Of a DNA stretch of 64,000 nt, positions 1 to 64,000 are shown one piece after another (within the stretch, counting starts at the first letter, position 1; the number at the start of each line of letters is the position of its first letter). The position numbers were made by a program, and so were the translations under genes. The notes beneath the pieces were generated by a model. The model was not told where the DNA came from and ran no database searches. It saw only the letters and a list, made by a program, of their open reading frames with translations. The stretch covers positions 16,517 to 80,516 of the forward strand of contig JANXVA010000180.1 in NCBI GenBank assembly GCA_025351875.1. Direction: 5' to 3'. The stretch comes from Myxococcales bacterium. GTDB lineage: Bacteria > Myxococcota_A > Polyangia > Polyangiales > Polyangiaceae.

Positions 1-1
1 G

Positions 2-196
2 AAGGCGCAGATCATCGATCTCCTCGAGGCGCTCAAACGCAGCGTCGCTCAGGTCGGCGAGGGCAGGGCCGCGAACATGCCCGCGACGGCCGTCAAGGCG
101 TCGGCGCCTCCCGACGTCTCGGCCAAGGGCGGACCGAAGAAGGCCGAGCCGCGCGACAAGGCGGAGAAGGCCGCGAAGAAGAGCAAGAGCGCGTAG
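2..196 (+). CDS. ku: Ku (NHEJ DNA end-binding protein), 3' end only; partial at window edge
   Basis: Frame from nt 2 reads KAQIIDLLEALKRSV followed by a Lys/Ala-rich tail to TAG 194-196; IDLxEALKxS plus a basic tail is the typical Ku C-terminus. Confidence 0.75.
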   Translation, partial: KAQIIDLLEALKRSVAQVGEGRAANMPATAVKASAPPDVSAKGGPKKAEPRDKAEKAAKKSKSA

Positions 197-250
197 CCGG
201 TCTCGAGGAGCGAGACGGAGGGCGAGCTTTGGTGGGGGCTCGCCTCGGCC

Positions 251-568
251 TCAGCCCGTCTTGCGGCCGCTGTCGTCGCCCGCCGCGGGACGCGCCCTGA
301 CGAGGCCCGGTCGGACGCTCTCGGGGACGGCGGGGACCGGGCGGCCTGCGTGGAGATCATGGATCGCGCGCCGCCACTCCTGGGCCTGCACGATGCACGC
401 GCGCTCGCGCGGTCCTCCGGCTACGCCCTCCTCGTCGCGGTACCGGTGCGCGAACGCGAGCGCTCGACGTGCCGCTTCGCGGTACCCGGCGGCGAGCTCG
501 CCCTCGCGGACAAGTCGGTCGATCTCGGCCTCGTCGACCAGCGCGTCGTCTCGTCTCATCGCTCCCAA
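251..568 (-). CDS. Small hypothetical protein
   Basis: 105-aa ORF with helical, protein-like composition (DEAEIDRLVREGELAAGYREAARRAL); lies between ku and the divergent lipoprotein gene. Confidence 0.55.
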   Translation of the reverse strand: MGAMRRDDALVDEAEIDRLVREGELAAGYREAARRALAFAHRYRDEEGVAGGPRERACIVQAQEWRRAIHDLHAGRPVPAVPESVRPGLVRARPAAGDDSGRKTG

Positions 569-619
569 TTATGGACTGCCCGCGATGCGCGGGCCAAGGG
601 CGCGTGCTACGAGGGGGCC

Positions 620-1495
620 GTGATCGCGCGACGAATCGGCATTTGTGGTGCCGCAGTGTCATTCCGCCTCCTCGCCCTGGCGCTCGTCGGCGTGGGCGCG
701 GCCACGGCGTGCGCAAACTCCTCGCGTGACCCGTACGACCCGAACGGCCCGGCGGCCATTTCGGACGGCGGCACGTTCGCGACGGAGGCGAGCCACCCCG
801 ACCCGACGGGGGCGGGAGAGGTCTTCGGCCATAGCGACAACACGCTCTACCGCGTCGATACCGTCACGCGTGCGATCACCGAGGTCGGCACGTTCAACGG
901 CTGCACGAACGTGAACGACATCGCGCTCGACGAGACGTCCTCGATCTACGCCTCTACCGCGACGGAGCTCTTCTACGTCGAGACGAACACCGGTAACTGC
1001 ACGCGGATCGCCACGGGGATATTTCCCAACTCGCTCTCGTTCGTTCCTGCGGGCACCCTCGAGGCCGATCGCGAGACGCTCGTGGGGTTCCAGGGCGGCG
1101 ACTACGTCCGCATCGACCAGAAGACCGGCGCAGTCACGAAGGTCGGCGCCATCGGCGGCGGTCTTCAGTCGAGCGGTGACATCGTCTCCGCCAAGGGCGG
1201 CAAGACCTTCGTGACGGTCACGGGGCCCGGCTGCTCCGATTCGGATTGCCTCATCGAGATCGACCCGAAGACCGGTGCGCTCGCTCACAACTGGGGCCCC
1301 ATCGGCAAGACGCAGGTGTTCGGTCTCGCGTTCTGGGCCGGTGAGCTCTACGCGTTCACGAACGCGGGCGAGCTCGTGCTCGTCACGATCGACACCGGCG
1401 TGCTCGTGGCGACGCCCATCCCGATCACGAACGCACCGAAGACCTTCCGCGGCGCAGGCTCGACCACGAGCGCCCCAGTCGGCCCCGTCCGCTAG
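620..1495 (+). CDS. Putative beta-propeller lipoprotein (paralog of 27466-28488)
   Basis: ORF 350-1495; likely start GTG 620 or 656 before the signal peptide LLALALVGVGAATAC; repeated blade-like motifs (HSDNTLY, DIALD, SGDIV, FGLAF). Confidence 0.75.
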   Translation: MIARRIGICGAAVSFRLLALALVGVGAATACANSSRDPYDPNGPAAISDGGTFATEASHPDPTGAGEVFGHSDNTLYRVDTVTRAITEVGTFNGCTNVNDIALDETSSIYASTATELFYVETNTGNCTRIATGIFPNSLSFVPAGTLEADRETLVGFQGGDYVRIDQKTGAVTKVGAIGGGLQSSGDIVSAKGGKTFVTVTGPGCSDSDCLIEIDPKTGALAHNWGPIGKTQVFGLAFWAGELYAFTNAGELVLVTIDTGVLVATPIPITNAPKTFRGAGSTTSAPVGPVR

Positions 1496-1586
1496 ATCCC
1501 CCGAGGGGTTGTGCCACGGCACACTTCAGGACCGCGCTGTCGGAGCGGCGGTCGGGCCATGCGCGCGAATGCCTGGAAAATAGGGC

Positions 1587-1601
1587 TGGCCCGGGCGTTG
1601 C
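1587..1601 (+). promoter_or_regulatory. Candidate sigma-54 promoter
   Basis: TGGCCCG-GGCG-TTGC is one mismatch from TGGCACG-N4-TTGC and ends 34 nt before ATG 1636. Confidence 0.5.
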
Positions 1602-1635
1602 GGAAGCTATTTCCCAAGGAGTCCCACGAACCACC

Positions 1636-3531
1636 ATGCGCTCTTATGCCCTTCTCGCGCTTCCCGCCCTCGTGACCCTGCTCGGCGCCTCCGGCTGCAG
1701 CGGCAAACCCTGCGGCAGTAGCGCGTACGACTCGGCGAACGCGGGCGCCCCGCAGAACAGCGCGGCGAAGGCTCCTTCGCCGTCCGAGAACGCGGGCGCC
1801 GCGGCGCCTGCCGACGCGAGCCGCGCCGTCAGCGAGGCCGACATCGTGCAGCTCGATCACGAGCAGAACCGCATCTATGCCATCTCGAAGTCGGGCTCTC
1901 TCGCCATCGTCGACGCGTCGAAGCCCGCGGCGCTCACGCTGATGGGCAAGACCGCGCTCTCCGGCGAGCCGTTCGAGATGTATCGCCGCGGCGACATCCT
2001 CCTCACGATGTCGAACGGCGGCAGCGGCGCAGACGGCAATCCGGTTCCCGTCGTCCTCGACGGCGACGGCACCGTCCCGCCCGCCCCGGATGCGAAGGCG
2101 AGCGCGCTCCTCTCCGCCGTCGACGTCAGCGATCCCGCGAAGGCCCACACGACCGCGACGTTCCGCGTGCCCGGCGAGATCGCCGACTCGCGCATCGTCG
2201 GGAACGTCCTCTACCTCGCGACGTTCGAGGACGGCCAGTGCTACGGCTGCACCACGAACGTGGCGCGCACGCTGGTGACTACGTTCGACATCGCCATCCC
2301 CACCGCCCCGAAGCAGATCGACCAGATCGTCTTCGCGAGCCCCGCGGGTCAGGGCTTCAACTACGCCTGGTCGACGCCGTGGAAGCGGAGCATCGTGGCG
2401 ACCAATGAGCGTCTCTACGTTGGCGGTCTCGCGTCGAACGCGGACACGACGACGGATGAGGGCGTGATCCAGGTGCTCGACATCACCGACCCGACGGGCC
2501 ACCTCACGGTCGGCGCGAAGATCATCACGGCGGGCCCCGTGCTGAGCCGCTGGCAGATGGACGAGAGCGACGGCGTCCTGCGCGTCATCAGTCAGCGCGG
2601 CGCGGGTCGCCTGTCGAATGGCGAGAGGTTCCCCGACATCGACACGTTCCGCATCGAGAGCACGCAGTCGCTCGTACGCCTCGGCCACACGACGCTGACG
2701 CTCCCGCGGCAGGAAGGCCTCAAGACGGTGCGGTTCGACGGCCCGCGCGCCTACGCGATCACGTTCAACCAGACCGACCCGCTCTTCGCGATCGATCTCT
2801 CCGACGCCGCGCATCCCGCGCAGAAGGGCGAGCTCTCGATGCCCGGGTGGATGTACTACCTCGAGCCGCACGGCGACCGCGTCATCGGTCTCGGTCTCGA
2901 CCGCAACGACCAGGCCGGTAACCTCAACGTCTCGCTCTTCGACGTGTCGAACATGGCGACGCCCACGCTCGTGAAGCGCGTCTCGTTCGGTCCGACCAAC
3001 ATGTACGAGGACTACTCGATCACGAACGGCGTCCTCGCGGAGGACCAGGACCGCATCCAGAAGGCGTTCCGCGTCTTCGAGGACGGCCTCATCGCCATTC
3101 CGTTCTCGGGCGCCGGGAGCACGGGAACCGCGACCGGAAGCTCGTGCAGCACGCAGGGAAGCGGCATCCAGCTCGTCGACTGGACGAGCACCTCGCTCAC
3201 GAAGCACGCGATGCTGCCCGTCAGCGGGAACGCGCGCCGCGCGATCCGGCGAGACAGTGCGGTCGCGAAGGAGCTGATCGCGGTGAGCGACTCGAACGTG
3301 ACCTCGTTCTCGATCGATCTCCGTGACGCCCCCAAGCAGAACGCCGACGTCGTCATCGGCACCTGCGTCACGCGCACGACCCCGAACGGCTCGAACGTCG
3401 GCGGTGGTGGTGGGCGCGTCGGCGGCGGCGACTACTACCCGGGCGGCGGCTACGGCGGCTACGACCGCGCGTACGGGAGCAGCGGAACCAGCACGAGCAG
3501 CAGCCCCTGGCGCGGCGCGCTCTGCAACTGA
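1636..3531 (+). CDS. Secreted lipoprotein with beta-propeller domain (Beta_propel-like)
   Basis: Lipobox LLGASGC; motifs VSEADIV, SRIVGNVLY, SRWQMDE, VRFDGPRAY, DPLFAIDLS, GELSMPGWMYYL. Confidence 0.85.
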   Translation: MRSYALLALPALVTLLGASGCSGKPCGSSAYDSANAGAPQNSAAKAPSPSENAGAAAPADASRAVSEADIVQLDHEQNRIYAISKSGSLAIVDASKPAALTLMGKTALSGEPFEMYRRGDILLTMSNGGSGADGNPVPVVLDGDGTVPPAPDAKASALLSAVDVSDPAKAHTTATFRVPGEIADSRIVGNVLYLATFEDGQCYGCTTNVARTLVTTFDIAIPTAPKQIDQIVFASPAGQGFNYAWSTPWKRSIVATNERLYVGGLASNADTTTDEGVIQVLDITDPTGHLTVGAKIITAGPVLSRWQMDESDGVLRVISQRGAGRLSNGERFPDIDTFRIESTQSLVRLGHTTLTLPRQEGLKTVRFDGPRAYAITFNQTDPLFAIDLSDAAHPAQKGELSMPGWMYYLEPHGDRVIGLGLDRNDQAGNLNVSLFDVSNMATPTLVKRVSFGPTNMYEDYSITNGVLAEDQDRIQKAFRVFEDGLIAIPFSGAGSTGTATGSSCSTQGSGIQLVDWTSTSLTKHAMLPVSGNARRAIRRDSAVAKELIAVSDSNVTSFSIDLRDAPKQNADVVIGTCVTRTTPNGSNVGGGGGRVGGGDYYPGGGYGGYDRAYGSSGTSTSSSPWRGALCN

Positions 3532-3532
3532 G

Positions 3533-4156
3533 TCAGCGCTTCGGAGGTCCCAGCGCCTTGTCGAGCTTCTGCTGGAGCTCGATGAGGTCGACGAGGTCCT
3601 CGACGTAGTCGAGCTTCGTGGTGTCGATCTTCACGATCGGGCCGAGGTCGTAGCGCTCGAACCAGTCCTCGTAGAGGTTGTGGAGGCGACGCAGGTAGGC
3701 GTCGGGGATCGCGGACTCCATCGCGCGGCCCCGACGCTCGATGCGTTTCTTGGTGGCGCCGAGGCTGCACGTGAGCGCGACGAGCACGTCGGGCGGACGC
3801 AACGTCTTCTTGATGCCCTCGTAGAGGCGCTCGTAGACGGCCCAGTCACGCGCCGCGATGTAGCGCTGGTTCTTCAGGCTGCGCGCGAAGATCTCCGCGT
3901 CCTCGTAGATCGTGCGATCGATCACGGCGGGACGGTTCGCCGCGAGCAGCTCCTGGTGGAGCTTGAGCTTGTGCGAGAGGAAGAAGACCTGAGAGTGGAA
4001 GGCCCATTTCTTCATGTCGTCGTAGAAGTCGGCGAGATATGGGTTCTCGTCGTTGGGTTCGTAGAACGGCTCGAGCCCGTACCGCTTCACGAGCCAGGCA
4101 ACGAGGGAGGTCTTCCCTGCGCCGATGGTTCCGGCCACCGCGACGTACCGCTTCAT
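3533..4156 (-). CDS. Deoxynucleoside kinase family protein
   Basis: P-loop GTIGAGKTS, EP, DRTIYED, RIERRGR lid; ATG at 4156. Confidence 0.9.
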   Translation of the reverse strand: MKRYVAVAGTIGAGKTSLVAWLVKRYGLEPFYEPNDENPYLADFYDDMKKWAFHSQVFFLSHKLKLHQELLAANRPAVIDRTIYEDAEIFARSLKNQRYIAARDWAVYERLYEGIKKTLRPPDVLVALTCSLGATKKRIERRGRAMESAIPDAYLRRLHNLYEDWFERYDLGPIVKIDTTKLDYVEDLVDLIELQQKLDKALGPPKR

Positions 4157-4181
4157 GGTCTCTCGTTGTACCGTGCCCTCC

Positions 4182-4610
4182 ATGGCGAAAGCGACGGCGA
4201 AGGCGACCTTCCTCATCAAGAGCGAACCGTCCGTCTACTCGTTCGAGCAGCTTCTCGGCGACGGGTCGACGACGTGGGATGGCGTGCGCAACTACGAGGC
4301 GCGCAACAACCTGCGGGCCATGAAGAAGGGCGACACTCTCCTCTACTACCACTCGAACGAGGGCAAGGAGATCGTCGGGCTGGCGCGTGTCGCCAAGCCG
4401 GCGTTTCAGGACCCGAAGACCGAGGACGACTGGAGCGCCATCGAGGTCACGCCGATCAAGAAGCTCGCGGTGCCCGTGACCCTCGCGCAGGCGAAGGCCC
4501 ATCCGCTCCTCTCGAAGATGGCCCTCGTGAAGAAATCGCGGATCAGCGTGGTCCCGGTGACAGACGCCGAGCTCGCAGTGGTGCTGGCCCTCGCGAAGAC
4601 GAAGCTCTAG
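4182..4610 (+). CDS. EVE domain protein
   Basis: LIKSEP, WDGVRNYEARN, GDxLLYYHS, KSRISVVPV. Confidence 0.9.
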   Translation: MAKATAKATFLIKSEPSVYSFEQLLGDGSTTWDGVRNYEARNNLRAMKKGDTLLYYHSNEGKEIVGLARVAKPAFQDPKTEDDWSAIEVTPIKKLAVPVTLAQAKAHPLLSKMALVKKSRISVVPVTDAELAVVLALAKTKL

Positions 4611-4655
4611 CGACGGAACGACGCGCCTGACGATGGCATCGTAACCTTCGGACCC

Positions 4656-5819
4656 ATGGCCATGCGCTATCTCACGTTCTTCGCGGTGGCGCTGCTGGTG
4701 ATGGGCAGCGCGCACTACTACGTGTGGGCGCGGCTCGTTCGCGACGTGGCGCTCCCGAAGCCGTGGTCACGCGTCGCCACCGCGGCGATCGCGTTGCTCT
4801 TCGCGCTCCTCATGGGCGTCTTCATCGTCGTGCGAAACCTCCCGCGCGCGATGGCCGCACCGTTCACGTGGGTCGCGTACACCTGGTTGGGGCTCGTGTT
4901 CTTCCTCGTGCTCTCGCTCGCTCTCAGCGGTCTCGTCAAGTTGATCGCCGTGCGCCGCGACACGGGCGTCCCCGCCGACCCCGAGCGCAGGCAGGCGATC
5001 GCGAGGCTCTTCGGCGGCGCGGCCGCGGTGGTCGGTATCGGAGCCGGCGGCTTCGGTGTGGCGAACGTGCTCTCGCCGGTCGCAGTGAGCCGGGTCCGCG
5101 TCGCGATCGATCGGCTGACCAAGGCGAAGTCCGGCTACCGCATCGTGCAGATCTCGGACATCCACGTCGGGCCGACCATCGGGCACGATTTCATCGAGGA
5201 GATCGTCACGCGCATCAACGCGCTGAACCCCGACCTCATCGCCATCACGGGCGACCTCGTGGACGGTTCGGTCGCCGATCTCGCCGAGCACGTGGCGCCG
5301 CTCGCAAAGCTTCGTGCGCGGGACGGCGTCTTCTTCGTCACCGGAAACCACGAGTACTACTCGGGCGCCGACGCCTGGATCGCACACCTGGGGACGAAGC
5401 TCGGCGTACGTGTGCTCCGCAACGAGCACGTCCAGATCGGCGGCGAGGACGGCTTCGACCTCGCGGGGATCGACGACGCATCGGCGCACGGCGACGGACA
5501 CGGCTCGGATCTCCCCAGGGCACTCCGCGGTCGCGATCCGTCGCGCGCCTGCGTTCTCCTCGCGCATCAACCGCGCGGGATCGACCTTGCGGACACGCTC
5601 GGCGTCGACCTACAGCTCTCGGGGCATACGCACGGCGGCCAGATGGTGCCGTGGAATTTCCTCGTGCGCTTGCAGCAGCCGTTCGTCGCCGGACTGCACA
5701 GGCTCGCGCGCGCGCAGATCTACGTGAGCCGCGGAACGGGCTACTGGGGGCCGCCGATGCGTGTCGGCGCGCCAGCCGAGATCACCGAGATCGAGCTCGT
5801 CAGCACTCCGTCCGCGTAG
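4656..5819 (+). CDS. Membrane-bound metallophosphoesterase (YkuE/YaeI-like)
   Basis: N-terminal TM helices; DIH, GDLVD, GNHE, HQP, GHTHGGQ. Confidence 0.9.
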   Translation: MAMRYLTFFAVALLVMGSAHYYVWARLVRDVALPKPWSRVATAAIALLFALLMGVFIVVRNLPRAMAAPFTWVAYTWLGLVFFLVLSLALSGLVKLIAVRRDTGVPADPERRQAIARLFGGAAAVVGIGAGGFGVANVLSPVAVSRVRVAIDRLTKAKSGYRIVQISDIHVGPTIGHDFIEEIVTRINALNPDLIAITGDLVDGSVADLAEHVAPLAKLRARDGVFFVTGNHEYYSGADAWIAHLGTKLGVRVLRNEHVQIGGEDGFDLAGIDDASAHGDGHGSDLPRALRGRDPSRACVLLAHQPRGIDLADTLGVDLQLSGHTHGGQMVPWNFLVRLQQPFVAGLHRLARAQIYVSRGTGYWGPPMRVGAPAEITEIELVSTPSA

Positions 5820-6036
5820 CGCGAGCGTAGACGCCGCAAAGGAATCCAGAGCCGCGCAAGAAACTGTGGCGCGCCACGGTGATCGCGACACCCCCGCCAC
5901 ACGAGGGGGTTGTGCGTGTCTCGCGCACCTCGCTTGAATCGACCGCAGAACTCACGAGCCGCGCGGATGCTTATCTCGAGCGAACCGGGGGCACATCGCG
6001 TGCACCTGGGGTGTTCGAGGGTGGAGGAGTCAGTCC

Positions 6037-7014
6037 GTGACGCGTAAAGCAGAGGTCGTATCGATTGGCCGCGTGCCCCCCCGCGCGCCCGGCCCCCGGC
6101 CGTCGGGGGTCACGCGCATGCCGGTGGTCCGCGGCCGTCGTCCGTTCGGTGCGCGACTGGTCCGCGAGGCTGACTCCGTGGCCAGCGCGCGCGGCGACGC
6201 CGACACGCGCGCGTGGCAGCTCATCCACGACGACCCTTTCGAGCGCGCAGTCACGGAAGAGGAGATCGCTCGCGTGGTGCGGTCGTTCGCGGCGCGCGGC
6301 GAGACGCCCTACATCGAGGTGCTCCGCCGCCTCGTGGGTGTCGACGACATGAGCGAGCTCGAGGCGAGGGCGTTCTTTGGTCGCATCGTCGAGCATCGTC
6401 GCGTCATGGCGCAGGCACTCGGTCGGTCGATTCACATCCGCGTCGCGGCCCTCGATCTGCTGACGGCGCGTTCGCCGGCCTCGGGCCAAGGAACGCGTCG
6501 CGACAGCCACCCGATCATCGTCACGCCCGCGCTCCTCGAGAAGGCCTTCGAGGTCGCCACCGCGGACGCCATCACCGGGCTCCCTCAACGAGCTCACTTC
6601 CTGAACCTCCTTCGCCACGAGCTCAGGCAGCGTAAGCGTCGCAGTGTGTGTGTGGCCTTCATCGATCTCGACGGTTTCAAGCGCGTGAACGATCGTCACG
6701 GCCACTCGCGTGGTGACGACGTGCTCAGGGCGCTCGCGCGATCTGCACGAGGCTCCCTTCGTGAGGGCGACGTGCTCGCGCGCATCGGCGGAGACGAGTT
6801 CGCCGTTCTCCTGCTCGACGCCTCTCCCGCGGAGGCCGACGCCGCGCTCATCCGCCTGCGCGATCGCTTCGAAGCCCTCACGACGCCGCTCGGGACCTCG
6901 TTCTCGGCCGGAATCGCCATCGCGGCGCTGGGTGAGCCCGCCGAGCGGGTCGTCATGCGCGCCGACCAGGCGATGTACCGTCAAAAGCGCGCGCGTGCTG
7001 CGCTCTCCGGGTGA
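6037..7014 (+). CDS. Diguanylate cyclase (GGDEF) with uncharacterised N-terminal helical domain
   Basis: DAITGL, IDLDGFKRVND, HSRGDDVL, REGD I-site five residues before GGDEF; GGAGGAG upstream. Confidence 0.9.
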   Translation: MTRKAEVVSIGRVPPRAPGPRPSGVTRMPVVRGRRPFGARLVREADSVASARGDADTRAWQLIHDDPFERAVTEEEIARVVRSFAARGETPYIEVLRRLVGVDDMSELEARAFFGRIVEHRRVMAQALGRSIHIRVAALDLLTARSPASGQGTRRDSHPIIVTPALLEKAFEVATADAITGLPQRAHFLNLLRHELRQRKRRSVCVAFIDLDGFKRVNDRHGHSRGDDVLRALARSARGSLREGDVLARIGGDEFAVLLLDASPAEADAALIRLRDRFEALTTPLGTSFSAGIAIAALGEPAERVVMRADQAMYRQKRARAALSG

Positions 7015-7030
7015 TGATATTCTCCTCCAG

Positions 7031-8206
7031 GTGACCGGCTTTCCCACGCGCTACGTGAACCTCGAGTCCGCGCGTCTGCGGTTCGGCGATCGCGTCGACC
7101 GGCTCGGTAAGTTCCTGTCGGAGGTCGACGGCCCTGCCGATCTCGTCGTCGAGGCCATCGAGGCGTTGCCCAAAGGGGAGGGCTGGCGCCTTCTCGAAGA
7201 GGGACTGCGTGGCGGTTCGCGCGCGATTCCCGGCGCACCGCGCGCCATGCGCGACCTCCTCGACGCAGCCACCGAGGTTCCCGCGTGGGTCGACTGGGCC
7301 ACGTGCGACCGCGGCGGCGAGATGTTGATGCGCGTCGGCGTCCTCGGCGGCGCCGTCCTCGGCTCGCACTCTCTCGTGCTCGGCTACGCGTCGCCGGCCG
7401 GCAACAAGCCGCTGGTGCTCTCGGGGCGGCTGAAGCACAAGGCCATGCGCAGGCTCAACGAGACCGCGCGGTTCGTCCAGGCCGTCTGTCGGCCCGGAGG
7501 GATGCGTCCGTTTGCCGACGGCTGGCAGATCACCATGAAGGTGCGCCTCATCCACGCCCAGGTGCGGCGGATGATCCTGAAGACCGGTACGTGGAACGAG
7601 CGGGCGTGGGGCGCTCCGGTCAACCAGCACGACATGGCCGGCACGACGCTCCTCTTCTCGGTCGCGATCATGGATGGGCTCCGCAAGCTCGGTGTTCGGA
7701 TCGATACGGACGAGGGTGAGCGATACATGCACCTCTGGAGGTGGGTAGGTCACGTCATCGGCGTCGACTCCCAGCTCCTTCCCGCCTCGGAGCCCGACGC
7801 GACGCGACTCGTCGATCTCATCGCGGCGACGATGGGCCCACCCGACCAGGACTCACGTGACCTCACGAAGGCGCTCTTCGATGCGGCCTTCGAAGGCGCA
7901 GTGACGCCCAAGCAGAAGCGCGACGCCGCGCGCAGGGTGCTCTTCGGTACGACGCTGTGCCGTGAGCTCATTGGCGACGAGCTTGCCGACGCGCTCCACG
8001 TCCCGCGAAACTCCGTGCGCTTCGCGTTGCCGATGGTGCGTCGCCTGGTCGGCGGCGTGGAGCGCTTCACGCGTGCGGTGCCGTTCGCGGAGCGCGGTGC
8101 GATCGCCGCCGGCTCTCACTACTGGGACCGCGTCGTCGAGATCGGGCTGCAGGGCGCGACCTACGAGTTCGGGTTGCCGAGCGCGCTCGGCTCGCTGGCT
8201 GCCTGA
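7031..8206 (+). CDS. Oxygenase MpaB / rubber-oxygenase (Lcp)-like family protein (DUF2236-like)
   Basis: RRLNETARF, VRLIHAQVR, WGAPVNQHDM, WRWVGHVIG; probable start GTG 7031. Confidence 0.85.
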   Translation: MTGFPTRYVNLESARLRFGDRVDRLGKFLSEVDGPADLVVEAIEALPKGEGWRLLEEGLRGGSRAIPGAPRAMRDLLDAATEVPAWVDWATCDRGGEMLMRVGVLGGAVLGSHSLVLGYASPAGNKPLVLSGRLKHKAMRRLNETARFVQAVCRPGGMRPFADGWQITMKVRLIHAQVRRMILKTGTWNERAWGAPVNQHDMAGTTLLFSVAIMDGLRKLGVRIDTDEGERYMHLWRWVGHVIGVDSQLLPASEPDATRLVDLIAATMGPPDQDSRDLTKALFDAAFEGAVTPKQKRDAARRVLFGTTLCRELIGDELADALHVPRNSVRFALPMVRRLVGGVERFTRAVPFAERGAIAAGSHYWDRVVEIGLQGATYEFGLPSALGSLAA

Positions 8207-8288
8207 GGAAGTCCCTGCGTTTCCCAGGCGTTCTCGAGGATCCATACCGGCGACCCAACGACGTGGTCACACTCGGGGTCCTACCGCC

Positions 8289-9327
8289 GATGTCCCGGAG
8301 CATGAGAAATCCGCTCGCCCTCGCTGTCGCGACCCTCGCATTGTCTCTCGCCGCCGCCTGCACCGGCGAGGGTCGCGCCCCCGCGCCCGCCACGAGAGCG
8401 CCTTCTCCCGACGGTCCCGCGCCGGGCGCGGTCGCCACCCCTGGCCCCGCGGCACCCCCGAGCCCGCCGTCGAAGATGAACGACGCCGATGACGCGCACC
8501 GCAGCACGAGCCCGCCGCTTGCGCCGGCTGAGCCGGCCTACGACCTCGCTGGCGACCGCGAGCGGCGCGCTCGGGTCGCGAAGGAGGAGCTCGGCCCGAA
8601 GACGATCACCACGGTCGTGTCCGACATCTTCGTGGTCGTCGGTCCGCCGGGGTGGCAGGGCGGCGCCTTCGAGCAGAGCGTGTCGCTCATGCGAAGCTCG
8701 ATGGCGGGCTACCTGAACAACCGTTTCGGCAAGAAGCCCGCGCAGGCGATCAGTGTCTATCTGTTCCCCGAGGGCCAGACGTACGAGGCCTTCTGCAAGA
8801 AGAAGTACGCCGCGCCGTGCATCGCCCACTACGGCTTCTACCAACCGGGCGATCGCTACATGGTGATGAACATCGGGCTCGGTCTCGGCACGCTGACGCA
8901 CGAGATCGTCCATCCGCTCGTGGAGTCCGACTTCCCCGAGGCACCGACGTGGTTGAACGAGGGTATCGCCTCGGTGTTCGAGGCGCCGGTCATCACGAAG
9001 CCGGGAGAGATCCACGGGGTGAAGAACTGGCGCCACCCGCGCCTCAAGCGCGCGCTCACGAGCGCCGAGCGAGAGCATGCGCGGCTCGACGTGATGTTCG
9101 CGATGCGCGACGACCTGTTCCGCTCCGAAAACGAAGATCTCCACTACGCGATGGCTCGCTACGTGTGCCAGTGGCTCGACGAACGCGGAAAGCTCTGGAC
9201 GTTCTACCAGCGCTGGCGCGACACCGTCGCCACCGATCCGAGCGGCGAGAAGGCGTTCAAGGAGGTCGTCGGCATGACGCCCGCGGAGGCAAACCCCGTC
9301 TGGACGAAGTGGACACTCGCACTTTGA
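8289..9327 (+). CDS. Lipoprotein with putative Zn-peptidase (gluzincin-like) domain
   Basis: Lipobox LAAAC, Pro-rich linker, THEIVH (HExxH) followed by WLNEG. Confidence 0.75.
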
Positions 9328-9372
9328 CAGGTAGGACTCCGCCGCTCCGCCCCTCACGCTTCGCGTGAGCCT
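9328..9372. repeat. REP-like hairpin element, copy 1 (related to 39634-39668)
   Basis: CAGGTAGGACTCCGCC...CTCCGCCCCTCACGC-TTC-GCGTGAGCCT begins right after TGA 9325-9327. Confidence 0.6.
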
Positions 9373-9677
9373 CCCCGTGGGCGATGCGCGCTCCCGCGTG
9401 CATGTAGCGACGCGACGCATGCAGGTGGGAAGACGCCAGCTGCGGCGCGCTTGGGGCCCCACTGACCAACGTGCTTGCACGGCATGCGCGTGAAACGCAC
9501 GCGGCAAGGGTAGGTGGGGCACGCGGCGCCGGGATCCGGTCCGCGTCGAAGCATGACAGCGGCCTGCGCGCGGGAGCGGCCCGCTCCCCTCCGCCGCCGA
9601 CACCTGGACGCTCTGCGATCCCAACGGGCCGTTTAGGTTGCGCCCTGGAGATCCCCAACGAGGTAGCCTCCGCGCTC

Positions 9678-10376
9678 GTGGGGGAGAAGTTCACGTTCGA
9701 TGTCGCCACGCACGGGAGCACCACCGCGCTCGTGTATCGCGCGCGCGACCCGATCGGCGCGACGCTGATCCTCGCGCATGGTGCCGGCTCCGCGCAGACC
9801 CACCCGTTCATGGTCGACATGGCGCAACGGATCTCGAAGCGCGGCATCGACGTCGTGACCTTCAATTTTCTCTACACCGAGCGCGGTCGGAAGATGCCCG
9901 ATCGCAACGACCTGCTCGAGACCTGCTGGCATGCCGCGATCGCGAGCGTGCGCGCGCGCGCCGGGCTGCCCACCGAGCGCATCTTCTACGGCGGCAAGTC
10001 GATGGGTGGCCGCATCATCTCGAACATCGCAGCCTCCACGGCCGGCGAGGGGCTTGCCGCGAGCGGTCTCGTGTTCCTCGGCTATCCCCTCCATCCCGCG
10101 AACAAGCCCGAGGTCCGGCGCGACGCGCACCTGCCGCGCGTTCCGTTTCCGATGCTCTTCGTCCAGGGCTCGCGTGATCCGCTCGGCGATGCCGCCGAGA
10201 TCCGCAAGGTCGTACGCCGGCTGCCGCATGCGGCCCTCCATGTCGTTCGTGGTGGCGATCATTCGCTCGAGCTGCTCGCGCGCGACGGAGGAGCCGCAAA
10301 GCGCGCGCCGGCCCTCGAGGGCGCCGCCGATGCAATCGCCGCGTTCGTCCAGAAGTTCGGGGGTACGCTCGCCTGA
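9678..10376 (+). CDS. Alpha/beta hydrolase (KANSL3/dienelactone-hydrolase-like)
   Basis: AHGAG, GGKSMGGR nucleophile elbow, LGYPLHP, QGSRD, GGDHS; start GTG 9678 uncertain. Confidence 0.88.
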   Translation: MGEKFTFDVATHGSTTALVYRARDPIGATLILAHGAGSAQTHPFMVDMAQRISKRGIDVVTFNFLYTERGRKMPDRNDLLETCWHAAIASVRARAGLPTERIFYGGKSMGGRIISNIAASTAGEGLAASGLVFLGYPLHPANKPEVRRDAHLPRVPFPMLFVQGSRDPLGDAAEIRKVVRRLPHAALHVVRGGDHSLELLARDGGAAKRAPALEGAADAIAAFVQKFGGTLA

Positions 10377-11188
10377 TGTCGGTCATCGACGGCGGCACGA
10401 TCCTCGTCACCGGAGCATCTTCCGGCATCGGCATGGCGATCGCGCGTCTCGTCGCATCCCGAGCGAAGGCGGTCGTTCTCGTGGCTCGTCGCGTCGACCG
10501 CCTCGAGGAGCTGAAGCGCACGCTCACCGAAGCGCGCAAGGAGCTCCGCGTCGAGGTCATCGGTTGCGATCTGTCCTCGCGGGATGACATCGCGAAGCTC
10601 GTTGCCGAGGTGGCGACGCGTGGTCTCGACATCGACGTGCTCGTGAACAACGCTGGCATCGGAATGATGGGCAGCTTCGAGCGCGCAGACGCGGCGAAGA
10701 CGACCTTCATGATCGATCTCAACGTGACCAGCCTGACGCTGCTCACGCTCGCGTTCCTTCCGGGCATGGTCGAGCGCGACCGAGGCGGTGTGCTCAACGT
10801 CAGCTCGGGCTTCGGGCTCGGGGTCACGCCGCTGTTCGCGGCGTACATCGCCACGAAGCATTACGTGACGGGCTTCACCGAGGGGCTCTGCGCAGACCTC
10901 GCGGGCACGAACGTCGTCGCGACGCAGATCTGCCCGGGGCCAGTCGCGACCGAGTTCGAGCAAACGATGGGAAATACGACAGATGCCAAGATCCCCGCTT
11001 TTATCGAGATCTCGGCCGAACAGTGCGCCCGCACGGCGGTACGGGCCTTCGAACAAGGCCGTGCGCTCGTGGTGCCGGGCCTCGTCATGAAGGTCGTCAT
11101 GCTCCTCAATCAGCTCTCGCCACGCTTCATGCGGCGGGCGTTTGCATCGATCCTGGGGCGCTACGCCCGGGCGAAGAAACTCGCCTAG
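10376..11188 (+). CDS. SDR family oxidoreductase
   Basis: TGASSGIG, NNAG, YIATK; TGATG coupling to the upstream gene. Confidence 0.92.
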   Translation: MSVIDGGTILVTGASSGIGMAIARLVASRAKAVVLVARRVDRLEELKRTLTEARKELRVEVIGCDLSSRDDIAKLVAEVATRGLDIDVLVNNAGIGMMGSFERADAAKTTFMIDLNVTSLTLLTLAFLPGMVERDRGGVLNVSSGFGLGVTPLFAAYIATKHYVTGFTEGLCADLAGTNVVATQICPGPVATEFEQTMGNTTDAKIPAFIEISAEQCARTAVRAFEQGRALVVPGLVMKVVMLLNQLSPRFMRRAFASILGRYARAKKLA

Positions 11189-11234
11189 GCAGTGCTATAA
11201 CGAGAGTGCTTTTTCTCCGCCTCCGAGCCCCCGC

Positions 11235-11777
11235 ATGAACAATCCCCCCAAGCGTCCCGGCGCCTCCCGGCCGCCTCCGCCGATCGTCTCCACCTCGCAG
11301 AGGCCGCCGGCGAGCTTGAAGGATGCGCTCGCCGAGGCACGCGCGATCTCGGGCGGCTCGCTCGGCCGCCCGAGCTCCGTGCCCAGCTCGGGCTCGCCGA
11401 CCGCGATGAAGGCGCGGAAGGTCGTGATGCTCGTCGACCCCGATGCGTCGCTCCGTGCACGCATGCGCGCGGCGATCGAGCCCTACTACGACGTCATCGA
11501 GTGCAAAGACGGCATGGAGGCCGTCGAGATGGCGGGGACGATGCAGCCGCCGGCGATGATCGTCAGCGAGAACGTGATGCCTCGCGTCGACGGGTTCACG
11601 TTGGCGAAGGTGCTTCGCCAGAACCCCGTCATGAAGAGGGTCCCGATCATGTTCTTCTCGTCGCGGAACAGCCCCCAGGACGTGACGCAAGCGCTGGTGC
11701 TGGGCGCGTGCCAGTACGTCCTCAAGACCGTGTCCGTGACGGATATCGTCGCGAAGATTCGCAAGATCGTGGCCTAG
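11235..11777 (+). CDS. Atypical receiver-domain protein with Pro/Ser-rich N-terminus
   Basis: CheY fold (VMLVDPD, MPRVDG, PIMFFSS, GACQYVLK); phospho-acceptor position is Glu. Confidence 0.85.
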   Translation: MNNPPKRPGASRPPPPIVSTSQRPPASLKDALAEARAISGGSLGRPSSVPSSGSPTAMKARKVVMLVDPDASLRARMRAAIEPYYDVIECKDGMEAVEMAGTMQPPAMIVSENVMPRVDGFTLAKVLRQNPVMKRVPIMFFSSRNSPQDVTQALVLGACQYVLKTVSVTDIVAKIRKIVA

Positions 11778-11784
11778 CGCGGCC

Positions 11785-12750
11785 GTGTTACTCCGCATCG
11801 GCTCCATCCCTGTCCGCGTTCGAGGTCTCTTCCTCTTCATGGCGGTCGTCCTCGGGGCGCGCCTGCAGCGGCCCGACCTCATCGCGATCTGGGTCGCGAT
11901 CGTGTTCATCTCGGTGCTCGTCCACGAGCTCGGCCATGCGCTCGTCGGCCGGATGTTCGGACTCGAGCCGCAGATCGAGCTCCATGGAATGGGCGGCACG
12001 ACATCCTGGGTGAACGGCGGTGACATCGGGCACGCGCGCGGGATTGCCATCTCGCTCGCTGGCCCGTTCGCCGGCTTCGGGATCGCCGCGCTCCTCTTCG
12101 CTTGCGAGCGACTCGGGCTCCGCCCCCATAGCCCCCTTGCCGTCCTCGGGCTGGAGCTCGCCTTCCAGATCAATTTCTGGTGGGGCATCTTCAACCTCGC
12201 GCCGATGCTCCCGCTCGACGGCGGCAACGTCTTGCGAGGAACCTTGAACCTGCTCACGAAGGGGCGCGGCGAGAAGCCGGCGCGCGCGATCTCCGTCGTG
12301 ATGGGCGTCGTTCTGCTCGCTTATGCGGCGCTCGCCGGTGCGCTTTGGCTCGGTGCGCTCGCTGCGTTCTTCACGTGGGCGAACGTCCAAGCGTATCGTC
12401 AGGCTGACACGCGCTCGGCCGACGTTCCGCTCGCGCAAGCCATCGAGAAGGCCTACGTGGCGCTCGAACGTGACGACGGCGAGCAAGCGATCGCGCTTCT
12501 CCGGCCCGTGATCGTGCCGCAGACCTCCGAGGAGCTCCGGGCCATCGGCCTGCGCGTCTACTCGTATGCGCTCCTGATCGAGGGCATGTGGGACGAGCTG
12601 CTGCCGATGCTGGAGAAGAACGCCGCGCTCATCGGCGCCGAGGAGCTCACGCGCTACGCGAAGACCGCACGCGAGCTCGGACGCACCGAGGAGGCCGATC
12701 GCATCGGTGCGCTCGTTTCGCGCCCGCGTCCCGCGAACGACTTCGGCTGA
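11785..12750 (+). CDS. Site-2 protease (M50) family protein with C-terminal helical domain
   Basis: HELGH, AGPFAG, NLAPMLPLDGG, multiple TM segments. Confidence 0.9.
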   Translation: MLLRIGSIPVRVRGLFLFMAVVLGARLQRPDLIAIWVAIVFISVLVHELGHALVGRMFGLEPQIELHGMGGTTSWVNGGDIGHARGIAISLAGPFAGFGIAALLFACERLGLRPHSPLAVLGLELAFQINFWWGIFNLAPMLPLDGGNVLRGTLNLLTKGRGEKPARAISVVMGVVLLAYAALAGALWLGALAAFFTWANVQAYRQADTRSADVPLAQAIEKAYVALERDDGEQAIALLRPVIVPQTSEELRAIGLRVYSYALLIEGMWDELLPMLEKNAALIGAEELTRYAKTARELGRTEEADRIGALVSRPRPANDFG

Positions 12751-12771
12751 GGGCTCTCGGAGGTCACTCGG

Positions 12772-13659
12772 TCACTTCACGTCGGCGCAGCAACGGAAGC
12801 CGACCTGCTTCGCGCTGTAGTCCTCGCCGTGATGCGTCGTGGCAGCGCGACATCGGTTGCGGCCCGGGAGCCACCAGCCCCCGCGGAGTGAGGAGCGGTT
12901 CGGCGCGGTCATGCCCTCGCGCTCGACCCACTCGTCGACGTTGCCGATCATGTCGTGCCCGCCGAACGGGCTGACGCACGCGGGGAACGCCGAGAGCGGA
13001 GCGCGATGGTCGCGCAGCTTGTCCATCGGCCCACCGAGGTCGGTGCGGTCGTGGTTGCAGAGGCTCGAGTCACGCTTGAAGCCGTAGGGATACGGATTCA
13101 TCTCGGGACCTTCGCACGCGAACTCCCACTCGCTATCCTTGCAGAGGCGCGCGCCGCGCGCTTCGCAGGTGCTCTTCGCCTCCGTCCAGCTCTTGTTGAC
13201 GACCGGAAGCGCATCCTTCGCTTCGCCGCCGGGCGGTGCTTGCTCGCCGTACTCCTCGCGATCGACACAGAAGCGACGATGCTGGCGCGGTCCCTTGCAC
13301 TTTGCAGGCTTCGCGTACTCGCCGCACCGCAGGTTCTGGTACGGCGGCGGGTCGAGCCACTTGAGGCAGGTCTGCTCGGGGTCCGGGCAGTAGTCGCCGT
13401 CGACGAGCAACATGCCGCTCGCGCACGGACCTTGAACGCCGTCCGCAGGCGTAGGGTCGGCGCCTTTGGCCTTGCTCGCGCCCGGTGGCGTGTCGGCTCC
13501 ACCGACGGACGCTGCGATCGCTTGCTGCGGCGCAAGCCTGGGTGGGAGCGGGCTGCCGCTGGCGGGTCCGTCGACCGGCGCGAGCGTCAAGCCGCAGAAG
13601 GTGGCGACCGAAATTGCCTTACTAATCGGGCTCTGGAGGAACAAGACTTCAACCCCCAC
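12772..13659 (-). CDS. SUMF1/FGE-sulfatase-domain protein
   Basis: RLCKDSEWEFAC, YPYG, SPFGGHDMIGNVDEW, RGGWW, GFRCC; start uncertain. Confidence 0.85.
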   Translation of the reverse strand: MGVEVLFLQSPISKAISVATFCGLTLAPVDGPASGSPLPPRLAPQQAIAASVGGADTPPGASKAKGADPTPADGVQGPCASGMLLVDGDYCPDPEQTCLKWLDPPPYQNLRCGEYAKPAKCKGPRQHRRFCVDREEYGEQAPPGGEAKDALPVVNKSWTEAKSTCEARGARLCKDSEWEFACEGPEMNPYPYGFKRDSSLCNHDRTDLGGPMDKLRDHRAPLSAFPACVSPFGGHDMIGNVDEWVEREGMTAPNRSSLRGGWWLPGRNRCRAATTHHGEDYSAKQVGFRCCADVK

Positions 13660-13822
13660 TTCAAAGTGTGACGCCTGGCCTCGGAATCCGCCAGCTTTCG
13701 GCGATCGTCCGGGCGTGCGGAGAACGGCCGAGCTGAGGGGAGAAGGGGCGTTGGGCGACGTATCAAGAGGCGCTCAGCCCTGCTTCCGACCGCGAGGTCG
13801 GCGTTCCATCCGGGAGGACGAC

Positions 13823-14617
13823 GTGAATCCAGCCTCGCCTGCGCCGAAGAAACGCGATTCCTTTCGGCCACTTCTCTTTGCACCCCCGCAGGGCGGCGAG
13901 CTCCTTCCGCCGACCATCCCGCCGCCGCCGCGCGCCCCTTCGTGGACGGCGGAGGCCCCTGGCGCGAAGGCCCGGTCGACACGGTCGGCCAATGACTCGC
14001 ATGTGCGTCTCCGCGCGCAGTCGCTCCCGCGCGCCGCGGACATCCAGCACCTCGACGCGCAGGATCTCCTCGATGAGCTCTGCGAGGACCAGCTCACGAT
14101 GAGCATGAACCTCGCGCGGCTCATGGAGTCGGTCGCGAGTGCTCCGCGTGATCTGTCGATGGCAGCCACGCTGCGAACGCTCGATGCACGGCTCGCAGAT
14201 CTCGGTGCGCTGCGCGACGCGCTTGCTCGCGTTCATCTCGCGACGGTCGACACGCGGCTCCAGCGCCTCGTCGTTCCCGAGTCTGCGCTCGCCGACTACC
14301 TGCGCGGGATCTACGCGTGGGGGCACGCCGTCGTCCGCGCGCTCGAGCACCTCGCGTCGAGCCTTCAGCCCGAGGGCCCGCTTCGCGTGCATCCGGACTG
14401 GGCGCTGCTCCGCTGGCGGATCGAGGAGGCGAAGAACTTCCACTTCGACGAGCTCCACGAGCCGATCCGCGCGGACCTCCTCGCGTTCACGATCATCGTG
14501 CAGGGCGGCTCGCTCGGCGCGGACCACCCGCGCATCAACGAGCTCGAGTACGCGGTCGAGCGACTCATCTCGACGGCCGTGGCCCTCGAAGAGCACCTCG
14601 ACGAGCGCTTCGGCTGA
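13823..14617 (+). CDS. Hypothetical helical protein
   Basis: GGGAGGA upstream of GTG 13823; Pro-rich N-terminus then amphipathic helices. Confidence 0.7.
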   Translation: MNPASPAPKKRDSFRPLLFAPPQGGELLPPTIPPPPRAPSWTAEAPGAKARSTRSANDSHVRLRAQSLPRAADIQHLDAQDLLDELCEDQLTMSMNLARLMESVASAPRDLSMAATLRTLDARLADLGALRDALARVHLATVDTRLQRLVVPESALADYLRGIYAWGHAVVRALEHLASSLQPEGPLRVHPDWALLRWRIEEAKNFHFDELHEPIRADLLAFTIIVQGGSLGADHPRINELEYAVERLISTAVALEEHLDERFG

Positions 14618-14623
14618 GCGAGG

Positions 14624-16045
14624 CTACTTCGGGATCGTGAGCGTTTCGATCGTCGAGCCGTCGGCCCGCAACGCGGTCCATTTCAGCTGGGTCGCAGACG
14701 CCGACATCACGGCGAAGCCGTGGACGCTCTCTCGCGCCTGGATGTAGGGCTGCGTCGTCTTGAACGCGTAGAGGTCGGCACCGCCGCCGCCGAACACGAG
14801 ATAGCGTGTTCCGAGCGCGTCCGTCGTCGCCGTGCCGTCGGAGGTCCCCGTGCCGCCGGTCATCGGCTTGGTCGACTCGTAGCTGTGGACGTGCCCGTTG
14901 AGCACGGCGTTCACGTGGTACTGGTCGTAGAGCGGCGCCCAGGCGGCGCGCAGGTCGAGCGCGGGCGAGTGCCCGCTCGATGTCGTGTACATCGGCTGAT
15001 GGTGCATCGCGACGACGAAGGGCGTGCGCGCGCGGTCGACCGCGCTCAGCGTGAGGTCGAGAAACGTGCGCTCCACGCCCGTGATGACCGAGCTCGAAGA
15101 CACCGTGTCGTTGAGCGTGACGAACCGCAGCGGTCCGTAGGTCGTCGCGTACCACTCCTCGACTCCGCTCGCGCTCCCGTTGTCGGGGAGCGCGAACTGC
15201 GCGAAGTAGGCCTCGTTCAGGCCCTCGTGGTTTCCGTGCGCCCAGATGCCCGGGAGCTGAGCGAACAGCTCGGGCGCGGCGCCGAAGAGCGCGTCCCATT
15301 GCGACTGGATCCCGCCGCTCGCTACGGCGTCGCCGGTCATCACCATCGCCGTCGCGCCTTGCGCGATCGCCGACTTCGCGAGGTTCGCCCAGACGTCCGG
15401 GTTCGTCCGCGTATCGCCGCCGACGAGGATCTTCACGTCGGTCGCCGCATCGGGGGCCGTCGTCACCTTGTAGACCGCGCTCCGTCCCTTCGAGCCGCCT
15501 GCGTCGTAGTAATACGTGCGCCCGGCCTGGAGCCCGCAGAGGTGCACCTCATGCTGACGGCGATCGGTTGCGCCGTAGTCGAACGAGAAGCCGTGCGCGA
15601 TCTTGTCGAGCTGCGTCGGCGAGTCGCCGAACCGCACCTCTGTCGCGTTCGTCGCGCCGTCCGTGGCCCACTGCACGACCACCGAGGATGATGCGTTGCC
15701 GGCGATCGTGAGGTGGAGGTTCTTCGGCGTCGGCGCCGCCCCGGACGCGTCCTCGTGGAACTTCGCGGCAGGCTTGCTCGGGCTGACCTGCCGGATCGGG
15801 TACCCGCATCGATAGGCGGTGTAGGGAAACGCGACCGGACCGCTCTCCGTCGGAGGTGCCCACGCTGCGTTGGGATCGCCGTCCTTGCCGGGCTCGACCT
15901 GACCGCGAGGGGTCGGGTCCGGCTCGACCGGCGGAGCCGGCGGCACCGGGTCGACCGGCGTGGCGGTCCCGCTGCTCGACGAGCATGCGGCGGCGTATCC
16001 CGCGAAACCCACCAGCCCGAGCCACAACCATGTTCGCGTCGTCAA
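14624..16045 (-). CDS. Purple acid phosphatase-like lipoprotein (FN3 + metallophosphoesterase)
   Basis: Lipobox YAAAC; GDTR, GDAV, GNHE, HQP, GHVHSYE. Confidence 0.88.
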   Translation of the reverse strand: MTTRTWLWLGLVGFAGYAAACSSSSGTATPVDPVPPAPPVEPDPTPRGQVEPGKDGDPNAAWAPPTESGPVAFPYTAYRCGYPIRQVSPSKPAAKFHEDASGAAPTPKNLHLTIAGNASSSVVVQWATDGATNATEVRFGDSPTQLDKIAHGFSFDYGATDRRQHEVHLCGLQAGRTYYYDAGGSKGRSAVYKVTTAPDAATDVKILVGGDTRTNPDVWANLAKSAIAQGATAMVMTGDAVASGGIQSQWDALFGAAPELFAQLPGIWAHGNHEGLNEAYFAQFALPDNGSASGVEEWYATTYGPLRFVTLNDTVSSSSVITGVERTFLDLTLSAVDRARTPFVVAMHHQPMYTTSSGHSPALDLRAAWAPLYDQYHVNAVLNGHVHSYESTKPMTGGTGTSDGTATTDALGTRYLVFGGGGADLYAFKTTQPYIQARESVHGFAVMSASATQLKWTALRADGSTIETLTIPK

Positions 16046-16075
16046 TGGCGCCTCCGTCGGAGTGAGAGCTTAGCA

Positions 16076-16103
16076 TTGCCCTGGAAAATGGCTCCACTAT
16101 GCT
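16076..16103 (+). promoter_or_regulatory. Sigma-70-type promoter implying a leaderless transcript
   Basis: TTGCCC-N16-TATGCT, then 6 nt to ATG 16110; no SD. Confidence 0.5.
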
Positions 16104-16109
16104 CCGCGC

Positions 16110-17927
16110 ATGGCGACGATGGTGCACGAGGTCCTGGCGGAGACGGTCGCGAAGCACGGTGACCGCGCTGCGCTCCGGGTGAAGAGCGGCGGCAGCTGGA
16201 AGACGACCACGTGGAGCTCGTACGGTCGCGACGCGCGACGGGCTGCTCGCGCGCTCCTCAAGCTCGGCATCGAGCCCGGTAAGGGCGTCAGCTTGATTGG
16301 GCAGAACAGCGCCGAGTGGCTCATCGCCGACGTCGGCGCCATCCTTGCCGGTGCGATGCCCGCGGGTATCTACACGACGAACAGCGCCGAGCAGGTCCGG
16401 TACATCACCGATCACTGCGAGGCGAAGGTCTCGTTCGCGGACACCGCGGCGCAGGTCGCGAAGTTCGTCGCCGAGAAGGACCACATGCCGCGTCTCGAGG
16501 TCGTCGTCCAGATGACCGGCAAGCCCGCCGAAGGCGCGGGCGGCGGCAAGCTCCGCGTGATGGGCTGGGAAGACTTCCTCGCGCTCGCCGAGGACGTCCC
16601 CGAGGCCGACCTCGAGGCGCGCATGAAGGCGCAGAAGCCCGACGACGTGTGCACGCTCATCTACACGTCGGGAACGACCGGCGAGCCGAAGGCCGTGATG
16701 ATCACCCACACGAACATCGTGTGGACGGCGGGGACCTTGCTCCCGACGTTGAAGCTCGGCCCCGAGGACATCACGCTCAGCTATCTCCCGCTCAGCCACA
16801 TCGCCGAGCAGGTCCTCACGATCCATGGGCCGATGGCGATGGGCTCGGTCGTGTACTTCGCCGAGAGCATCGAGAAGCTCGGCGAGAACCTCGCCGAGGT
16901 CCGGCCCACCCTCTTCATGGGCGTCCCCCGCGTCTGGGAGAAGATCCAGGCGAAGATGCAGGCGGCCGGGGCCAAGGCGCCGCCGATGCGGAAGAAGCTC
17001 GTTGCCTGGGCGAGGAAGACCGGCCTCGCCGGCGGCTATGCCGAGCAGCGCGGCGAGAAGAAGCCGCTGCTCTTTCCCGTCGCGAAGAAGATCGTCTTCG
17101 ACAAGGTTCGAGAGCGCCTCGGCCTCGACCGCACGCGCCTCTGCGTGACGAGCGCCGCGCCGATCTCGCGCACCACGCTCGAGTTCTTCCTCGCGCTCGG
17201 CATCCCGGTGCTCGAGGTCTACGGCATGAGCGAGTGCACCGGCCCCGGCACGTACTCGCCGCCCGAGCGCTATCGCACCGGCAAGTGCGGCATCTGTCTG
17301 CCCGGCGCCGAGCTCAAGCTCGCCGAGGACGGCGAGATCTGCATGCGCGGCAAGCACGTCTTCAAGGGCTACCTGAAGGATCCCGAGTCTACGGCCGCCG
17401 CGCTCGACGCCGAGGGCTGGCTCCACTCCGGCGATATCGGAACGATCGACGCGGAAGGGTTCCTGCAGATCACCGATCGCAAGAAGGATCTGCTCATCAC
17501 CGCGGGCGGCGAGAACATCGCGCCGCAAGTGCTCGAAGGTCACCTCAAGGGGATCCCGGTCGTCGCTCAGGCGGTGGTCATCGGCGATCGTCGCAAGTAC
17601 CTCTCCGCGCTCGTGACGCTCGATCCCGAGCGCGTGAAGACCGAAGCCGAGCTCGCCGGCTCGCCCGCGCGGAGCGTCGACGACGCCGCGACCTGCACCG
17701 TGTTCCGCCGTCACCTCGAGAAGCAGATCGACACGATCAACGAGAAGCTCGCGCGCGTGCAGACGATCAAGCGCTTCGCGATCATCCCGCGCGAGTTCAC
17801 GATCGAGGGTGGCGAGCTGACGCCGACCATGAAGGTGAAGCGCAAGGTCGTGAACGAGAAGTACAAGGTCGAGATCGAAGCGCTCTACCCCTCCGAGGAA
17901 GGCGAGGGGGCCTCCGCCCAGGCCTGA
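16110..17927 (+). CDS. Long-chain fatty-acid--CoA ligase (AMP-dependent synthetase)
   Basis: YTSGTTGEPK, YGMSE, WLHSGDIG, DRKKDL, GGENIAP, TPTMKVKR. Confidence 0.93.
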   Translation: MATMVHEVLAETVAKHGDRAALRVKSGGSWKTTTWSSYGRDARRAARALLKLGIEPGKGVSLIGQNSAEWLIADVGAILAGAMPAGIYTTNSAEQVRYITDHCEAKVSFADTAAQVAKFVAEKDHMPRLEVVVQMTGKPAEGAGGGKLRVMGWEDFLALAEDVPEADLEARMKAQKPDDVCTLIYTSGTTGEPKAVMITHTNIVWTAGTLLPTLKLGPEDITLSYLPLSHIAEQVLTIHGPMAMGSVVYFAESIEKLGENLAEVRPTLFMGVPRVWEKIQAKMQAAGAKAPPMRKKLVAWARKTGLAGGYAEQRGEKKPLLFPVAKKIVFDKVRERLGLDRTRLCVTSAAPISRTTLEFFLALGIPVLEVYGMSECTGPGTYSPPERYRTGKCGICLPGAELKLAEDGEICMRGKHVFKGYLKDPESTAAALDAEGWLHSGDIGTIDAEGFLQITDRKKDLLITAGGENIAPQVLEGHLKGIPVVAQAVVIGDRRKYLSALVTLDPERVKTEAELAGSPARSVDDAATCTVFRRHLEKQIDTINEKLARVQTIKRFAIIPREFTIEGGELTPTMKVKRKVVNEKYKVEIEALYPSEEGEGASAQA

Positions 17928-17962
17928 GGCGCATCTATCGGTGAAGGTGGGATGCCCACGGA

Positions 17963-17988
17963 AGAGATCGATTTCCAGATCGATCTCT
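17963..17988. promoter_or_regulatory. Perfect 10-bp inverted repeat (operator or terminator-like)
   Basis: AGAGATCGAT-TTCCAG-ATCGATCTCT in the intergenic gap. Confidence 0.4.
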
Positions 17989-18004
17989 CCGGCCGTCCGT
18001 TGGA

Positions 18005-18748
18005 TTGGCCGTGACCACGCCCTACCGCAACGAAGTCGACGCCCTCCGTGAACGCAAGGCCTCGCTCGAGGCTGAAATTGCCCGACTTCGTGACCAGACG
18101 ACGCGCCTCGACGAGCTCCGGGCTCGCGAGACCGCGCTGGCGAGCGAGCTCGCCAGCGTCGACGGCCGCCTTCGCGCTGGCATGCCGAAGCGTGGGCTCC
18201 CGCTCCTCGACCAGCTTCGTGTCGCCAGCCCGTGCAAGGCGGACTGGAACGAGATGCTCGGTGACGAGCGTGTGCGGTTCTGTCTGAGCTGCGAGAAGGA
18301 CGTCTACAACCTCTCGTCGATGGCGAAGGACGACGCCGAGGCGCTCCTGCGCGACCGCCTCGGTGACGACCTCTGCGTGCGGTTCTACCAGCGCGCCGAT
18401 GGCACGATCCTCACGCAGGACTGCCCCGTCGGCGTGAAGAAGAAGCGCACGAAGAAGCTCGCGCTCGCCGTTGCCGGCGCTGGCGCGATGGCCGCCGCCG
18501 CCGCGACGATGTTCATGCGGGGGGAGACGTGCACGACGCAGGGCGCGGTCGCGGGGGGTGTGATGTACCAAGGCGAGATGACGCCAGTGAACGTCGATCC
18601 CTCCCCGGTCCCGCCGATCGCGCCGGTCGCGCCGAGGACGGTGACCGATCCCAACGAGGGCCACTGGACGGCCGGCATCCGCGCGATGCCCGAGCCGACG
18701 CCTCGGCCCACCCCGAGGATGGGCAAGCCGATGGTCGGTCGTCGCTGA
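18005..18748 (+). CDS. Membrane-anchored protein with coiled coil and Cys-motif domain
   Basis: Coiled-coil N-terminus; ASPCKADW..RFCLSCEK..LCVRFYQRADG..DCPVG; single TM; Pro-rich tail. Confidence 0.8.
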   Translation: MAVTTPYRNEVDALRERKASLEAEIARLRDQTTRLDELRARETALASELASVDGRLRAGMPKRGLPLLDQLRVASPCKADWNEMLGDERVRFCLSCEKDVYNLSSMAKDDAEALLRDRLGDDLCVRFYQRADGTILTQDCPVGVKKKRTKKLALAVAGAGAMAAAAATMFMRGETCTTQGAVAGGVMYQGEMTPVNVDPSPVPPIAPVAPRTVTDPNEGHWTAGIRAMPEPTPRPTPRMGKPMVGRR

Positions 18749-18752
18749 ACGA

Positions 18753-18998
18753 CTACGCGGTGGTGCGCGTCTTCAGGCTGTCGATCGCGTGAACCGGGGC
18801 GCCGTCGCCCTTCATGAGGTGCGCGATCGCGCCGAGGACGAGGCGCTGGCTCTCGAGCATGCTCTTGCCCTCGAAGACCGGCGAGACCACCTGCACCGTG
18901 AAGTGACCCCCGCCGGAGCCCGGGCCGACCTGCACGGCCGCGTCCGGGATCTTCTCGAGGATGGCCGCCTTCATCGCCTCTTCGGTCGGCGTGCCCAT
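18753..18998 (-). CDS. bolA: BolA family protein
   Basis: GGHFTVQVVSPVFEGKS..RLV..HAI; coupled to the glutaredoxin gene. Confidence 0.9.
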   Translation of the reverse strand: MGTPTEEAMKAAILEKIPDAAVQVGPGSGGGHFTVQVVSPVFEGKSMLESQRLVLGAIAHLMKGDGAPVHAIDSLKTRTTA

Positions 18999-19921
18999 CA
19001 GTAGCGCGCCACCTTGGAGTCGACCTTCTGGGACCAGGCCTCGATGCCGCCTTCGAGGTTGAAGACGTTCGTGAAGCCTTCACGGAGGAAGCGCTCGGCC
19101 GCGCTCTTGCTGCGCATCCCGTGGTGGCACTGGAAGACGATGGGCGTCTTCTTGTCGAGCGCGAGGAGGTGCTTCTCTCCGGCGGCGTCGAGCGCGCGGG
19201 CGCGATCGATCTTGGCGATGGTGCGCTCGTCCTCACCGCGGACGTCGAACATCTCGAAGGGCTTGCCCTCGTCCATCCACGTCTTGAGCTCGGTGACGGT
19301 GAGTGACTTCACGCGCGCGGGCTCGTTCGGGTTCTCGATCTTGAACGCGCCGCCGTCCGGGGTGTCGACCCACTGGATGCGGATGCCGTCGGCGCGCTTC
19401 GCGCTCGCCTTGTCGAACAGCACCTTCAGGCCGCTCGCGACGACCTCGATGTCGCCGGCCTGCGGGGGGCCGAAGTAGAGCTCGTACTGGAATTTGTCGT
19501 CGATCTCGAGGCGGAGGTGCTCGCCGTTGCCCTCGTCCGCATCCTTGATCGCCTTGGCCGCGCGCTCGTCGAGCGTGATGGTCGGGGTCGCGACGGGCTT
19601 CTCGACGACGCCGAGCTTCTTCTGGAGATCGCCGGCGGCGTACATCTCCTTCACGATGTCGCAGCCGCCGAGGAACTCGCCGTCGACGTAGAGCTGCGGG
19701 ATGGTCGGCCAGCTCGAGTACTCCTTGATGCCGTCGCGAACGGCGGGATCGGAGAGGACGTTGACCGTCTCGAAGGGAACGCCGGTCTCCTTCAGGATGC
19801 CGATCACCTGGGCGGAGAAGCCGCACTGGGGAAAATGCTTGTTGCCCTTCATGAAGAGAACGACACGGCTCTTCTTGACGAGGTCGTCGAACTGCTGGCG
19901 CTGCTGATCGGAGAGGGGCAT
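18998..19921 (-). CDS. grxD: Monothiol CGFS glutaredoxin fused to Cys-less A-type-carrier-like and rhodanese domains
   Basis: FMKG, CGFS, WPTIPQLY, GGCD; middle TITLDERAA..FKIENPN; C-terminal CHHGMRS, LEGGIEAW. Confidence 0.9.
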   Translation of the reverse strand: MPLSDQQRQQFDDLVKKSRVVLFMKGNKHFPQCGFSAQVIGILKETGVPFETVNVLSDPAVRDGIKEYSSWPTIPQLYVDGEFLGGCDIVKEMYAAGDLQKKLGVVEKPVATPTITLDERAAKAIKDADEGNGEHLRLEIDDKFQYELYFGPPQAGDIEVVASGLKVLFDKASAKRADGIRIQWVDTPDGGAFKIENPNEPARVKSLTVTELKTWMDEGKPFEMFDVRGEDERTIAKIDRARALDAAGEKHLLALDKKTPIVFQCHHGMRSKSAAERFLREGFTNVFNLEGGIEAWSQKVDSKVARY

Positions 19922-19995
19922 CGGGAGAGGAATTACGCGGCGTCGGCGGGCCGTCAAGCCCTCTCTAAGCGCGACCGCATGGTAGCGTGTGGCGC

Positions 19996-20505
19996 ATGTA
20001 TTTCGACGCCATCAAGCAGATGAAGAAGCACCTCGGCCAGCTCGACAAGTGGCTCGAGACGGCAGCGACCCTCGCCGAGACCAAGAAGTTCGATGCGAAG
20101 AACTTCATGGGCCTCCGCCTCTCCGTCGACCAGTTCCCGTTCGGGCGGCAGGTGCAGGTCGTTTGCGATACCGCCAAGACCGTCGCGGCGCGCCTGGCCG
20201 GCAAGGAGGCCCCCGCGCACGCTGACACCGAGCAGACGCTCGAGGAGCTCCGCGCGCGCATCAAGACCGTCATCGCGTATCTCGACACCTTCAGCGCCGC
20301 GGATTTCGCGAACGCCGCGACGCAGAAGATCACCCAGCCACGCTGGGAGGGAAAGTGGATGACCGGCGCGGACTACTTCCTCGAGCACGGCCAGCCGAAC
20401 TTCTACTTCCACCTCACGACCGCGTACGCGCTCCTTCGCCACAACGGCGTCGGCATCGGCAAGCGCGACTACCTCGGCACGCTGACGCAGCACGCACCGG
20501 CCTGA
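19996..20505 (+). CDS. DUF1993 (DinB-like) family protein
   Basis: DQFPFGRQVQ, PNFYFHLTTAYALLRHNGVGIGKRDYLG. Confidence 0.88.
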   Translation: MYFDAIKQMKKHLGQLDKWLETAATLAETKKFDAKNFMGLRLSVDQFPFGRQVQVVCDTAKTVAARLAGKEAPAHADTEQTLEELRARIKTVIAYLDTFSAADFANAATQKITQPRWEGKWMTGADYFLEHGQPNFYFHLTTAYALLRHNGVGIGKRDYLGTLTQHAPA

Positions 20506-20527
20506 GGGCTCTCAGCCCACTGCGCCA

Positions 20528-21268
20528 CTAGGCGCGGGCGCTCGCCCAGTCTCCCGCGCGCGTGAAGAGTCGCGCGAGGACGATCGGTACGAGGTAGTTC
20601 CCGCCGACGTAGAGGCGCGGCAGCGTGAAGCGATCGTCCGTGCTGCGCGCGCGGCCCTCTCGCGTGGTGACGGCGCTGGAGAAACCGGCGGCACGGACCG
20701 CCGCGACGGCGGATGCGTCATGGCGACCGAACGGATAGCTGAAGTGCGAGACGGAGCTGCCGATCACGTCCTCCAGCTCCGTCTTCGAGCCTTCGATCTC
20801 CTCCTGTCGCTCGCTCGCTTCCGCACACGACGTCAGATCGCAGTGCGTTCGCGTGTGGGCGCCGACCTCCATGCCGGCGTCGTGCCACTCGCGGACCTGG
20901 CCGCGGCTCATCATACGCGTGCGCACGCGCAGGAGGTCGGAGTCCCATGCGTTGTACGCGCCGAGGAGGCTGCTCGTGACGTAGCAGGTCGCCGTGAAGC
21001 CGAAGTCACGCAGGATCGGAAGAGCCTCCTCCGCGTTGTCGGCGAAGCCGTCGTCGAACGTGAGGCAGACGACCTTCTCGCGACGCGCGTCGGCGGGGCG
21101 CGCGAGGTGCGTCATCGCCTCACCCATCGACACACCGCGAAACCCGAGCCGGGAGATGTGACCGAGGTAAGAGCGAAACCGGCGCGGCGAGAGGTAGAGA
21201 CTCCGGGTTCGCGCCCGAGGCTCCGCGACGGAGATGCTGTGAAACATCAGGATGGGAACGCGCATCAT
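20528..21268 (-). CDS. Polysaccharide deacetylase family protein
   Basis: PILMFH, LTFDDG, HTRTH, FSYPFG, LPRL. Confidence 0.9.
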   Translation of the reverse strand: MMRVPILMFHSISVAEPRARTRSLYLSPRRFRSYLGHISRLGFRGVSMGEAMTHLARPADARREKVVCLTFDDGFADNAEEALPILRDFGFTATCYVTSSLLGAYNAWDSDLLRVRTRMMSRGQVREWHDAGMEVGAHTRTHCDLTSCAEASERQEEIEGSKTELEDVIGSSVSHFSYPFGRHDASAVAAVRAAGFSSAVTTREGRARSTDDRFTLPRLYVGGNYLVPIVLARLFTRAGDWASARA

Positions 21269-22467
21269 GACCTCGCGAGCCTCTCGTAGAGATCGCCGTA
21301 GGCCGCGCACATCTTGTCGATACCGTGCTCCGCGACGACGTAGCGCCGAGCGGCGATGCCCATCTCTCTCGCGTGCCAGGCCGCCTTGCTCGTCGCTGCC
21401 ATGCAGCCCGCGAGCGCGTCGACGGTGTGCTCCTTCAGCACGCGCCCGGTCAGCCCGTCGACGACGGCCTCGGGCGTGCCACCCACCCCGAACGTGATGA
21501 CCGGCCGCCCCATCGCCTGGGCCTCGAGGAGTGAGAGCCCGAGCGACTCGCTCCTCGACACGCTCACCACGACGTCGACCGTTCGCAGGATTGCGCGCGG
21601 GTCTGCCTTGAAGCCGTGAAAGGTCACGCGCGAGCCGATGCCGAGCGTGTCGGTCAGGGCGACCAGCTTGGGAAGCTCCGAGCCGTCGCCGATGACCTCG
21701 AGTCGCTCATCATCGAGCCGAGCAAGCGCGTGGAGGGCGAGATGCACCTGCTTCACGGGCTCGAGGCGACAGAGGATGCCGAAGGTGAACGGCCCTCGCC
21801 CACGCTCGTCCGACGAAGGTGCGAAGTAGCCCAGGTCGACGCCGTTGCGGATCGTCGTCACCGGACACCTCACGTCAGGGACGTGCGTTCGCACGAACCG
21901 CTCGACGGAGGTGCTGACGGCGACGGCGGCGTCCGCTCGGCGGAGCGACCAGCGCGTGAACGGCGAGCAGCTCGGATCGACGAAGTAGCGTGTGTCGTGC
22001 TCGGTTCGCACGACGCGGGCGCCGACGCGGCGGGCCGCGCGGGTTCCGATGACGTGAGATTGAAACGTGTGCAGATGCGCGATCGAGGCGCGCTCGCGGC
22101 GCATCACGTCGGCAAGCCACGCAACGTCAGACCTTCCGAGCGATCGCACGAGATACGCGAGCGGGTTCTCTCGCACGCGACCCCGATCCTGGACGCGCAG
22201 GCCGGCGTTCGAGAAGAGCCGCGCGAGACGGTCGCTCGGCGTCATCAGCGCGATGACGTGGCGTACGCGCGTCTGCTGAGGGCGGGACGCGAGCTCGACG
22301 AGAAAGCGCTCCGCGCCGCCACACTCTCCGGCAACGACGACGTGGACTACCGTCGGTATCTCCGCGACCGCGTCGACGATCGCAGGGCTCTCGCGGCGCC
22401 CGGAACGCCGAGCCGCACCACCGGATCGTCGGGCAACGACCCATCCCCGCTCCTCACTCGAGAGCAT
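21265..22467 (-). CDS. Glycosyltransferase family 4 protein
   Basis: GGAE, IRNGVD, RLEPVK, ESLGLSLLEAQAMG, GGTPE; SD before ATG 22467. Confidence 0.9.
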   Translation of the reverse strand: MLSSEERGWVVARRSGGAARRSGRRESPAIVDAVAEIPTVVHVVVAGECGGAERFLVELASRPQQTRVRHVIALMTPSDRLARLFSNAGLRVQDRGRVRENPLAYLVRSLGRSDVAWLADVMRRERASIAHLHTFQSHVIGTRAARRVGARVVRTEHDTRYFVDPSCSPFTRWSLRRADAAVAVSTSVERFVRTHVPDVRCPVTTIRNGVDLGYFAPSSDERGRGPFTFGILCRLEPVKQVHLALHALARLDDERLEVIGDGSELPKLVALTDTLGIGSRVTFHGFKADPRAILRTVDVVVSVSRSESLGLSLLEAQAMGRPVITFGVGGTPEAVVDGLTGRVLKEHTVDALAGCMAATSKAAWHAREMGIAARRYVVAEHGIDKMCAAYGDLYERLARS

Positions 22468-22621
22468 TTGCCCCTCCTTCGACCGCAGCTGCGCTGGCAG
22501 TTGCCTTTGCAATGTGCCGATATCGGGGCGCAACTTCGATTAAGTATGCGTAATGAGAATTTGCCAATCGACCAGGTTTGATTTCTCGATCATTCGCGCC
22601 ACTGCCGGACATTGACCTGCG

Positions 22622-23260
22622 ATGAACAGAGGTCGCGTCGCTCTCGGTCTTGCGGTGTCCGTCACGCTGGCGTGCGCTGGCCTCTTCGCGTGCAGCAGCA
22701 GCAACGGCGGCACGAGCGGCGATACGGTGCCCACGGCGGTCCCGACCGCGGCGAAGGACGCGAGCGCGCCCGATACCTACTCTCCGCCCGGCGACTCGAG
22801 CGTCACGACGGCGGATGCAGGCAGCGACTGCGGTATAGCGGCCGCTCTGCACCCGCCGAAAGCCGATGGCGGTGTCTACTGCCCGTTCAGCGCGCCTACC
22901 GGCGGGAAGAACCTCTTCTGCACCGTCACGCAGGAGTGCTGCGAGAACCCCAAGGGCGGCGGCGTCTCGACCTGCGAGACCAAGGGGACCGCGTGTCCCA
23001 ACGCGGCCGCGACGGTCTGGGAGTGCGAGGACCCGTCCGATTGCCCCGGTCAGAAGTGCTGCGCGCACGGCTCGGCGGGCACCGCGGTGACCATCGGCAC
23101 GGACACGTGTGGCCCGTACCTCTCGAAGTTCGCGGGTACGAAGTGCGCGGCGACATGCGCGGCCGGCGAGCTCGTCGTCTGCGAGCAGCAGTCGGAGTGC
23201 ACGACCGGCACGTGCACCGCGGTCAAGCCGAAGGGCAACGACATCGGCGTGTGCAAGTGA
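22622..23260 (+). CDS. Cys-rich lipoprotein
   Basis: Lipobox LFAC; 18 Cys after the lipid Cys. Confidence 0.8.
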   Translation: MNRGRVALGLAVSVTLACAGLFACSSSNGGTSGDTVPTAVPTAAKDASAPDTYSPPGDSSVTTADAGSDCGIAAALHPPKADGGVYCPFSAPTGGKNLFCTVTQECCENPKGGGVSTCETKGTACPNAAATVWECEDPSDCPGQKCCAHGSAGTAVTIGTDTCGPYLSKFAGTKCAATCAAGELVVCEQQSECTTGTCTAVKPKGNDIGVCK

Positions 23261-24333
23261 TCCGAGCGGCTCGGGCCGTGTTGCTCGTCGCGGGGCTCGC
23301 GCTCGCCGGGGCATGTGGTGGCGCATCGACGCCGGCGGGAGGTGTCGACGGGCCTGGGGCGACGGGCGACGACGGCGGAACGACGGATCCGGGGTCCACG
23401 AGCGGCAGCACTCCAGGCGTGACGGACGGCGGCCCGGTCGCCCCGGGACCGGACACGGTCTCGATCATCGTCGAGCCGACGGACAAGGCAGGGGCGCTGC
23501 TCGCGGCTGTCCAGGGGGCGAAGACGTCCGTTCACATGACGATGTACCTGCTCGACGATCCGCGCTTCATCAGCGCGCTCGTCGCCCAGCACATGGCGGG
23601 GCGCGATGTGAAGGTCATCCTCAACAAGGTCTTCCCCGGCGGGTTCGGGACGAATCAGAAGGCGTTCACCTCGCTACAGAACGCGGGGGTCGCGGTCACC
23701 TGGGCGCCGACGACGTTCACGCTGACTCACGAGAAGACGGTGCTGCTCGATGGCACGAGCGCGTGGATCATGACGATGAACCTCGAGGTCTCGAGCCCGC
23801 AGAACCGCGAGTTCCTGGCCCTCGACACCCAGGCGGCCGACGTTGCGGAGGCGGAGGCGATCTTCGCCGCGGACTTCGCCGGCACGCCGATCACCCCGAG
23901 CGGAGACCTCCTCGTCGCGCCGGTCAACGCTCGCGAGCGCCTCCTTCAGCTGATCCAGGGCGCGAAGACCTCGCTCGACCTCGAGGGCGAGGAGCTCAGC
24001 GACTACAAGATCGTCAACGCGCTGGGTGCCGCGGTGGGCACCGGGGCGAAGGTCCGTGTCGTGCTCTCCGACAACGCGCCGTCGGCGGCGCAGAGCACCG
24101 CGGTCGCGCAGCTGAAGGCCGCGGGCGTGCACGTCGTCTCGGTCGGCAAGCCGTACATCCACGCGAAGGCCATCGTCGCCGACGGCGCCCGTGCCTACGT
24201 CGGCTCGGAGAATTTCACGACGGGGTCGCTCCAGTACAACCGCGAGCTCGGGCTCATCACGAGCAACGTCACGTCGGTAACGACGGTCGCTCAGACCATC
24301 GCGCAGGACTTCGCATCGGGAAATCCGCTCTGA
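23257..24333 (+). CDS. Phospholipase D family lipoprotein
   Basis: GTGA overlap with upstream stop; lipobox LAGAC; two HxKxxxxD motifs (HEKTVLLD, HAKAIVAD) and GSEN. Confidence 0.88.
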   Translation: MIRAARAVLLVAGLALAGACGGASTPAGGVDGPGATGDDGGTTDPGSTSGSTPGVTDGGPVAPGPDTVSIIVEPTDKAGALLAAVQGAKTSVHMTMYLLDDPRFISALVAQHMAGRDVKVILNKVFPGGFGTNQKAFTSLQNAGVAVTWAPTTFTLTHEKTVLLDGTSAWIMTMNLEVSSPQNREFLALDTQAADVAEAEAIFAADFAGTPITPSGDLLVAPVNARERLLQLIQGAKTSLDLEGEELSDYKIVNALGAAVGTGAKVRVVLSDNAPSAAQSTAVAQLKAAGVHVVSVGKPYIHAKAIVADGARAYVGSENFTTGSLQYNRELGLITSNVTSVTTVAQTIAQDFASGNPL

Positions 24334-24392
24334 TCCGCTCGCCAGGACCGTGGTTGGGGCGCGACGACATGGCGTAGACTCCCGACGCGCTC

Positions 24393-25424
24393 TTGGCTCC
24401 GCATTCACGAACCCTACGTCGCGCCGTCGCCGCGGGCCTCGTGTTCCTCGGTGCGAAGACGGCTCGTGCGGATGACCTCGTCGCCGTACAGATCGACTAC
24501 GAGGCACGCGCGGGCTGTCCGTCCGCCGACTCCTTCGTCCGCCAGTTGCTCGCGCGAGCGCCGCGCGCGAGGCTCGCCGTCACCGGAGAGCGCGTGCGGG
24601 TCCTCGTGGCGCGCGTGCATCCGGGCGCAGGACATGGGCTCGAAGGACTCCTCGTGGTGCGCGACCCGGGCGCAGCCCCGACGGAACGCGCGGTTCGCGC
24701 AGAGACCTGTGACGAGGTCGTCGCGGCGCTTGCGGTGATCGCCGCGGTGGTGATCGATCCCGTCACAGCGAGGACGGGCACGGTCGATACGGCCGCGCCG
24801 TCCGCGGACGAAGCGTCGTCCGTCGACGTGCCCGTAGCGGCCACGACGCCCGTCCCGGCGCCGCCGCCAACTCCTGCGCCCGAAGTGCCTCCCGGCCTAC
24901 CTCCCGAGACCCGGATGTGGACGATCTCCGCCGGGCTTGGCGGCGGGCTCGTCGCGGGGGCGGCACCGACCGTGCTGCTGAGCATTCCCGCGTTCGTCGA
25001 GATCTCGCGAGCCGGGCATGAGGTGGTGAGGCCGTCCGCGCGGCTGAGGGTCGAGCGGACGCTCAGCTCGTCCAACAGCGAGGGCGGAGCCTTCGTGAGG
25101 ACCGGCGGAGCGACAGACCTCTGCCCGATCGCTCTCGGAGCCAGCTCCCTGCGCGCTCAGCCCTGCGTGCGTGCCGAGCTTGCCGCGCTCTACGCCAAGG
25201 GACGCGGTGTCGAGCCTGTCCGTTCGGCCGTTCGGCCGTGGTTCGCGCTGGGCGCCGTCGCGCGCGTTCGCATCGACCTTCCGTCGCCGCTGTTCGTCGA
25301 GCTCGAGGCAGCTCTGATCATCCCGGTCGTGCGCGATCGCTTCTACGTCGAGCCCTACGCGGTGGTGTACCGGGCGCCGACGGTCGGCGGTACCTCGGCC
25401 TTCGCGCTCGGGGCGTCGTTTTGA
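24393..25424 (+). CDS. Hypothetical exported protein with beta-rich C-terminus
   Basis: Signal peptide; CPS..C pair; Pro-rich linker; alternating beta strands ending in F (LGASF). Confidence 0.7.
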   Translation: MAPHSRTLRRAVAAGLVFLGAKTARADDLVAVQIDYEARAGCPSADSFVRQLLARAPRARLAVTGERVRVLVARVHPGAGHGLEGLLVVRDPGAAPTERAVRAETCDEVVAALAVIAAVVIDPVTARTGTVDTAAPSADEASSVDVPVAATTPVPAPPPTPAPEVPPGLPPETRMWTISAGLGGGLVAGAAPTVLLSIPAFVEISRAGHEVVRPSARLRVERTLSSSNSEGGAFVRTGGATDLCPIALGASSLRAQPCVRAELAALYAKGRGVEPVRSAVRPWFALGAVARVRIDLPSPLFVELEAALIIPVVRDRFYVEPYAVVYRAPTVGGTSAFALGASF

Positions 25425-25465
25425 TGATCAACGACGCCACGAGCGGACATTCCGGTGAGGACGGG

Positions 25466-26056
25466 ATGATCTCGATGGTCGCACCAAGTGGCACGTTTCG
25501 CGTGCTCGGCTCTGCAGTGAAGCTGCCCACGCAGGACGCCGCGACGCGTTTCCGTTCCATCGTGGACGCCCATTTCGACTTCATCTGGCGCTCCCTGCGC
25601 GGTCTCGGTGTCCCCGCTGCCTCGGTCGACGATGCTGCCCAGCTGGTGTTCTTGACCGCGTCGCAGAAGCTCGATGCGATCATCCTCGGGAGCGAGCGCT
25701 CGTTTCTCTTCGCGACCGCGCGCGGTATCGCCTCGAACGCGCGACGGTCGGAGCTGCGCAACCGCGAGCTGCTCGACGAGGAGGCGCTGGTGAGTCGAGC
25801 CGACGCCGCGCCCGACCCCGAGCAGACCGCGGTATCGAGTCAGGCACGCAGGATCCTCGACCGAATCCTCGACGGGCTGCAAGAGGATCTCCGCACGGTC
25901 TTCATGCTCTACGAGCTCGAAGGGCAGACGACCGCAGAGATCGCTTCGCTCCTCGGCGTACCGATGGGGACGGTTGCGTCGCGTCTCCGCCGCGCGCGCG
26001 AGGAGTTCCAGGCGGCGGCACGCCGCTATCAGGCAGGGCAGGGGGAAGGAAAATGA
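25466..26056 (+). CDS. ECF RNA polymerase sigma factor
   Basis: Region 2 (HFDFIWRSLR, DDAAQLVF) and region 4 (EIASLLGVPMGTVASRLRRAR). Confidence 0.92.
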   Translation: MISMVAPSGTFRVLGSAVKLPTQDAATRFRSIVDAHFDFIWRSLRGLGVPAASVDDAAQLVFLTASQKLDAIILGSERSFLFATARGIASNARRSELRNRELLDEEALVSRADAAPDPEQTAVSSQARRILDRILDGLQEDLRTVFMLYELEGQTTAEIASLLGVPMGTVASRLRRAREEFQAAARRYQAGQGEGK

Positions 26057-26859
26057 ACGAGCCTCGTCGTCTCCTCGCGGATCCGGACGCCTCGACCTTC
26101 GAGCGCGATCTGCTCGAGTCGTGGTCGTCCGAGGGGCCCTCGCCCAACGCGCGTACACGCGTGCTCACGCTCGTTGCGGGTGCTGTCGCCGGAGCGGTCG
26201 CGGCGACGGCGACAGCCACCGGCGGAGCCTCGAGCGCGGTCGGCGCCGCCGTCGCGCCGAAGGTCGTCGCAGCCGCGGGCCTCTCCGGCGCTGCGAAGAT
26301 CGGCATTCTCGGAGTGATGCTGCTCGTGTCGGCGATCGTGAGCGTCACGGTCGTGCGAGGCTCGCACGACGCGGCGCCGCTCCAGACGCCGTTGGCAGCG
26401 GCCGAGCCGGTGCAGGTCGTCGTGCCCGCTCCCCCTCCGACCTTGGTGCCCGCGCCTGCTCCGACGATGGATCCGCCGACCGTGTCGCCTGCCGATCTCC
26501 CGGCCGCACCGAGCGCGGCCCTCTCCGCGACGTCCCCTTCGGCTTCGCCGCGCGCTCAGAGCGCGGGGCCCGCCGATCCGCCGTCGTCGGTCACCGAGGA
26601 GATCGCTGCGTTCGATCGCGCACGCACCGCGCTCGCGGCCGGCGAGATCGATCGCGCGATCGGGCTCCTCGATACCTACGAGAGGCGCTTCCCGACAGGC
26701 ACGTTCATCCAGGAGGCCGAAGTCCTGCGAGTGAAGGCGCTCGCCGCGAAGGGCGATCGCGCCGGCGCGCGTCGCACCGGTGAGCGGTTCCTCGCCGCGC
26801 ACCCGACCAGCCCGCATGCGTCCCGCATCCGCGCTATCGTCGATTCATCGTCCCCTTGA
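26053..26859 (+). CDS. Putative single-TM anti-sigma factor with C-terminal TPR-like domain
   Basis: ATGA coupling to sigma gene; TM, Pro-rich linker, EEIAAFDRAR..YERRFP..EAEVLRV..HPTSPHA. Confidence 0.75.
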   Translation: MNEPRRLLADPDASTFERDLLESWSSEGPSPNARTRVLTLVAGAVAGAVAATATATGGASSAVGAAVAPKVVAAAGLSGAAKIGILGVMLLVSAIVSVTVVRGSHDAAPLQTPLAAAEPVQVVVPAPPPTLVPAPAPTMDPPTVSPADLPAAPSAALSATSPSASPRAQSAGPADPPSSVTEEIAAFDRARTALAAGEIDRAIGLLDTYERRFPTGTFIQEAEVLRVKALAAKGDRAGARRTGERFLAAHPTSPHASRIRAIVDSSSP

Positions 26860-27416
26860 TGCTCAGCTTCGTGCGGGCTCGAGCCGCGCGCCTGCTCGTG
26901 CCGACGGCGCTCGCGACCGTCGCGTCGTGCGTCGCGTTCGGCGGGTGCAGCACGGACGTGAATCTCGGCGGCACGGCGGACGCTGGAGCGCTGGACGGCA
27001 CGCCAGCGCCCGAGGAGATCGCCGGTTTCTGCGGCCCATGCGCGAGCGAGCTCGCCTGCCCGTCGACGACCAATTGTGTGCAGATTGCAGGCGTTCACAC
27101 GTTCTGCGCCAGTCTCTGCCCGCTCGGCACGGAATGCGACGCCGACGACGTATGTCAGCTCGCCGTACGACCCCCCGAGGGAACGATGGTGAACGTCTGC
27201 GTGCCGAAGAGCGGCGCGTGTGCGCCTGCCCAGGCGCCGGCGAGCGACGGCGCCCCCGTCGTGCAGTGCGGAGGGCTCGACGGACCCACCGTGGCCGCCT
27301 CATGCATCTCCTGTGACAAGGACGACAAGGACTGCCAGCGGAACGGCTGCTACGGCGGCTGGTGGTGCAACACAACGACGAATCGCTGCCAGAGACCGCC
27401 CGCGTCGTGCCCGTGA
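26856..27416 (+). CDS. Cys-rich lipoprotein
   Basis: Lipobox FGGC; 18 Cys after it. Confidence 0.78.
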   Translation: MMLSFVRARAARLLVPTALATVASCVAFGGCSTDVNLGGTADAGALDGTPAPEEIAGFCGPCASELACPSTTNCVQIAGVHTFCASLCPLGTECDADDVCQLAVRPPEGTMVNVCVPKSGACAPAQAPASDGAPVVQCGGLDGPTVAASCISCDKDDKDCQRNGCYGGWWCNTTTNRCQRPPASCP

Positions 27417-27465
27417 CGGCCGATTTGCGGATCACTATGGCGCTGCGCGGACATTTGCGGGGGAG

Positions 27466-28488
27466 ATGCTTCGCCCTTCGCCGTCGTCCGGGTTCTCGTT
27501 CGCGCTCGGTGCATTGACCGTCCTCGCCGTGTCGTCTGTCGAGGCCTGCGCCGGCCACAGTGGCAGCGCCGGGTTCGAGGACGACGGAGGCGTACCCGCC
27601 GCCGCAGCTCCAAGCGCCCCGAGCGGCCAGCTAGGAGGCGACGGTGGTGGGCCCGTACCGATGGCTCCGAGCGGAGCGCCGCTGCTCTACGCTCACACGG
27701 ACACGACGCTCTTCCAGCTCGACCCGCAGGACATCGGTGGCGCGCTCACGACGGTCGGCGACTTCGATTGTGTCGGGAAGACCGGACCCGCGAAGACCAT
27801 GACCGATCTCGCTGTCGCGAAGGACGGCAAGCTGTACGGCGTGAGCGAAGGCGCGGCGTTCCCGCTGACGATCCAGGGAAGCACCGTCCACTGCGAGGCG
27901 ACGTGGCAGCTCCCGCAGACGAAGTTCTACGGCCTCACGGTCGCGCCCGAGAACACGGTCGCCAAGGACGAGGTCCTCATCGGCGCCGACGGACTGGGCG
28001 GCCTCTACCAGATCGACGCGACGAGCGGCACGCCCACGCAGGTCGGAACGCTCGGCACCGACCCGAAGACGAGCCTCCCGTGGGCCCTCTCGGGCGACAT
28101 CGTCTTCGTCGCGAACGCCGGCAACCCGATCGGCTTCGCGACCGTGCGCACGTGTCCTCCGAGCAAGCCGTGCACGACCGTGGACACGCTCATCGAGGTC
28201 GACGTGAAGGCGATCAAACCGGGCACGCAAAGCGTGCTCAAGAGCGTACGCGGCCAGGTGACGCGCGGTTCGTGGTGCAAGAACGCGGCGTCGCCGCAGA
28301 CGTTTGGCAGCATGTTCGGCATCGTCGCGTACAAGGACGTCGTCTACGGATTTTCACGCGCCGGTGACATCGTGGAGATCCACAACACGGACGGCTCGGG
28401 CTGCCTCGTCTCCTCCGACACGTCACGAAAGTACGCGGGCGCCGGGATCACCACCACGGCGCCAGTCATCGCGCCGCCCGTGAACTAG
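27466..28488 (+). CDS. Putative beta-propeller lipoprotein (paralog of 620-1495)
   Basis: Lipobox-like VEAC; HTDTTLF, DLAV, SGDIV, GAGITTTAPV. Confidence 0.75.
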   Translation: MLRPSPSSGFSFALGALTVLAVSSVEACAGHSGSAGFEDDGGVPAAAAPSAPSGQLGGDGGGPVPMAPSGAPLLYAHTDTTLFQLDPQDIGGALTTVGDFDCVGKTGPAKTMTDLAVAKDGKLYGVSEGAAFPLTIQGSTVHCEATWQLPQTKFYGLTVAPENTVAKDEVLIGADGLGGLYQIDATSGTPTQVGTLGTDPKTSLPWALSGDIVFVANAGNPIGFATVRTCPPSKPCTTVDTLIEVDVKAIKPGTQSVLKSVRGQVTRGSWCKNAASPQTFGSMFGIVAYKDVVYGFSRAGDIVEIHNTDGSGCLVSSDTSRKYAGAGITTTAPVIAPPVN

Positions 28489-28516
28489 CGCTCGTGCGCG
28501 GCCGCGGCGCCGCGAA

Positions 28517-29092
28517 TCAGAAGTCCTGGCCGCCTGCGCAGAACGCGGCGTGGAAGGTTCCTTCGAGCGTGTCTCCGCCGTCGAAGGACGCGGTGAACGT
28601 CCCCTCGATGACGCCGTTCGCCTCGGCCTTCGTGAACGTGATGCTGCCTCCGGTCGCGCTGATCTCGGAGCTCGACGCCTTGCCACCCTCGGCGTAGCTC
28701 ACGGTCGCGGGCGGGACGGCGGTCGTGCCGACCATCGGTGCGCCCGCACGGACGAGCTCGACGACCTGGGCGCCGGCCGGCACCGTGCCGAGCCACCGCA
28801 GCTTCTTAACCTGATCGCACGTGAGCTGGGCCGAGCTGAAGTAGACGAGCGTCTCGCCGAGGGTCGAGATCCACAGCGACGAGACCGTGGGCTTGACCGC
28901 GCCGAGCGCTCCCAGAGCTCCACTCAGCTTCGTTCCGATCGCGGACGCGTCGATCGCCGTCGTCGCGTCCGACGCTCCCGCATCCCGCGGATCGCCTCCG
29001 ACGGTGGGGCCCGTGGCGGTCCCCGTCGGGCTGGAGCTGCAACCCGCGGCGAGGATCCACGTTGCGGCGAGGAGAGCGGAAGGCAAACGCAT
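28517..29092 (-). CDS. Hypothetical lipoprotein
   Basis: Lipobox LAAGC; beta-rich domain ending GTFHAAFC. Confidence 0.78.
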   Translation of the reverse strand: MRLPSALLAATWILAAGCSSSPTGTATGPTVGGDPRDAGASDATTAIDASAIGTKLSGALGALGAVKPTVSSLWISTLGETLVYFSSAQLTCDQVKKLRWLGTVPAGAQVVELVRAGAPMVGTTAVPPATVSYAEGGKASSSEISATGGSITFTKAEANGVIEGTFTASFDGGDTLEGTFHAAFCAGGQDF

Positions 29093-29174
29093 CCCTCATG
29101 AAACCATGGCTCGGGGCGCAGAGCGAACCACCTCGGGACGGTCCTCTGGCTCCTCGGCAAGAGGCCGGCGCCCC

Positions 29175-29212
29175 AAAAACGAAACGGGCTGACCGCTTTC
29201 GCGACCAGCCCG
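29175..29212 (-). terminator. Intrinsic terminator of the tRNA-Val transcript
   Basis: Minus strand CGGGCTGGTCGC-GAAA-GCGGTCAGCCCG followed by TTTCGTTTTT. Confidence 0.8.
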
Positions 29213-29235
29213 CCTACTCCGAAGTGCCTATTTTG

Positions 29236-29307
<72 letters not shown>

Positions 29308-29319
29308 AAAGGGCTCCGG

Positions 29320-29349
29320 GAAGTACCCCAAGCCCACGCCAGCTGTCAA
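29320..29349 (-). promoter_or_regulatory. Sigma-70 promoter for tRNA-Val
   Basis: TTGACA-N18-TACTTC on the minus strand, just upstream of the tRNA. Confidence 0.55.
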
Positions 29350-29451
29350 GGTAGGGTCTGCACGGACCTCCAAACGCCTGGGACCTCGCAAGTGTCACCG
29401 GCGGACCACGGGATCCTGTCACGGATGTCAGGGCTGCAATTCACAGCGCCC

Positions 29452-29700
29452 GGGGTAGGCAACCCGCCGCCTCCTGATTTCCGGCGGGTTCGAGCCGATT
29501 TGCCTGCCTCTCGGCGTGCCGCGCCCTCGAGCTCCGTCCTCGGCACGAGCGTTGCGACGGAGGAGCTCACTTCCTTCCGCTTCCCTTGGTTCGCGCAGGC
29601 TCTTGGCCCTCGCGTCTCGAGCGCGCGCCCGAGGTCGGCTCCGCATTCGGGCTCAGGTAGCCCGCGCGCGCGTCGTCCTCGGCGCGCGCTCTCTTTTTTT
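29452..29700 (+). ncRNA. Candidate structured sRNA or cis-regulatory leader
   Basis: Several strong stems, CCTCCT in a loop, GC-rich stem plus T7 tract just before the next gene; no credible CDS. Confidence 0.45.
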
Positions 29701-29726
29701 CGGCGATGATAGGAGCCCAAGGCGCC

Positions 29727-30461
29727 ATGACCTACCTCACCACGCGCAAGCCCCTCGTCGCGCTCCTCCCCCTCCTCGCCGCCGCGCTCACCGCCGGTTG
29801 CAGCGCCAGCGACAGCGGCTCCAAGCCCGGCGAGCTCGGCAACGGAGGGTTCTACTTTTCCTGCGACGACACCGTCGCGTGCAGCCGCTACACGAACGAC
29901 GCCTCGAAGTTTCCCGAGGCCGTCTCCGTCGGCTCCACGTTCGCCGTTCGCTTCGTGCCGAAGACCAACAGCGGGCTCGACATCCACTTCAACGAGTCGG
30001 CGGTCGATCGCGGCATCACCGTCAACGCGATCGGCGACGTCTACGTCTCGCGCGGCGCGAAGGGCCTCGCGGCCGTGAAGACCGGCTACGCGTCGCTCGC
30101 CGCTCGCGACGCCACCGGCGCCCTCGTCGACTACGTCGTGGTCCGTATCGCGAAGCCCGACGCGCTCGTCGTGTACTCCGCCGACGAAACGACCACGAGC
30201 ACGCCGCCGCACGTCGCCAGCATCACGCTCTCGGTCTCTGCGCACGACCGGAGGACGTACCGCGCGCTCGCGCAGCAGAACAGCGCCGACCTCGCCGGAA
30301 GTCTCCAGATCGAATGGACGTCGAGCAACCCGTCGGTCGCGGCGGTCGAGAGCACGACGGACGGCAAGGCGACCGTCGTTGCGAAGTCTGCCGGCACGGC
30401 GTCGCTCGTCGCGGTCGGTGGGACGTTCACGCAGAACATTCCGATCACGGTGTCGCAATGA
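29727..30461 (+). CDS. Lipoprotein with Ig-like (Big_2-type) C-terminal domain
   Basis: AGGAG SD; lipobox LTAGC; IEWTSSNPSVAAV..ATVVAKSAGTASL. Confidence 0.8.
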   Translation: MTYLTTRKPLVALLPLLAAALTAGCSASDSGSKPGELGNGGFYFSCDDTVACSRYTNDASKFPEAVSVGSTFAVRFVPKTNSGLDIHFNESAVDRGITVNAIGDVYVSRGAKGLAAVKTGYASLAARDATGALVDYVVVRIAKPDALVVYSADETTTSTPPHVASITLSVSAHDRRTYRALAQQNSADLAGSLQIEWTSSNPSVAAVESTTDGKATVVAKSAGTASLVAVGGTFTQNIPITVSQ

Positions 30462-30862
30462 GCGCCTGGTCTCGCGCGCGGCGTCTCGCCCTCCATTCGA
30501 CGTTCTCCGTGGCTGCAGTGGCGCTGGCGGGCTGCGGCGCGGAGTACGACCACACGGACATCGTCGGAGTCCACGCTCCGCCGAAGCCGCTCGACGGTCG
30601 CGTGAACTATGCACGCATCAACGTCTCCGTCGGCGCCATCGTCACGGCGCACATCGTCTCCTACGACGACGATCACAAGGAACTGGCTGCGGAGCTGCGC
30701 TCGAAGGACACGAATGTCGTCGAGGTCACCGGGGTCGTGACGCCGGGTGACTACGCCTTCCTCGGCCTGCGTCCCGGCCAGACCGAGGTGGAGGTGCGCG
30801 CCGATGGGCATCTCGTGCTGATCCTCACCGCCGTCGTGACCGACCAGCCGTCGCTCCCCTGA
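30458..30862 (+). CDS. Small Ig-like lipoprotein
   Basis: ATGA coupling; lipobox LAGC; SKDTNVVEV..GLRPGQTEVEV. Confidence 0.75.
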   Translation: MSAWSRARRLALHSTFSVAAVALAGCGAEYDHTDIVGVHAPPKPLDGRVNYARINVSVGAIVTAHIVSYDDDHKELAAELRSKDTNVVEVTGVVTPGDYAFLGLRPGQTEVEVRADGHLVLILTAVVTDQPSLP

Positions 30863-30882
30863 AGCTGGTATGACGCGAAGCG

Positions 30883-32967
30883 ATGGACAGTCGCTACGTG
30901 GACGCGGACGCCTCGCGCGCGGTCTCGGAATGTGCCGGCCGAGCTCCGCCCGTTGGCGAGCCTGTCGCGCTCCGCACGTACACGGCGCGTCTCCTCGGCG
31001 CTGACGACTCGCTCGTCCTCCACGGCGGAGGAAACACGAGCGTGAAGTCGGAGGCTCGGACGCTCTTCGGCGAGACAGTCGCCGTCATCCACGTGAAGGG
31101 CTCCGGCTGGGACCTCGCCACGATCGAGCCGCCGGGGCACCCCGCGGTCCGTATGGCCGCCCTGGAGCGCATGCTCTCGCTCCCCACGATGACCGACGAG
31201 CAGATGGTCAACGAGATGCGCCTCGCGCTCCTCGACGCCAACGCACCCACGCCGAGCGTCGAGACGCTACTCCATGCCGCGCTGCCGGCACGCTTCATCG
31301 ATCACACGCACGCGGATGCAATCCTCGCCGTCGCCGACCAGGAGCAGGGCGAGAGCATCTGCCGCGAGCTCTTCGGCGAACGCCTCCTCTGGGTGCCGTA
31401 CGTCATGCCGGGCTTCGGCCTCGCGAAGGCGTGCAAGAAGGCGTGGGACGAGGCGATCGGCGCAGGGCGCGCGCCCACGGTCATGGTGCTCGAGCGCCAC
31501 GGAGTCTTCACGTTCGGCGAGAGCGCGAAGGAGAGCTATGAGCGCATGATCGAGGCGGTGACGATCGCCGAGCGCTTCGCCGCCGATCGCATGGAGACCG
31601 CCAACGTGCTCGGCGGCACACCGGACGACCGGCTCGAGGCCGCCGTCGTCACGGTCGTGCGCGGTGCGCTCGCCAACGTGTCCGGCGAGCCGCCGGAGCG
31701 CGCGCCCATCGTCGCCGTGCGTGCGGGCGAATGGATCCTCGGGTTCCTCGAGCGCAAGGATGCGTACGAGCTCGTCCAGCGCGGCTGCGCCACGCCCGAT
31801 CACGTGATTCGGACGAAGCCGACAGCGCTGCTGATTCCGCACGTGGAGAGCGAGGAGCCGAACGCGCTCGCCGCGCGCATCGAGGGCGAGATCGCCGAGT
31901 ACGCGCGCCGCTACGATCGCTACTTCGAGAAGATGTGCGCGAAGAAGAACGTCACGCGCACGAAGCTCGATCCGTGGCCGCGCGTCATCCTCGTTCCTCG
32001 CGTCGGCATCCTCGCCGTCGGCAAGACCAAGAGAGACGCGGAGATCGCCGCCGACATCTACGAGCACACGATCCAGGTCATCACCGACGCCGAGGACGTC
32101 GGTCGCTACTCCCCGGTGAGCCTCGGCGACCTCTTCGACGTCGAGTACTGGAGCCTCGAGCAGGCCAAGATCAAGAAGGAGCCCGAGCTCCCGCTCGCCA
32201 AGCAGGTCGCGCTCGTCACCGGCGCGGCGTCCGGAATCGGTCGCGCGACGACCGCGCTCTTCATGGAGCTCGGCGCGCACGTCGTCGCCTGCGACCGCAA
32301 CGGGAACGCGCTCGACGCGATGGCCTCGGAGATTGGCGGCAAGAGGCGGCAGCAGCTCGTGACGTGCGTGACCGATGTCACGAACCGCGAGCAGGTCTCC
32401 CGCGCCTTCATGCTGGCCGCGCGGATGTTCGGCGGCGTCGACATCGTCGTCAGCAACGCCGGTGACGCGCCCGAGGGCCGGCTCGACTCCCCCGAGGGAG
32501 AGGAGGCGCTCCGTCGCTCGCTCGATACGAACCTCCTCGCTCACAACACCGTTGCCTCATGCGCCGTCGAGGCCATGCGGCGCGCCCGGCGTGGTGGGTG
32601 CTTGCTCTTCAACGCGAGCAAGAGCGCCTTCAATCCGGGACCGGGCTTCGGGCCCTACGCGGTCGCGAAGGCCGCGCTGGTCGCGCTCATGCGCCAGTAC
32701 GCGGTCGACCTCGGGCGCTTCGGGATCCGCGCGAACGCGGTGAACGCCGACCGGATCCGGACCGGCATCTTCTCGGGCGGCGTGCTCGAGTCGAGGGCTG
32801 CCGCGCGTGGTCTTTCCGTCGACGACTATTTTCGCTCGAATCTCCTCGGACGCGAGGTGACGGCGCACGACGTCGCTGCAGCGTTCGCGTATCTGGCCGA
32901 AGCGAGGGCGACGACCGGTTGCGTCATCACCGTCGACGGCGGGAACACCGCCGCATTTCCGCGTTGA
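30883..32967 (+). CDS. Bifunctional class II aldolase / short-chain dehydrogenase (RhaD-like fusion)
   Basis: GGGNTS, KGSG, PSVET.LH, DHTH, TPDH, EYWSLEQAK; TGAASGIG, YAVAK. Confidence 0.92.
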   Translation: MDSRYVDADASRAVSECAGRAPPVGEPVALRTYTARLLGADDSLVLHGGGNTSVKSEARTLFGETVAVIHVKGSGWDLATIEPPGHPAVRMAALERMLSLPTMTDEQMVNEMRLALLDANAPTPSVETLLHAALPARFIDHTHADAILAVADQEQGESICRELFGERLLWVPYVMPGFGLAKACKKAWDEAIGAGRAPTVMVLERHGVFTFGESAKESYERMIEAVTIAERFAADRMETANVLGGTPDDRLEAAVVTVVRGALANVSGEPPERAPIVAVRAGEWILGFLERKDAYELVQRGCATPDHVIRTKPTALLIPHVESEEPNALAARIEGEIAEYARRYDRYFEKMCAKKNVTRTKLDPWPRVILVPRVGILAVGKTKRDAEIAADIYEHTIQVITDAEDVGRYSPVSLGDLFDVEYWSLEQAKIKKEPELPLAKQVALVTGAASGIGRATTALFMELGAHVVACDRNGNALDAMASEIGGKRRQQLVTCVTDVTNREQVSRAFMLAARMFGGVDIVVSNAGDAPEGRLDSPEGEEALRRSLDTNLLAHNTVASCAVEAMRRARRGGCLLFNASKSAFNPGPGFGPYAVAKAALVALMRQYAVDLGRFGIRANAVNADRIRTGIFSGGVLESRAAARGLSVDDYFRSNLLGREVTAHDVAAAFAYLAEARATTGCVITVDGGNTAAFPR

Positions 32968-33029
32968 ATTCGTCGCTTTTGGTGGGCCCAAGGCTCAGCA
33001 CACGGGCTTCGCTGTGCTAACGAAACAGG

Positions 33030-34883
33030 ATGGTTCTCGGTGGTCGAACGCTCGCGCTCTCTCTCGTGGCGCTGCTCGGATTCGGGGCGGCCGCAGGTGC
33101 ATGCGGAGGTGACGACTCGCCGGTGACCGCAACGGAGCCGTTGCCCGAGGCCGGCGTCCTCGATGCCGACGCCGGCAAGGTCGCGTCGCTCTGCGTCGAC
33201 GGCAAGCCGGTCGACTGGCCGCCCGGGCCCTACGAGCTCTCGCTCACGTCCGTGCTCCCGCCCGATCTCACGTTCGAGGGACCCACCGGCACCGTGAAGC
33301 TGAAGGACTACTTCGAGCCGTGCGCCTCGCAGTCTCGGTTGCTCGTCGTGCGCTCGGCACCGGCGTGGTGCGGGCCGTGCATCTGGCACGCGACGCACAC
33401 GACGCGCCTGCTCGACGACCCTCGCTTCGCGGGACGCATTCAGCTCGTCGATCTCCTCCTCGCGGACGAGGACAACATGCCGCCGACCGCCGCGGCGACG
33501 ATGCGCTGGAGCTCCCGCATCGACGCGCCACCCGCCGTGATGGGCAAGGTGGCGATGGATGCAAAGTACACGTTTGCCTCGGTGCTCCCCTCGAAGAACG
33601 TGCTGCCCGAGTACGTCGTCATCGACACCCGCACGATGAAGCTCCGCACGGTGCTCTCCAGCCCCGACCCGGAGACCCTCGGCGGTTACCTCGCGATCGA
33701 GCTCGCGTCGCTCGACGGCAAGCCCCGCCTGGACCTCCCGCCGCGGAAGCTCCACGACGGGCTCCTCACGGACGACGCGTGGGACATGCTCCAGGACATG
33801 AAGGTCCCAGGCGCGCCCCCGGTCGATCCGACGAACGAGTACGGCGACGTGCCCGCGGCCGCGGTGCTCGGCAAGAAGCTCTTCGAGGACCACTCGCTCT
33901 CTCCGTCTGGCGTCGTGGCGTGCGTCACATGCCACGACCCCGCCAAGTCCTTCGGTGACGGCCTGAAGACGGCAACTGGCGTGAGCGTCGGTGATCGCAA
34001 CTCGCCCGCCATCGCGCTCTCCTCCCACGCGCGCTGGCAGTTCTGGGACGGGCGCGCAGACACGCTCTGGATGCAGGCGCTCGGACCGTTCGAGAACGAC
34101 AAGGAGTTCGCGTCGAGCCGCCTCTTCGTCGTGCGGAAGATCGAGTCGACGTACAAGAACGAGTACACCGCTGTCTTCGGCGCGAAGTACCCGTTCCCGG
34201 ATCTCAGCGGCTTCGCGCTCGCGGCAGGCAAGCCCGGCGACGCTGCATACGACGCCCTTCCCCAGGCGACTCGTGATCTCGTCGCGCGCGTCTACGTCAA
34301 CGTCGGCAAGGCGATCGCCGCTTTCGAGCGCACGCTCCGCGTAAAGCCGAACGCGCTCGATCGGTATGCGGCCGGCGACACGACCGCGCTCGTCGGCAAG
34401 CAGCGTCAGGCGCTCGATCAGTTCTTCCACATCGGGTGCGTTCAGTGTCACTGGGGCCCACGCCTCAGCGACGACGCGTTCCACAACCTACGTTTTCCGA
34501 CCGGACGGCAGGATGGCCTCTCCGATCAGGGCCGCGCGGCGGTGCTCCTCGGTCTCGCCGCCTCGGAGTTCGTCGCGACCTCGAAGTGGAGCGACGCCCC
34601 GTCTGCCGCGAAGACCCTGCTCTTCACGACCGCGCCGCCGTCGATGATTGGCGCCTTCAAGACGCCGACCCTGCGCGGCGTTTCGTCGTCCGCGCCGTAC
34701 GGCCACGGCGGGACGTTCGCGCTGCTCAGCGAGGTGAGCAAGCACTACGGCACGCGTGCCATGGAGGTCGTCCCCGCCGCGGCCGCCGGCACGGTCGAGG
34801 AGTGGTCTCCGAACTTCGACGCGAACGTGCAGACCGACCTGCCCCAGCTCCTCGACCTCTTCACCGCGGACACGGGCCCTTAG
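33030..34883 (+). CDS. Lipoprotein: thioredoxin-like domain fused to di-heme cytochrome c peroxidase/MauG-family domain
   Basis: Lipobox AAGAC; WCGPC; GKKLFED, CVTCH, QFWDGRA, CVQCH, FKTPTLR, PYGHGG. Confidence 0.88.
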   Translation: MVLGGRTLALSLVALLGFGAAAGACGGDDSPVTATEPLPEAGVLDADAGKVASLCVDGKPVDWPPGPYELSLTSVLPPDLTFEGPTGTVKLKDYFEPCASQSRLLVVRSAPAWCGPCIWHATHTTRLLDDPRFAGRIQLVDLLLADEDNMPPTAAATMRWSSRIDAPPAVMGKVAMDAKYTFASVLPSKNVLPEYVVIDTRTMKLRTVLSSPDPETLGGYLAIELASLDGKPRLDLPPRKLHDGLLTDDAWDMLQDMKVPGAPPVDPTNEYGDVPAAAVLGKKLFEDHSLSPSGVVACVTCHDPAKSFGDGLKTATGVSVGDRNSPAIALSSHARWQFWDGRADTLWMQALGPFENDKEFASSRLFVVRKIESTYKNEYTAVFGAKYPFPDLSGFALAAGKPGDAAYDALPQATRDLVARVYVNVGKAIAAFERTLRVKPNALDRYAAGDTTALVGKQRQALDQFFHIGCVQCHWGPRLSDDAFHNLRFPTGRQDGLSDQGRAAVLLGLAASEFVATSKWSDAPSAAKTLLFTTAPPSMIGAFKTPTLRGVSSSAPYGHGGTFALLSEVSKHYGTRAMEVVPAAAAGTVEEWSPNFDANVQTDLPQLLDLFTADTGP

Positions 34884-34914
34884 CTCGGCCAGTCGGGCCC
34901 GCGCGAGGAGGTCG

Positions 34915-36798
34915 CTAGAACCGGATCGTGAGCTCGGCGCGTGCGCCGCTGAACGCGGGGAACACGCGACAGATGCCGCTCACGCAGCGAAGCCCGCCGC
35001 GGTTCTGTCCGCCGTAGAGGCGTAGGTTCGACTGGCTCGTGAACTTGTAGAGCACGCCGCCGTTGAAGTAGTCGTGCGGGAGGCCTTCGAGCGACGTGTA
35101 CTCGTAGCCCGTCGAGAAGATCCACTTCGGAGCGACCTTCAGCGCGAGCTGGTTGTCGCTCTGGAACCAGAGCTGCGGCTCGAACGTGTCCGGGTTGACG
35201 TTCTCGCGGTCCTGGATGCGGAAGCGGTGTCGTCCCGAGAGCTCGATGGAGTACGGGCCCGCGATGTACTTGGTGATTGAGTACTGGGCCGAGCCCTCGC
35301 GGTAATACGCGTGCCCGTCTCCCTTGATGTCGTGACGGGCGCCGAGATTGACGAACGCGATCGACTTGTCGTCGTCGAAGCGTGCCTCTGTTCCGACGCT
35401 CGCGTCGGTGACGTAGTTCGTCGTCTGGTCCTTGTTCGTCGCGGTGCTGCGCCCGAGCTGGTCGCACTGGCCTCCCGGCTGCTCGCTCAGGGACTTGAAG
35501 TAGCCGAACGTGCCATAGACGAGGACGGAGTCGGTGAGCCGGTAATCGAGGCGGTCGCGACCGCCGGTGACGCACGCATTGAAGAAGCCGAACATCGTGT
35601 CCGCGATGACGGGCTCGGCGGTGGGCGGGGCTGAGTAGGCGATGTTCCCGAACGCCGACGCGCGCGAGACCTCGACCGAAGCCGCGAGCGGGTAGAAGTT
35701 CCGATAGCTCTTCACCTCGACAGTGTTGGTGATGCGGCCACCGGAGGCGACGAAAGAGCCGTAGATCGCGTTGCCCTCGGAGAGCGCGCTGGTGGAGTCG
35801 CCGACGTCGCGCTTCTGGACTGCGCCTTCGATGTAGAGGTTGCCGTGGCCCCAGAGGTTCGGGACCTCGATCGTCTGGCTCGCGTTGATCGTCTGCCGCG
35901 ACTCGAACACAGGTCCGACCTTGTTGTTGCGCAGCTTGTCGAGAAACGTCGTGCGATCCGGCTCGTCGCACGTTCCGAACGGCACATCGAAGGTCGAGTC
36001 GTTGACCGAACCGTCTGCGTTGTAGTGGTACGGCGCGCAGCGTGAGAGGACGACGCCGTTCGTGGACAGGACGACCGGGAGACCGCGCCCCGCGGTGATC
36101 GACGCGCCCACGATGCGGTCGTTGCCGAAGACCGGCTGCGCGCCGAGCGCGTTGTTGCCGACCGTGCGCGGCAAGAAGAGCGCGCGGCCCGTCGGCTCGT
36201 CGACGCGCGCAGGGTTCGCGAGACCGGCGACGAGGGTGAGGCCGAAGATGTCCTTGGTGGCGACGACCTTGGCGCCGAGGAGCGTCGTGTCGATGCCGAG
36301 CTCGTCGACCTTCCGCATCGAGAGGATGAGGCCGCGCCCGAACTGCACGTACGCGTCGCCGGCGGTGACCTCGAGGCCGCCGTCCTTGTAGGTGAGGAAG
36401 ACCTTCGCCGGGTAGAGCGCATCGCGATAGCGGGTGGCGCCGTCCTTCTGGGCGTTCGCCTTCAGCTGCGGGTCCGGGAAGGTGCGATCCTCGGGGCGGA
36501 GCGCGTAGACGGACGAGTCGAGGCGAACGCCGAGCGTCAGCTTCTTCCAAGAGAGGACGGCGTTGAGGCGATTGAGCCAGGAGAAGTAACCCTGGTCGTT
36601 CTCGACCTCGCCAACGCGGGCGTTGAAGCGCTGCGCTACGATCGTCGTCTCGGTCACGTCGAGCGTGACCTTGCTGTTGTCGACCGTCGGAAGGTCGACG
36701 GCGAGCGCCGCGCGCGGGACGAAGGTGGCCGCCAGCGCCGCGAGCGCTGCGAACCCTCGACCTGCAGATCTTCTCCGCACCTGCGCCGCCCTAGCCAC
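34915..36798 (-). CDS. DUF6029-like outer-membrane beta-barrel protein
   Basis: Signal peptide; AGDAYVQFGRGLILS; C-terminus GQNRGGLRCVSGICRVFPAFSGARAELTIRF. Confidence 0.72.
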   Translation of the reverse strand: MARAAQVRRRSAGRGFAALAALAATFVPRAALAVDLPTVDNSKVTLDVTETTIVAQRFNARVGEVENDQGYFSWLNRLNAVLSWKKLTLGVRLDSSVYALRPEDRTFPDPQLKANAQKDGATRYRDALYPAKVFLTYKDGGLEVTAGDAYVQFGRGLILSMRKVDELGIDTTLLGAKVVATKDIFGLTLVAGLANPARVDEPTGRALFLPRTVGNNALGAQPVFGNDRIVGASITAGRGLPVVLSTNGVVLSRCAPYHYNADGSVNDSTFDVPFGTCDEPDRTTFLDKLRNNKVGPVFESRQTINASQTIEVPNLWGHGNLYIEGAVQKRDVGDSTSALSEGNAIYGSFVASGGRITNTVEVKSYRNFYPLAASVEVSRASAFGNIAYSAPPTAEPVIADTMFGFFNACVTGGRDRLDYRLTDSVLVYGTFGYFKSLSEQPGGQCDQLGRSTATNKDQTTNYVTDASVGTEARFDDDKSIAFVNLGARHDIKGDGHAYYREGSAQYSITKYIAGPYSIELSGRHRFRIQDRENVNPDTFEPQLWFQSDNQLALKVAPKWIFSTGYEYTSLEGLPHDYFNGGVLYKFTSQSNLRLYGGQNRGGLRCVSGICRVFPAFSGARAELTIRF

Positions 36799-36812
36799 GA
36801 GGGCTGGGATTG

Positions 36813-37391
36813 TTACTGCGGCGCCGGGGCCGGCGCAACGGACTCGAGCGCCTTCGCCACGTCCTTGGCGAGGAACTCTTCGTCACCGGGGTTGTACCCC
36901 TCGCGGATCGCCGTGATCTTCCCGGACCTGTCGATGAGCACCGAGAGGGGCGCCGACTTCTTCGGGTTGTAGAGCGAGGCGATGCGAGAATCCTCGTCGG
37001 TGAGCATCGGGAAGTTGAGCTGATTGCGACGAGCGAAGGCGGGAACGTTGGCGACCGTCTCCGGGCCGTCCATCGCGATGCCGAGGATGACGAAGCCCTT
37101 GGCCTTGTTCGCGTCGTACATCTTCCGCAGGTGCGGGAACTCGGCGACGCACGGCTCGCACCAGGTCGCGCAGAAGTTGAGCAGGACGACGTCCTTGCCG
37201 AGATGGCTCGACAGCTTGACGCTCTTGCCCTCGATGTCCCGCGCCGTGAAGTCGGACGCGGAAGCGCCCGCGCCGCCGGACCCAGCAGTCGTGGCTCCGC
37301 CTGGCGCGCCGCCTTCCTGACGCGCGCACCCGAGCGCGCTCGTCATGAGGACGAGCGCGCTGATCACGAGCCCGCGCGAGGCGCTGCTCAC
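36813..37391 (-). CDS. TlpA-like disulfide reductase lipoprotein
   Basis: Lipobox ALGC; LNFCATWCEPC; GTGA overlap with the upstream gene. Confidence 0.9.
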   Translation of the reverse strand: MSSASRGLVISALVLMTSALGCARQEGGAPGGATTAGSGGAGASASDFTARDIEGKSVKLSSHLGKDVVLLNFCATWCEPCVAEFPHLRKMYDANKAKGFVILGIAMDGPETVANVPAFARRNQLNFPMLTDEDSRIASLYNPKKSAPLSVLIDRSGKITAIREGYNPGDEEFLAKDVAKALESVAPAPAPQ

Positions 37392-38110
37392 TTGATCGAG
37401 CCGCTGTCGATCTTCCCGATCCAGCCGTCGACGTCAGCGAGGATGTCCGCCTCTTTCGTCGTGGCGCCGACGCCTGACGAGAGGATTTCCATCGTCTTCG
37501 CGTTGACGTTCGCGTTCCAGGGGAGCGCGGCGGCGTCGTAGAACGGACCGAAGTTCTTGTTCGAGGGGTCGAGGAGCTGCGTGTAGGGCGCCTTGAACTG
37601 CGAGACCCAGCGATCGAGATCCTTCGTGGTGGCGGGGCTGCCTGGCGTGGGGCCTTCGGCGAGGCTGATGATCCACGCGACCTTGCGGTCCGCGAGCGCC
37701 TGGCGCAGCGGGACGATCGTCTTCGTCTCTTCCTGGCAGTAGACGCACCAGCTGCCCGAGGCCTGGATGTGGATCAGCTTGTAGGAGGTGCCGGTCGGGT
37801 CGAAGAGCGTCGCCATCGAGATGGGCTGGAGGCCCTGCGACGTGTCGCCATTCGGGTAGCCGAGGAACTTGTAGTTCGCGAGCTTGTTGCCGGCCTTGTC
37901 GCCGAGGCGCGGGTTCGTACCGATGTTGTCGGTCGGGTACGCGACGCCCTGCGGGTTCTTGTCCGGTGCGGCGGCGGCGGCGGTGTCGCCGTCTCCAGCG
38001 AGGCCCTGGTCCGGGTTGGTGCCGCCGCTGGACGTCGCGGGGGTGCTCGACGACGAGCACGCCGCGAGAGCAAGGACGGCGAGGCTGAGCGAAAGGCTGA
38101 CGATCTTCAT
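37388..38110 (-). CDS. Thioredoxin-fold lipoprotein
   Basis: Lipobox LAAC; GSWCVYC; cis-Pro-like ALPWN. Confidence 0.82.
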   Translation of the reverse strand: MKIVSLSLSLAVLALAACSSSSTPATSSGGTNPDQGLAGDGDTAAAAAPDKNPQGVAYPTDNIGTNPRLGDKAGNKLANYKFLGYPNGDTSQGLQPISMATLFDPTGTSYKLIHIQASGSWCVYCQEETKTIVPLRQALADRKVAWIISLAEGPTPGSPATTKDLDRWVSQFKAPYTQLLDPSNKNFGPFYDAAALPWNANVNAKTMEILSSGVGATTKEADILADVDGWIGKIDSGSIK

Positions 38111-38154
38111 GGGGGGTAACCTCGGAGTGACGAACTGCGTGCGGTAGCGGCGGC

Positions 38155-38182
38155 AGGGTACTTCCAACCACACCTCCGTCAA
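38155..38182 (-). promoter_or_regulatory. Sigma-70-type promoter for the trx-tlpA-barrel operon
   Basis: TTGACG-N16-TACCCT on the minus strand, about 45 nt before ATG 38110. Confidence 0.45.
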
Positions 38183-38391
38183 GGCAAGCCGTGCTCTTAT
38201 TTATGGCCCTTACGCGCGGCGGCGTCCAACGGGTCCGCAATTCTTCCCGAATCCCGACTGGCGCGGCGACTGCGGCCTGTGGCCATACCCAGCTCTGGGG
38301 GCAGATCGCCCCAAACGGGCCTCGGCAGACCAGGAAACGATGGGCGGACGAGCGCTTGTCACCCTCTCGGCCCAGCGGTAATGGCGGGGCC

Positions 38392-39633
38392 ATGAAGTCC
38401 GTCTTCGCTTTCGGCGCGAGCCTCACGGCTGCCGCACTGCTCGTTGCCCTGCTGCCGTCGTGCTCGTCGACGACGGCCACTCCGTCGACCACCACCGGCG
38501 GCCTGCAGACGAGCTGTGACGAGAGCCAGTGCCTCCAGGGCAACAAGTGCCTCCACGGTGACGGCGAGTTCAAGTGCCGCAAGCCTTGCTCGAGCAACAA
38601 CGATCCCGCGACCAATTGCCCGTCGGGTGCGGTCTGCGTGGCCGCCAACGCTCCCGCGACGATCGCCGAGACGTGCGTCAAGGGCACGGAGGAGGTGACT
38701 GCCGCGAGCTGCTCCGCGCTCACCAAGCTCGGCGGAACGCATCTCACGTTCTACACCTGCGGCAACGGCAATGCGCCGCCGAAGGGCTGCATCGCCACTG
38801 CCGAACCGAACAAGTGGTGCTGCAACGACGCGCCCGCCGAGACGTACGCCCAGCCGTTCTGCAAGCGAATCACGAGCGAGATCAAGGCCGGGCCGAAGCA
38901 GTGGGGCGCCGGCTGCAACGCGACCGCCGGCCTCGACAACAACGTCGACTGCGACAGCGCGCAGGGCTTCTTCTGCTTCGGCACGTCGCCGGCGGACGGC
39001 GCGTCGTACTGCACGCGCTACGACTGCCACGCCGACAGCGAGTGCGCGCCGAACTTCTACTGCGCCACGATCAACGTCGCGCCGAACGTCACGACGACGA
39101 AGCCGACCATCCACCAGACCACGACGGCCTGCTTGCGTCGCGACTACTGCGCGCCGTGCACCGCCGATCTCGACTGCCCCACGCTCAACGGCCTCACGCA
39201 GCACTGCGTGCCGGACGACAACAGCGTCGGCTTCTGCGCGCCCGAGTGCGCGACGTCGCAGAACTGCGCGCACGACGCGAAGTGCGTGGACGGCGGCATC
39301 GGCGTCAAGACCTGCTACCCGCGCGCCGGCGTGTGTGTCGGTGACGGCGGGCTCTGCGCGCCGTGCCGCAACGATGCCGACTGCGGTGACGATGGCGCCT
39401 GCGTGCGTGGCCAGTACACGACGGAGCTGTCGTGCGCGAAGAAGTCCGAGATCCCGTGCAAGACGGGCTCGGTCGCGGGCACGGACTTCAAGTGTCCCGC
39501 CTCGTCTGCCCCGAAGGCGACGATCCGTTGCCGCGGCGACGCGTTCGAGCAGGTCCCGAAGGACTACTGCCACGGCCTCTACCCGTTCGGCGAGTCCGCC
39601 GACGTCGGCTGCTGGACGCCCGCGAAGCTCTAG
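38392..39633 (+). CDS. Very Cys-rich lipoprotein (43 Cys)
   Basis: Lipobox LPSC; repeated CxxCxxxxDC modules. Confidence 0.82.
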   Translation: MKSVFAFGASLTAAALLVALLPSCSSTTATPSTTTGGLQTSCDESQCLQGNKCLHGDGEFKCRKPCSSNNDPATNCPSGAVCVAANAPATIAETCVKGTEEVTAASCSALTKLGGTHLTFYTCGNGNAPPKGCIATAEPNKWCCNDAPAETYAQPFCKRITSEIKAGPKQWGAGCNATAGLDNNVDCDSAQGFFCFGTSPADGASYCTRYDCHADSECAPNFYCATINVAPNVTTTKPTIHQTTTACLRRDYCAPCTADLDCPTLNGLTQHCVPDDNSVGFCAPECATSQNCAHDAKCVDGGIGVKTCYPRAGVCVGDGGLCAPCRNDADCGDDGACVRGQYTTELSCAKKSEIPCKTGSVAGTDFKCPASSAPKATIRCRGDAFEQVPKDYCHGLYPFGESADVGCWTPAKL

Positions 39634-39949
39634 CAGGTTGGGCTCCGCCCCTCGGCTTCGCTGAGCCTTGGGATGCGACCTGGCCGGCTGTGATTCGCCT
39701 TCGGCGAACGCGCCGCAGCGGCGCCGATTTCACGCCTGGGGTGCGTGGGGCTGTGAGCTTCCGCTCGTGGGGTCTCGCGATTGCTTACTCACGGGAAACG
39801 GCGTGCGCTGCGCACGCCGGTCGGCACGCAGCGCCGAATCTCCCTGGGGGAAGCTCGCTGCGGAGCAGCGAGGAGGACCGGAGGTCCCCAACGTGAGAGC
39901 GACCTGGCCGGCTGTGATTCGCCTGCGGGCGCCGACGTTCACGCCTGGG
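39634..39949. repeat. Hairpin-rich intergenic element with internal direct repeats
   Basis: Starts with the motif shared with 9328; 26-bp identical repeat at 39675-39700 and 39899-39924; TTCACGCCTGGG at 39729 and 39938; six triloop hairpins. Confidence 0.65.
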
Positions 39950-41021
39950 TCGTGGGAGCGCGGGCGGGGACGGTTTCTTGCTCGCGCTGCTGGACGCGTG
40001 CGGCCCACAGCGATCGGTCGTCGACCATCGCGAGCATCGCCCACTGGCTCGCCGCGGCGATCGCGAGCGCCTGGAGGGGCACGTCAAATGCGCCGTGGGA
40101 GAGGAGCGCGAGGGCGATCGCGGCGAGGACCGCGAGCGGCTGGGCGCGCTGCACGAGGGCGACGATCGCGAGCAAGATGCTCGCGGGCACGAGGAACGCC
40201 GCGATGCTGGTGAGTGCGTAGGGGACCGGAAGGCCCGAAGTCTGGGAGAGCGAGCCGCGCAGGACGGCTTCGACCGTCGACGGTGTGTCGCCGCTGTCGT
40301 GCGCGGCGAGGTAGGTGATCGCGAAGGCCACCACGATTGCGCCGTTCGCGAGCATGCGACCGCGCCAGCGCGAGCGTGTGCCGAGCCATGCAGCCGCGAG
40401 CAGCGTGGCGAACGCCTGGATGGCGATCGTGAGCGTCGCGACGGTGCGACCCGCGTGGTAGAGCCCGAGGCTCGCGCGCTCGCCGGCCAGCGCCGTCAGC
40501 TCCCAGGCGATCGGCCGGAGCAGACCCGCGATGGCGAGCAGCGCGAGGAGAGCGCCGACTGCGCGCGTGTGCGCGACGCGGAGGGTGCTCGCCGTCGCGA
40601 TCATCGCGAGCACGCTGGCCACGAGCGCGAGCGCGAGCGCCGCCATGGTGTGGAGTCGATGCATGACGGCGGGGGAGGCGAGCGCGACGACGAGTCCGGA
40701 GATGGCGACGACCCCGCTACGTGAGCCGACGCCGATCCTCTGGACGCGTGCGAGCTCGAAGGAGCCACCGCAGATGAGCGCGATCAGCAGCGCCGCGAAC
40801 GTGTAGCTGAGGGTCGCCGACAGGCCCTCGGTGAGCTCCATCGAACGCTGCGAGGCGATGCCGCGCATCCCCGGCGCGATCAGCACACCGAAGACCTTCG
40901 CCAGCGCTCCGACCACGGCGGTGAGCACGAGCGCGCCGCCCGCCCACGCGATGCTAGCGGTCGGTCGTGGGTTGGCTTCGCCCGACGAGCGCGAGGGTTC
41001 TGACGGGTTCGACGCGTCCAT
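39939..41021 (-). CDS. Multi-pass membrane protein of unknown function
   Basis: About 9-10 hydrophobic segments; ATG 41021. Confidence 0.75.
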   Translation of the reverse strand: MDASNPSEPSRSSGEANPRPTASIAWAGGALVLTAVVGALAKVFGVLIAPGMRGIASQRSMELTEGLSATLSYTFAALLIALICGGSFELARVQRIGVGSRSGVVAISGLVVALASPAVMHRLHTMAALALALVASVLAMIATASTLRVAHTRAVGALLALLAIAGLLRPIAWELTALAGERASLGLYHAGRTVATLTIAIQAFATLLAAAWLGTRSRWRGRMLANGAIVVAFAITYLAAHDSGDTPSTVEAVLRGSLSQTSGLPVPYALTSIAAFLVPASILLAIVALVQRAQPLAVLAAIALALLSHGAFDVPLQALAIAAASQWAMLAMVDDRSLWAARVQQREQETVPARAPTTQA

Positions 41022-41077
41022 CACGGGGGCGAGGTTGGAGCCTACCACGCCTTTCAGTGCGCGCGCGGCGCGGCGCT

Positions 41078-42838
41078 TCAGCCTGCAGCGGGAAGCGCCT
41101 GCGGATCCCGAAGCGACGGCGGGGCCGCGCCCTCGCGGAGCTCGTGCAGGTTCACCGGAGGCGGCGCGCCGCGCTCCTGCGGTGCCTTCGGGCCCGGGCC
41201 CGGCGGCTGCGGCTCCTCGACCGGCCCTTTGGCCGGCGTGTTGAGGAGGAAAGGACGCGCGTGCATGGTCGAGCACGCGAACACCTCGTCACGGTGAAAC
41301 TCCCAGTGGAGGTACACGTTGCCGTCGGGAGAGACGATCGCGCCTGGCGCAGGGCCGAACGGCTGCGCGCGATGCACCGCGTCGAGCGCGGCGATGTCGA
41401 ACGCGGTGATGCCGCTCGTCTTCACGACGCCGAGCTTCACGATGCGGCCCTCCTTCGGGCTCACGACGATCTCGATGCGTGTGATCAGCCTCGGCGAGTT
41501 GAGCGGGTGCGTCTTCGGCAGGTTGTCGAGCGAGCCGAGGAAGCTGTCCGCGAAGAGCGGGTGGATGCGGTTGTGGATCGTGTTGAGGTACGAGGCGAAC
41601 GGGACGGCCGCGGTGTTGAGGGCCGTCTGGTTGCCGGGCTTGACGCTCGACACGTAGTTCTCGATCGCGTTCTTCCAGCGCTCGAAGTTGGAGGCCGTCC
41701 ACGAACCGCGATGCTCGCTCTTGCGGCGCTCGCCGTCGGCATCGCGCTCCTTGCGAAGTTGCTCCGACCCGACGACGGCGACGACGCCCTTCGTCGAGAG
41801 GTTGAGGTTCACCTGGCCCGGGCCGGGGCTTCCGCCGAGGCCGAGCCATTTGGTCGGCTGCTGCGCGTTAGGGACGACCGGCTTTCGCTGCTGGTTCGTG
41901 GTGCCGGCGATCGGATCCTGGGCGGCCTGCGCGCCGGGCTTCACCGGTGTGAACCACGCAGCGCCGTTCGGCGACTCGGCGAGCTCGGGAGACGGCGACG
42001 GCTGCGCGCCCGGCGCGAGCTGCGGCGGGGTCTCCTTCTGCGTCGTCGGGCTGGGCGTGCGACCGTCACCGCCGGACTTCGGGATGCTCTCCGCCGGCGG
42101 AGCGGTGACCGCGGCCGTGGCCATCGGCTTCTCGATCGGCTTGTTGTCGCGCTGGACGTCGAACTCGGTGCCCTTCTCGCCGGGCGCGTTGTCCTTGTTG
42201 CCTTTGTGCTCGTCGCTATCGGCGATCTTCGTCCGCACGCTGTCGCCGGTGTGGTCCTTCGGCCCTGCGGTCTTGTTCGCGCCGGGGGTCGGGTTCTCGT
42301 CGTCCTGATCGTGCGCGGTCTGCGTCGCGACCTTCTCTTCTTCGACCTTGTTCGCCTCGTCGGCGATGAAGCGGGCGTTCGGGTTGTCTTCTTGCTTCGG
42401 CTGCGCGTGCTGCTTCACCGCGATGCGCTGGTCGGCCTTGAGCGGCTGCTCGTCGAGCTTCTTCAGCGGGTCGTCCGGCTTGACGACGAGCTTCACCTCC
42501 TGCTTCGGCGGCTCGACCTTCTTCGGCTCTTCAGCCTTCTTCGGCGGCTCGGGCTTCGGCTCGTCCTTCTTCGCCACCGGCGGCGGCGCGGGCGGCTCCT
42601 CGGGCTCGTCCTCCTTGGGCTTCGCGCCCACGTCGACGACGGCGATGTCGAACGACTGTTCGCTGGCGCGCGTGCGCTCTCGCGCCTGCGCTCCGAGGAG
42701 TGAGAGGTATTGGCGGTCGTCCGAGTACTTGCGGAGCTGCTTCGAGACCTCCTCGGTCCCTCCGCCCATCATGAAATGCGCGCACACGGCCGCGCAAATC
42801 CACAGGACGATAGGAATCTCGGGGCCGCGTGATGCCAT
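41078..42838 (-). CDS. TonB/TolA-family energy transducer with long linker
   Basis: N-terminal TM with His (AAVCAH), Pro/Lys/Glu-rich spacer, TonB_C-like end (VVKTSGITAFDIAALDAV..PFGPAP). Confidence 0.8.
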   Translation of the reverse strand: MASRGPEIPIVLWICAAVCAHFMMGGGTEEVSKQLRKYSDDRQYLSLLGAQARERTRASEQSFDIAVVDVGAKPKEDEPEEPPAPPPVAKKDEPKPEPPKKAEEPKKVEPPKQEVKLVVKPDDPLKKLDEQPLKADQRIAVKQHAQPKQEDNPNARFIADEANKVEEEKVATQTAHDQDDENPTPGANKTAGPKDHTGDSVRTKIADSDEHKGNKDNAPGEKGTEFDVQRDNKPIEKPMATAAVTAPPAESIPKSGGDGRTPSPTTQKETPPQLAPGAQPSPSPELAESPNGAAWFTPVKPGAQAAQDPIAGTTNQQRKPVVPNAQQPTKWLGLGGSPGPGQVNLNLSTKGVVAVVGSEQLRKERDADGERRKSEHRGSWTASNFERWKNAIENYVSSVKPGNQTALNTAAVPFASYLNTIHNRIHPLFADSFLGSLDNLPKTHPLNSPRLITRIEIVVSPKEGRIVKLGVVKTSGITAFDIAALDAVHRAQPFGPAPGAIVSPDGNVYLHWEFHRDEVFACSTMHARPFLLNTPAKGPVEEPQPPGPGPKAPQERGAPPPVNLHELREGAAPPSLRDPQALPAAG

Positions 42839-43035
42839 GTTGTTGGGAGAGGCCGAGTGACACTGCAAGGATGCGGCCTGATTGCAGCGCCGTCCAGACT
42901 CCTCAAGCTAGCATCCACAATGGGGCAGACCAATCTGTGTGCCCGTGAAAGATCTAACGGGATCGTTAGGTTTTCCACGGCACTGCTCCCGCCAGATGGG
43001 TGCGTGCTTGTCGCAGGCGTCGCTCGCCGGCGTGG

Positions 43036-43896
43036 TTAGTCGCCATCCATCGCGAGGGCGTGATGGTCGCCCGAGGCGATCTGGATCGCGCTGAGGTCCT
43101 GGTCCGCGCTCAGCTCGGACCACAGACCCCACGCTCTCACGGTCCGTTCCAGGTACACGACGCGCTCCGCGCATCGCGCGACGGCCTGCAGGTTGTGCGT
43201 GACGAGGATCGCTGCGATGGACGCGCTTCCGCTGATCTCGGCCATCAGATCGACGATCGCCGCGCGCCCGCCGACGTCCACGCCGGCCGTGGGCTCGTCG
43301 AGGATGAGGAGCTCGGGCTTCGTCGCGAGCGCGCGCGCAAGGAACACGCGCTGCGTCTCGCCGCCGGAGAGGTCCCTCATCTGCGCGTTCGCGAGCGAGG
43401 TCGCGCCCGTCTTCTCGAGCATGGCCATGGCGAGCTCTCGCTCGGCGTTCGTGATTCGCAGCGGCCAGCGACCGCGCAGGTTCGCGACGATCACCTCGAG
43501 CGGCGACGCGGGAAAATCGCGATCGAACGCCTTCCGCTGCGGGACGTAGCCGATCTTCGAACGGCCCTCCCGTGCGGAGAGGCCCGCGATGCGCACCGAC
43601 CCCTTGTCCGGCGTCACGAGGCCGAGGATCGCCTTGAGCAGCGTGCTCTTGCCCGCGCCGTTCGGCCCGCAGAGGCACAGGAACTCGCCGACCGGGACGT
43701 GGAACGTGACGTCGTCGAGGACCAGCTTGTCGCCGAATTTCTTCGTGACGTTCGCGACCTCGAGGACACGCGGCGCGTCGTCGGGCGGGAGCGTGCCCAT
43801 GAACGGCACGTCCGCCGGACGCCGCGGCACACGCGAGGCAGGACCGAGGCCGCGCGAGGGAGGCGGCATGCTCTTCGCATCAGCGCTCGTCGTCAT
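43036..43896 (-). CDS. Metal (Zn/Mn) ABC transporter ATP-binding protein
   Basis: GPNGAGKS, IGYVPQ, LSGGETQRV, LILDEPT, VTH; ATGA overlap with the SBP gene. Confidence 0.92.
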   Translation of the reverse strand: MTTSADAKSMPPPSRGLGPASRVPRRPADVPFMGTLPPDDAPRVLEVANVTKKFGDKLVLDDVTFHVPVGEFLCLCGPNGAGKSTLLKAILGLVTPDKGSVRIAGLSAREGRSKIGYVPQRKAFDRDFPASPLEVIVANLRGRWPLRITNAERELAMAMLEKTGATSLANAQMRDLSGGETQRVFLARALATKPELLILDEPTAGVDVGGRAAIVDLMAEISGSASIAAILVTHNLQAVARCAERVVYLERTVRAWGLWSELSADQDLSAIQIASGDHHALAMDGD

Positions 43897-44870
43897 TTCA
43901 GGTGCTTTTCGAGCTGCCCCATGTCGAAGTGGATCATCTTCTCGTAGGAGTCGGTCTCGGGGCCGCCGCCCACCGGATCGAGGACGCCGAGCGGGATCTT
44001 CGCCTCGTCGGCGAGGATCTTCGCGGGGCGCGGGTCGAGCTGCGGCTCGCTGAAGAGCGCGGGGACCTTCTTCGTCTTGATCACCTCGAGCACCTTCGAG
44101 ATGTACGCGCCGGACGGCTGCGAGCCCGGATACGGCTCGATCACCGCGAGGATGTCGAGCTTGTAGCGCTCCGCGAAGTACTGGAACGAGCCGTGGAACG
44201 TGACGAAGCCGCGCGTCGTGAGCGCCTTCGTGCGGGTCTCGATCTCGGTGTCGAGCGCGGCGAGCGATGCGTCGATCTCGGTGGCGCGCTTTCGGTAGTC
44301 GAGCGCATGCGGCGAGTCGGCCTTGCCGAGCTCCTCGGCGACCGCGCGGACGATGAGGCGCACGCGCGCGGGGTCGAGCCACACGTGAGGGTCTGTCGCG
44401 CCCTTCTCGTGCTCGTGCTCATCATGCTCTTCCTTCTTCGCGCCGGCCTTCTGCGCCGCCTCGCGCGCCTTGTCGGCCTCCTCGTCGCCGATGGGGTCGT
44501 CCTTGATCGTGAGCGTGGGCACGCGATCGCCGACCTTCACGATGCGAGCCTTCGGCGCCGCGTCGTGCATCAACCTCTCCATCCACGGGTCGAGGCCGAG
44601 CCCCACCATGACCCCGACCTTGGACCTCGACGCGGCCTCGATGTCCTTCGGGGTCGGGTCGAACGAGTGCTCGTTGTGCCCGGGGGGCAGCAGCAGCGCC
44701 ACGTCGGCATCAGGCCCGGCGATGCGGCGCACCAGGTCGTAGACCGGGAAGATCGAGACGGTGACGCTCAGGCGTTCGCTACCGCCGCTGCCGCTACCCC
44801 CACATCCCTTCGAGCAACCAGGGAGAACGGCGAGGAGGGACGGGAGGAGAACGAGGGCGAGTCTGCGCAC
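43893..44870 (-). CDS. Metal (Zn/Mn) ABC substrate-binding lipoprotein (cluster A-I)
   Basis: Lipobox LPGC; HSFDP, His/acid loop EEHDEHEHE, DPHVWLDP, FHGSFQYF. Confidence 0.92.
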   Translation of the reverse strand: MRRLALVLLPSLLAVLPGCSKGCGGSGSGGSERLSVTVSIFPVYDLVRRIAGPDADVALLLPPGHNEHSFDPTPKDIEAASRSKVGVMVGLGLDPWMERLMHDAAPKARIVKVGDRVPTLTIKDDPIGDEEADKAREAAQKAGAKKEEHDEHEHEKGATDPHVWLDPARVRLIVRAVAEELGKADSPHALDYRKRATEIDASLAALDTEIETRTKALTTRGFVTFHGSFQYFAERYKLDILAVIEPYPGSQPSGAYISKVLEVIKTKKVPALFSEPQLDPRPAKILADEAKIPLGVLDPVGGGPETDSYEKMIHFDMGQLEKHLK

Positions 44871-44958
44871 GCACCGCAAGGTATCGCGAGGTCCGTCTCT
44901 TTGCACCGGGGACCTCGTTCGTCCGCGGTCGGGCTCGTGATACAACGGGCGCCCCCTC

Positions 44959-46041
44959 ATGGAGACCGGTGCACGCGCGGTGGAAGGGCCGCTCTACGAG
45001 ATTCGCGGCTCGCTCATCGAGGACCAAGGGCAGATCCTCGCGATCTCCCGGCACCTCAACACGGTGAACCTCCCCGAGGAAGAGGAGGGCGTCCGCCAGA
45101 TCCTCGAGGCCTCGCAGAAGAGCTTCACGCAGGCCACGAAGGACCCGAAGCGCCGGCAGTTCGTGTTCGTCCTCATCGACCGCGCGCAGCAGCGGATCAT
45201 CGGCACCTCGATGGTCTTCGCGCAGCTAGGCCGAAAGGATGCGCCCTACATCTATCTCGACGTCATCGACGAGGAGCGCTACTCGCAGACGCTCGACCGG
45301 CACTTCGAGCACACGATCCTCAAGATTGGCTACTCGTACAACGGCCCGACGGAGATCGGCGGCCTCGTGCTCGACCCGACCTACCGTCGCGTGCCCGAGC
45401 GACTCGGCACGTTCCTGTCGTACGTACGTTTCCTCTTCATCAAGATGCACCGCGAGTGGTTTCGTGACGAGGTGCTCGCCGAGCTCCTCCCCCCGCTCGA
45501 GAAGGACGGCACGTCGCACCTCTGGGACGCGATCGGGCAGCACTTCACCGGCATGACGTACGCCGAGGCCGACAAGCTCTCGCGACGGAACAAGGAGTTC
45601 ATCCGCGGGCTCTTTCCGGAGGGGACGATCTACGCATCGCTGCTCCCGAAGGACGCGCAGGACGTCATCGGCAAGGTCGGCGCACAGACGCGCGGCGTCG
45701 AGAAGCTGCTCCGTCGCATCGGCTTCCGCTATGCCGACCGCGTCGACCCCTTCGACGGCGGTCCGCACTTCACCGCGATGACGGACGAGGTGAGCCTCGT
45801 CGTGAGCTCACGTCGCTTCCGCATCGTCGCGCTCCTCGATCAGCAGGATCTGCCGTCGATCGCCTCGGAGAAGCGGAAGCGCGCCGTCGTGGCCGTCGAG
45901 CCGAACGGCCCGCCATTCTTCCGTGCGATGCTCGCTTCGTTCGAGGAACGCGCGGGGGACACGTGCGCGATCGGCGGAGAAGCGGCGCGCGCGCTCGGGC
46001 TCGAGGTCGGCGCGGACGCGTGGGTCCTGCCGCTCGAGTGA
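44959..46041 (+). CDS. astA: Arginine N-succinyltransferase-like protein
   Basis: TEIGGLVLDPTYR, LSYVRFLF, VLAELLP, SHLWDAIGQHF, AEADKLS, DPFDGGP. Confidence 0.85.
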   Translation: METGARAVEGPLYEIRGSLIEDQGQILAISRHLNTVNLPEEEEGVRQILEASQKSFTQATKDPKRRQFVFVLIDRAQQRIIGTSMVFAQLGRKDAPYIYLDVIDEERYSQTLDRHFEHTILKIGYSYNGPTEIGGLVLDPTYRRVPERLGTFLSYVRFLFIKMHREWFRDEVLAELLPPLEKDGTSHLWDAIGQHFTGMTYAEADKLSRRNKEFIRGLFPEGTIYASLLPKDAQDVIGKVGAQTRGVEKLLRRIGFRYADRVDPFDGGPHFTAMTDEVSLVVSSRRFRIVALLDQQDLPSIASEKRKRAVVAVEPNGPPFFRAMLASFEERAGDTCAIGGEAARALGLEVGADAWVLPLE

Positions 46042-46053
46042 TAAGGTCGAGAA

Positions 46054-47070
46054 ATGGGACTCCTGGGCCGTCGCCGGAAGCGTGAGGACGAAAGCCTCCC
46101 GTTCGACATGTTCGAGCTCACCGCAGGCCACGCCGACCGCGAGGCACGACGCGCACGGCGGCTCGAGAGCATCTACCACCATGGCCAGGCGAAGATCTGG
46201 GATGGGCGTGACGTCCTCGCCGAGCTCGTGCAGAAGCACGGCCGGCCGCAGCTCCCGGAGGCGCAGCGGCAGGCGCTGTCGCGCATCTTCTCGATCATCA
46301 TGTGGGGCGAGCTCGCGGCGTGGAAGATCAGCGCGCAGCTCAGCGATCGCCTCGTCGAGCTCGAGCCCAAGCTCGCCGCCGCCAGCCAGGTGCACGACGA
46401 GGCGCGCCACTTCTACGTGATGCACGACTACCTCGATCTCCTCGGGCACAAGCCTCCGCCGATGGACTTCTGGTCGCGTCGCGTCGTCGAGATGACCCTC
46501 CAGACCGACGACCTCACGAAGAAGCTGCTCGGCATGCAGCTCACGATCGAGACGATCGCGCTGACGCTCTTCCAGCACGTTCGCGAGCTGGGGGTGGAGC
46601 CAGTGCTGGCGGAGCTGCTCCCGTACTACGAGCGAGACGAGGCGCGGCACGTCGGGCTCGGCACGCAGCTCGTGCCCGCGCTCATGGCGAAGATGTCGAT
46701 CCGCGAGACGGTGGGTGTCGCGCTCTTCCAGCTCGAGCTGCTGGCCGCGTCGGTGTTCTCGTTGAAGGCGATGGAGCCGGATCTGGTCACGATCGGCGTC
46801 GACCCGCGCGACATCCTCGCGATCGGGTTTCGCAAGCAGATGGAGATGCAGAAGGTGATGCGCGAGGAGTTCCCCGCATGGCCCGAGGACCCGCCCGTGA
46901 ACCGGCTGTTTCACGGGCTCTGCGAGCTGCTCTTCCCGTCCGAGGGCGAGGGCGTGAAGGTGCCGGCACACGTGCGGCTCGCGCACGCGCTGGCCGTCGT
47001 GAGGCGCACGCGCGAGGGCGTGCTCGAGGTCGCGGACCGAGGGCGGAAGCAACCCGCGCAGGCCGGATGA
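46054..47070 (+). CDS. Ferritin-like diiron protein (AurF-like)
   Basis: Diiron ligand pattern E..DEARH..E..DEARH (WGELAA, QVHDEARH, IETIA, RDEARH). Confidence 0.85.
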   Translation: MGLLGRRRKREDESLPFDMFELTAGHADREARRARRLESIYHHGQAKIWDGRDVLAELVQKHGRPQLPEAQRQALSRIFSIIMWGELAAWKISAQLSDRLVELEPKLAAASQVHDEARHFYVMHDYLDLLGHKPPPMDFWSRRVVEMTLQTDDLTKKLLGMQLTIETIALTLFQHVRELGVEPVLAELLPYYERDEARHVGLGTQLVPALMAKMSIRETVGVALFQLELLAASVFSLKAMEPDLVTIGVDPRDILAIGFRKQMEMQKVMREEFPAWPEDPPVNRLFHGLCELLFPSEGEGVKVPAHVRLAHALAVVRRTREGVLEVADRGRKQPAQAG

Positions 47071-48062
47071 CCGAGCGGGCGCCGACGAAGCGCTCGCACA
47101 GCGCGAAGGCGAGGCGCGAGGTGCACGCGCCGCGCTCCTCTTTCGAGGAGCTCGAGATCCGCACCGAAGACGGCGTCGCGCTTCGCGCGATCGTCCATGA
47201 CCCGCCCGAAGGCGTGGCGCTCCGCGGGTCGTGTGTGATGGCGCATGCCATGTTCGCGCGGAAGACGGAGTTCGGTCGCCGTGAGCGCCCGGGGCTCGCG
47301 CAGGCCTGCGCCGCGAACGGCTGGCGCACGATCGCGTTCGATTTTCGCGGGCACGGCGAGAGCTCGCTCCCGAAGGGCGCGCCCGAGTGGGGCTATGACG
47401 ACCTCGTGCGTCTCGACCTGCCGGCGGTCGTCGAATGTGCGCGCGCGCGCAGCGAACGCAAGCCGGTGGTCGTCGTGGGGCACTCGCTCGGCGGCCACGT
47501 GGCGCTCGCGGCGCAGGGCACGGGCAGGATGAACGCGGACGGCATCGTCGCGATCGCCGCGAACCTGTGGCTGCGCCAGCTCGAGACCTCGCGCGTGCGA
47601 TGGGCCGCGAAGGTCGCGCTCGCGCGCGTGATGCACGAGTCGGTTTCGCGCGTGGGGAAGCTGCCGGCGCGGCAGCTGCGGTTCGGGAGCGACGACGCCT
47701 CGGGGCGCTACGTGCGCGATCTCCTGCGGTTCATGAAAGAGGAGGCGTGGAGGAGCGACGACGGGCGCGACGACTATCTCGCGTCACTCGCGCGAGTCGT
47801 CGCTCCGGTGTGCGCGGTATCGAGCGAGGGCGATCGCATGATGTGCCATCCGGCGTCGGCGGACGCGTTCGCGCGCCTCTGCGGCGGCCCGGTGGAGCTC
47901 GTCCACGTCACGCGCAGCGACGACGGCCGCGGGCCCCCGGGCCACATGGCGCTCGTCACGACCGACCGCGCGCGCACCCCTCTGCTCACCGCGCTCGACT
48001 GGGTAGAAGCGACGATCCTGCGGGCGAGCAAGGACGCGTCGGGCGCGACCACGAATGACTGA
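47067..48062 (+). CDS. Alpha/beta hydrolase
   Basis: FDFRGHG, GHSLGG, GD..C, GHM; ATGA coupling. Confidence 0.88.
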   Translation: MTERAPTKRSHSAKARREVHAPRSSFEELEIRTEDGVALRAIVHDPPEGVALRGSCVMAHAMFARKTEFGRRERPGLAQACAANGWRTIAFDFRGHGESSLPKGAPEWGYDDLVRLDLPAVVECARARSERKPVVVVGHSLGGHVALAAQGTGRMNADGIVAIAANLWLRQLETSRVRWAAKVALARVMHESVSRVGKLPARQLRFGSDDASGRYVRDLLRFMKEEAWRSDDGRDDYLASLARVVAPVCAVSSEGDRMMCHPASADAFARLCGGPVELVHVTRSDDGRGPPGHMALVTTDRARTPLLTALDWVEATILRASKDASGATTND

Positions 48063-48137
48063 GAGCGGCACGGGCCCCATGCCTTCGTGCGCGCATTGCC
48101 CCGGTCGTTCCCAAGGCTTCGTGACGCGCCGCGCGCG

Positions 48138-48857
48138 CTACGCGCGGCCGTAGACCGGGAGCGCGGCTCCGCTGACGTCGCGCGAATCCTCGGAGAGCAG
48201 AAACGCGATGACCGATGAGGCTGAGTCCAGCGAGACCCACCTGGTCGGGTCGGCGGAGGGCATCGACGAGCGGTTCGCCGGCGTGTCCATCGTGCTCGGG
48301 AGGATCGAGTTGATGCGCACGCCGTGCTCGAGCACCTCCTGCGCGACGGTCTGGGCCATCGTGACGACGGCGGCCTTCGACGCGGCGTAGGCCGCCGAGC
48401 CGGTGCTCGTCCATGGACGCTCCACCGCGCGCGAGCCGACGACGACGACGCTGCCGTGCTTCGCCGTGACCATCGACGGCAAGAGCGCCCGCAGCGCGCG
48501 ATAGGCGGTGTCGACGTTGAGCGTGATCATCTTCGCGTAGCCGCTGTCGTCCTTGGCGGCGTGGAGCGGGGCGCCGCCGTCCCAGCCGCCGGCGACGAGC
48601 ACGCCGTGCGTGGGGAGCGCGCCGAACGCCGCCGTCGTCGCCGCGAGCGCGGCGTCCCACGTCGCTGCGGCGGCGAAGTCGCCGGCGTGAGCGAGCGCGT
48701 TCTCCTTGCCGAGCTCGCCCACGAGCTGCGCGAGCCGAGCCTTCGCGCGCTCGGTGTCGAACAGCGCGACGCGGTAGCCCTTGCCGACGAGGTGGGCGGC
48801 GAGCGCGCCGCCGAGCGCGCCGGCGCCTCCGGTGATTGCGGCGATTCGAGTGGTCAT
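48138..48857 (-). CDS. SDR family oxidoreductase
   Basis: TGGAGALG, YAASK, INSILPSTMDTP. Confidence 0.9.
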   Translation of the reverse strand: MTTRIAAITGGAGALGGALAAHLVGKGYRVALFDTERAKARLAQLVGELGKENALAHAGDFAAAATWDAALAATTAAFGALPTHGVLVAGGWDGGAPLHAAKDDSGYAKMITLNVDTAYRALRALLPSMVTAKHGSVVVVGSRAVERPWTSTGSAAYAASKAAVVTMAQTVAQEVLEHGVRINSILPSTMDTPANRSSMPSADPTRWVSLDSASSVIAFLLSEDSRDVSGAALPVYGRA

Positions 48858-48878
48858 GCCGGCGATGCTACGCGACGC

Positions 48879-49814
48879 TCAGCGGAGCTGGAACCGCCCC
48901 ACGATCGGGACGTGATCGGAGAGCCCGCGGAAGACTCCGTTGCGCTGCCCGAAGCGATGCGTGCTCTCGAAATCGAGCCATTTCACCCCGCCGCCGCAGA
49001 ACATGTGATCGAGGTGCATGCGCAGGTTCATGAAGCCCGCGGTCGGCCACTTCACGAGCGCCTCCTCGTCGAGACGATAGAAGTCGGCGAACGCATCCTT
49101 GAAGCCGATCTCGCGGAGCGCGCGATAGACCGGCGAGCCGGGGAGGGCGTTGAAGTCGCCGACGACGACGAAGCGCTCGCTCTTTCGCTCCTTCGTCACG
49201 AAGCGCGCGAGGTTCATCGCCTCCTCGAGCTGGTTCGGGCCCCAGCCCATGCGCCGCGGCTCGAGCCAGAACGCGGACGAGAACGTCGTCGGCAGGCTGA
49301 GGTGGGTGTTGAAGATGTCGAGGTCGAGCCCCGACTTGTGCTCGACGCGCAGGTGCGCGCAGATGCGCGTCTGCTTCAGCTTCTTCACCGGGTGGATGCG
49401 CGAGCGCCGGTGCGTGATGTCGTGCGGTTCGAGCGCGTTGTGATGCGAGACGCGGAAGTCACGCTTGGCGATCACCGCGAGGCCCGTCGTGTAGAGGGGC
49501 GCGACGCTCAGCTTGTACGCGTGCGCGGGGAAGTAATAGGCCTCGTACGAGTCCCTCTTGCCCGCGGCATGGAGCGCGCGATGCAGCATCGCCATCAGGC
49601 GCTCGAGCTGCGTCTCGCCGTCGGGCGCGGGGTGCGCGAGGTTCGAGCGCAGCGAGGTCGTCTCCACCTCCTGCAAGCAGATCACGTCGGCCAGCGGGTC
49701 GAGCCCGGCCAGCGCGCCGGCGATCCGCTCCATCGACTTCGCCGTGCTCGCGATGCCGCGCGTCCCGTGCCCGAAGTAGCGAACGTTGTAGGTGATCACG
49801 CGGACGTCGGGCAT
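48879..49814 (-). CDS. Endonuclease/exonuclease/phosphatase family protein
   Basis: TYNV, LQEV, NTHL, GDFN, LDH, SDH; ATG 49814. Confidence 0.9.
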   Translation of the reverse strand: MPDVRVITYNVRYFGHGTRGIASTAKSMERIAGALAGLDPLADVICLQEVETTSLRSNLAHPAPDGETQLERLMAMLHRALHAAGKRDSYEAYYFPAHAYKLSVAPLYTTGLAVIAKRDFRVSHHNALEPHDITHRRSRIHPVKKLKQTRICAHLRVEHKSGLDLDIFNTHLSLPTTFSSAFWLEPRRMGWGPNQLEEAMNLARFVTKERKSERFVVVGDFNALPGSPVYRALREIGFKDAFADFYRLDEEALVKWPTAGFMNLRMHLDHMFCGGGVKWLDFESTHRFGQRNGVFRGLSDHVPIVGRFQLR

Positions 49815-49846
49815 CGATCGCCTGATTGTAGAACAGCGCGACGCGT

Positions 49847-51424
49847 TCAGGGACGCGCGTTCACCTCGACGGATCCCGCGTAGGCGTACGTCCCGTAGCG
49901 CTTGTCGTTGGCGTAGAGGCGGACGTCGTACGTGCCCGCGGCAGGGAAGTCGCAGTGCATCGCCGTGTGCTGGTCGCCCTTGCACTCGGTGCGGGCCGTG
50001 CCGTGCTTCGGCGTGAAGTCACCGAGGACGAAGACGTTGCGCGGGTTGCCGAGCGCGACGTCGAGCGAGCTGCCGACGGAGACCTGCGAGCGATCGGGGT
50101 TGCGGAGCTCGAGGCCGTGCGCGAAGAACGCCGGCGCGAGGACCGGGCGGCGGAAGAACTCCGCGCGCGAGAGCGGATGCTCGAGGAGCTGCCATTTCTG
50201 CGCGTCGGGAAAATGCGTGATCGCGAACTGGTCGGGCGGCGTGAACAGGTACTCCGTGCCGTACTTCTTCTTGAAGGTGCCGTTGTCGTTCGAGCCGGAG
50301 TCCCACGTCGGGTCGATGAGGTACCAGCTGCCGTTCACGTGCGCCGCGTTCCAGGCGTGGCCTTCGCCTTCCATCGGCGCTTCCTCGGAGCGCGCGTCGC
50401 CGACCACGTAGAGGATCTCGTCGCCCGTCACCTTCGCGAGCTCGGCGAGGAGCTTCGCGTAGCCCGCGCATACGCCGACGCGTGAGCGGAAGACGGCCTG
50501 CGCGTCGCGATCGGCGTCGGGGACCTTGTGCGCGACGTAGTTCGGCGTGTCGTACGCGATGCGATCGGCGACCCAGTCGTGGAGGGCCTTCACGCGCTGG
50601 AGAGGATCGGGCTCGTGCGCGAGGATGTACTTGGCGACGGAGGAGATCGAGACCTCGACCTCCTTTGGCATCGATGCGACGGCGGGGTGGAGAGTGGAGG
50701 GGAAGGGGTAGGCGTTGGGGAGACGGGGTGCGATCGGGGAGAGATCGGGCACGGGCACGGGCACGGGCGCGGGCGCGGGCGAGATCGAGCTGGAGGCGAC
50801 GGGGGAGGGGGCCGTGCCCGAAGGGGATGTGGAGGCGATGGGCGACGTCGGCGTGCCCGATGCGGTGGGGATCGGTTTCGCGGTGGGCGTGGGGGAGGGG
50901 TCGACGCCGTCGCCCTGGCCCTCGCGGCCCTCGCGGTACGGGTTGTCGTGCGACGCGGTGTAGAGCCACTCGACGGCGCCCGCGAGCGTGAGGAGGACCT
51001 TGCGCGTGCTCTCCGCTTTCGGTCCGTGATGGCCGTCGAGCATCCAGTCGCCGCGCGTCGAGAGCGCGACGAACGCGCGCGACGGATACGCCGCGAGCAG
51101 CACCACAAGGAAGACGAGGTTGAGCGCGAGTGTGCGGAGGATCAGACGATCCGAGAACGTGAGGAAGCGGCGGCGGCCCTTCGCCTTCTTGTCCCTCCGT
51201 CCACGGAGGACGCCGATGCCCTCCCATGCGAGCGGTAGGCCTGGGAAGAGGAGCAGCCCCGCCGCGACGGGCAGCCACGTGGCTCGGTTCGCGAATGCAG
51301 CAAGCGATGAAGCGAGCCAGACGCCGGAGAGCGGCGCGCCCACCATCAGCGCGATGCAGAACGCCTTGAAGGCGAACGCCACGCCCGAAAAGCTGGATGC
51401 CGAGCGATCGCTACGCTGCGCCAA
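49847..51424 (-). CDS. Membrane-anchored transglutaminase-like protein
   Basis: N-terminal TMs, Pro-rich linker, GVCAGYA, HAWN, IDPTW (Cys-His-Asp triad). Confidence 0.85.
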   Translation of the reverse strand: MAQRSDRSASSFSGVAFAFKAFCIALMVGAPLSGVWLASSLAAFANRATWLPVAAGLLLFPGLPLAWEGIGVLRGRRDKKAKGRRRFLTFSDRLILRTLALNLVFLVVLLAAYPSRAFVALSTRGDWMLDGHHGPKAESTRKVLLTLAGAVEWLYTASHDNPYREGREGQGDGVDPSPTPTAKPIPTASGTPTSPIASTSPSGTAPSPVASSSISPAPAPVPVPVPDLSPIAPRLPNAYPFPSTLHPAVASMPKEVEVSISSVAKYILAHEPDPLQRVKALHDWVADRIAYDTPNYVAHKVPDADRDAQAVFRSRVGVCAGYAKLLAELAKVTGDEILYVVGDARSEEAPMEGEGHAWNAAHVNGSWYLIDPTWDSGSNDNGTFKKKYGTEYLFTPPDQFAITHFPDAQKWQLLEHPLSRAEFFRRPVLAPAFFAHGLELRNPDRSQVSVGSSLDVALGNPRNVFVLGDFTPKHGTARTECKGDQHTAMHCDFPAAGTYDVRLYANDKRYGTYAYAGSVEVNARP

Positions 51425-51482
51425 TGCGCCGAGAAGCTAAGCACGACAGCGAGCTTTCGCCAGTTTCGGCTACACTCCGCTC

Positions 51483-52997
51483 GTGAATCAACCGCGCGCC
51501 ACGCTCGCGGCCGGGATGGAGGTCACGCCGAGCGTGCGCCTCGTCAGCCCGATCGGCGAAGGCGGAATGGGCGCCGTGTGGCTTGCGGACCACACGGGCC
51601 TGAACACGCGCGTCGTCGTGAAGTTCATGCTCGACGGTCACGATTCGAGCACCAGCGCGCGCACGCGCTTCAAGCGCGAGGCCGAGGCCGCGTCGCAGGT
51701 GAAGAGCCCGCACGTCGTGCAAACGTTCGACCACGGCGTCACCGCCGACGGCGTCCCCTTCATCGTGATGGAGCACCTCGAAGGTCGCGACCTCGGCGTC
51801 GAGCTCACGGCGCGAGGCGCCCTCGATCCCACGACCGTCGTCGTGATCGTCACCCAGATCGCCAAGGCGCTCACGAAGGCCCACGCCGCCGGGCTCCTCC
51901 ACCGTGACATCAAGCCCGCCAACATCTTTCTCTGCCACGGCGAGACGGCGGAGGAGCTCTTCGTGAAGCTCCTCGACTTCGGCATCGCCAAGACCCCGAC
52001 CGCCGCTGGAGAGAGCGAGCTCGACGGACAGACCAAGACCGGACAGGTCGTCGGTACGCCCTTCTACATGAGCCCCGAGCAGGTCACGGCGCAGAAGGTC
52101 GTCGATGCACGCAGCGATCTCTGGTCGCTCGGCATCGTCGCGTTCGAAGCGCTCACGGGTCAGCGCCCCTATGACGGGCCCTCGTTCGGCGCGCTTGCCG
52201 TGAAGATCGCGACCGGCGACCAGCCGAGGCCCTCCGCCGCGAACCCCGCGCTCCCTCCGAGCGTCGATGCGTGGTTCGCGAGGGCGTGTGCGCGTGAGCC
52301 CTCGGCAAGGTTCGCCAGCGCGCGCGAGCTCGCCGATCGCCTTCGCGCGGCGTTCGAGGGCGTCGTCTCGCTGCCGCCCGCGCCTTCGGGTGGCGCGACC
52401 TCCGACCCTCGCCCCGTCAGCTCCGGGTCGCGCCCGACGAAGCCGTCAGCGGGAGTCGAGGCCGATGACACCGGTCGTCCGTCGTTCGTCCTCGCGTCCA
52501 CTGTCCAGACCGACGACTCCGCAGGCGATCCGTCCGCGCTCGCGCGCAGCGAGCCAGGTCGCTCGGTGCCGGCCACCACCGATCGCAGTGACGACTCTCG
52601 CGCGTCGGGCCGAGGCGCCACGCGCGGCAAGGTCGTCGTGCCTGTCGTGGCGCTCGTCGTCGTCGCGCTCGCCCTCGCCGCCGGCTGGAAGGCGAAGGAG
52701 CGAAGCGAGCCCGGACCGCTTCCCTCGACGAACGCGGCGAGCTCGCTGGCGCCGATCGCATCCGCGGTGCCGGCGGCATCCTCGTCTCCGATCGCACGCG
52801 ACACCGCTGCGCTCGCGGCACCGGCTGCGTCTCTGGACCGCCCGGCGACCTCCGCTTCATCGGCTCCCCGCGCTGTTCCGTTCGTGCCGACCGTTCCCGT
52901 GCGATCCTCGGCGGCGGTCGCCTCGGTGAAGCCGACCCCGAGCACCGTCGTCGCGCCTCGCCCCTCCGCGACGGTTCACGACGACCCTCTCTTCTGA
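51483..52997 (+). CDS. Transmembrane Ser/Thr protein kinase
   Basis: GEGGMG, HRDIKPAN, DFG, GTPFYMSPEQ, SDLWS; TM; Ala/Pro/Ser-rich external tail. Confidence 0.94.
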   Translation: MNQPRATLAAGMEVTPSVRLVSPIGEGGMGAVWLADHTGLNTRVVVKFMLDGHDSSTSARTRFKREAEAASQVKSPHVVQTFDHGVTADGVPFIVMEHLEGRDLGVELTARGALDPTTVVVIVTQIAKALTKAHAAGLLHRDIKPANIFLCHGETAEELFVKLLDFGIAKTPTAAGESELDGQTKTGQVVGTPFYMSPEQVTAQKVVDARSDLWSLGIVAFEALTGQRPYDGPSFGALAVKIATGDQPRPSAANPALPPSVDAWFARACAREPSARFASARELADRLRAAFEGVVSLPPAPSGGATSDPRPVSSGSRPTKPSAGVEADDTGRPSFVLASTVQTDDSAGDPSALARSEPGRSVPATTDRSDDSRASGRGATRGKVVVPVVALVVVALALAAGWKAKERSEPGPLPSTNAASSLAPIASAVPAASSSPIARDTAALAAPAASLDRPATSASSAPRAVPFVPTVPVRSSAAVASVKPTPSTVVAPRPSATVHDDPLF

Positions 52998-53013
52998 TGA
53001 ACCGACCCGCCTG

Positions 53014-54009
53014 ATGCGCTCCCGTTCGCTGTCCCTCGCGCTCTCGCTCGCGCTCGCCCTGCCGGTCGTGTCTCCCACGCGCGCGCATGCCGCGCCGGGC
53101 GTCGCTGCCGAACCGAGCGCGGGCGATCTCGCGACCGCACGAAGTGCCCTCAGGGAAGGCCTCGCGCTTCGCGAAAAGGGTGACCTCGTCGGCGCGCTCG
53201 GCCGCCTCACGACGGCGCACGATCTCGTCGCCACGCCGGTCACCCTCTTCGAGCTCGGCAAGACTCACCTCTTGATGGGTCACGTCCTGCAGGCACACGA
53301 GCTCTTCATCAAGATCGGGCGCCTCCCTCCCGCGCTCGAGGAGTCGCAGCGCTCCACGACCGCGCGCGAAGAGGCGAGCCGCCTCGCCGCCGACCTCGAG
53401 CCTCGCATCCCGACCCTGCGCATCAAGCTCGCGAAGCTCCCGCCCGGGGCGAGCGCCGCCGTGCACGTCGACGATGAGCCCGTCGCGATGACCGGCGCAG
53501 TCACGCCGCGCGCGGTCGAGCCCGGCAAGCACGTCATCCTCGCGCGCGCCGGCGACGGCCCGGAGGAGCGCGTCACCATCGAGATCGGCGAAGGGGAGAC
53601 CAAGGACGTCGATCTGTCGCCGCAATGGGTCGCCCCGAAGCCGCCCCCCACGCCGCCGCCCGGCGGACAGGTCGTGTACCTCCGCCAGACGAACCCGCTG
53701 GTCTTCCTCGGCTTCACCGCCGCGTCCGTGTCGGGCACCATCACGGGCGTCGCGTCGGTCCTCGCGATCAACGCGGCGGGCCGCGCTCACGATCGCTGTG
53801 GCTCCGATTACTGCCCTCAGCAGGTTCGCGACTCGGACATCACCGTGATGCGCACGTGGATCGCCGTCACCGCCGTCGCCGGCGCGTCGACGCTCGCGTT
53901 CCTCACGGTCGCGGTGCTCGCGATCTCCCGACCCGTGAACGAGAAGGTCACGGCCGGCGCGAGGCCCTACCTCGGACCCGGCTCGGCCGGCTTCGTGGGA
54001 ACGTTCTGA
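53014..54009 (+). CDS. Exported TPR + PEGA-like protein
   Basis: Signal peptide, helical repeats, VEPGKHVI PEGA-like strand set, C-terminal hydrophobic segments. Confidence 0.75.
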   Translation: MRSRSLSLALSLALALPVVSPTRAHAAPGVAAEPSAGDLATARSALREGLALREKGDLVGALGRLTTAHDLVATPVTLFELGKTHLLMGHVLQAHELFIKIGRLPPALEESQRSTTAREEASRLAADLEPRIPTLRIKLAKLPPGASAAVHVDDEPVAMTGAVTPRAVEPGKHVILARAGDGPEERVTIEIGEGETKDVDLSPQWVAPKPPPTPPPGGQVVYLRQTNPLVFLGFTAASVSGTITGVASVLAINAAGRAHDRCGSDYCPQQVRDSDITVMRTWIAVTAVAGASTLAFLTVAVLAISRPVNEKVTAGARPYLGPGSAGFVGTF

Positions 54010-54011
54010 CC

Positions 54012-54830
54012 ATGGCGATCTCTCGCCCGCTCCTGGTCGCCGCGGGGCTCGCTGCCCTCGGTGCCGCGTTCTCGTGCAAGAAGTTCGACCTGCCGAGCGA
54101 GACCTGCGACCCCTCGAAGCAGCACGGCGGCGAGCTGATGACGCCGCTCAGCGACGCCACGTGCAACAGCTGCCTCGAAGACCGCTGTTGTGACGCCGTA
54201 GGCGTCTGCGAGCGCAAGGCCGACTGCTCGCGGTCGGTCTCCAGCGTGCATGCCTGCGTCGTCCACGCAGGGCTCGCCGGGGCGCGCGCGGAGACGTCAT
54301 GCGCGGACAACGAGTCGCTCGCCGAGAAGCGAGAGGCCGACACCGCCTATCGCTGCATGCGCGAGCAGTGCGGCGCCGAGTGCGGCTTGCCGGTGTGCCG
54401 CGTCGATCCCGCCGCGCTGCTCATCCACAGCGCCAACTGCGACGCATGCTTCTCGAGCTCCTGCTGTCCTCAGCTCAACGCCTGCTACGCGAGCCGTGCG
54501 TGCAAGCTCACGATCGAGTGCATCGTCAAGGAGTGCGGGAGCACCCTCAGCGATACGCTCACGCCCGGCGTCCTCGACGGTGCTCCCGCTGGCGGCCTCG
54601 GAATCTTCGACGGCCAGAAGCTCTGCTCGCGTGACGCTGGACCGGAGGGCGTCGGCCCGCCCACGTGCGTCCAGAAATGCCTCTGCGCGTTCAAGGACAA
54701 CGACCAGGGCCTCGCGCCGCCAGGGCTCGCGCAGCGACCCGTCAACCTCGCTCTTGCGGTCTACCAGTGCGGCGTGAGCGCCGGCTGCGGCCCGTCGTGC
54801 ACGGACCCGGCAGACGCAGCCGCTCCCTGA
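54012..54830 (+). CDS. Cys-rich lipoprotein
   Basis: Lipobox AFSC; 28 Cys after it, with duplicated CxxCxxxxCC. Confidence 0.78.
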   Translation: MAISRPLLVAAGLAALGAAFSCKKFDLPSETCDPSKQHGGELMTPLSDATCNSCLEDRCCDAVGVCERKADCSRSVSSVHACVVHAGLAGARAETSCADNESLAEKREADTAYRCMREQCGAECGLPVCRVDPAALLIHSANCDACFSSSCCPQLNACYASRACKLTIECIVKECGSTLSDTLTPGVLDGAPAGGLGIFDGQKLCSRDAGPEGVGPPTCVQKCLCAFKDNDQGLAPPGLAQRPVNLALAVYQCGVSAGCGPSCTDPADAAAP

Positions 54831-54956
54831 ACTGCTCGGAACTCCCTCGTTTCCAGCGCCGCGTCCGCGCGCGATGGATCTTACTTGGTCCATGTAGGTG
54901 ACTGGAATCCTTCAGTTTTGTGGGATAGCGACAGGCCGCGGTGCTACGTTTTGAGG

Positions 54957-55808
54957 GTGGGGTTGGCCTTCATTCGCTTTACGACCTTCGCGATTGCCGG
55001 CTGTGTCACGGCGGTCGCGCTCTTCGCGTGCTCGTCGAATGCACCGGCGGTGCAGGACGACCTCGTGAGCGGCGAATCGCAGCCGACGAAGGCGCCCGTC
55101 ACCGGCACGCCGAGCCCGAGCCCGACCCGCGCGTCCCCGACGCAGCCCGACGCGAGCGTCCCCGACGCGCCCGCGTCTTGCGTGACGGTGGCGCCGAACA
55201 ATCGTTGCGGTCTCGCTCCTCAGTGTGGCTGCGCGATCAACGAGACGTGCGACGTGACGAACGAGACCACCGGCGCGACGTCATGTGTGACGGCAGGCGG
55301 CGCGACGCTCGGTAGGCCGTGCGTCCAGACCGGTGACTGCCTCGCGGGGCTGACGTGCCAGTACGGCGCGTGTCGTACGTACTGCGGCACCGCGCGGTCG
55401 AAGTGCACCGTCGCCGGCACCGACCTCTGCGTCGAGATGCTCGACAGCGCCGGCAAGGCGATCCTCAACAAGAACTTCTGCACGCTGACGTGCGACCCGC
55501 GCACGCCGGCGGCCGTCTGCGGCACCAACGCGTGCCACTGGTTCGAGGACTTCTACAAGCCGAATTCGGTGAGCGACTGCAACAAGCCGGGCACGAACGC
55601 GCCGTATACGACGTGCGCCCGCGACTCCGATTGCCAGCCAGGCTTCGCGTGCATGAACCACCCGAAGTACGGCCTGGAGTGCGAGCGCTGGTGCCGGATC
55701 GGCGTGGCCGGCGACTGCCCGACGACTCCGGCTGGGCTCACGTGTACGGACGCGTTCGGTGCCCTCGCGCCCGTCATCGGCGGCTTGAAGGAAGGCGTCT
55801 GCCAGTAG
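54957..55808 (+). CDS. Cys-rich lipoprotein
   Basis: Lipobox LFAC; 26 Cys after it; GTG 54957 follows TGC-TACGTT. Confidence 0.78.
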   Translation: MGLAFIRFTTFAIAGCVTAVALFACSSNAPAVQDDLVSGESQPTKAPVTGTPSPSPTRASPTQPDASVPDAPASCVTVAPNNRCGLAPQCGCAINETCDVTNETTGATSCVTAGGATLGRPCVQTGDCLAGLTCQYGACRTYCGTARSKCTVAGTDLCVEMLDSAGKAILNKNFCTLTCDPRTPAAVCGTNACHWFEDFYKPNSVSDCNKPGTNAPYTTCARDSDCQPGFACMNHPKYGLECERWCRIGVAGDCPTTPAGLTCTDAFGALAPVIGGLKEGVCQ

Positions 55809-55848
55809 AGCGCGCGACTGTGGTAGCCCTTCTGCCTAGGGACTCCAC

Positions 55849-57825
55849 ATGTCGGACCGAATCAACGTACGAAGTCTGCTCGAGCAGAAGGGCCAACTCG
55901 CCGATGACGTCGTCGCCATCAAGGCGAACGGCACGATCATCGATCTCCACTCCTTCGTCGACCCCACGACGACGTTCGAGCTCGTTCGCAAGACGGACAA
56001 GGACGGCCTCCAGGTCATCCGCCACTCGACGGCGCACGTCATGGCGGACGCGGTCCAGAGGCTCTTCCCCGGCACGAAGGTGACCATCGGTCCCGCGATC
56101 GAGGACGGCTTCTACTACGACTTCGACAAACCGGGCGGCGGCTTCACCGAGGAAGACCTCGCGAAGATCGAGAAGACGATCCGCGAGATCGTGAAGAGCA
56201 ACACTCCCTTCCGCCGCGAGGTCGTCACGCGCGACCAGGCGCTGGCGCTGTTCGAGAAGATGGGCGAGACCTTCAAGGTCGAGATCATCAAGTCGATCCC
56301 CGAAGGCGAGGAGATCAGCCTCTACAAGCACGGCACCCACGAGAAATCGCAGAACTACGACAAGGACTGGGTCGACGTCTGCGAGGGGCCCCACGTGCCG
56401 CGCACGAGCAACCTCGGCGCCGTGAAGCTCACGAGCGTCGCCGGCGCGTACTGGCGTGGCGACGAGCGCAACCCGATGCTCCAGCGCATCTACGGCACCG
56501 CGTTCGCGACGCAGGAGGCGCTCGACGAGCACCTCAAGCTCATCGAAGAGGCAAAGGCACGCGACCATCGCAAGCTCGGCAAGGAGCTCGAGCTCTTCAT
56601 CTTCGATCCGGTCGCCCCGGCGATGCCGTTCTTCCTCCCGCGCGGCGCGTTCCTCTACAACGCGCTCGTCCAGTACATGCGCGAGATGTACGCGATCGAT
56701 GGCTACGACGAGGTCATCACGCCGCAGGCGTTCGACCCGAAGCTGTTCCGCACGAGCGGTCACCTCGGCAACTACAACGAGAACATGTACCGCCTCTGGA
56801 CGGAGGACCTCCTCGAGGAGCTCACCGCGAAGGACAAGGACGGCAACGAGAAGAGCACCGCGGAGTTCATCAAGCGGCTCCAGGACAACTCGTTCGCCAT
56901 CAAGCCGATGAACTGCCCGAGCCACTGCGTGATCTTCGGCTCACGTCGCCGGAGCTACCGCGAGCTCCCCTGGCGGATGGCCGACTTCGGCCGGCTCCAT
57001 CGCTACGAGCGCGGCGGCGTCGTTCACGGCCTCTCGCGCGTGCGCACGTTCTGCCAGGACGACGCGCACATCTTCTGCACTCGCGAGCAAGTGGCCGGCG
57101 AGATCGAGAAGTTCATGAAGCTCTTCTACCGGGTCTACAAGGCCTTCGGCTTCGAGAAGATCGACGTGAAGCTCGCGACCCGCCCCGAAAAACGCGTCGG
57201 CAGCGACGAGTTCTGGGACATGGCCGAGAGCGCCCTCCAGAAGGGCCTCGAGAGCGCCGGTCTCACGTTCGAGATCCTCCCCGGCGAGGGCGCGTTCTAC
57301 GGTCCGAAGATCGAGTTCCACGTGCAGGATGCGCTCAAGCGCAGCTGGCAGCTCGGAACGATGCAGTACGACCCGAACCTGCCCGAGCGCTTCGAGCTCG
57401 ACTACGTCGGCGAGGACGGCAAGGAGCATCGCCCGGTGATGCTCCATCGCGCGATCTTCGGCTCGCTCGAGCGCTTCATCAGCGTCTACATCGAGCATTG
57501 CGGCGGGAACTTCCCGGCGTGGATCGCGCCGATGCAGGCGAAGCTCCTCACCGTCAGCGACAAGAGCGAGGCCTACGGCCGTGACGTGCTCGCGCGCCTC
57601 AAGGCCAGGAGCTTCCGCGTCGAGGGCAATTTCTCCGGCGACAAGCTCGGCGCGAAGATCCGCGACGCGCGCACGGCTCGCCATCCCTACATGATCGTCA
57701 TCGGCGAGAAGGACGCCGAGGCCGGTACGGTTTCGGTCCGCTCGCGCGACAAGGGCGAGCTCGGCGCGATGCCGTTCGACCAGTTTTCCGCGATGCTCGC
57801 CGAAGAGAGCAAGCTCCCCCTGTAG
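55849..57825 (+). CDS. thrS: Threonine--tRNA ligase
   Basis: RHSTAH, GPAIEDGFYYD, CEGPH, RDHRKLG, KPMNCP, RYE, GAFYGPK, HRAIFGSLERF. Confidence 0.98.
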   Translation: MSDRINVRSLLEQKGQLADDVVAIKANGTIIDLHSFVDPTTTFELVRKTDKDGLQVIRHSTAHVMADAVQRLFPGTKVTIGPAIEDGFYYDFDKPGGGFTEEDLAKIEKTIREIVKSNTPFRREVVTRDQALALFEKMGETFKVEIIKSIPEGEEISLYKHGTHEKSQNYDKDWVDVCEGPHVPRTSNLGAVKLTSVAGAYWRGDERNPMLQRIYGTAFATQEALDEHLKLIEEAKARDHRKLGKELELFIFDPVAPAMPFFLPRGAFLYNALVQYMREMYAIDGYDEVITPQAFDPKLFRTSGHLGNYNENMYRLWTEDLLEELTAKDKDGNEKSTAEFIKRLQDNSFAIKPMNCPSHCVIFGSRRRSYRELPWRMADFGRLHRYERGGVVHGLSRVRTFCQDDAHIFCTREQVAGEIEKFMKLFYRVYKAFGFEKIDVKLATRPEKRVGSDEFWDMAESALQKGLESAGLTFEILPGEGAFYGPKIEFHVQDALKRSWQLGTMQYDPNLPERFELDYVGEDGKEHRPVMLHRAIFGSLERFISVYIEHCGGNFPAWIAPMQAKLLTVSDKSEAYGRDVLARLKARSFRVEGNFSGDKLGAKIRDARTARHPYMIVIGEKDAEAGTVSVRSRDKGELGAMPFDQFSAMLAEESKLPL

Positions 57826-57886
57826 CGAAGCCGGACACGAGATCACACGGACGGCTCGGAGCTCCGTGTCTACTCGTCTTCGTCTA

Positions 57887-58813
57887 CTAACGCGGCTTCG
57901 GGTTCGTGGGCGACTCGGCGTCGTCGGCGGGGCGGCGCAGCGCGTGGTTATCCATCGCGATCGCCGCCATGTTCGCGAGCGCGCGGAAGAGCGCGAGGTC
58001 GTCGGGCCCGAAGGCATCCGCTCGCGAGACGCTGTCGGCGTAGAGCACGCCGACCGTGCCGCCACCCGGGTTGATCGGCACGGCCATCGCCGCCTTGATC
58101 GCGGCGTCCTCCTTTGGGTCGCCTGGCAGCGACGTGTCGCGCGAGACGTCCGAGAACGAGGTGGGGCTGCCCTTGTCGACGACCCAGTCGACGACGCGCT
58201 TGCTGTACGGGCGCGGGGCCGCGCCGACGAACGTCTTCAGGACCTTCGGCTTCATCTGGAGCGACTGCTCGTCGAGTGTGAGCAGCGCGATGCGATCGAC
58301 CTCGAGGACCTGCACGGCGAGGACGATGATCTCCTCGAGCGTGCGGTCGAGCCCCAGCTCGCCCACCAGCAGCTCGCTCGCGCGGATCAGGAGGAAGAGC
58401 CTGTCCTTGTAGCGCTGGTCGTCGACGAAGACGGGCTCCCTGTTGACGCGCTTGCCGAGCGCGGCCTCGAGACCGATCGGGGAAGGGAGCGTCTGGGCGC
58501 CGCCGGAGTGCTTCGGCTGGCGCATCGTCGCGCCTTCGAGGAGAAACGTGATGTCGCCACAGCGGAACGAGTCGCCCTCGACGAGCTCGCACGTGGCCAC
58601 TCGCTTGCCGTCGAAGTAGAGCCCGTTCTTGCTCTGGAGGTCGGCGACGCGAACCTTCGTGCCGTCGTAGTCGAGCTGCGCGTGCTTCCGCGACAGGCTC
58701 TTGTGCATGCAGACGATCTGGTTTTCCTTCGTCCGGCCGATGGTCGAGGTGCCTGGGGAGAGGAGGAGGGTCTGCTCCTCGGAGGTCCCCGGATTCATCA
58801 CGAGCGAGAGCAC
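57887..58813 (-). CDS. FHA + GAF domain protein with no output domain
   Basis: IGR, SRKHA, DLQSKNG (FHA); GAF-like AAMAVPI..GVLYAD..DDLALF. Confidence 0.85.
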   Translation of the reverse strand: MLSLVMNPGTSEEQTLLLSPGTSTIGRTKENQIVCMHKSLSRKHAQLDYDGTKVRVADLQSKNGLYFDGKRVATCELVEGDSFRCGDITFLLEGATMRQPKHSGGAQTLPSPIGLEAALGKRVNREPVFVDDQRYKDRLFLLIRASELLVGELGLDRTLEEIIVLAVQVLEVDRIALLTLDEQSLQMKPKVLKTFVGAAPRPYSKRVVDWVVDKGSPTSFSDVSRDTSLPGDPKEDAAIKAAMAVPINPGGGTVGVLYADSVSRADAFGPDDLALFRALANMAAIAMDNHALRRPADDAESPTNPKPR

Positions 58814-59080
58814 GTCGCGCACGTTACCACGGCCGTTTGGCCAGGTTTGGGCGGCGTAGGAGGGTGATTAGCGAAGGATCGTGGGCGCTTCGCGGTAGTT
58901 TTCCGCGACCGGCACGCGATGTCGCGCCGAAAAAAGCGTGAAATTCAGGGCCCGCCGGGGTTGACCCCACCCCACGTCCCGGGGAAGACTGCACCTGTCT
59001 CCGTGGGCGCGCGCTCGAACACCGTTTTGGCACGATCCCCGTGGGCGTTTTTCACTCTTTCGAGGAGGTCTCTTTAACCA

Positions 59081-59830
<750 letters not shown>

Positions 59831-59878
59831 GGCGAGACGAGCCGCGAGACAAGCCCGCGGCGTGAACAGGCAGGGCGA

Positions 59879-60556
59879 ATGAAGCGCTGGAAGCTCTCTC
59901 CAAGATCCACCGCTCTCGCCCTGCCGCTCGTGATCGGAGCGCTGTCATGGTGCGCGCTCCGGCTCGCGGTCGCTCCCGTCGGGGATGCGATCGCGAGTGG
60001 CCTCGCGCGAGCGGTTCCGCCCGCCGCGAGCGCAGCGCCAACAGCCGCGCCGGAGAGCGAGTCCGCGTCGCCGTCGGTCGCGCCGATCCCGGACCCGACC
60101 GACGAGCAACTCGAAGCCGTCGGTGCGCTTCCGCGACGGGTGGCGTCGCGGGGGCCGTCCGCCCATCGAGCCGGCCCGGCCGACCGGGCGGGCGATATCG
60201 CGAACGAGGGGGGGGCTGTCGCCGCCGCGTCGGCGCCCGGCGATGCGCCCAAGGCAACGATCTTCGTTCCCGCCGCGATCGTCGCGCGCGCGCTCGAGCG
60301 TCGTGACGTGGGAGCCACGAACGCGCTCACGGCGGACGGCTCACAGCTCGGGGCGCGCCTCGTGGGCGTCGGGAAATACCGCACGGGGCTTCGGGACGGT
60401 GACGTCGTCGTCTCGGTCGCGGGTACACGCACACCCAACGTGAGCGCGATGACCTCCGCCGCGATGCAGGCCGCCGCCAGCGGAGCACCGCGGATCTCCG
60501 GCCGGGTCGTGCGGGGCGAGACGAGCATCGCCGTGACGCTCGAGTTGCCCAAGTGA
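59879..60556 (+). CDS. Hypothetical protein with C-terminal PDZ-like (GspC-like) domain
   Basis: N-terminal TM; GARLVGV..GLRDGDVVVSVAG. Confidence 0.65.
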   Translation: MKRWKLSPRSTALALPLVIGALSWCALRLAVAPVGDAIASGLARAVPPAASAAPTAAPESESASPSVAPIPDPTDEQLEAVGALPRRVASRGPSAHRAGPADRAGDIANEGGAVAAASAPGDAPKATIFVPAAIVARALERRDVGATNALTADGSQLGARLVGVGKYRTGLRDGDVVVSVAGTRTPNVSAMTSAAMQAAASGAPRISGRVVRGETSIAVTLELPK

Positions 60557-60668
60557 CCGCCGCCGTCACGCGAGGCCTCATGGTCGGTGGAGTGGTCGGC
60601 GCGCCTCTCGTACTCATTTTTCGATAACTGCATGCATTTGCAGCAGCTCCTGGCACCTTCCGTACGAG

Positions 60669-62891
60669 GTGCAGGAGTCGATCGAAGCCCGCGGGAGCCT
60701 GTCGCCACAGACGCGGCGGGAGCGCCGAATGCCGCCTGTTGGCGTTGCTTGGTGCCTGCAGCCCATGGCCGCAGCCGCGATCGGCGCGGCGGTCGGCGAG
60801 GCCGGTCGAACGGTCCTCGTCGGCGTCAAGGCGGGATACCGAGCCGACATCGTGCTGTCGGCCGGGCTCGAGACGTTCGCCCTCGTGCTCCTGCCCACGG
60901 GGCTCGCGGTCCTCGGGCTTGCTCTTCTCCTTCGCGATCGGCGCACCGCCGTCTTCATCCGTAAAGCTCCACGGCTCCTCGCCGGCGGGCGCTCCATCGG
61001 ACACGTGTCGATCGCGATCATGCTGCTCGTGGGCATGGGGCTCGGCTCGATCGCCGTGGCCCGCGCGCTCGGCCGACTCCTCGCGACGTCCGCGAGCCCC
61101 GAGGTCGCCGTCACGGCCACCGCGCTATGCGTGGTCGCCACGCTGTTCCTCGGTCTCCTTGTCGCGTCGCGCGTCGGCCCTCTCGCCTCGCGGCTGCTCG
61201 CAGGGCCCGAGCGAAGGGTCGGGCTCCTACGCCAACCGGTCTTTGCCTTCGCCATGAGCGCCGTTCTCGGTAGCTTCACGGCCCTCGAGATCCTTCCCCG
61301 CGAGGTCTTCGTCCTCACGACGGCGGCGTTCGCGGCGTTCGTCGTCGGGGCGTGGGCTCCCACCGCACGGCTCGAGAGCTTTCTTCGCTCGCGGGGAACG
61401 CTCGCGGCGGTGGTCTTCGCCCTGACGTCGCTTGCGTTTCCGATGTTCTCGCGCCTCGCGCCCGTCGCGCGAGAGCTCACGCTGCAGTCCCGCGCGGCGG
61501 CCTCGGTCATCACCGTCGTGCGTGTCTTCGGCGACCGCGACCACGACGGCTACTCGACGATCCTCGGAGGCGGCGATTGCGACGATGGCAACGCTGCGAT
61601 TCATCCAGGTGCGCACGACGTTCCCGGAAATGGCATCGACGAAAACTGCTCCGGCAGCGACGCCGCGATCATGAGCGTCGCGGCGCAACGCGATGTCCCG
61701 CGTCCGTCGACCGTGCCGGAGCGGCCGAACATCGTGATGATCCAGCTCGACGCAATGCGCCCCGACCATCTCGGGTTCGCCGGCTATCCGCGGCCCACGT
61801 CGCCGAACCTCGACCGCTTTCGTGAGACTGCCACGTGGTTCCGGCGTGCGTATACGCGAGGCACGAGCACGCGCGTGGCGCTCCCCGCGATCTTCATCGC
61901 CGAGGACATCGACAGCGTTCCGCAGAAGCGCGGCCCTGCCATGGAGATCGAGCTGTTCCCCGGTCCCGAGACGCTCGCGGAGGCCCTCGCCGAGGTGCAC
62001 TACGATCGCGTCGGTTTCACGATCTCCTATGTCATCCAGCACATCCGGGGTGCCGGCCGCGGATTCCGCACGTGGGACACTCCCTGGCCCACGGATCAGT
62101 GGGACGCGGCCGCTCCCACGGCGGCGACGACGACGACGGATGCCGCGCTCGGCTATCTCGACGAGCCGCATGACGCGCCGTTCTTTCTCTTCGTCCATTA
62201 CCAGTGCACGCACGACACCTATTCAGCGAACCCGCGCTGGCCGTTCGGCTCGTCCCCGATCGACCAGTACGACAGCGCGGCGGCCTACTGCGACGACGAG
62301 CTCGGGCGGCTCTTTCGTGCGCTCGACGCGCGGGCCGATGCCGGTCGTACCGCCACGATCGTCTTCTCCGATCACGGCGAGCTCTTCGGCGAGCACGGCT
62401 ACAGCAACCACGGCAACTCGCTCTACGAGCCCGACGCGCGGGTCGTGCTCCTGGCCCGCGTTCCAGGGCTCTCCGCACGTACCGTCGACGTTCCGGTTTC
62501 GCTCGTGGACCTCAACCCGACCCTTCGCGCGCTCGCTGGCGCGAGGGTCGCCCGGATCGACCCGGCGCCGTGGAACCTCCTCTCGCTGATGGGTGGTGGC
62601 GACCCCGCGCCCTGGCAGACGAGACCGATCTTCTCCTCCGTCGACGTCAACACGCTGACGGGGCGCCGGACCGCGCGCGGTGTGGTGCGCGGGCGCTACA
62701 AGCTCATGTCCGACGGGGCGACGGACAAGAAGAAGCTCTTCGACCTCATCGACGACCCGCTGGAGCAGCGCGACCTGAGCGCCGTTCTGCTGGCCGAGGC
62801 CGCCGATCTCCAGGAGATCCTCGAGGGCCGAGACGCCGTGGTCCTGAAGCCCTACGCAGGTGCCGACCACGGGAGCGTGAATCGGCGTTAG
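60669..62891 (+). CDS. Multi-TM alkaline-phosphatase/sulfatase-fold enzyme with MopE-like Asp/Cys motif
   Basis: TM region; DCDDGNAAIHPGAHDVPGNGIDENC; DAMR, AYTRGTST, SDHGE, HG; start uncertain. Confidence 0.85.
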   Translation: MQESIEARGSLSPQTRRERRMPPVGVAWCLQPMAAAAIGAAVGEAGRTVLVGVKAGYRADIVLSAGLETFALVLLPTGLAVLGLALLLRDRRTAVFIRKAPRLLAGGRSIGHVSIAIMLLVGMGLGSIAVARALGRLLATSASPEVAVTATALCVVATLFLGLLVASRVGPLASRLLAGPERRVGLLRQPVFAFAMSAVLGSFTALEILPREVFVLTTAAFAAFVVGAWAPTARLESFLRSRGTLAAVVFALTSLAFPMFSRLAPVARELTLQSRAAASVITVVRVFGDRDHDGYSTILGGGDCDDGNAAIHPGAHDVPGNGIDENCSGSDAAIMSVAAQRDVPRPSTVPERPNIVMIQLDAMRPDHLGFAGYPRPTSPNLDRFRETATWFRRAYTRGTSTRVALPAIFIAEDIDSVPQKRGPAMEIELFPGPETLAEALAEVHYDRVGFTISYVIQHIRGAGRGFRTWDTPWPTDQWDAAAPTAATTTTDAALGYLDEPHDAPFFLFVHYQCTHDTYSANPRWPFGSSPIDQYDSAAAYCDDELGRLFRALDARADAGRTATIVFSDHGELFGEHGYSNHGNSLYEPDARVVLLARVPGLSARTVDVPVSLVDLNPTLRALAGARVARIDPAPWNLLSLMGGGDPAPWQTRPIFSSVDVNTLTGRRTARGVVRGRYKLMSDGATDKKKLFDLIDDPLEQRDLSAVLLAEAADLQEILEGRDAVVLKPYAGADHGSVNRR

Positions 62892-62901
62892 GCTCTCGTG
62901 C

Positions 62902-64000
62902 ATGAAACTCCGTGCCGCTTTCCTGGCCGCGACGCTCACTCTCCTCAGCACCAGCGCCGCGCACGCGGTTCTCTCGTCGAGCGAGAAGGGGCAGATTCGC
63001 GACTTCGTCTCGAGCGCCCACGCCGAGAATGCCGTGCGCGTTCGTGCGCTCGTCGCGCGCACGGACCTCACCGCCGAGGAGTCGATTGCGGCGCTGTCCG
63101 AGGCTGTCGTCCCGGTGCCCTTCACCGATCAACGGGCGGTCTTCCTGCGCGAGCTCACCTTCGGCGTGTCGAGCGCGTCGTCCCGACCGCTCCTCGCGCA
63201 GGCCGTCACGCGGGCGCTCTTGCTGCGCGCGGACGCCGTCTTCCAGAAGTACGTCGGCGGCCTGGATCATGAGCCGGGGGCGATCTCCGAGCTCGTCGCG
63301 ATCTACTCGTTCCTCGACGGGACGATCGCCAACGCGGGACGTCCCACGCTCGCCGCGCACGACGCGAGCGCCGGCGTCTCCGCTGCTGCTTACGACGCAT
63401 GCTCGAAGGAGCTCCGTGATCACGTCGAGCGCAACGCGCGCTGGCTCAAGGGGGAGGGCGTCGTCGCCGAGAGCGTTGGTCGCGTCCGCGCGCAGGCGCA
63501 GGCGGCGCTGCTCGACATGCTTCCCGACGGGCTCACACGCCGCGTCGACGCGTCCGACCGGCTCGGCCTCCAGGGGGCGCGTCGCAAGATCCTCACCGAG
63601 TGGGGCATCCTCTTCGCCGATGCCGGCAAGCTCGATGATGCCGCGGTCGGTCGCGTGCACGAGGCCCTCACGCGTACGCCGGGAGCGCGCGTCGATCTCG
63701 AGGTGATCTACGCCGGAGAGGACCGAGGACCGCTGCGCGCGCGCGGGATCGTGGCGTTCGTCGGGGGCGGCGCGGGCGACGCGAATCCCTTCGGAGAGGA
63801 GCTGACGCCCAGCAAGGTCGACCCGTCGACCGCGACGATCATCCAGGACCTCGTGGTCCTTGCCGTGAAACGTGCGCTCGACAATCGCGGCGAGCTGCGG
63901 CTCCAGGCCGAGCACGATGCGGCCGCTGCTCAGGGGGCGGGCGCGAAGATGCTCGGCAAGCCTCGCGCGCCGAGCGTCGAGCACGTCGTCGGTGCGGCCG
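62902..64000 (+). CDS. Secreted hypothetical helical protein, partial (runs off the window; absent from the ORF track)
   Basis: ATG AAA CTC CGT GCC..., signal peptide MKLRAAFLAATLTLLSTSAAHA; frame appears open to 64000. Confidence 0.75.
   Translation, partial: MKLRAAFLAATLTLLSTSAAHAVLSSSEKGQIRDFVSSAHAENAVRVRALVARTDLTAEESIAALSEAVVPVPFTDQRAVFLRELTFGVSSASSRPLLAQAVTRALLLRADAVFQKYVGGLDHEPGAISELVAIYSFLDGTIANAGRPTLAAHDASAGVSAAAYDACSKELRDHVERNARWLKGEGVVAESVGRVRAQAQAALLDMLPDGLTRRVDASDRLGLQGARRKILTEWGILFADAGKLDDAAVGRVHEALTRTPGARVDLEVIYAGEDRGPLRARGIVAFVGGGAGDANPFGEELTPSKVDPSTATIIQDLVVLAVKRALDNRGELRLQAEHDAAAAQGAGAKMLGKPRAPSVEHVVGAA

Follow-up and report, generated by a model that had tools for sequence, protein, structure and literature searches.

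The locus lies on a 94-kb contig of G000, the source genome, an 8.9-Mb MAG that is 94.75% complete and belongs to an uncultured Labilithrix-like myxobacterium; the window, that is the whole stretch of 64,000 nucleotides analysed here, has a G+C content of ~69%. A tRNA-Val (GAC) gene is encoded on the minus strand at 29235-29307 (ARAGORN; Rfam tRNA, 68 bits) and the gene for a lipoprotein, lipoprotein 1, follows on the plus strand after a gap of 419 bp. The initial annotation placed a candidate structured RNA or attenuator between these two genes, which the orientation of the tRNA gene makes a divergent pair. Upstream of the tRNA gene, on the minus strand at 29320-29349, TTGACA (29349-29344) and TACTTC (29325-29320) are separated by an 18-nt spacer and form a putative sigma-70-type promoter, whose role in tRNA-Val transcription is suggested by the match to consensus. 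Its -35 hexamer, TGTCAA at 29344-49 on the plus strand, is invariant across 13 aligned genomes, and distant relatives retain TTGACA together with a -10 hexamer that begins with TA (TAAACG).

On the plus strand, a Shine-Dalgarno sequence (AGGAG, 29711-15) and the start codon ATG 29727 together span 29711-29729, and the signal peptide and lipobox encoded downstream of this ATG are present in G000 and in its orthologs. Lipoprotein 1 (29727-30461, 244 aa, lipobox LTAGC) ends in a weak Ig-like (Big_2) domain, which is seen in 7 of 12 orthologs with matches under the Pfam cut-off, and comparison with the PDB gives weak matches to S-layer and Ig-like chains. Lipoprotein 2 (30458-30862, 134 aa, plus strand) starts within the lipoprotein 1 stop (ATGA) and is found by tblastn immediately 3' of lipoprotein 1 in nearly all loci. 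The third gene, on the same strand at 30883-32967, begins 20 nt past lipoprotein 2 and encodes a fusion of a class II aldolase and a short-chain dehydrogenase (Pfam Aldolase_II and adh_short). The synteny of the fusion gene is conserved, the order of the three genes is preserved in nearly all loci, and a terminator scan of 30300-31000 returned no terminator-like site. The aldolase/dehydrogenase fusion probably belongs to the same operon as both lipoproteins.

Conserved islands in the control region

The tRNA-Val gene adjoins the lipoprotein gene in at least 12 genomes of the genus, and further loci were collected by scanning genomes and metagenomes with the lipoprotein alignment, giving 31-33 distinct versions of the control region for comparison (32 unique loci for the promoter consensus and 31 for the activator site described below). 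Alignments of the control region identified three conserved islands in an otherwise free-running gap: TGTCAA at 29344-49, a block at 29393-29434 and the sequence CGGCACg..cGTTGCGA. The module formed by the control elements tracks the lipoprotein gene and not the tRNA. It is present in L041, which has no tRNA nearby, in L033 and L060, where the tRNA has the opposite orientation, and twice in L034, where the two copies flank a single tRNA on both sides.

The third island has the features of a sigma-54 promoter on the plus strand at 29542-29555, with a -24 element GGCACG (29542-47) and a -12 element TTGC (29552-55). G000 reads CGGCACG-AGCG-TTGCG at 29541-29556, with exact GG/GC spacing, and deviates from the published consensus, TGGCACG-N4-TTGC(T/A) (PMC7910581), solely in lacking its initial T and its final W. 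All 13 aligned genomes have GGCA and GTTGCG unchanged, and the consensus CGGCACg..cGTTGCGA is maintained across 32 unique loci. The machinery for such a promoter is encoded in G000, which carries rpoN (one Sigma54_DBD gene) and ~65 strong Sigma54_activat matches, taken as genes for sigma-54 activators (bEBPs). The pattern GGCAYG-N4-TTGC is not enriched across the G000 genome (42 found vs 56 expected), and the promoter call therefore rests on the conservation of exactly both elements, which points to dependence on sigma-54. Given the usual spacing of about 12 nt to the GC of the -12 element, counted from its C at 29555, transcription would start at ~29567-29569.

Upstream of the promoter, the second island is a 40-bp conserved block (29393-29434) that is a candidate upstream activator site, or enhancer, for a bEBP. 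Its distal part reads TGT...ACGG (29393-29411), its proximal part is the dyad CTGTCA-CGGA-TGTCAG (29416-29431), and its consensus over 31 unique loci is tGT..ccgg..Ga..ACGg.g.ccTG.CA.ggATGTCAgGgc. A regulon search of G000 found the combination of this site with the promoter in a single copy. Two known recognition sequences were compared with it and set aside: no GlrR-type box, TGTC-N10-GACA, occurs within 29300-29560 at one mismatch or fewer, and the site does not match the Nla28 half-site CT(C/G)CG(C/G)AG (PMC7910581). A cognate activator gene was searched for on the 94-kb contig of G000, with no candidate, and in Labilithrix luteola DSM 27648, whose ortholog lies near 4.751 Mb of NZ_CP012333.1, the nearest activator gene is ~15 kb away from the locus.

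Depending on the locus, 81-148 bp separate the activator site from GGCA, inside the 80-150 bp at which activator sites usually lie upstream of the promoter (PMC7910581), and the distances form eight classes of 81, 92, 104, 113, 117, 125, 137 and 148 bp. When applied to the eight classes, a Rayleigh-type statistic is highest for a period of 11 bp (R = 0.82), with p ~0.002 against simulated random lengths, or 0.006 once periods of 10-11.5 bp are scanned. The classes are thus separated by steps of ~11 bp, which indicates that insertions and deletions in the spacer have been accepted mainly as whole helical turns. Such phasing is expected where a DNA loop has to bring a bound activator face to face with the promoter, and looping between the two sites is accordingly likely to be part of how this promoter is activated.

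The DNA between the activator site and the promoter (29435-29541) is a non-conserved spacer, as seen when G000 is aligned with its nearest relatives, G001, L051 and L057 (83-91% identity in the lipoprotein). It contains most of what the initial annotation had taken for the 5' half of a structured RNA, namely the stems 29452-61/29501-10 and 29461-69/29482-90 and the 5' arm of the stem 29532-38/29556-62. These pairings are present as described: the outer stem has 10 bp including two G-U pairs, the stem within it is a perfect 9-bp helix with CCTCCT in its 12-nt loop, and the third is a perfect 7-bp stem. Minimum-free-energy folding recovers most of the pairings given in the initial annotation. 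Nevertheless, the interpretation of these stems as RNA was not borne out. In G001, L051 and L057 the activator site and the promoter are near-identical to those of G000, whereas the spacer between them is scrambled and the complementary 9-mers are lost; spacer length is variable among loci and in L057 differs by ~20 bp from that in G000. The 5' stems (29452-29510) are hence fast-evolving spacer DNA. The stem 29532-38/29556-62 is not conserved either, and it encloses the -24 and -12 elements of the promoter as its loop. The CCTCCT loop, proposed as an anti-Shine-Dalgarno element able to pair with GGAGGAG, lies upstream of the predicted start; with transcription beginning at ~29567-29569, this loop and most of GGAGGAG would be absent from the RNA.

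Folding energies were compared with those of dinucleotide shuffles (200 shuffles). The segment 29452-29510 has a moderate z of -2.67, with 3 of 200 shuffles folding equally well, and 29530-29564 is unremarkable (z = -1.28). In contrast, z is -5.54 for 29616-29700, with 0 of 200 shuffles folding as well, and -4.42 for 29567-29700. Only the 3' hairpin is clearly beyond chance.

The predicted leader and its hairpins

Downstream of the promoter, the segment at 29567-29590 on the plus strand contains the predicted transcript start (~29567-29569) and a CU-rich 5' sequence (CACTTCCTTC..GCTTCCCTTGG), which is the most conserved part of the transcribed region and is held at a fixed distance to the promoter in most loci. 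It reads CACTTCCTTCCGCTTCCCTTGG in G000 and CACTTCCTTCTCGCTT(C/G)(C/G)CTTG, or repeats of GCTT(C/G), elsewhere, and is predicted by folding to be unpaired. Of the 94 sigma-54-like pattern matches in G000, none has a region downstream of it that is richer in pyrimidines, and a leader motif search of that genome returned this locus with no second copy. A small hairpin is predicted to follow (29592-29614, plus strand), and hairpins of differing sequence occupy the same position in G001, L050 and L051.

The main element of the leader is a long GC-rich helix with a CCGAGG/CCUCGG core at 29619-29691 on the plus strand (-55 kcal/mol, z = -5.54). It corresponds to the helix that the initial annotation drew between 29619-34 and the 3' arm, here 29674-91, and it is the minimum-free-energy fold. 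It encloses a 6-bp hairpin at 29648-64 and a local hairpin, 29666-74/29681-89, both of which had also been correctly described; the latter is followed by TCTC and T7, a terminator-like arrangement with which the terminator scan agrees, and the distance from the T-run to ATG 29727 is 26 nt, as had been noted. Of 24 orthologous leaders examined, 22 carry an equivalent main hairpin, with energies of -24 to -58 kcal/mol, usually with the CCGAGG/CCUCGG core and 14-264 nt upstream of the start codon. L. luteola, which is outside those 24, has no strong leader hairpin.

Folding of entire near-clade leaders with MAFFT/RNAalifold misaligned the 3' arms and yielded 9 pairs, and was replaced by hairpin-only alignments. 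In these, the near-clade outer helix is 94% paired across 11 sequences, and sliding the partner columns reduces pairing to 28-60%. Covariation in the near clade is thin, as two pairs only are altered on both sides (A-U/U-A/G-C and C-G/U-A) and most stem positions are invariant. A covariance model of the helix recovers the near clade at E values of 1e-6 to 1e-15 and scores the distant hairpins at the level of GC-rich background, so that homology across clades rests on hairpin position and on the CCGAGG/CCUCGG core. The distant clade, a group around G003, has leaders of ~290 nt that fold with 63 consensus pairs, of which 21 show compensatory changes, and the many G-U/A-U/G-C exchanges among these leaders are consistent with an RNA read from the plus strand. 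Covariation in relatives, proposed initially as a check on the whole element, thus amounts to a few compensatory changes in the 3' hairpin; the 5' stems are not kept.

The proposal of a new structured RNA is supported in part: on comparison of the loci, the 3' half appears to be a conserved structured leader and the 5' half to be control DNA. An Rfam scan of the region and of the loci of six relatives agreed with the initial failure to recognise a riboswitch: it returned the tRNA, with all other matches at E ~1 or higher and far under the gathering scores, and no match in the six relatives' leaders. Nor does the region belong to a dispersed repeat family, as the locus alone matches in its own genome and the additional matches are short GC-rich chance ones (E >=0.006, <=31 nt). 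The role of the leader hairpin may be to set mRNA stability or pausing, and in the G000 lineage the T7 run and the hairpin may give partial premature termination too.

Alternative readings and relation to known systems

Comparison of the loci has shown that the putative promoter, the candidate activator site, their phased spacing, the operon and the leader hairpin are conserved and that the 5' stems are not. The region is best read as a divergent control region in which an enhancer-dependent sigma-54 promoter and a structured leader serve the lipoprotein operon, a reading to which we assign a probability of about three in four. A bEBP encoded elsewhere would bind the conserved site at 29393-29434, the variable spacer with the first stems of the initial annotation would loop out, and the activator would open the sigma-54 promoter at 29542-29555; transcription from ~29567 would then produce a leader of ~160 nt for the operon of lipoprotein 1, lipoprotein 2 and the aldolase/dehydrogenase fusion.

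Given that a strong hairpin directly abuts TC and T7 (29692-29700, plus strand, a lineage-specific terminator-like U-tract), it is conceivable that the leader is a transcription attenuator in which 29681-89 pairs with either 29666-74 or 29619-34, and a signal decides between termination at T7 and read-through. Such an arrangement is uncommon in G000, where 2% of the 330 runs of six or more T follow a hairpin of -25 kcal/mol or stronger, vs 0.7% of random positions, and the lipoprotein gene has no room for a promoter of its own, so that its transcription must cross the T7 site. In a partial transcript, 29616-29676, the GC tract at 29621-28 pairs with 29664-73 and leaves the last arm free, which offers a possible antiterminator. 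However, this alternative pairing is limited to four near-identical sequences, and the two helices originally proposed as mutually exclusive states do not constitute a switch: intrinsic termination needs a helix against the U-tract, both helices end there, and both should consequently terminate instead of acting as an on/off pair. The combination that defines an intrinsic terminator, a GC-rich hairpin abutting a U-tract, is found in G000, where the helix ends at 29691; a conserved U-tract with an antiterminator pairing was not found among the orthologs, and the local hairpin and T-run are absent from most of those that keep the long helix, so that the terminator/antiterminator switch suggested at the outset is not supported as a conserved feature. 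G013b, L054, L053 and L052 do not have the middle GC tract without which the local hairpin cannot form, and among helix-keeping loci the TC and T7 of G000 is replaced by TTTATTT in G001 and L051, by TCTATTT in L050 and by a CT-rich tail without a long T-run in G013b, with no T-run in G018, L053, L054 and G007. Together with the lack of an Rfam match to the leader and of any ligand or protein-binding fold recognised in it, this makes an attenuator unlikely. The same terminator-like end raises the possibility that the promoter drives a discrete trans-acting small RNA of ~130 nt (29567 to ~29700), whose unpaired CU-rich 5' end would act in trans as an anti-Shine-Dalgarno-like seed or bind a protein, the operon mRNA being a product of read-through. 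Such an RNA would have its own promoter, a 5' end that is the most conserved transcribed segment, a body with z = -4.4 and a terminator-like end in G000, and sigma-54-driven precedents exist in Qrr and GlmY. Yet the element invariably precedes the lipoprotein operon directly, at 14-264 nt from its start codon and with no other promoter, the terminator-like tail is confined to the G000 lineage and no Rfam small-RNA family matches, and a free-standing RNA is judged improbable.

Alternatively, long-range pairing of the CU-rich 5' end with the Shine-Dalgarno region upstream of lipoprotein 1 could block translation until the pairing is opened, as in the rpoS leader. CCTTGG (29584-89) of G000 is complementary to CCAAGG (29717-22), L054 has an 8-bp match and, in the distant clade, RNAalifold pairs CCUUCG with CGAAGG, one compensatory change in L066 giving CCUUGG/CCAAGG. 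The controls nevertheless count against this: leaders form no stronger duplexes with their own Shine-Dalgarno regions than with those belonging to other orthologs (-11.3 vs -12.4 kcal/mol), or than shuffled leaders do (mean z = +0.54), the mean length of the longest exact match is 4.77 in own pairs and 4.82 in mismatched ones, and the 6-bp CCTTGG match of G000 is lost in G001, L050 and L051. As sequestration of the Shine-Dalgarno sequence by the leader fails both the duplex-energy and the exact-match controls, it was rejected and is given only a slim chance. The remaining suggestion, that CsrA is bound by a GGA-rich RNA from the minus strand, draws on several GGA triplets on that strand of 29567-29590 and is close to refuted, since a search of the 94.75%-complete G000 gave no PF02599 match and hence no CsrA gene, the conserved promoter is directed along the plus strand, the hairpin has no U-tail on the minus strand, and the relatives' hairpins contain G-U pairs, which favour the plus strand because they would turn into C-A mismatches on the other.

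In the preferred reading, where a structured leader lies behind an enhancer-dependent sigma-54 promoter, the region is an ordinary kind of switch and not a new free-standing structured RNA. The CU-rich 5' end and the conserved hairpin, in a leader that is in no catalogue, are candidates for uncatalogued cis-regulatory RNA, of modest interest and unsurprising. A regulatory logic of activator site, sigma-54 promoter and structured leader can be assigned, on present evidence tentatively, to a conserved uncharacterised operon in a poorly studied myxobacterial lineage, and the ~11-bp steps over about 30 natural variants offer a clean view, through evolution, of the helical phasing that goes with enhancer looping. 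The locus also illustrates that, in high-GC genomes, GC-rich stems in promoter spacers can mimic structured RNA. Should the ~130-nt RNA be real after all, the leader would represent a dual-function riboregulator family specific to Labilithrix-like Polyangia and would extend sigma-54-driven regulatory RNA beyond the groups known to have such RNAs.

Attenuators in 5' leaders are known from the trp and pyr leaders and from riboswitch expression platforms. The G000 leader resembles attenuators built on intrinsic terminators in having a GC-rich hairpin and U-run between promoter and start codon, with competing GC tracts; unlike the trp and pyr type, it has no conserved antiterminator, leader peptide, aptamer or protein-binding fold that was recognised here, and it is the long helix that is conserved, the U-run and local hairpin being lineage-specific. 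Small RNAs that depend on sigma-54 include Qrr1-4 of Vibrio and GlmY of enterobacteria, with which the region shares a sigma-54 promoter, a short structured transcript (predicted here) and a conserved single-stranded 5' or loop segment. It matches them neither in sequence nor in Rfam, however; the element is in every case part of the leader of this one operon, and the terminator-like end is confined to the G000 lineage.

The closest parallels are enhancer-dependent sigma-54 promoters, of which NtrC at glnAp2 in enterobacteria is an example. In Myxococcus xanthus the targets of Nla28 and Nla6 are of the same kind, and many sigma-54 promoters of that species are intragenic (PMC7910581), unlike the putative promoter described here, which is intergenic. 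A further difference is that the activator gene is not adjacent. As at glnAp2 and the Nla28/Nla6-type promoters, however, the -24 and -12 elements show the GG/GC spacing and are close to TGGCACG-N4-TTGC(T/A), a conserved dyad-containing site lies 81-148 bp upstream in helical phase, and the genome encodes rpoN together with many bEBP genes.

Terminator-like hairpins and the second lipoprotein gene

Directly after the tRNA-Val gene on the minus strand lies a terminator-like hairpin (29182-29215, minus strand) in which 15 pairs are followed by CGTTTTT. Canonical terminators that combine a hairpin with a T-run are rare in the source genome, G000: there are 330 runs of six or more T residues in its 8.9 Mb, counted genome-wide on both strands, and only about 2% of these come after a hairpin with a folding energy of -25 kcal/mol or lower. 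On the plus strand, the gene for lipoprotein 2 (30458-30862; 134 residues, lipobox LAGC) begins with an ATG that overlaps the stop codon of the lipoprotein 1 gene (ATGA), and in almost every related locus it lies immediately behind that gene. It was masked in the ORF list by a longer mechanical ORF.

Duplication and variation of the module

In locus L034 (contig 1041 of the related genome G013), one tRNA-Val gene is flanked by two whole modules, on both strands, each comprising an activator site, a sigma-54 promoter and a lipoprotein gene; the leader of one copy is of the G000 type and that of the other of the paralogous type. Lineage-specific, microsatellite-like expansions were observed in the spacers and leaders of four loci, namely upstream of the activator site in L010 (G001) and within the leaders of L034 (+), L043 (L. 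luteola) and L056. The units are (CCCT)n, (CTCTCG)n, (CGCTTCGTT)n and (CCTGCGCCG)3, and every one of these repeats is rich in pyrimidines on the transcribed strand. Elsewhere in G000, the sequence TGACAGCGATGTCAGGGCC near position 2142 (+) of contig C163 partially resembles the activator site, but the 260 bp downstream of it contain no sigma-54 promoter pattern.

Leaders of the paralogous and G003 types

The paralog-type leaders of L033, L060, L034 (+) and L073 contain a long hairpin (GGCACCACCCCTCG...CGAGGGGCGGTGCC), whose apical region includes the palindrome TGACGTCA. In the distant G003-type clade, folding of the approximately 290 nt leaders of L037, L039, L042, L066 and L071 gave 63 consensus pairs, compensatory changes being present in 21, and the motif GCGCGTCGCA(A/C)GCCGCGAA.AGCGGTA is conserved before the start codon in all five. 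These leaders have no match in Rfam and are a better candidate than the G000 version for an undescribed structured leader.

Follow-up and report, generated by a model that had tools for sequence, protein, structure and literature searches.

Could thiol-disulfide chemistry in a Gram-negative bacterium have a dedicated station at the outer membrane? This question is raised by a locus in the genome of a soil myxobacterium (Myxococcales), in which two thioredoxin-type lipoproteins and a large outer-membrane barrel are encoded in one operon that is present twice. In Gram-negative bacteria, the handling of disulfides is regarded as a periplasmic matter, with DsbA/B, DsbC/D and TlpA/ResA as its known agents, and to our knowledge no described disulfide pathway has a dedicated outer-membrane component. 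We analyzed the locus within a stretch of 64,000 nucleotides (the window). Our preferred reading, to which we assign a probability of roughly 0.6, is that we are dealing with the Myxococcota version of an envelope module that is widespread but has not been studied: a large DUF6029 barrel with an invariant pair of cysteines acts together with one or two CxxC proteins of the thioredoxin fold, by a mechanism that we infer.

Organization of the locus

The five genes were found where a sequence-only reading of the window had placed them (Table 1). The three genes running from 38110 to 34915 form a tight operon: the junction sequence shows the trxL stop overlapping the GTG start of tlpA by GTGA, and tlpA and the barrel gene are separated by 14 nt. 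The flanks also agreed with that reading, as the convergent Trx-peroxidase and barrel genes have 31 nt between their stop codons and the divergent lipoprotein CysR contains exactly 43 cysteines. The operon had further been credited with its own promoter; a sigma-70 scan returned 0 sites against 0.3 expected, which leaves the 281-nt divergent intergenic region as the ground for that claim. Scanning the locus for sigma-70 promoters and terminators gave nothing informative, and because no consensus site was found between trxL and cysR, their promoters are only presumed to lie there. A complete second module (cysR, trxL, TlpA, and barrel) was located on another contig of the same genome, with 45-58% identity.

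Table 1. Features of the module and its neighbors (positions in the window).
Feature	Position	Strand	Basis or remark
Trx-peroxidase neighbor (WCGPC and two CxxCH; lipoprotein)	33030-34883	+	Pfam CCP_MauG PF03150, E 6e-34
DUF6029 barrel with signal peptide, operon gene 3	34915-36798	-	PF19494, 71.3 bits, E 8e-20
Barrel family signature CVSGICRVFPAFSG (C605, C610)	34945..34986	-	read from translation
TlpA/ResA-like thiol-disulfide oxidoreductase lipoprotein, WCEPC (AhpC-TSA/Redoxin)	36813-37391	-	PF00578, E 1e-25; PF08534, E 6e-19
trxL, lipoprotein, WCVYC, operon gene 1	37388-38110	-	divergent TlpA/AhpC-TSA-like thioredoxin domain
Divergent intergenic region trxL/cysR, 281 nt	38111..38391	.	both promoters presumed here
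cysR, lipoprotein with 43 Cys	38392-39633	+	transcribed divergently from the operon

The DUF6029 barrel and its terminal cysteine pair

The barrel matched PF19494 with 71.3 bits against a cut-off of 27, and all close homologues likewise carry this domain. An AlphaFold2 model (pLDDT 84.6, pTM 0.82) has about 24 strands without a plug domain, and no periplasmic docking domain was predicted in it. The best fold matches of the model were exclusively 22- to 26-strand barrels (FimD/PapC, LptD, TonB-dependent receptors, and MtrB) at a TM of about 0.4, and a search of the barrel profile against the sequences of solved structures returned only noise. The modeled size and missing plug would be compatible with a partner protein in the lumen, as in barrels that house one. 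In the sole published comment on DUF6029 that we found, a role in polysaccharide export was suggested from similarity to Wzi by HHpred (PMC9603273).

The C-terminus of the window barrel reads ...CVSGICRVFPAFSGARAELTIRF and contains the CVSGIC noted in the sequence-only reading; the signature is followed by a nine-residue final strand, ARAELTIRF. We defined the family signature as C-x-x-G-x-C-[RK]-x-x-P-x-[FY]-x-G, with nine residues between it and the end of the protein. Each of the 42 Myxococcota barrels that we examined has C-x-x-G-x-C-R-x-x-P-x-F-x-G at this position. Loci in other phyla were found with a DNA pattern back-translated from the C-terminal motif, which yielded 80 loci; 77 of these proved to be true barrels, with 9 aa between motif and stop. 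C605, G608, C610, P614, and G618 were invariant across 64 barrel sequences. Conservation of the terminal pair, set beforehand as a point on which the reading could fail, therefore held in 42/42 Myxococcota barrels and in the 77 barrels of other phyla. The internal cysteine set did not extend as far, since C254, C277, C409, and C445 are conserved only in close relatives and most family members have only the two terminal cysteines.

In the model, the pair is predicted to flank a tight turn at the apex of the final extracellular beta-hairpin, with both this placement and the openness of the lumen to its loops judged from strand/loop parity. At such an outward-facing site, the pair would not be directly accessible to a periplasmic reductase. 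The pair may also be a mere structural staple. The barrel tree separated a Myxococcota-type clade from an FCB-group clade, implying an old family passed on mainly by vertical descent.

Barrel-thioredoxin pairing across genomes

A CxxC thioredoxin-fold gene was present within 1.5 kb of 63 of the 68 barrels that had enough flanking DNA, and was missing at the other five. The chance expectation is about 1%, because the 8.9 Mb genome has only 18 TlpA-like genes. The association of barrel homologues with thioredoxin genes, another point on which the reading could fail, was thus upheld. Among Myxococcota barrels from different genomes, 38/39 lie within 1.5 kb of a TlpA-type gene, and for 25 there are two such genes. 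Barrels of Ignavibacteria, Sumerlaeota, Fibrobacterota, Eisenbacteria, WOR-3, and Bacteroidota were accompanied by a TlpA-type protein and/or an Omp28/DUF1223-type CxxC lipoprotein, and the thioredoxin partners of barrels keep their CxxC. On a Bacteroidales contig, independent gene calls gave AhpC-TSA, DUF6029, and Omp28 as a tight trio between housekeeping genes; an adjacent TlpA was lacking in about half of the Bacteroidota loci.

The duplication of the module, together with these neighbor counts and the small number of TlpA-like genes, indicates that the clustering of cysteine genes is far beyond chance. The pairing of barrel and thioredoxin occurs in at least eight bacterial phyla, and a literature search found no description of such a module, suggesting that it is probably an undescribed way of carrying out thiol chemistry at the outer membrane. 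It has been conserved all the way from Myxococcota to Bacteroidota, with gut and rumen lineages among its carriers, and this points to an unrecognized layer of envelope redox biology.

The thioredoxin partners

TrxL consists of a lipoprotein signal, a long low-complexity linker, and a thioredoxin domain. It had no Pfam match above threshold; its family profile aligned with the TlpA family (hhalign 99.6%, E 1e-23), a paralogue in locus L005 matched PF00578 (E 4e-6), and CxxC was retained in 28/28 family members found. Homology of TrxL to Omp28/DUF1223 was considered and rejected, as hhalign gave 17% over the signal peptide only, against the 99.6% for TlpA, and PF11551 (Omp28) matched nothing in this genome. 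Since the two are not homologous, the second-thioredoxin role shared by TrxL and Omp28 is an analogy.

The best solved relatives of the WCEPC protein are ResA structures (4nmu, E 1e-19; 1st9). It fell below every NCBIfam equivalog cut-off, with 95 bits against 170 for the ResA subfamily, 42.6 against 230 for TlpA, and 28.7 against 123 for DsbE, and the StoA cut-off was also not reached. Both this protein and TrxL have the thioredoxin fold, W-C-x-x-C site, and export signal of TlpA/ResA/CcmG (DsbE) proteins. The active-site motifs of the barrel partners are of the reductase-type CxPC form rather than DsbA-type. Studied members of this superfamily are fed by DsbD/CcdA, and the genome contains a single DsbD_TM gene, unlinked to the module. 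The proposal that the system is distinct from DsbA/B/C/D is therefore too strong: its partners belong to the TlpA/ResA (DsbE) superfamily and a DsbD_TM gene is at hand. Outside Myxococcota, the TlpA partner is soluble and periplasmic; the second thioredoxin there is a lipoprotein whose anchor cysteine is followed by a run of acidic residues.

The 43-Cys lipoprotein CysR

CysR has a disulfide-rich orphan fold and occurs in a single myxobacterial family (Labilithrix-type). No Pfam or NCBIfam match was obtained, 35 of its 43 cysteines are invariant in 42 homologues, and a fold search of its AlphaFold2 model (pLDDT 89.3) against the PDB gave no significant match (best E 0.74), only faint Dickkopf-like pieces. 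The genome has exactly two copies, each adjoining a module. The barrel was present in 37/37 genomes having cysR, which was never found without it, and the two genes are usually within 5 kb of each other. Being confined to one family, CysR cannot explain the module as a whole; as a candidate client with 21 disulfides and an unmatched fold, it offers a concrete substrate for experiments.

The sequence-only reading had described five adjacent genes centered on cysteine chemistry, and had hypothesized that they might fold or export lipoproteins rich in disulfides or relay electrons across the outer membrane. Duplication, synteny, and co-occurrence bind four of them, so that the two CxxC lipoproteins, the barrel, and the Cys-rich lipoprotein form a real functional unit; the Trx-peroxidase was not retained as a core member.

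Proposed mechanism and alternative explanations

Our proposal builds on the gene content, operon structure, duplication, and conserved pairing and cysteine motifs described above, and on the size and predicted topology of the barrel. Reducing equivalents would reach the periplasm via the single CcdA/DsbD-type protein of the genome, and the ResA/TlpA-like protein would take them over. The other CxxC lipoprotein, which is TrxL in this genome and of the Omp28/DUF1223 type in Bacteroidota, would sit at the barrel or within it, as LptE does in LptD, the barrel having about 24 strands and no plug. Dithiol-disulfide exchange would thereby be brought to the outward-facing cysteine hairpin and to proteins of the outer membrane and cell surface, and CysR could be an added, lineage-specific client or partner in the Labilithrix-type family. 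In this scheme we infer that the proteins form a complex, in which direction electrons flow, what is exposed at the surface, and what serves as substrate. Candidate roles of the module are surface redox chemistry, a redox-gated channel, or a redox-dependent route for surface proteins, any of which would give a role to DUF6029, a little-mentioned domain of unknown function. A narrower version, which we put forward tentatively as one possibility, is a thiol-based outer-membrane conduit running from the periplasmic TlpA-type reductase through a thioredoxin-fold lipoprotein threaded in the 24-strand barrel to the outward cysteine pair, where disulfides on the surface or in the medium would be reduced or isomerized. 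If true, cysteine pairs would do here what hemes do in MtrCAB, and would do so from Myxococcota to Bacteroidota.

A rather unlikely alternative is that TlpA and TrxL are only folding helpers, which make, keep reduced, or proofread the disulfide of the barrel in the periplasm (here also the 21 of CysR), the barrel itself being non-redox, for example a polysaccharide or solute channel. Dedicated helpers have parallels in DsbL/DsbI with its single client AssT and in the oxidative maturation of LptD. The predicted extracellular position of the pair, flanking a tight hairpin-tip turn, would suit a staple, and in loci L010, L011, L016, and L018 cysR is tied closer to trxL/tlpA, with a shared divergent promoter, than to the barrel. 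The HHpred likeness of DUF6029 to the Wzi barrel (PMC9603273) also fits a channel. However, most outer-membrane proteins with structural disulfides do not need a private oxidoreductase, the partners carry reductase-type rather than DsbA-type motifs, and in many lineages a client with just two cysteines would have two different CxxC proteins to itself. The modeled 24-strand barrel, if empty, would still need filling.

Surface display is less probable still. Slam exports its neighboring lipoprotein cargo to the cell surface, and DUF6029 might similarly be a translocon for TrxL, the Omp28-type protein, or CysR, with TlpA as a periplasmic holdase or reductase keeping the cargo export-competent. 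The secreted or lipoprotein neighbors do vary by lineage (CysR, di-heme lipoproteins, discoidin-domain proteins, and Omp28-type lipoproteins), and acidic residues directly follow the lipid-anchor cysteine in 24/26 Omp28-type neighbors with a recognizable lipobox; such residues resemble the Bacteroidota surface-export signal. These accessory genes, however, are not homologous between lineages, and several do not encode lipoproteins. A translocon would also leave the invariant cysteine pair unexplained, and the predicted structure lacks a docking domain on the periplasmic side.

The heme proteins near the module bring up a very improbable explanation, namely that the ResA-like CEPC protein serves cytochrome c or heme maturation by reducing the CxxCH motifs of adjacent di-heme lipoproteins, with the barrel incidental or related to heme uptake. 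In the Trx-peroxidase, a TrxL-like thioredoxin domain (WCGPC) at the N-terminus is joined to a peroxidase of the di-heme CCP/MauG type with heme sites CVTCH and CVQCH; the protein belongs to the CCP_MauG family and lies below the equivalog cut-offs of MauG (103 bits against 444) and MbnH (90 against 363). For the thioredoxin domain of its homologue in L006, the TrxL profile scores better than the TlpA profile. Of the roughly seven closest loci, only three (the window, L006, and L009) have the Trx-peroxidase within 8 kb of the module, and no other locus does; its link to the module is thus loose. Heme maturation would fit the presence of a lipoprotein with two CxxCH motifs beside each module copy in the genome, the position of ResA as closest solved relative, and the hemin binding of HBP35, one studied surface thioredoxin of Bacteroidota (PMC2907840). 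The heme lipoproteins beside the two copies proved unrelated when compared as possible homologues, though, almost no other barrel locus contains a heme protein, and the TlpA-barrel pairing is kept where no cytochrome gene is nearby. Chance adjacency of cysteine-containing genes with no shared function, for which only the general abundance of TlpA paralogues speaks, has a negligible probability, as it is refuted by the duplication, the neighbor counts, and the pairing across phyla.

Comparison with known systems

Known TlpA/ResA/CcmG (DsbE-type) proteins serve cytochrome c, CuA/Sco, or spore-coat clients, and we know of none paired with an outer-membrane barrel. Both operon thioredoxins share their fold and W-C-x-x-C site, the second having the CEPC of ResA, and the DsbD_TM gene of the genome could supply electrons. 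In contrast, both operon thioredoxins are lipoproteins that fall below every curated equivalog threshold, and the operon contains no cytochrome-maturation or Sco gene.

Among barrels, Wzi of capsule assembly is built from 18 strands, with a helical plug at its N-terminus. DUF6029 is likewise an outer-membrane beta-barrel, and plug-less Wzi-like barrels resemble it by HHpred (PMC9603273); its model, however, has about 24 strands, no Wzi was among the top 50 fold matches, and no polysaccharide genes lie nearby. LptD-LptE combines a 26-strand barrel with a lipoprotein plug, and its assembly depends on disulfide rearrangement. The module resembles it in a very large barrel without its own plug domain, a lipoprotein partner, and conserved cysteines, and LptD was one of the best fold matches, although at a TM of only about 0.4. 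Unlike LptD, DUF6029 has no periplasmic beta-jellyroll, the two have no sequence relationship, and the DUF6029 partner is a redox protein.

MtrCAB provides a precedent for passing redox equivalents through a barrel. It also combines a large barrel with a periplasmic and a lipoprotein redox protein, and MtrB was found among the fold matches. There is no homology, and whereas heme chains carry the electrons in MtrCAB, here cysteine pairs would do so, which would need physical contact and conformational exchange.

One characterized surface thioredoxin of Bacteroidota is HBP35 of Porphyromonas gingivalis (PMC2907840). A PDB sequence search with one Omp28-type neighbor matched PDI and DsbD thioredoxin domains, and returned no entry named HBP35 at E up to 1. 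The TlpA-DUF6029-Omp28 loci of Bacteroidota share with the myxobacterial locus the barrel family, the C-terminal cysteine-pair motif, a TlpA-type neighbor, and a second CxxC thioredoxin-fold lipoprotein. The myxobacterial form differs in that its second thioredoxin is a TlpA-like paralogue rather than Omp28/DUF1223, both of its thioredoxins are lipoproteins, and the module is duplicated and has gained a 43-Cys lipoprotein.

Gene content of the locus and of its second copy

The window derives from a Labilithrix-type myxobacterium with high GC (~68%), and the closest named homologues of its proteins were from Labilithrix sp. and L. luteola. The same five genes emerged from ORF listing and from GC3-based gene calling. 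The sequence-only reading, which had described five adjacent Cys-centred genes, was correct in nearly every detail, as the gene calls, motifs, operon, and 31-nt spacing between the convergent stops of the barrel and Trx-peroxidase genes all agreed. Tight spacing (GTGA overlap, then a 14-nt gap) places the three minus-strand genes in one operon; the promoter claimed for it was not recovered by a simple sigma-70 scan.

Features of the module in the window and at L005, a locus on another contig (C764) of the same genome, with neighboring genes
Locus	Position	Strand	Product	Features
Window	33030-34883	+	Trx-peroxidase lipoprotein	N-terminal WCGPC thioredoxin-like domain fused to di-heme CCP/MauG domain (PF03150, E 6e-34); two CxxCH
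Window	34915-36798	-	DUF6029 barrel	PF19494, 71 bits (cut-off 27)
Window	36813-37391	-	TlpA	AhpC-TSA/Redoxin lipoprotein, WCEPC
Window	37388-38110	-	trxL	lipoprotein, WCVYC; no Pfam match
Window	38392-39633	+	cysR	lipoprotein, 43 Cys; no family match
Window	30883-32967		694-aa protein	class II aldolase and short-chain dehydrogenase domains fused
Window	39939-42868	-	two proteins downstream of cysR	polytopic membrane protein without family match; proline-rich protein (~596 aa) with TonB C-terminal domain (PF13103, E 1e-5)
L005			cysR paralogue	45% identity; divergently transcribed
L005			trxL paralogue	45% identity; WCPPC
L005			TlpA paralogue	58% identity; WCQPC
L005			DUF6029 barrel	52% identity; C-terminal end CVSGICK
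L005	9085-10191		lipoprotein directly downstream of barrel	two CxxCH
L005	2180-4381, 15406-16356		copper proteins surrounding the module	cupredoxin-like lipoprotein, two multicopper oxidases

A second DUF6029 gene was found at L005, where the four module genes are arranged as in the window. The genome has 18 TlpA-like genes, among which the TlpAs of the two copies are mutual best matches, and exactly two cysR genes, each adjoining one barrel. A lipoprotein with two CxxCH motifs also adjoins each copy; these flanking heme lipoproteins are unrelated to each other, and homology between them was ruled out.

Pairing of thioredoxin-fold proteins with the barrel

PF19494 was present in 130 of the 301 Myxococcota genomes sampled. 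Approximately 18 kb surrounding the barrel gene from 40 different genomes was searched with the window proteins and iterated profiles. A TlpA-type gene lay within 1.5 kb in 38 of the 39 Myxococcota barrels with enough flank, nearly always on the same strand and directly upstream; two such genes stood beside 25 of these barrels, and CxxC was kept in every TlpA-type partner. At nine loci from other Myxococcota families (L027, L030, L037, L042-L045, L054, and L114), a secreted protein of ~310 aa with two discoidin-type domains (NADase_transloc/F5_F8_type_C/DUF7402) and few Cys is encoded directly downstream of the barrel, and a divergent sigma-54 response regulator upstream.

Outside Myxococcota, a TlpA-type gene was located directly upstream of the barrel in Ignavibacteria, Sumerlaeota, Fibrobacterota, Eisenbacteria, and several unclassified bacteria. 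Its product there carries an ordinary signal peptide and is soluble in the periplasm; any second thioredoxin is a lipoprotein whose linker is acidic. In Bacteroidota, a lipoprotein of ~280 aa is encoded directly downstream of the barrel at ~40 loci (Pfam Omp28, E 1e-27), with a cross-match to DUF1223, a thioredoxin-fold family (PMC3091736). These neighbors share an EE-x-TGV-x-C-x-N-C-P site (CxxC in 34 of 35), and acidic residues directly follow the lipid-anchor Cys in 24 of the 26 with a recognizable lipobox; the one searched against the PDB matched PDI thioredoxin domains. On a Bacteroidales contig, independent gene calls gave a trio of overlapping genes, AhpC-TSA, DUF6029, and Omp28, flanked by rimM and pgk. 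At loci L086, L111, L056, and L116 (Ignavibacteria, WOR-3, and Eisenbacteria), TlpA and the barrel are preceded by several tandem Omp28/DUF1223-like CxxC genes, some of which also encode PEGA domains or the C-terminal sorting domains of type IX secretion.

Among all barrels flanked by 1.3 kb or more on each side, 63 of 68 had a CxxC thioredoxin-fold neighbor within 1.5 kb (chance expectation ~1%), bearing out the proposal that barrel homologues have such neighbors. The conserved unit established by these data comprises a DUF6029 barrel, marked by its invariant Cys pair, and one or two thioredoxin-fold proteins with CxxC. Because the barrel tree splits into Myxococcota-type and FCB-group clades, this unit is old.

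The trxL family profile aligned with the TlpA family (99.6% probability, E 1e-23) and showed no alignment to Omp28-type proteins, to which homology was rejected. Since, in addition, the L005 paralogue just passes PF00578 and no Omp28 match was found in this genome, trxL is, judged by its profiles, a divergent TlpA-like lipoprotein. By analogy, not homology, it fills the position of the Omp28-type proteins in Bacteroidota.

The barrel and its terminal cysteine pair

The motif C-x-x-G-x-C-[RK]-x-x-P-x-[FY]-x-G, with nine further residues to the C-terminus, was present in 42 of 42 Myxococcota barrels, many of which have no other Cys. A DNA pattern back-translated from its commonest form (C-x-G-G-x-C-R-x-x-P-x-F-x-G), scanned across phyla with one genome per species, hit at least 80 loci. 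Among the matches listed, 77 of 80 were barrels (460-710 aa) in which exactly nine residues separate the motif from the stop, from Bacteroidota (Saprospiraceae, Chitinophagales, and Bacteroidales), Ignavibacteria, WOR-3, Fibrobacterota, Sumerlaeota, Gemmatimonadota, Eisenbacteria, and further Myxococcota. C605, G608, C610, P614, and G618 are among the invariant residues of a 64-sequence cross-group alignment; the terminal Cys pair is therefore conserved, as the sequence-only reading required.

The AlphaFold2 model built on this alignment (pLDDT 84.6, pTM 0.82) has ~24 strands, and its best fold matches (FimD and PapC ushers, LptD, TonB-dependent receptors, and MtrB) reached a TM of only ~0.4. 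The DUF6029 protein is accordingly modeled as a very large barrel without its own plug domain or a close structural relative; a barrel this large normally contains a plug or partner protein. Long loops alternate with short turns, as expected for a barrel with both termini in the periplasm. By this parity, the mini-hairpin 602-606/609-613, which contains C605 and C610, is predicted to prolong the last two strands extracellularly.

cysR and the Trx-peroxidase

The cysR family is small (~200 members), is confined to Labilithrix- or Polyangiales-type bacteria, and has no Pfam domain; 35 Cys are invariant across 42 homologues. Its model was confident (pLDDT 89.3) and had no significant structural match in the PDB, making cysR an orphan disulfide-rich fold worth separate study. 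Across 61 genomes of the myxobacterial family, the barrel occurred in 46 and cysR in 37, all 37 of which have the barrel (within 5 kb in ~28); these genomes are related, not independent, and the pattern is one-sided all the same. This narrow, one-sided distribution indicates that cysR was added to an older core in this lineage only.

The Trx-peroxidase had been proposed as a further member. This link is weak because only three loci, the window and those of two close relatives, have the Trx-fused MauG-like gene close to the module. In the homologue at one locus compared, L006, the thioredoxin domain is closer to trxL than to TlpA.

Discussion

We favor the reading that the module serves thiol-redox chemistry at the outer membrane, a function that we infer. 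The genome's single DsbD/CcdA-type protein, whose gene is unlinked to the module, would feed it via TlpA, and the lipoprotein thioredoxin would sit at the barrel or inside it. In the main rival reading, the thioredoxins would serve only to fold the barrel, together with cysR, and the barrel itself would be an ordinary channel. A role of DUF6029 in polysaccharide export has been speculated on (PMC9603273). Surface-export and heme-related roles are less likely.

In the literature searched, DUF6029 appears in only two papers, and no description of its pairing with thioredoxins was found there. The present analysis adds a Myxococcota variant of the module with two TlpA-type lipoproteins, its duplication within one genome, cysR as a candidate client, its spread across further phyla, and a predicted extracellular placement of the barrel Cys hairpin.

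Follow-up and report, generated by a model that had tools for sequence, protein, structure and literature searches.

Gene organization of the locus

The 64,000-nucleotide stretch of a Myxococcales bacterium contig analyzed here, termed the window below, contains three consecutive genes on the forward strand. The first gene (44959 to 46041) encodes a 360-residue homologue of the AstA family of N-acyl/succinyltransferases with two GNAT domains, and belongs to an orphan clade of this family. The second gene (46054 to 47070) encodes a soluble ferritin-like diiron-carboxylate protein of 338 residues, and the third gene (47067 to 48062) encodes a predicted cytoplasmic alpha/beta-fold serine hydrolase of 331 residues. 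The three open reading frames are co-directional and all have a high third-position GC content, which is 0.90-0.92 in the AstA-like and diiron frames. The tight linkage reported in the initial annotation is confirmed by the sequence. The TGA codon of the AstA-like gene is separated by a 12-nt gap (taaggtcgagaa) from the ATG codon of the diiron gene at 46054, and the stop codon of the diiron gene overlaps with the start codon of the hydrolase gene in the sequence ATGA at 47067-47070.

The gene upstream of the trio encodes a ZnuA-family metal-binding protein (43893 to 44879, reverse strand; PF01297, 223.8 bits) and is divergent from the AstA-like gene, while the gene downstream of it encodes a short-chain dehydrogenase/reductase (SDR; 48138 to 48857, reverse strand; adh_short, 113 bits) and is convergent with the end of the operon. 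Because both flanking genes are located on the opposite strand, the trio is a self-contained transcription unit by position. Scanning of the trio for promoter and terminator consensus sequences gives nothing above chance. The ZnuA gene is a member of a conserved ZnuA/ABC ATPase/TonB-like block, which is a context outside the operon, and its divergent arrangement with the AstA-like gene is retained in many relatives. The SDR gene is a context that is kept within the genus, as judged by synteny. The start codon of the ZnuA-like gene is uncertain, and its longest open reading frame extends to 44960. The host is a soil myxobacterium with a Labilithrix-like genome.

AstA-like protein and the arginine succinyltransferase pathway

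The AstA-like protein matches PF04958 over its full length (residues 15-357) with a score of 305.5 bits, as compared to a gathering threshold of 29.4 bits, and aligns end to end with the PDB entry 1YLE. Its scores are below the NCBIfam AOST/AstA cut-offs (198 versus 284 for TIGR03243 and 175 versus 391 for TIGR03244), and two further NCBIfam cut-offs are missed as well (155 versus 459 for TIGR03245 and 147 versus 521 for NF007770). The AstA-like protein contains the FDGGPH motif and has Gly (in GKVG) at the position of His229 of E. coli AstA, which we take to be the residue annotated as the proton donor in UniProt/HAMAP. This histidine is present in all eight canonical AstA proteins aligned and in P. 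aeruginosa 1YLE, whereas the corresponding residue of the orphan-type proteins is Gly in 42, Asn in five and His in only one of the 48 sequences. Literature searches on AstA catalysis and on AstA in Myxococcus yielded nothing relevant.

The AstA family within Myxococcota is divided into two score classes, of 408-437 bits and 280-334 bits. The clade to which the AstA-like protein belongs is distributed throughout Myxococcota as a single-copy gene (53 of 151 genomes), and its neighbours beyond the Labilithrix-like family, such as dtd and coaE, are unrelated to the trio. Therefore, the AstA-like gene has a role that is independent of the diiron and hydrolase genes. The normal AstA chemistry assumed in the initial annotation is called into question both by the loss of the conserved histidine and by this wide distribution with different neighbours. 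The same distribution favours an explanation in which two unrelated functions are carried by one transcript, namely a housekeeping AstA-like Arg/Orn N-succinyltransferase and a separate downstream diiron-hydrolase module for lipid or aldehyde oxidation. This explanation is also favoured by the co-occurrence with AstB. AstB is detected in 13 of the 151 genomes, 12 of which contain an AstA-family gene; nine of the 13, in which AstB stands alone, contain the orphan type only, and the orphan-type enzyme may for this reason still produce N-succinylarginine. We regard the two-function explanation as possible but doubtful, and the gene order described below argues against it.

The arginine succinyltransferase (AST) pathway, which is encoded by astCADBE in E. 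coli and aruCFGDBE in Pseudomonas, is a protect-transform-deprotect scheme. The first gene of the trio encodes a full-length homologue of AstA/AruF, and the logic of the two systems may be shared, in that an amine is acylated and the resultant compound is transformed and then hydrolysed. However, the AstA-like protein is accompanied by a diiron oxygenase and an alpha/beta hydrolase in place of the dihydrolase, transaminase, dehydrogenase and zinc desuccinylase of the AST pathway, and it differs from AstA in its scores and in the replacement of His229 by Gly. In agreement with the initial annotation, in which astB, astC, astD and astE were not seen in the window, no ast gene is found among the neighbours scanned (38.1 to 54.0 kb). 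AstB gives no match in the whole genome, which is 94.75% complete, and is found in none of 24 congeners. The scores of AstC, AstD and AstE are below the curated cut-offs genome-wide (409 versus 610, 231 versus 579 and 50 versus 306 bits, respectively). Completion of a normal AST pathway elsewhere in the genome, which would run counter to the initial proposal, is rejected by these results.

A shortened AST-like route, in which an AurF-type enzyme N-oxygenates or desaturates N-succinylated Arg or Orn before the hydrolase removes the succinyl group, is consistent with the scheme of the AST pathway and with the fact that, to our knowledge, succinylation of Arg and Orn is the sole role of the AstA family. 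It is also consistent with the lack of AstE, which makes another desuccinylase necessary. Nevertheless, this route is unlikely, because the AstA-like protein lacks His229 and because the other two proteins of the trio do not have the properties that it demands, as described below.

Diiron protein

The diiron protein scores 21.3 bits against the Pfam AurF family (PF11583), as compared to a cut-off of 29.6 bits, and also gives a sub-threshold match to Phenol_Hydrox. The six ligands E86, E116, H119, E166, E196 and H199 are invariant among 28 sequences, and the second-sphere residues D115, R118, D195, R198, Q112 and Q162 are invariant in the family alignment. The extra His ligand that characterizes AurF and CmlI is H223 in AurF, positioned four residues N-terminal to the Glu in the second ExxH motif. 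The corresponding position of the diiron protein, residue 192, is occupied by Tyr, and by Tyr, Phe or Ile across the family, such that a third His ligand is not present. The AlphaFold model of the diiron protein (pLDDT 84) is most similar to aldehyde-deformylating oxygenase (ADO), with a Z score of 24.1 and an rmsd of 2.2 Å for 210 of 218 residues, followed by sMMO (Z = 21.0), R2/R2lox (Z of about 19), CmlI (Z = 13.9) and AurF (Z = 12.9). All of the top 11 Foldseek matches of this model are ADO. The diiron protein thus shares the ferritin-like diiron superfamily and a weak Pfam match with the AurF/CmlI arylamine N-oxygenases, but the AurF-type N-oxygenase label given in the initial annotation is rejected on the low Pfam score and the lack of the extra His ligand, and is disfavoured by the order of the structural matches. 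The locus does not provide an aromatic-amine biosynthetic context. These results argue against the shortened AST-like route as well, although the same genome encodes paralogues, only distantly related to the diiron protein, that exceed the AurF cut-off.

ADO, the enzyme of the cyanobacterial AAR-ADO alkane pathway, has the same six-ligand site, consisting of two E...ExxH units, as the diiron protein, and certain relatives of the diiron gene adjoin a gene for an acyl-reductase-like (NAD_binding_4) protein. However, the amino acid sequence identity between ADO and the diiron protein is just 17-19%, and PF11266 (ADO) gives no match to the diiron protein at E ≤ 0.01. The diiron protein also consists of an ADO-like core (residues about 65-287) and about 110 additional residues, which form N- and C-terminal helices. 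An acyl-reductase-like gene is not detected within the window at E ≤ 1e-15, and the partners are the AstA-like transferase and the lipase-like hydrolase rather than an acyl-ACP reductase. A PDB sequence search with the diiron protein gave nothing useful (best E value, 0.076), and searching the literature for myxobacterial proteins of the ADO-like type yielded no relevant papers.

Relatives of the diiron gene adjoin genes for a GMC oxidoreductase, an NAD_binding_4 protein, a GT1 glycosyltransferase, an SCP2 protein, a TetR protein and a kinase. The presence of the first five of these as a set suggests that the substrates are hydrophobic. At least 12 loci, one of them in this genome, have a sister paralogue of the diiron gene directly 3' of a gene for a Ser/Thr kinase. 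This location, together with the dispensability of the diiron gene in many genomes, would be expected if the diiron protein were not a biosynthetic enzyme but a sensor of O2, iron or redox state, or a regulatory partner, that modulates the operon. Such a role is improbable, because the oxygenase-type ligand set is complete and the second-sphere residues are invariant. Translational coupling with the hydrolase gene and the enzyme partners found elsewhere (GMC, GT1 and acyl reductase) are also better suited to catalysis.

Hydrolase

The assignment of the third gene product as an alpha/beta hydrolase in the initial annotation holds. Its scores for Hydrolase_4 (59.5 bits), Abhydrolase_6 (53.9 bits) and Abhydrolase_1 (52.8 bits) are all above the cut-offs, and it has a catalytic triad of Ser140, Asp256 and His293, in which Ser140 is located in the GHSLGG motif (G138-H-S140-L-G142). 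Among 16 hydrolase sequences, Asp256 and His293 are invariant and Ser140 is conserved in at least 90%. Gastric lipase, with a Z score of 26.8, and the monoacylglycerol lipase of M. tuberculosis, with a Z score of 24.3, are the best matches of the hydrolase model (pLDDT 90.8). A PDB sequence search detects only generic esterases and haloperoxidases. As judged from the model, the hydrolase looks most similar to lipases, with a lipase/monoacylglycerol-lipase/thioesterase-like fold. The similarity to lipases rather than to amidases is a further point against desuccinylation by this enzyme in a shortened AST-like route.

Conservation of the gene order

The neighbours of homologues from metagenomes were annotated by our own open reading frame calling, tblastn searches and Pfam scans. 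In 11 loci, the AstA-like, diiron and hydrolase genes follow one another immediately, and three further loci have the same arrangement with one inserted gene. In diverged lineages, the identities to the proteins of the trio are 61-66% for the AstA-like protein, 66-68% for the diiron protein and 47-50% for the hydrolase. Twelve loci have a pair of the AstA-like and hydrolase genes from which the diiron gene is absent, the diiron and hydrolase genes are found without the AstA-like gene directly upstream in six loci, and the AstA-like and diiron genes are adjacent without the hydrolase gene in two loci (L110 and L123). The synteny survey suggested in the initial annotation thus shows that the trio recurs in diverged relatives but is not obligate.

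The overlap between the diiron and hydrolase genes is kept in seven of seven genomes, and the trees of the two proteins contain the same clades and the same sister pairs. The presence or absence of the diiron gene requires a minimum of five state changes. Because the diiron gene is missing from the 12 AstA-hydrolase pairs and a decaying copy is present in another locus (L173), it is inessential to the pair. Thus, the gene order of the trio is old in the Labilithrix-like family, its stable core is the pair of the AstA-like and hydrolase genes, and the diiron gene, which has co-diverged with the hydrolase gene, represents an accessory step and has repeatedly been lost. On the basis of 41 relatives, the diiron gene would be read as having been inserted recently, within one subclade, between the two genes of an AstA-hydrolase pair. 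This reading is overturned by the metagenome loci and by the hydrolase and diiron trees.

The adjacency of the AstA-like and hydrolase genes is family-wide and persists after loss of the diiron gene, with gaps of 1-214 nt. This persistence, the adjacency of the AstA-like and diiron genes without the hydrolase gene, and the reappearance of the full trio in deeply diverged lineages argue against the two-function explanation, whereas the diiron-hydrolase-GMC sets without the AstA-like gene directly upstream are in its favour. A functional unit is partly backed by synteny, which is inflated by shared descent because most of the loci come from a single family.

Proposed function

At just short of an even chance, the trio is one operon for an uncharacterized small-molecule pathway, which is neither AST catabolism nor AurF-type N-oxygenation. 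In the proposed three-step scheme, the AstA-fold enzyme without His229 would move an acyl or succinyl group from acyl-CoA to an amine, for which an amino acid is the likeliest candidate. The ADO-like soluble diiron oxygenase would then oxidize either a hydrophobic part of the resulting compound or an aldehyde or alkyl chain of lipid origin, and the lipase/thioesterase-like Ser-Asp-His hydrolase would cut an ester, thioester or amide bond, such that the product is released or recycled. Our best reading, held with no more than moderate confidence, is that the trio is an uncharacterized acyl-amine or lipid tailoring operon and is not involved in N-oxygenation. The best guess for the product is an N-acyl amino acid or another amino-lipid. 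The protect-oxidise-deprotect pathway of the initial annotation would be a candidate scheme, and its amino-lipid variant is in better accord with the evidence than its modified-arginine variant. The likeness of the models to ADO and lipases leaves the substrate unfixed.

A more specific scheme is a soluble route, so far undescribed, whose product would be a lipo-amino acid with oxidative tailoring, or a hydrocarbon or alcohol derived from it. In this scheme, the AstA-fold enzyme, having exchanged its catalytic His for Gly229 and a new His in FDGGPH, would use a longer acyl-CoA to N-acylate an amino acid, the ADO-like enzyme would hydroxylate, desaturate or cleave the chain, and the hydrolase would free the product. 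This scheme is speculative and unlikely.

The orphan AstA clade, which is Myxococcota-wide and paired with dtd in sister families, could be an N-acyltransferase for D-amino acids or other non-arginine substrates. In Geobacillus, D-amino acids are converted to L-amino acids by a succinyltransferase, an N-succinylamino-acid racemase and a desuccinylase. This route resembles the trio in its three-step protect-transform-deprotect plan, with an N-succinyltransferase-type gene first and a hydrolase gene last, and the pairing of the AstA-like clade with dtd, which encodes D-aminoacyl-tRNA deacylase, outside the Labilithrix-like family is a further point of likeness. However, its enzymes are a simple GNAT transferase, an enolase-superfamily racemase and a metallo-amidase hydrolase, none of which is homologous to the proteins of the trio.

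A substrate shared by the three enzymes of the proposed operon would give the AstA fold a chemistry outside the breakdown of arginine and would enlarge the ADO-like oxygenase family, which attracts practical interest for the tailoring of hydrocarbons and lipids. The Polyangia are a rich source of natural products, and an operon such as this trio would be missed by rule-based gene-cluster finders. Independently of the trio, the automatic label of arginine N-succinyltransferase and the predictions of arginine catabolism derived from it are probably wrong for Myxococcota, because the majority of the AstA homologues surveyed in this phylum have neither the conserved His nor AstB as a partner.

Gene organization of the locus

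The window (GC content approximately 69%) is located on contig C592 of an assembly of 8.9 Mb, which is 94.75% complete, and the name on its best protein matches is Labilithrix sp. (uncultured Myxococcota). The genes encoding the AstA-like protein P0001 (44959-46041, 360 aa), the diiron protein P0002 (46054-47070, 338 aa) and the alpha/beta hydrolase P0003 (47067-48062, 331 aa) all lie on the forward strand and have a coding-type composition. The tight linkage of this trio described in the initial annotation is confirmed, with a P0001/P0002 junction of TGA, 12 nt and ATG, and an ATGA overlap at the P0002/P0003 junction. The trio stands alone on its strand, because the block 5' of it (ZnuA-like, ABC ATPase and TonB-like genes) is divergent and the genes 3' of it (SDR, endonuclease/phosphatase-family and transglutaminase-like) are convergent. 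A consensus scan detects no promoter or terminator above chance inside the trio.

The start codons of the longest divergent ZnuA-like and AstA-like ORFs overlap in CATG at 44958-44961, and a later ZnuA-like start, at 44879, is preferred by coding-potential scoring. Provided that this later start is used, a perfect 8-bp inverted repeat at 44887-44917 (CGAGGTCC, 15 nt, GGACCTCG) lies within a divergent gap of approximately 80 nt between the two genes. This repeat may function as an operator or fold into a hairpin in the leader.

Conservation and history of the trio

When 41 relatives are compared, the AstA-like/hydrolase pair appears conserved, with the diiron gene in between in only a few genomes. 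This view is altered by the addition of 80 metagenome loci. The AstA-like, diiron and hydrolase genes follow one another with no gene between them at 11 loci, including L113, L120 and L122, at which identity is only 61-66% for the AstA-like protein, 66-68% for the diiron protein and 47-50% for the hydrolase. The same order with one inserted gene (PP2C, SnoaL-like or kinase) is found at three loci, and the AstA block is adjacent and inverted at one. The AstA-like gene is followed by the hydrolase gene without a diiron gene at 12 loci (gaps of 1-214 nt), and the diiron and hydrolase genes follow a different upstream gene at six, several of which have a GMC oxidoreductase gene next. The trio recurs even in diverged lineages, but as a modular and not an obligate arrangement. 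The combination of an unconserved trio with astB-E elsewhere in the genome, which would have told against the proposed protect-oxidise-deprotect pathway, is not found, and the proposal is not refuted on this count.

The hydrolase tree (IQ-TREE) and the diiron tree have in common the sister pairs or clades W (the window)+L014, L018+L108, L130+L131 and L116+L155, and also the group L015/L006/L104/L106. Diiron linkage requires at least five changes on the hydrolase tree. At L173, the AstA-like protein and the hydrolase are 95% and 84% identical to those of the window, and the diiron gene (L173:4001-4615) is truncated at its end and contains two in-frame deletions, of which one takes out E196 and H199; it is a gene caught mid-loss. 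From the congruent trees, whose root is not inferred, and this decaying copy, we read the trio order as old and the diiron gene as repeatedly lost.

The best supported reading, to which we give close to an even chance, is that the trio constitutes a single operon, encoding a pathway of unassigned kind that tailors acyl-amines or lipids and in which the diiron step is accessory. The main rival, a substantial possibility of lower probability, separates the function of the AstA-like gene from that of a diiron-hydrolase module; the six loci with a different upstream gene favour it, and the 12 at which the AstA-like and hydrolase genes are paired speak against it. Outside the Labilithrix-like family, the AstA-like gene is found in a conserved block of NAD_binding_4 reductase, coaE, dtd and AstA-like genes, and farther out in Myxococcota it has no common neighbours. 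To our knowledge, and according to the searches made, no known system joins the three families as the proposed operon does. All its components are new branches of superfamilies already known.

At six loci from other families of the same order (L039, L042, L044, L046, L050 and L091), the orphan AstA-like gene directly follows dtd, the gene for D-Tyr-tRNA deacylase, often with almost no gap, and coaE and the NAD_binding_4 reductase gene adjoin divergently. This conserved pair of dtd and AstA-like genes hints at a role in the handling of D- or mis-charged amino acids.

AstA-like protein

P0001 matches the Pfam AstA model over its full length (305 bits) and is aligned end to end with 1YLE, the structure of P. 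aeruginosa AruF. It falls under every cut-off of the NCBIfam AOST/AstA models (for example, 198 vs 284 bits). P0001 was also aligned with E. coli AstA, which is encoded in an annotated astCADBE operon, and seven canonical-type AstA proteins from Myxococcota, two of which adjoin astD and astB. All eight canonical proteins, and 1YLE, have His at position 229 of E. coli AstA (GQVHP), which we take to be the proton donor, as annotated in UniProt/HAMAP. P0001 has Gly at this position, as do 42 of 48 proteins of its clade (orphan type); the others have Asn (5) or His (1). Most orphan-type proteins have a new His in FDGGPH, the canonical counterpart of which is FDGGP(T/L). The replacement of His229 may carry functional weight. 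The AstA activity assigned to P0001 is not supported.

AstB (PF04996) is not detected in the window's own genome or among 24 congeners, and the best equivalog scores for AstE, AstD and AstC in the own genome are under the cut-offs (50 vs 306, 231 vs 579 and 409 vs 610 bits); a normal AST pathway is not recognized. Among 151 Myxococcota genomes, each at least 90% complete, 64 have an AstA family protein, always as a single match, which is canonical in 11 (408-437 bits) and of the orphan class in 53 (280-334 bits). AstB is present in 13 genomes, of which three have canonical AstA, nine the orphan class and one no AstA; these counts are descriptive only, because the genomes are mutually related. 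AstB is solitary in the nine orphan-class genomes, with no astA, astD or astE adjoining, a hint that some lineages may still produce N-succinylarginine through the orphan class. AstB, which would use this compound, is absent from the other 44 orphan-class genomes, among them that of the window.

One Myxococcota family (f45) contains eight genomes with canonical-type AstA (408-431 bits, His229 present) and without AstB genome-wide. At the six f45 loci examined (L183-L188), neither astD nor astB adjoins the AstA gene. In Myxococcota, AstA proteins are often orphans even when they have this His.

Hydrolase

P0003 scores above the cut-offs of three Pfam models for alpha/beta hydrolases, and no signal peptide is seen in it by eye. 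Its GHSLGG motif contains Ser140, which is conserved in at least 90% of 16 orthologues; Asp256 and His293 are invariant. The closest matches of its structural model (pLDDT 90.8) are gastric lipase (Z 26.8, 281 residues) and M. tuberculosis monoacylglycerol lipase (Z 24.3); thioesterases, esterases and PHA synthase come next and form a wide plateau at Z of 23.4 or less.

Diiron protein

P0002 is sub-threshold for the Pfam AurF model (21.3 bits, cut-off 29.6) and for Phenol_Hydroxylase, and a PDB sequence search gives no useful match. It belongs to the broad AurF superfamily, because the genome also encodes more remote paralogues that pass the AurF cut-off. E86, E116, H119, E166, E196 and H199 are invariant in 28 relatives with identities down to 24%, as are Q112, D115, R118, Q162, D195 and R198; the former six residues are those of the classic 2 x (E...ExxH) site. 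Where the arylamine N-oxygenases AurF and CmlI have a third His ligand, P0002 has Tyr192 and the family Y, F or I. The top 11 Foldseek matches of the AlphaFold model (pLDDT 84) are all cyanobacterial aldehyde-deformylating oxygenases (ADO). An independent search also gives ADO (Z 24.1, rmsd 2.2 Å, 210/218 residues), then sMMO hydroxylase (21.0), phenol hydroxylase, R2 and R2lox (approximately 19-20), CmlI (13.9) and AurF (12.9). The modelled core (residues ~65-287) is thus ADO-like, with added terminal helices, and this common fold does not fix the function. AurF-type N-oxygenation is not supported, because the Pfam score is sub-threshold, residue 192 is Tyr instead of His, and the modelled fold is nearer to ADO than to AurF/CmlI.

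Elsewhere, a derived diiron clade lies 3' of a GT1 (EryCIII/UDPGT-like) glycosyltransferase gene (L124, L134, L145, L152, L158 and others), with a 4-nt overlap at some loci according to our ORF calls. About eight of these loci have an NAD_binding_4 (fatty-acyl-reductase-like) gene nearby, mainly convergent, and this arrangement may represent a module for glycolipids or fatty aldehydes. More distant members lie 3' of TetR, SCP2 lipid-carrier or YcaO genes. Considered jointly, these partner genes and the resemblance of the two folds to ADO and lipases suggest that the substrates may be hydrophobic or derived from lipids. A sister clade is directly 3' of a Ser/Thr kinase gene. The window's own genome has a second diiron paralogue, split over contig ends (C803:5-535 and C386:3-551; L055 and L056), which is 81-86% identical to this kinase-linked clade and directly 3' of a 580-aa Ser/Thr kinase gene.
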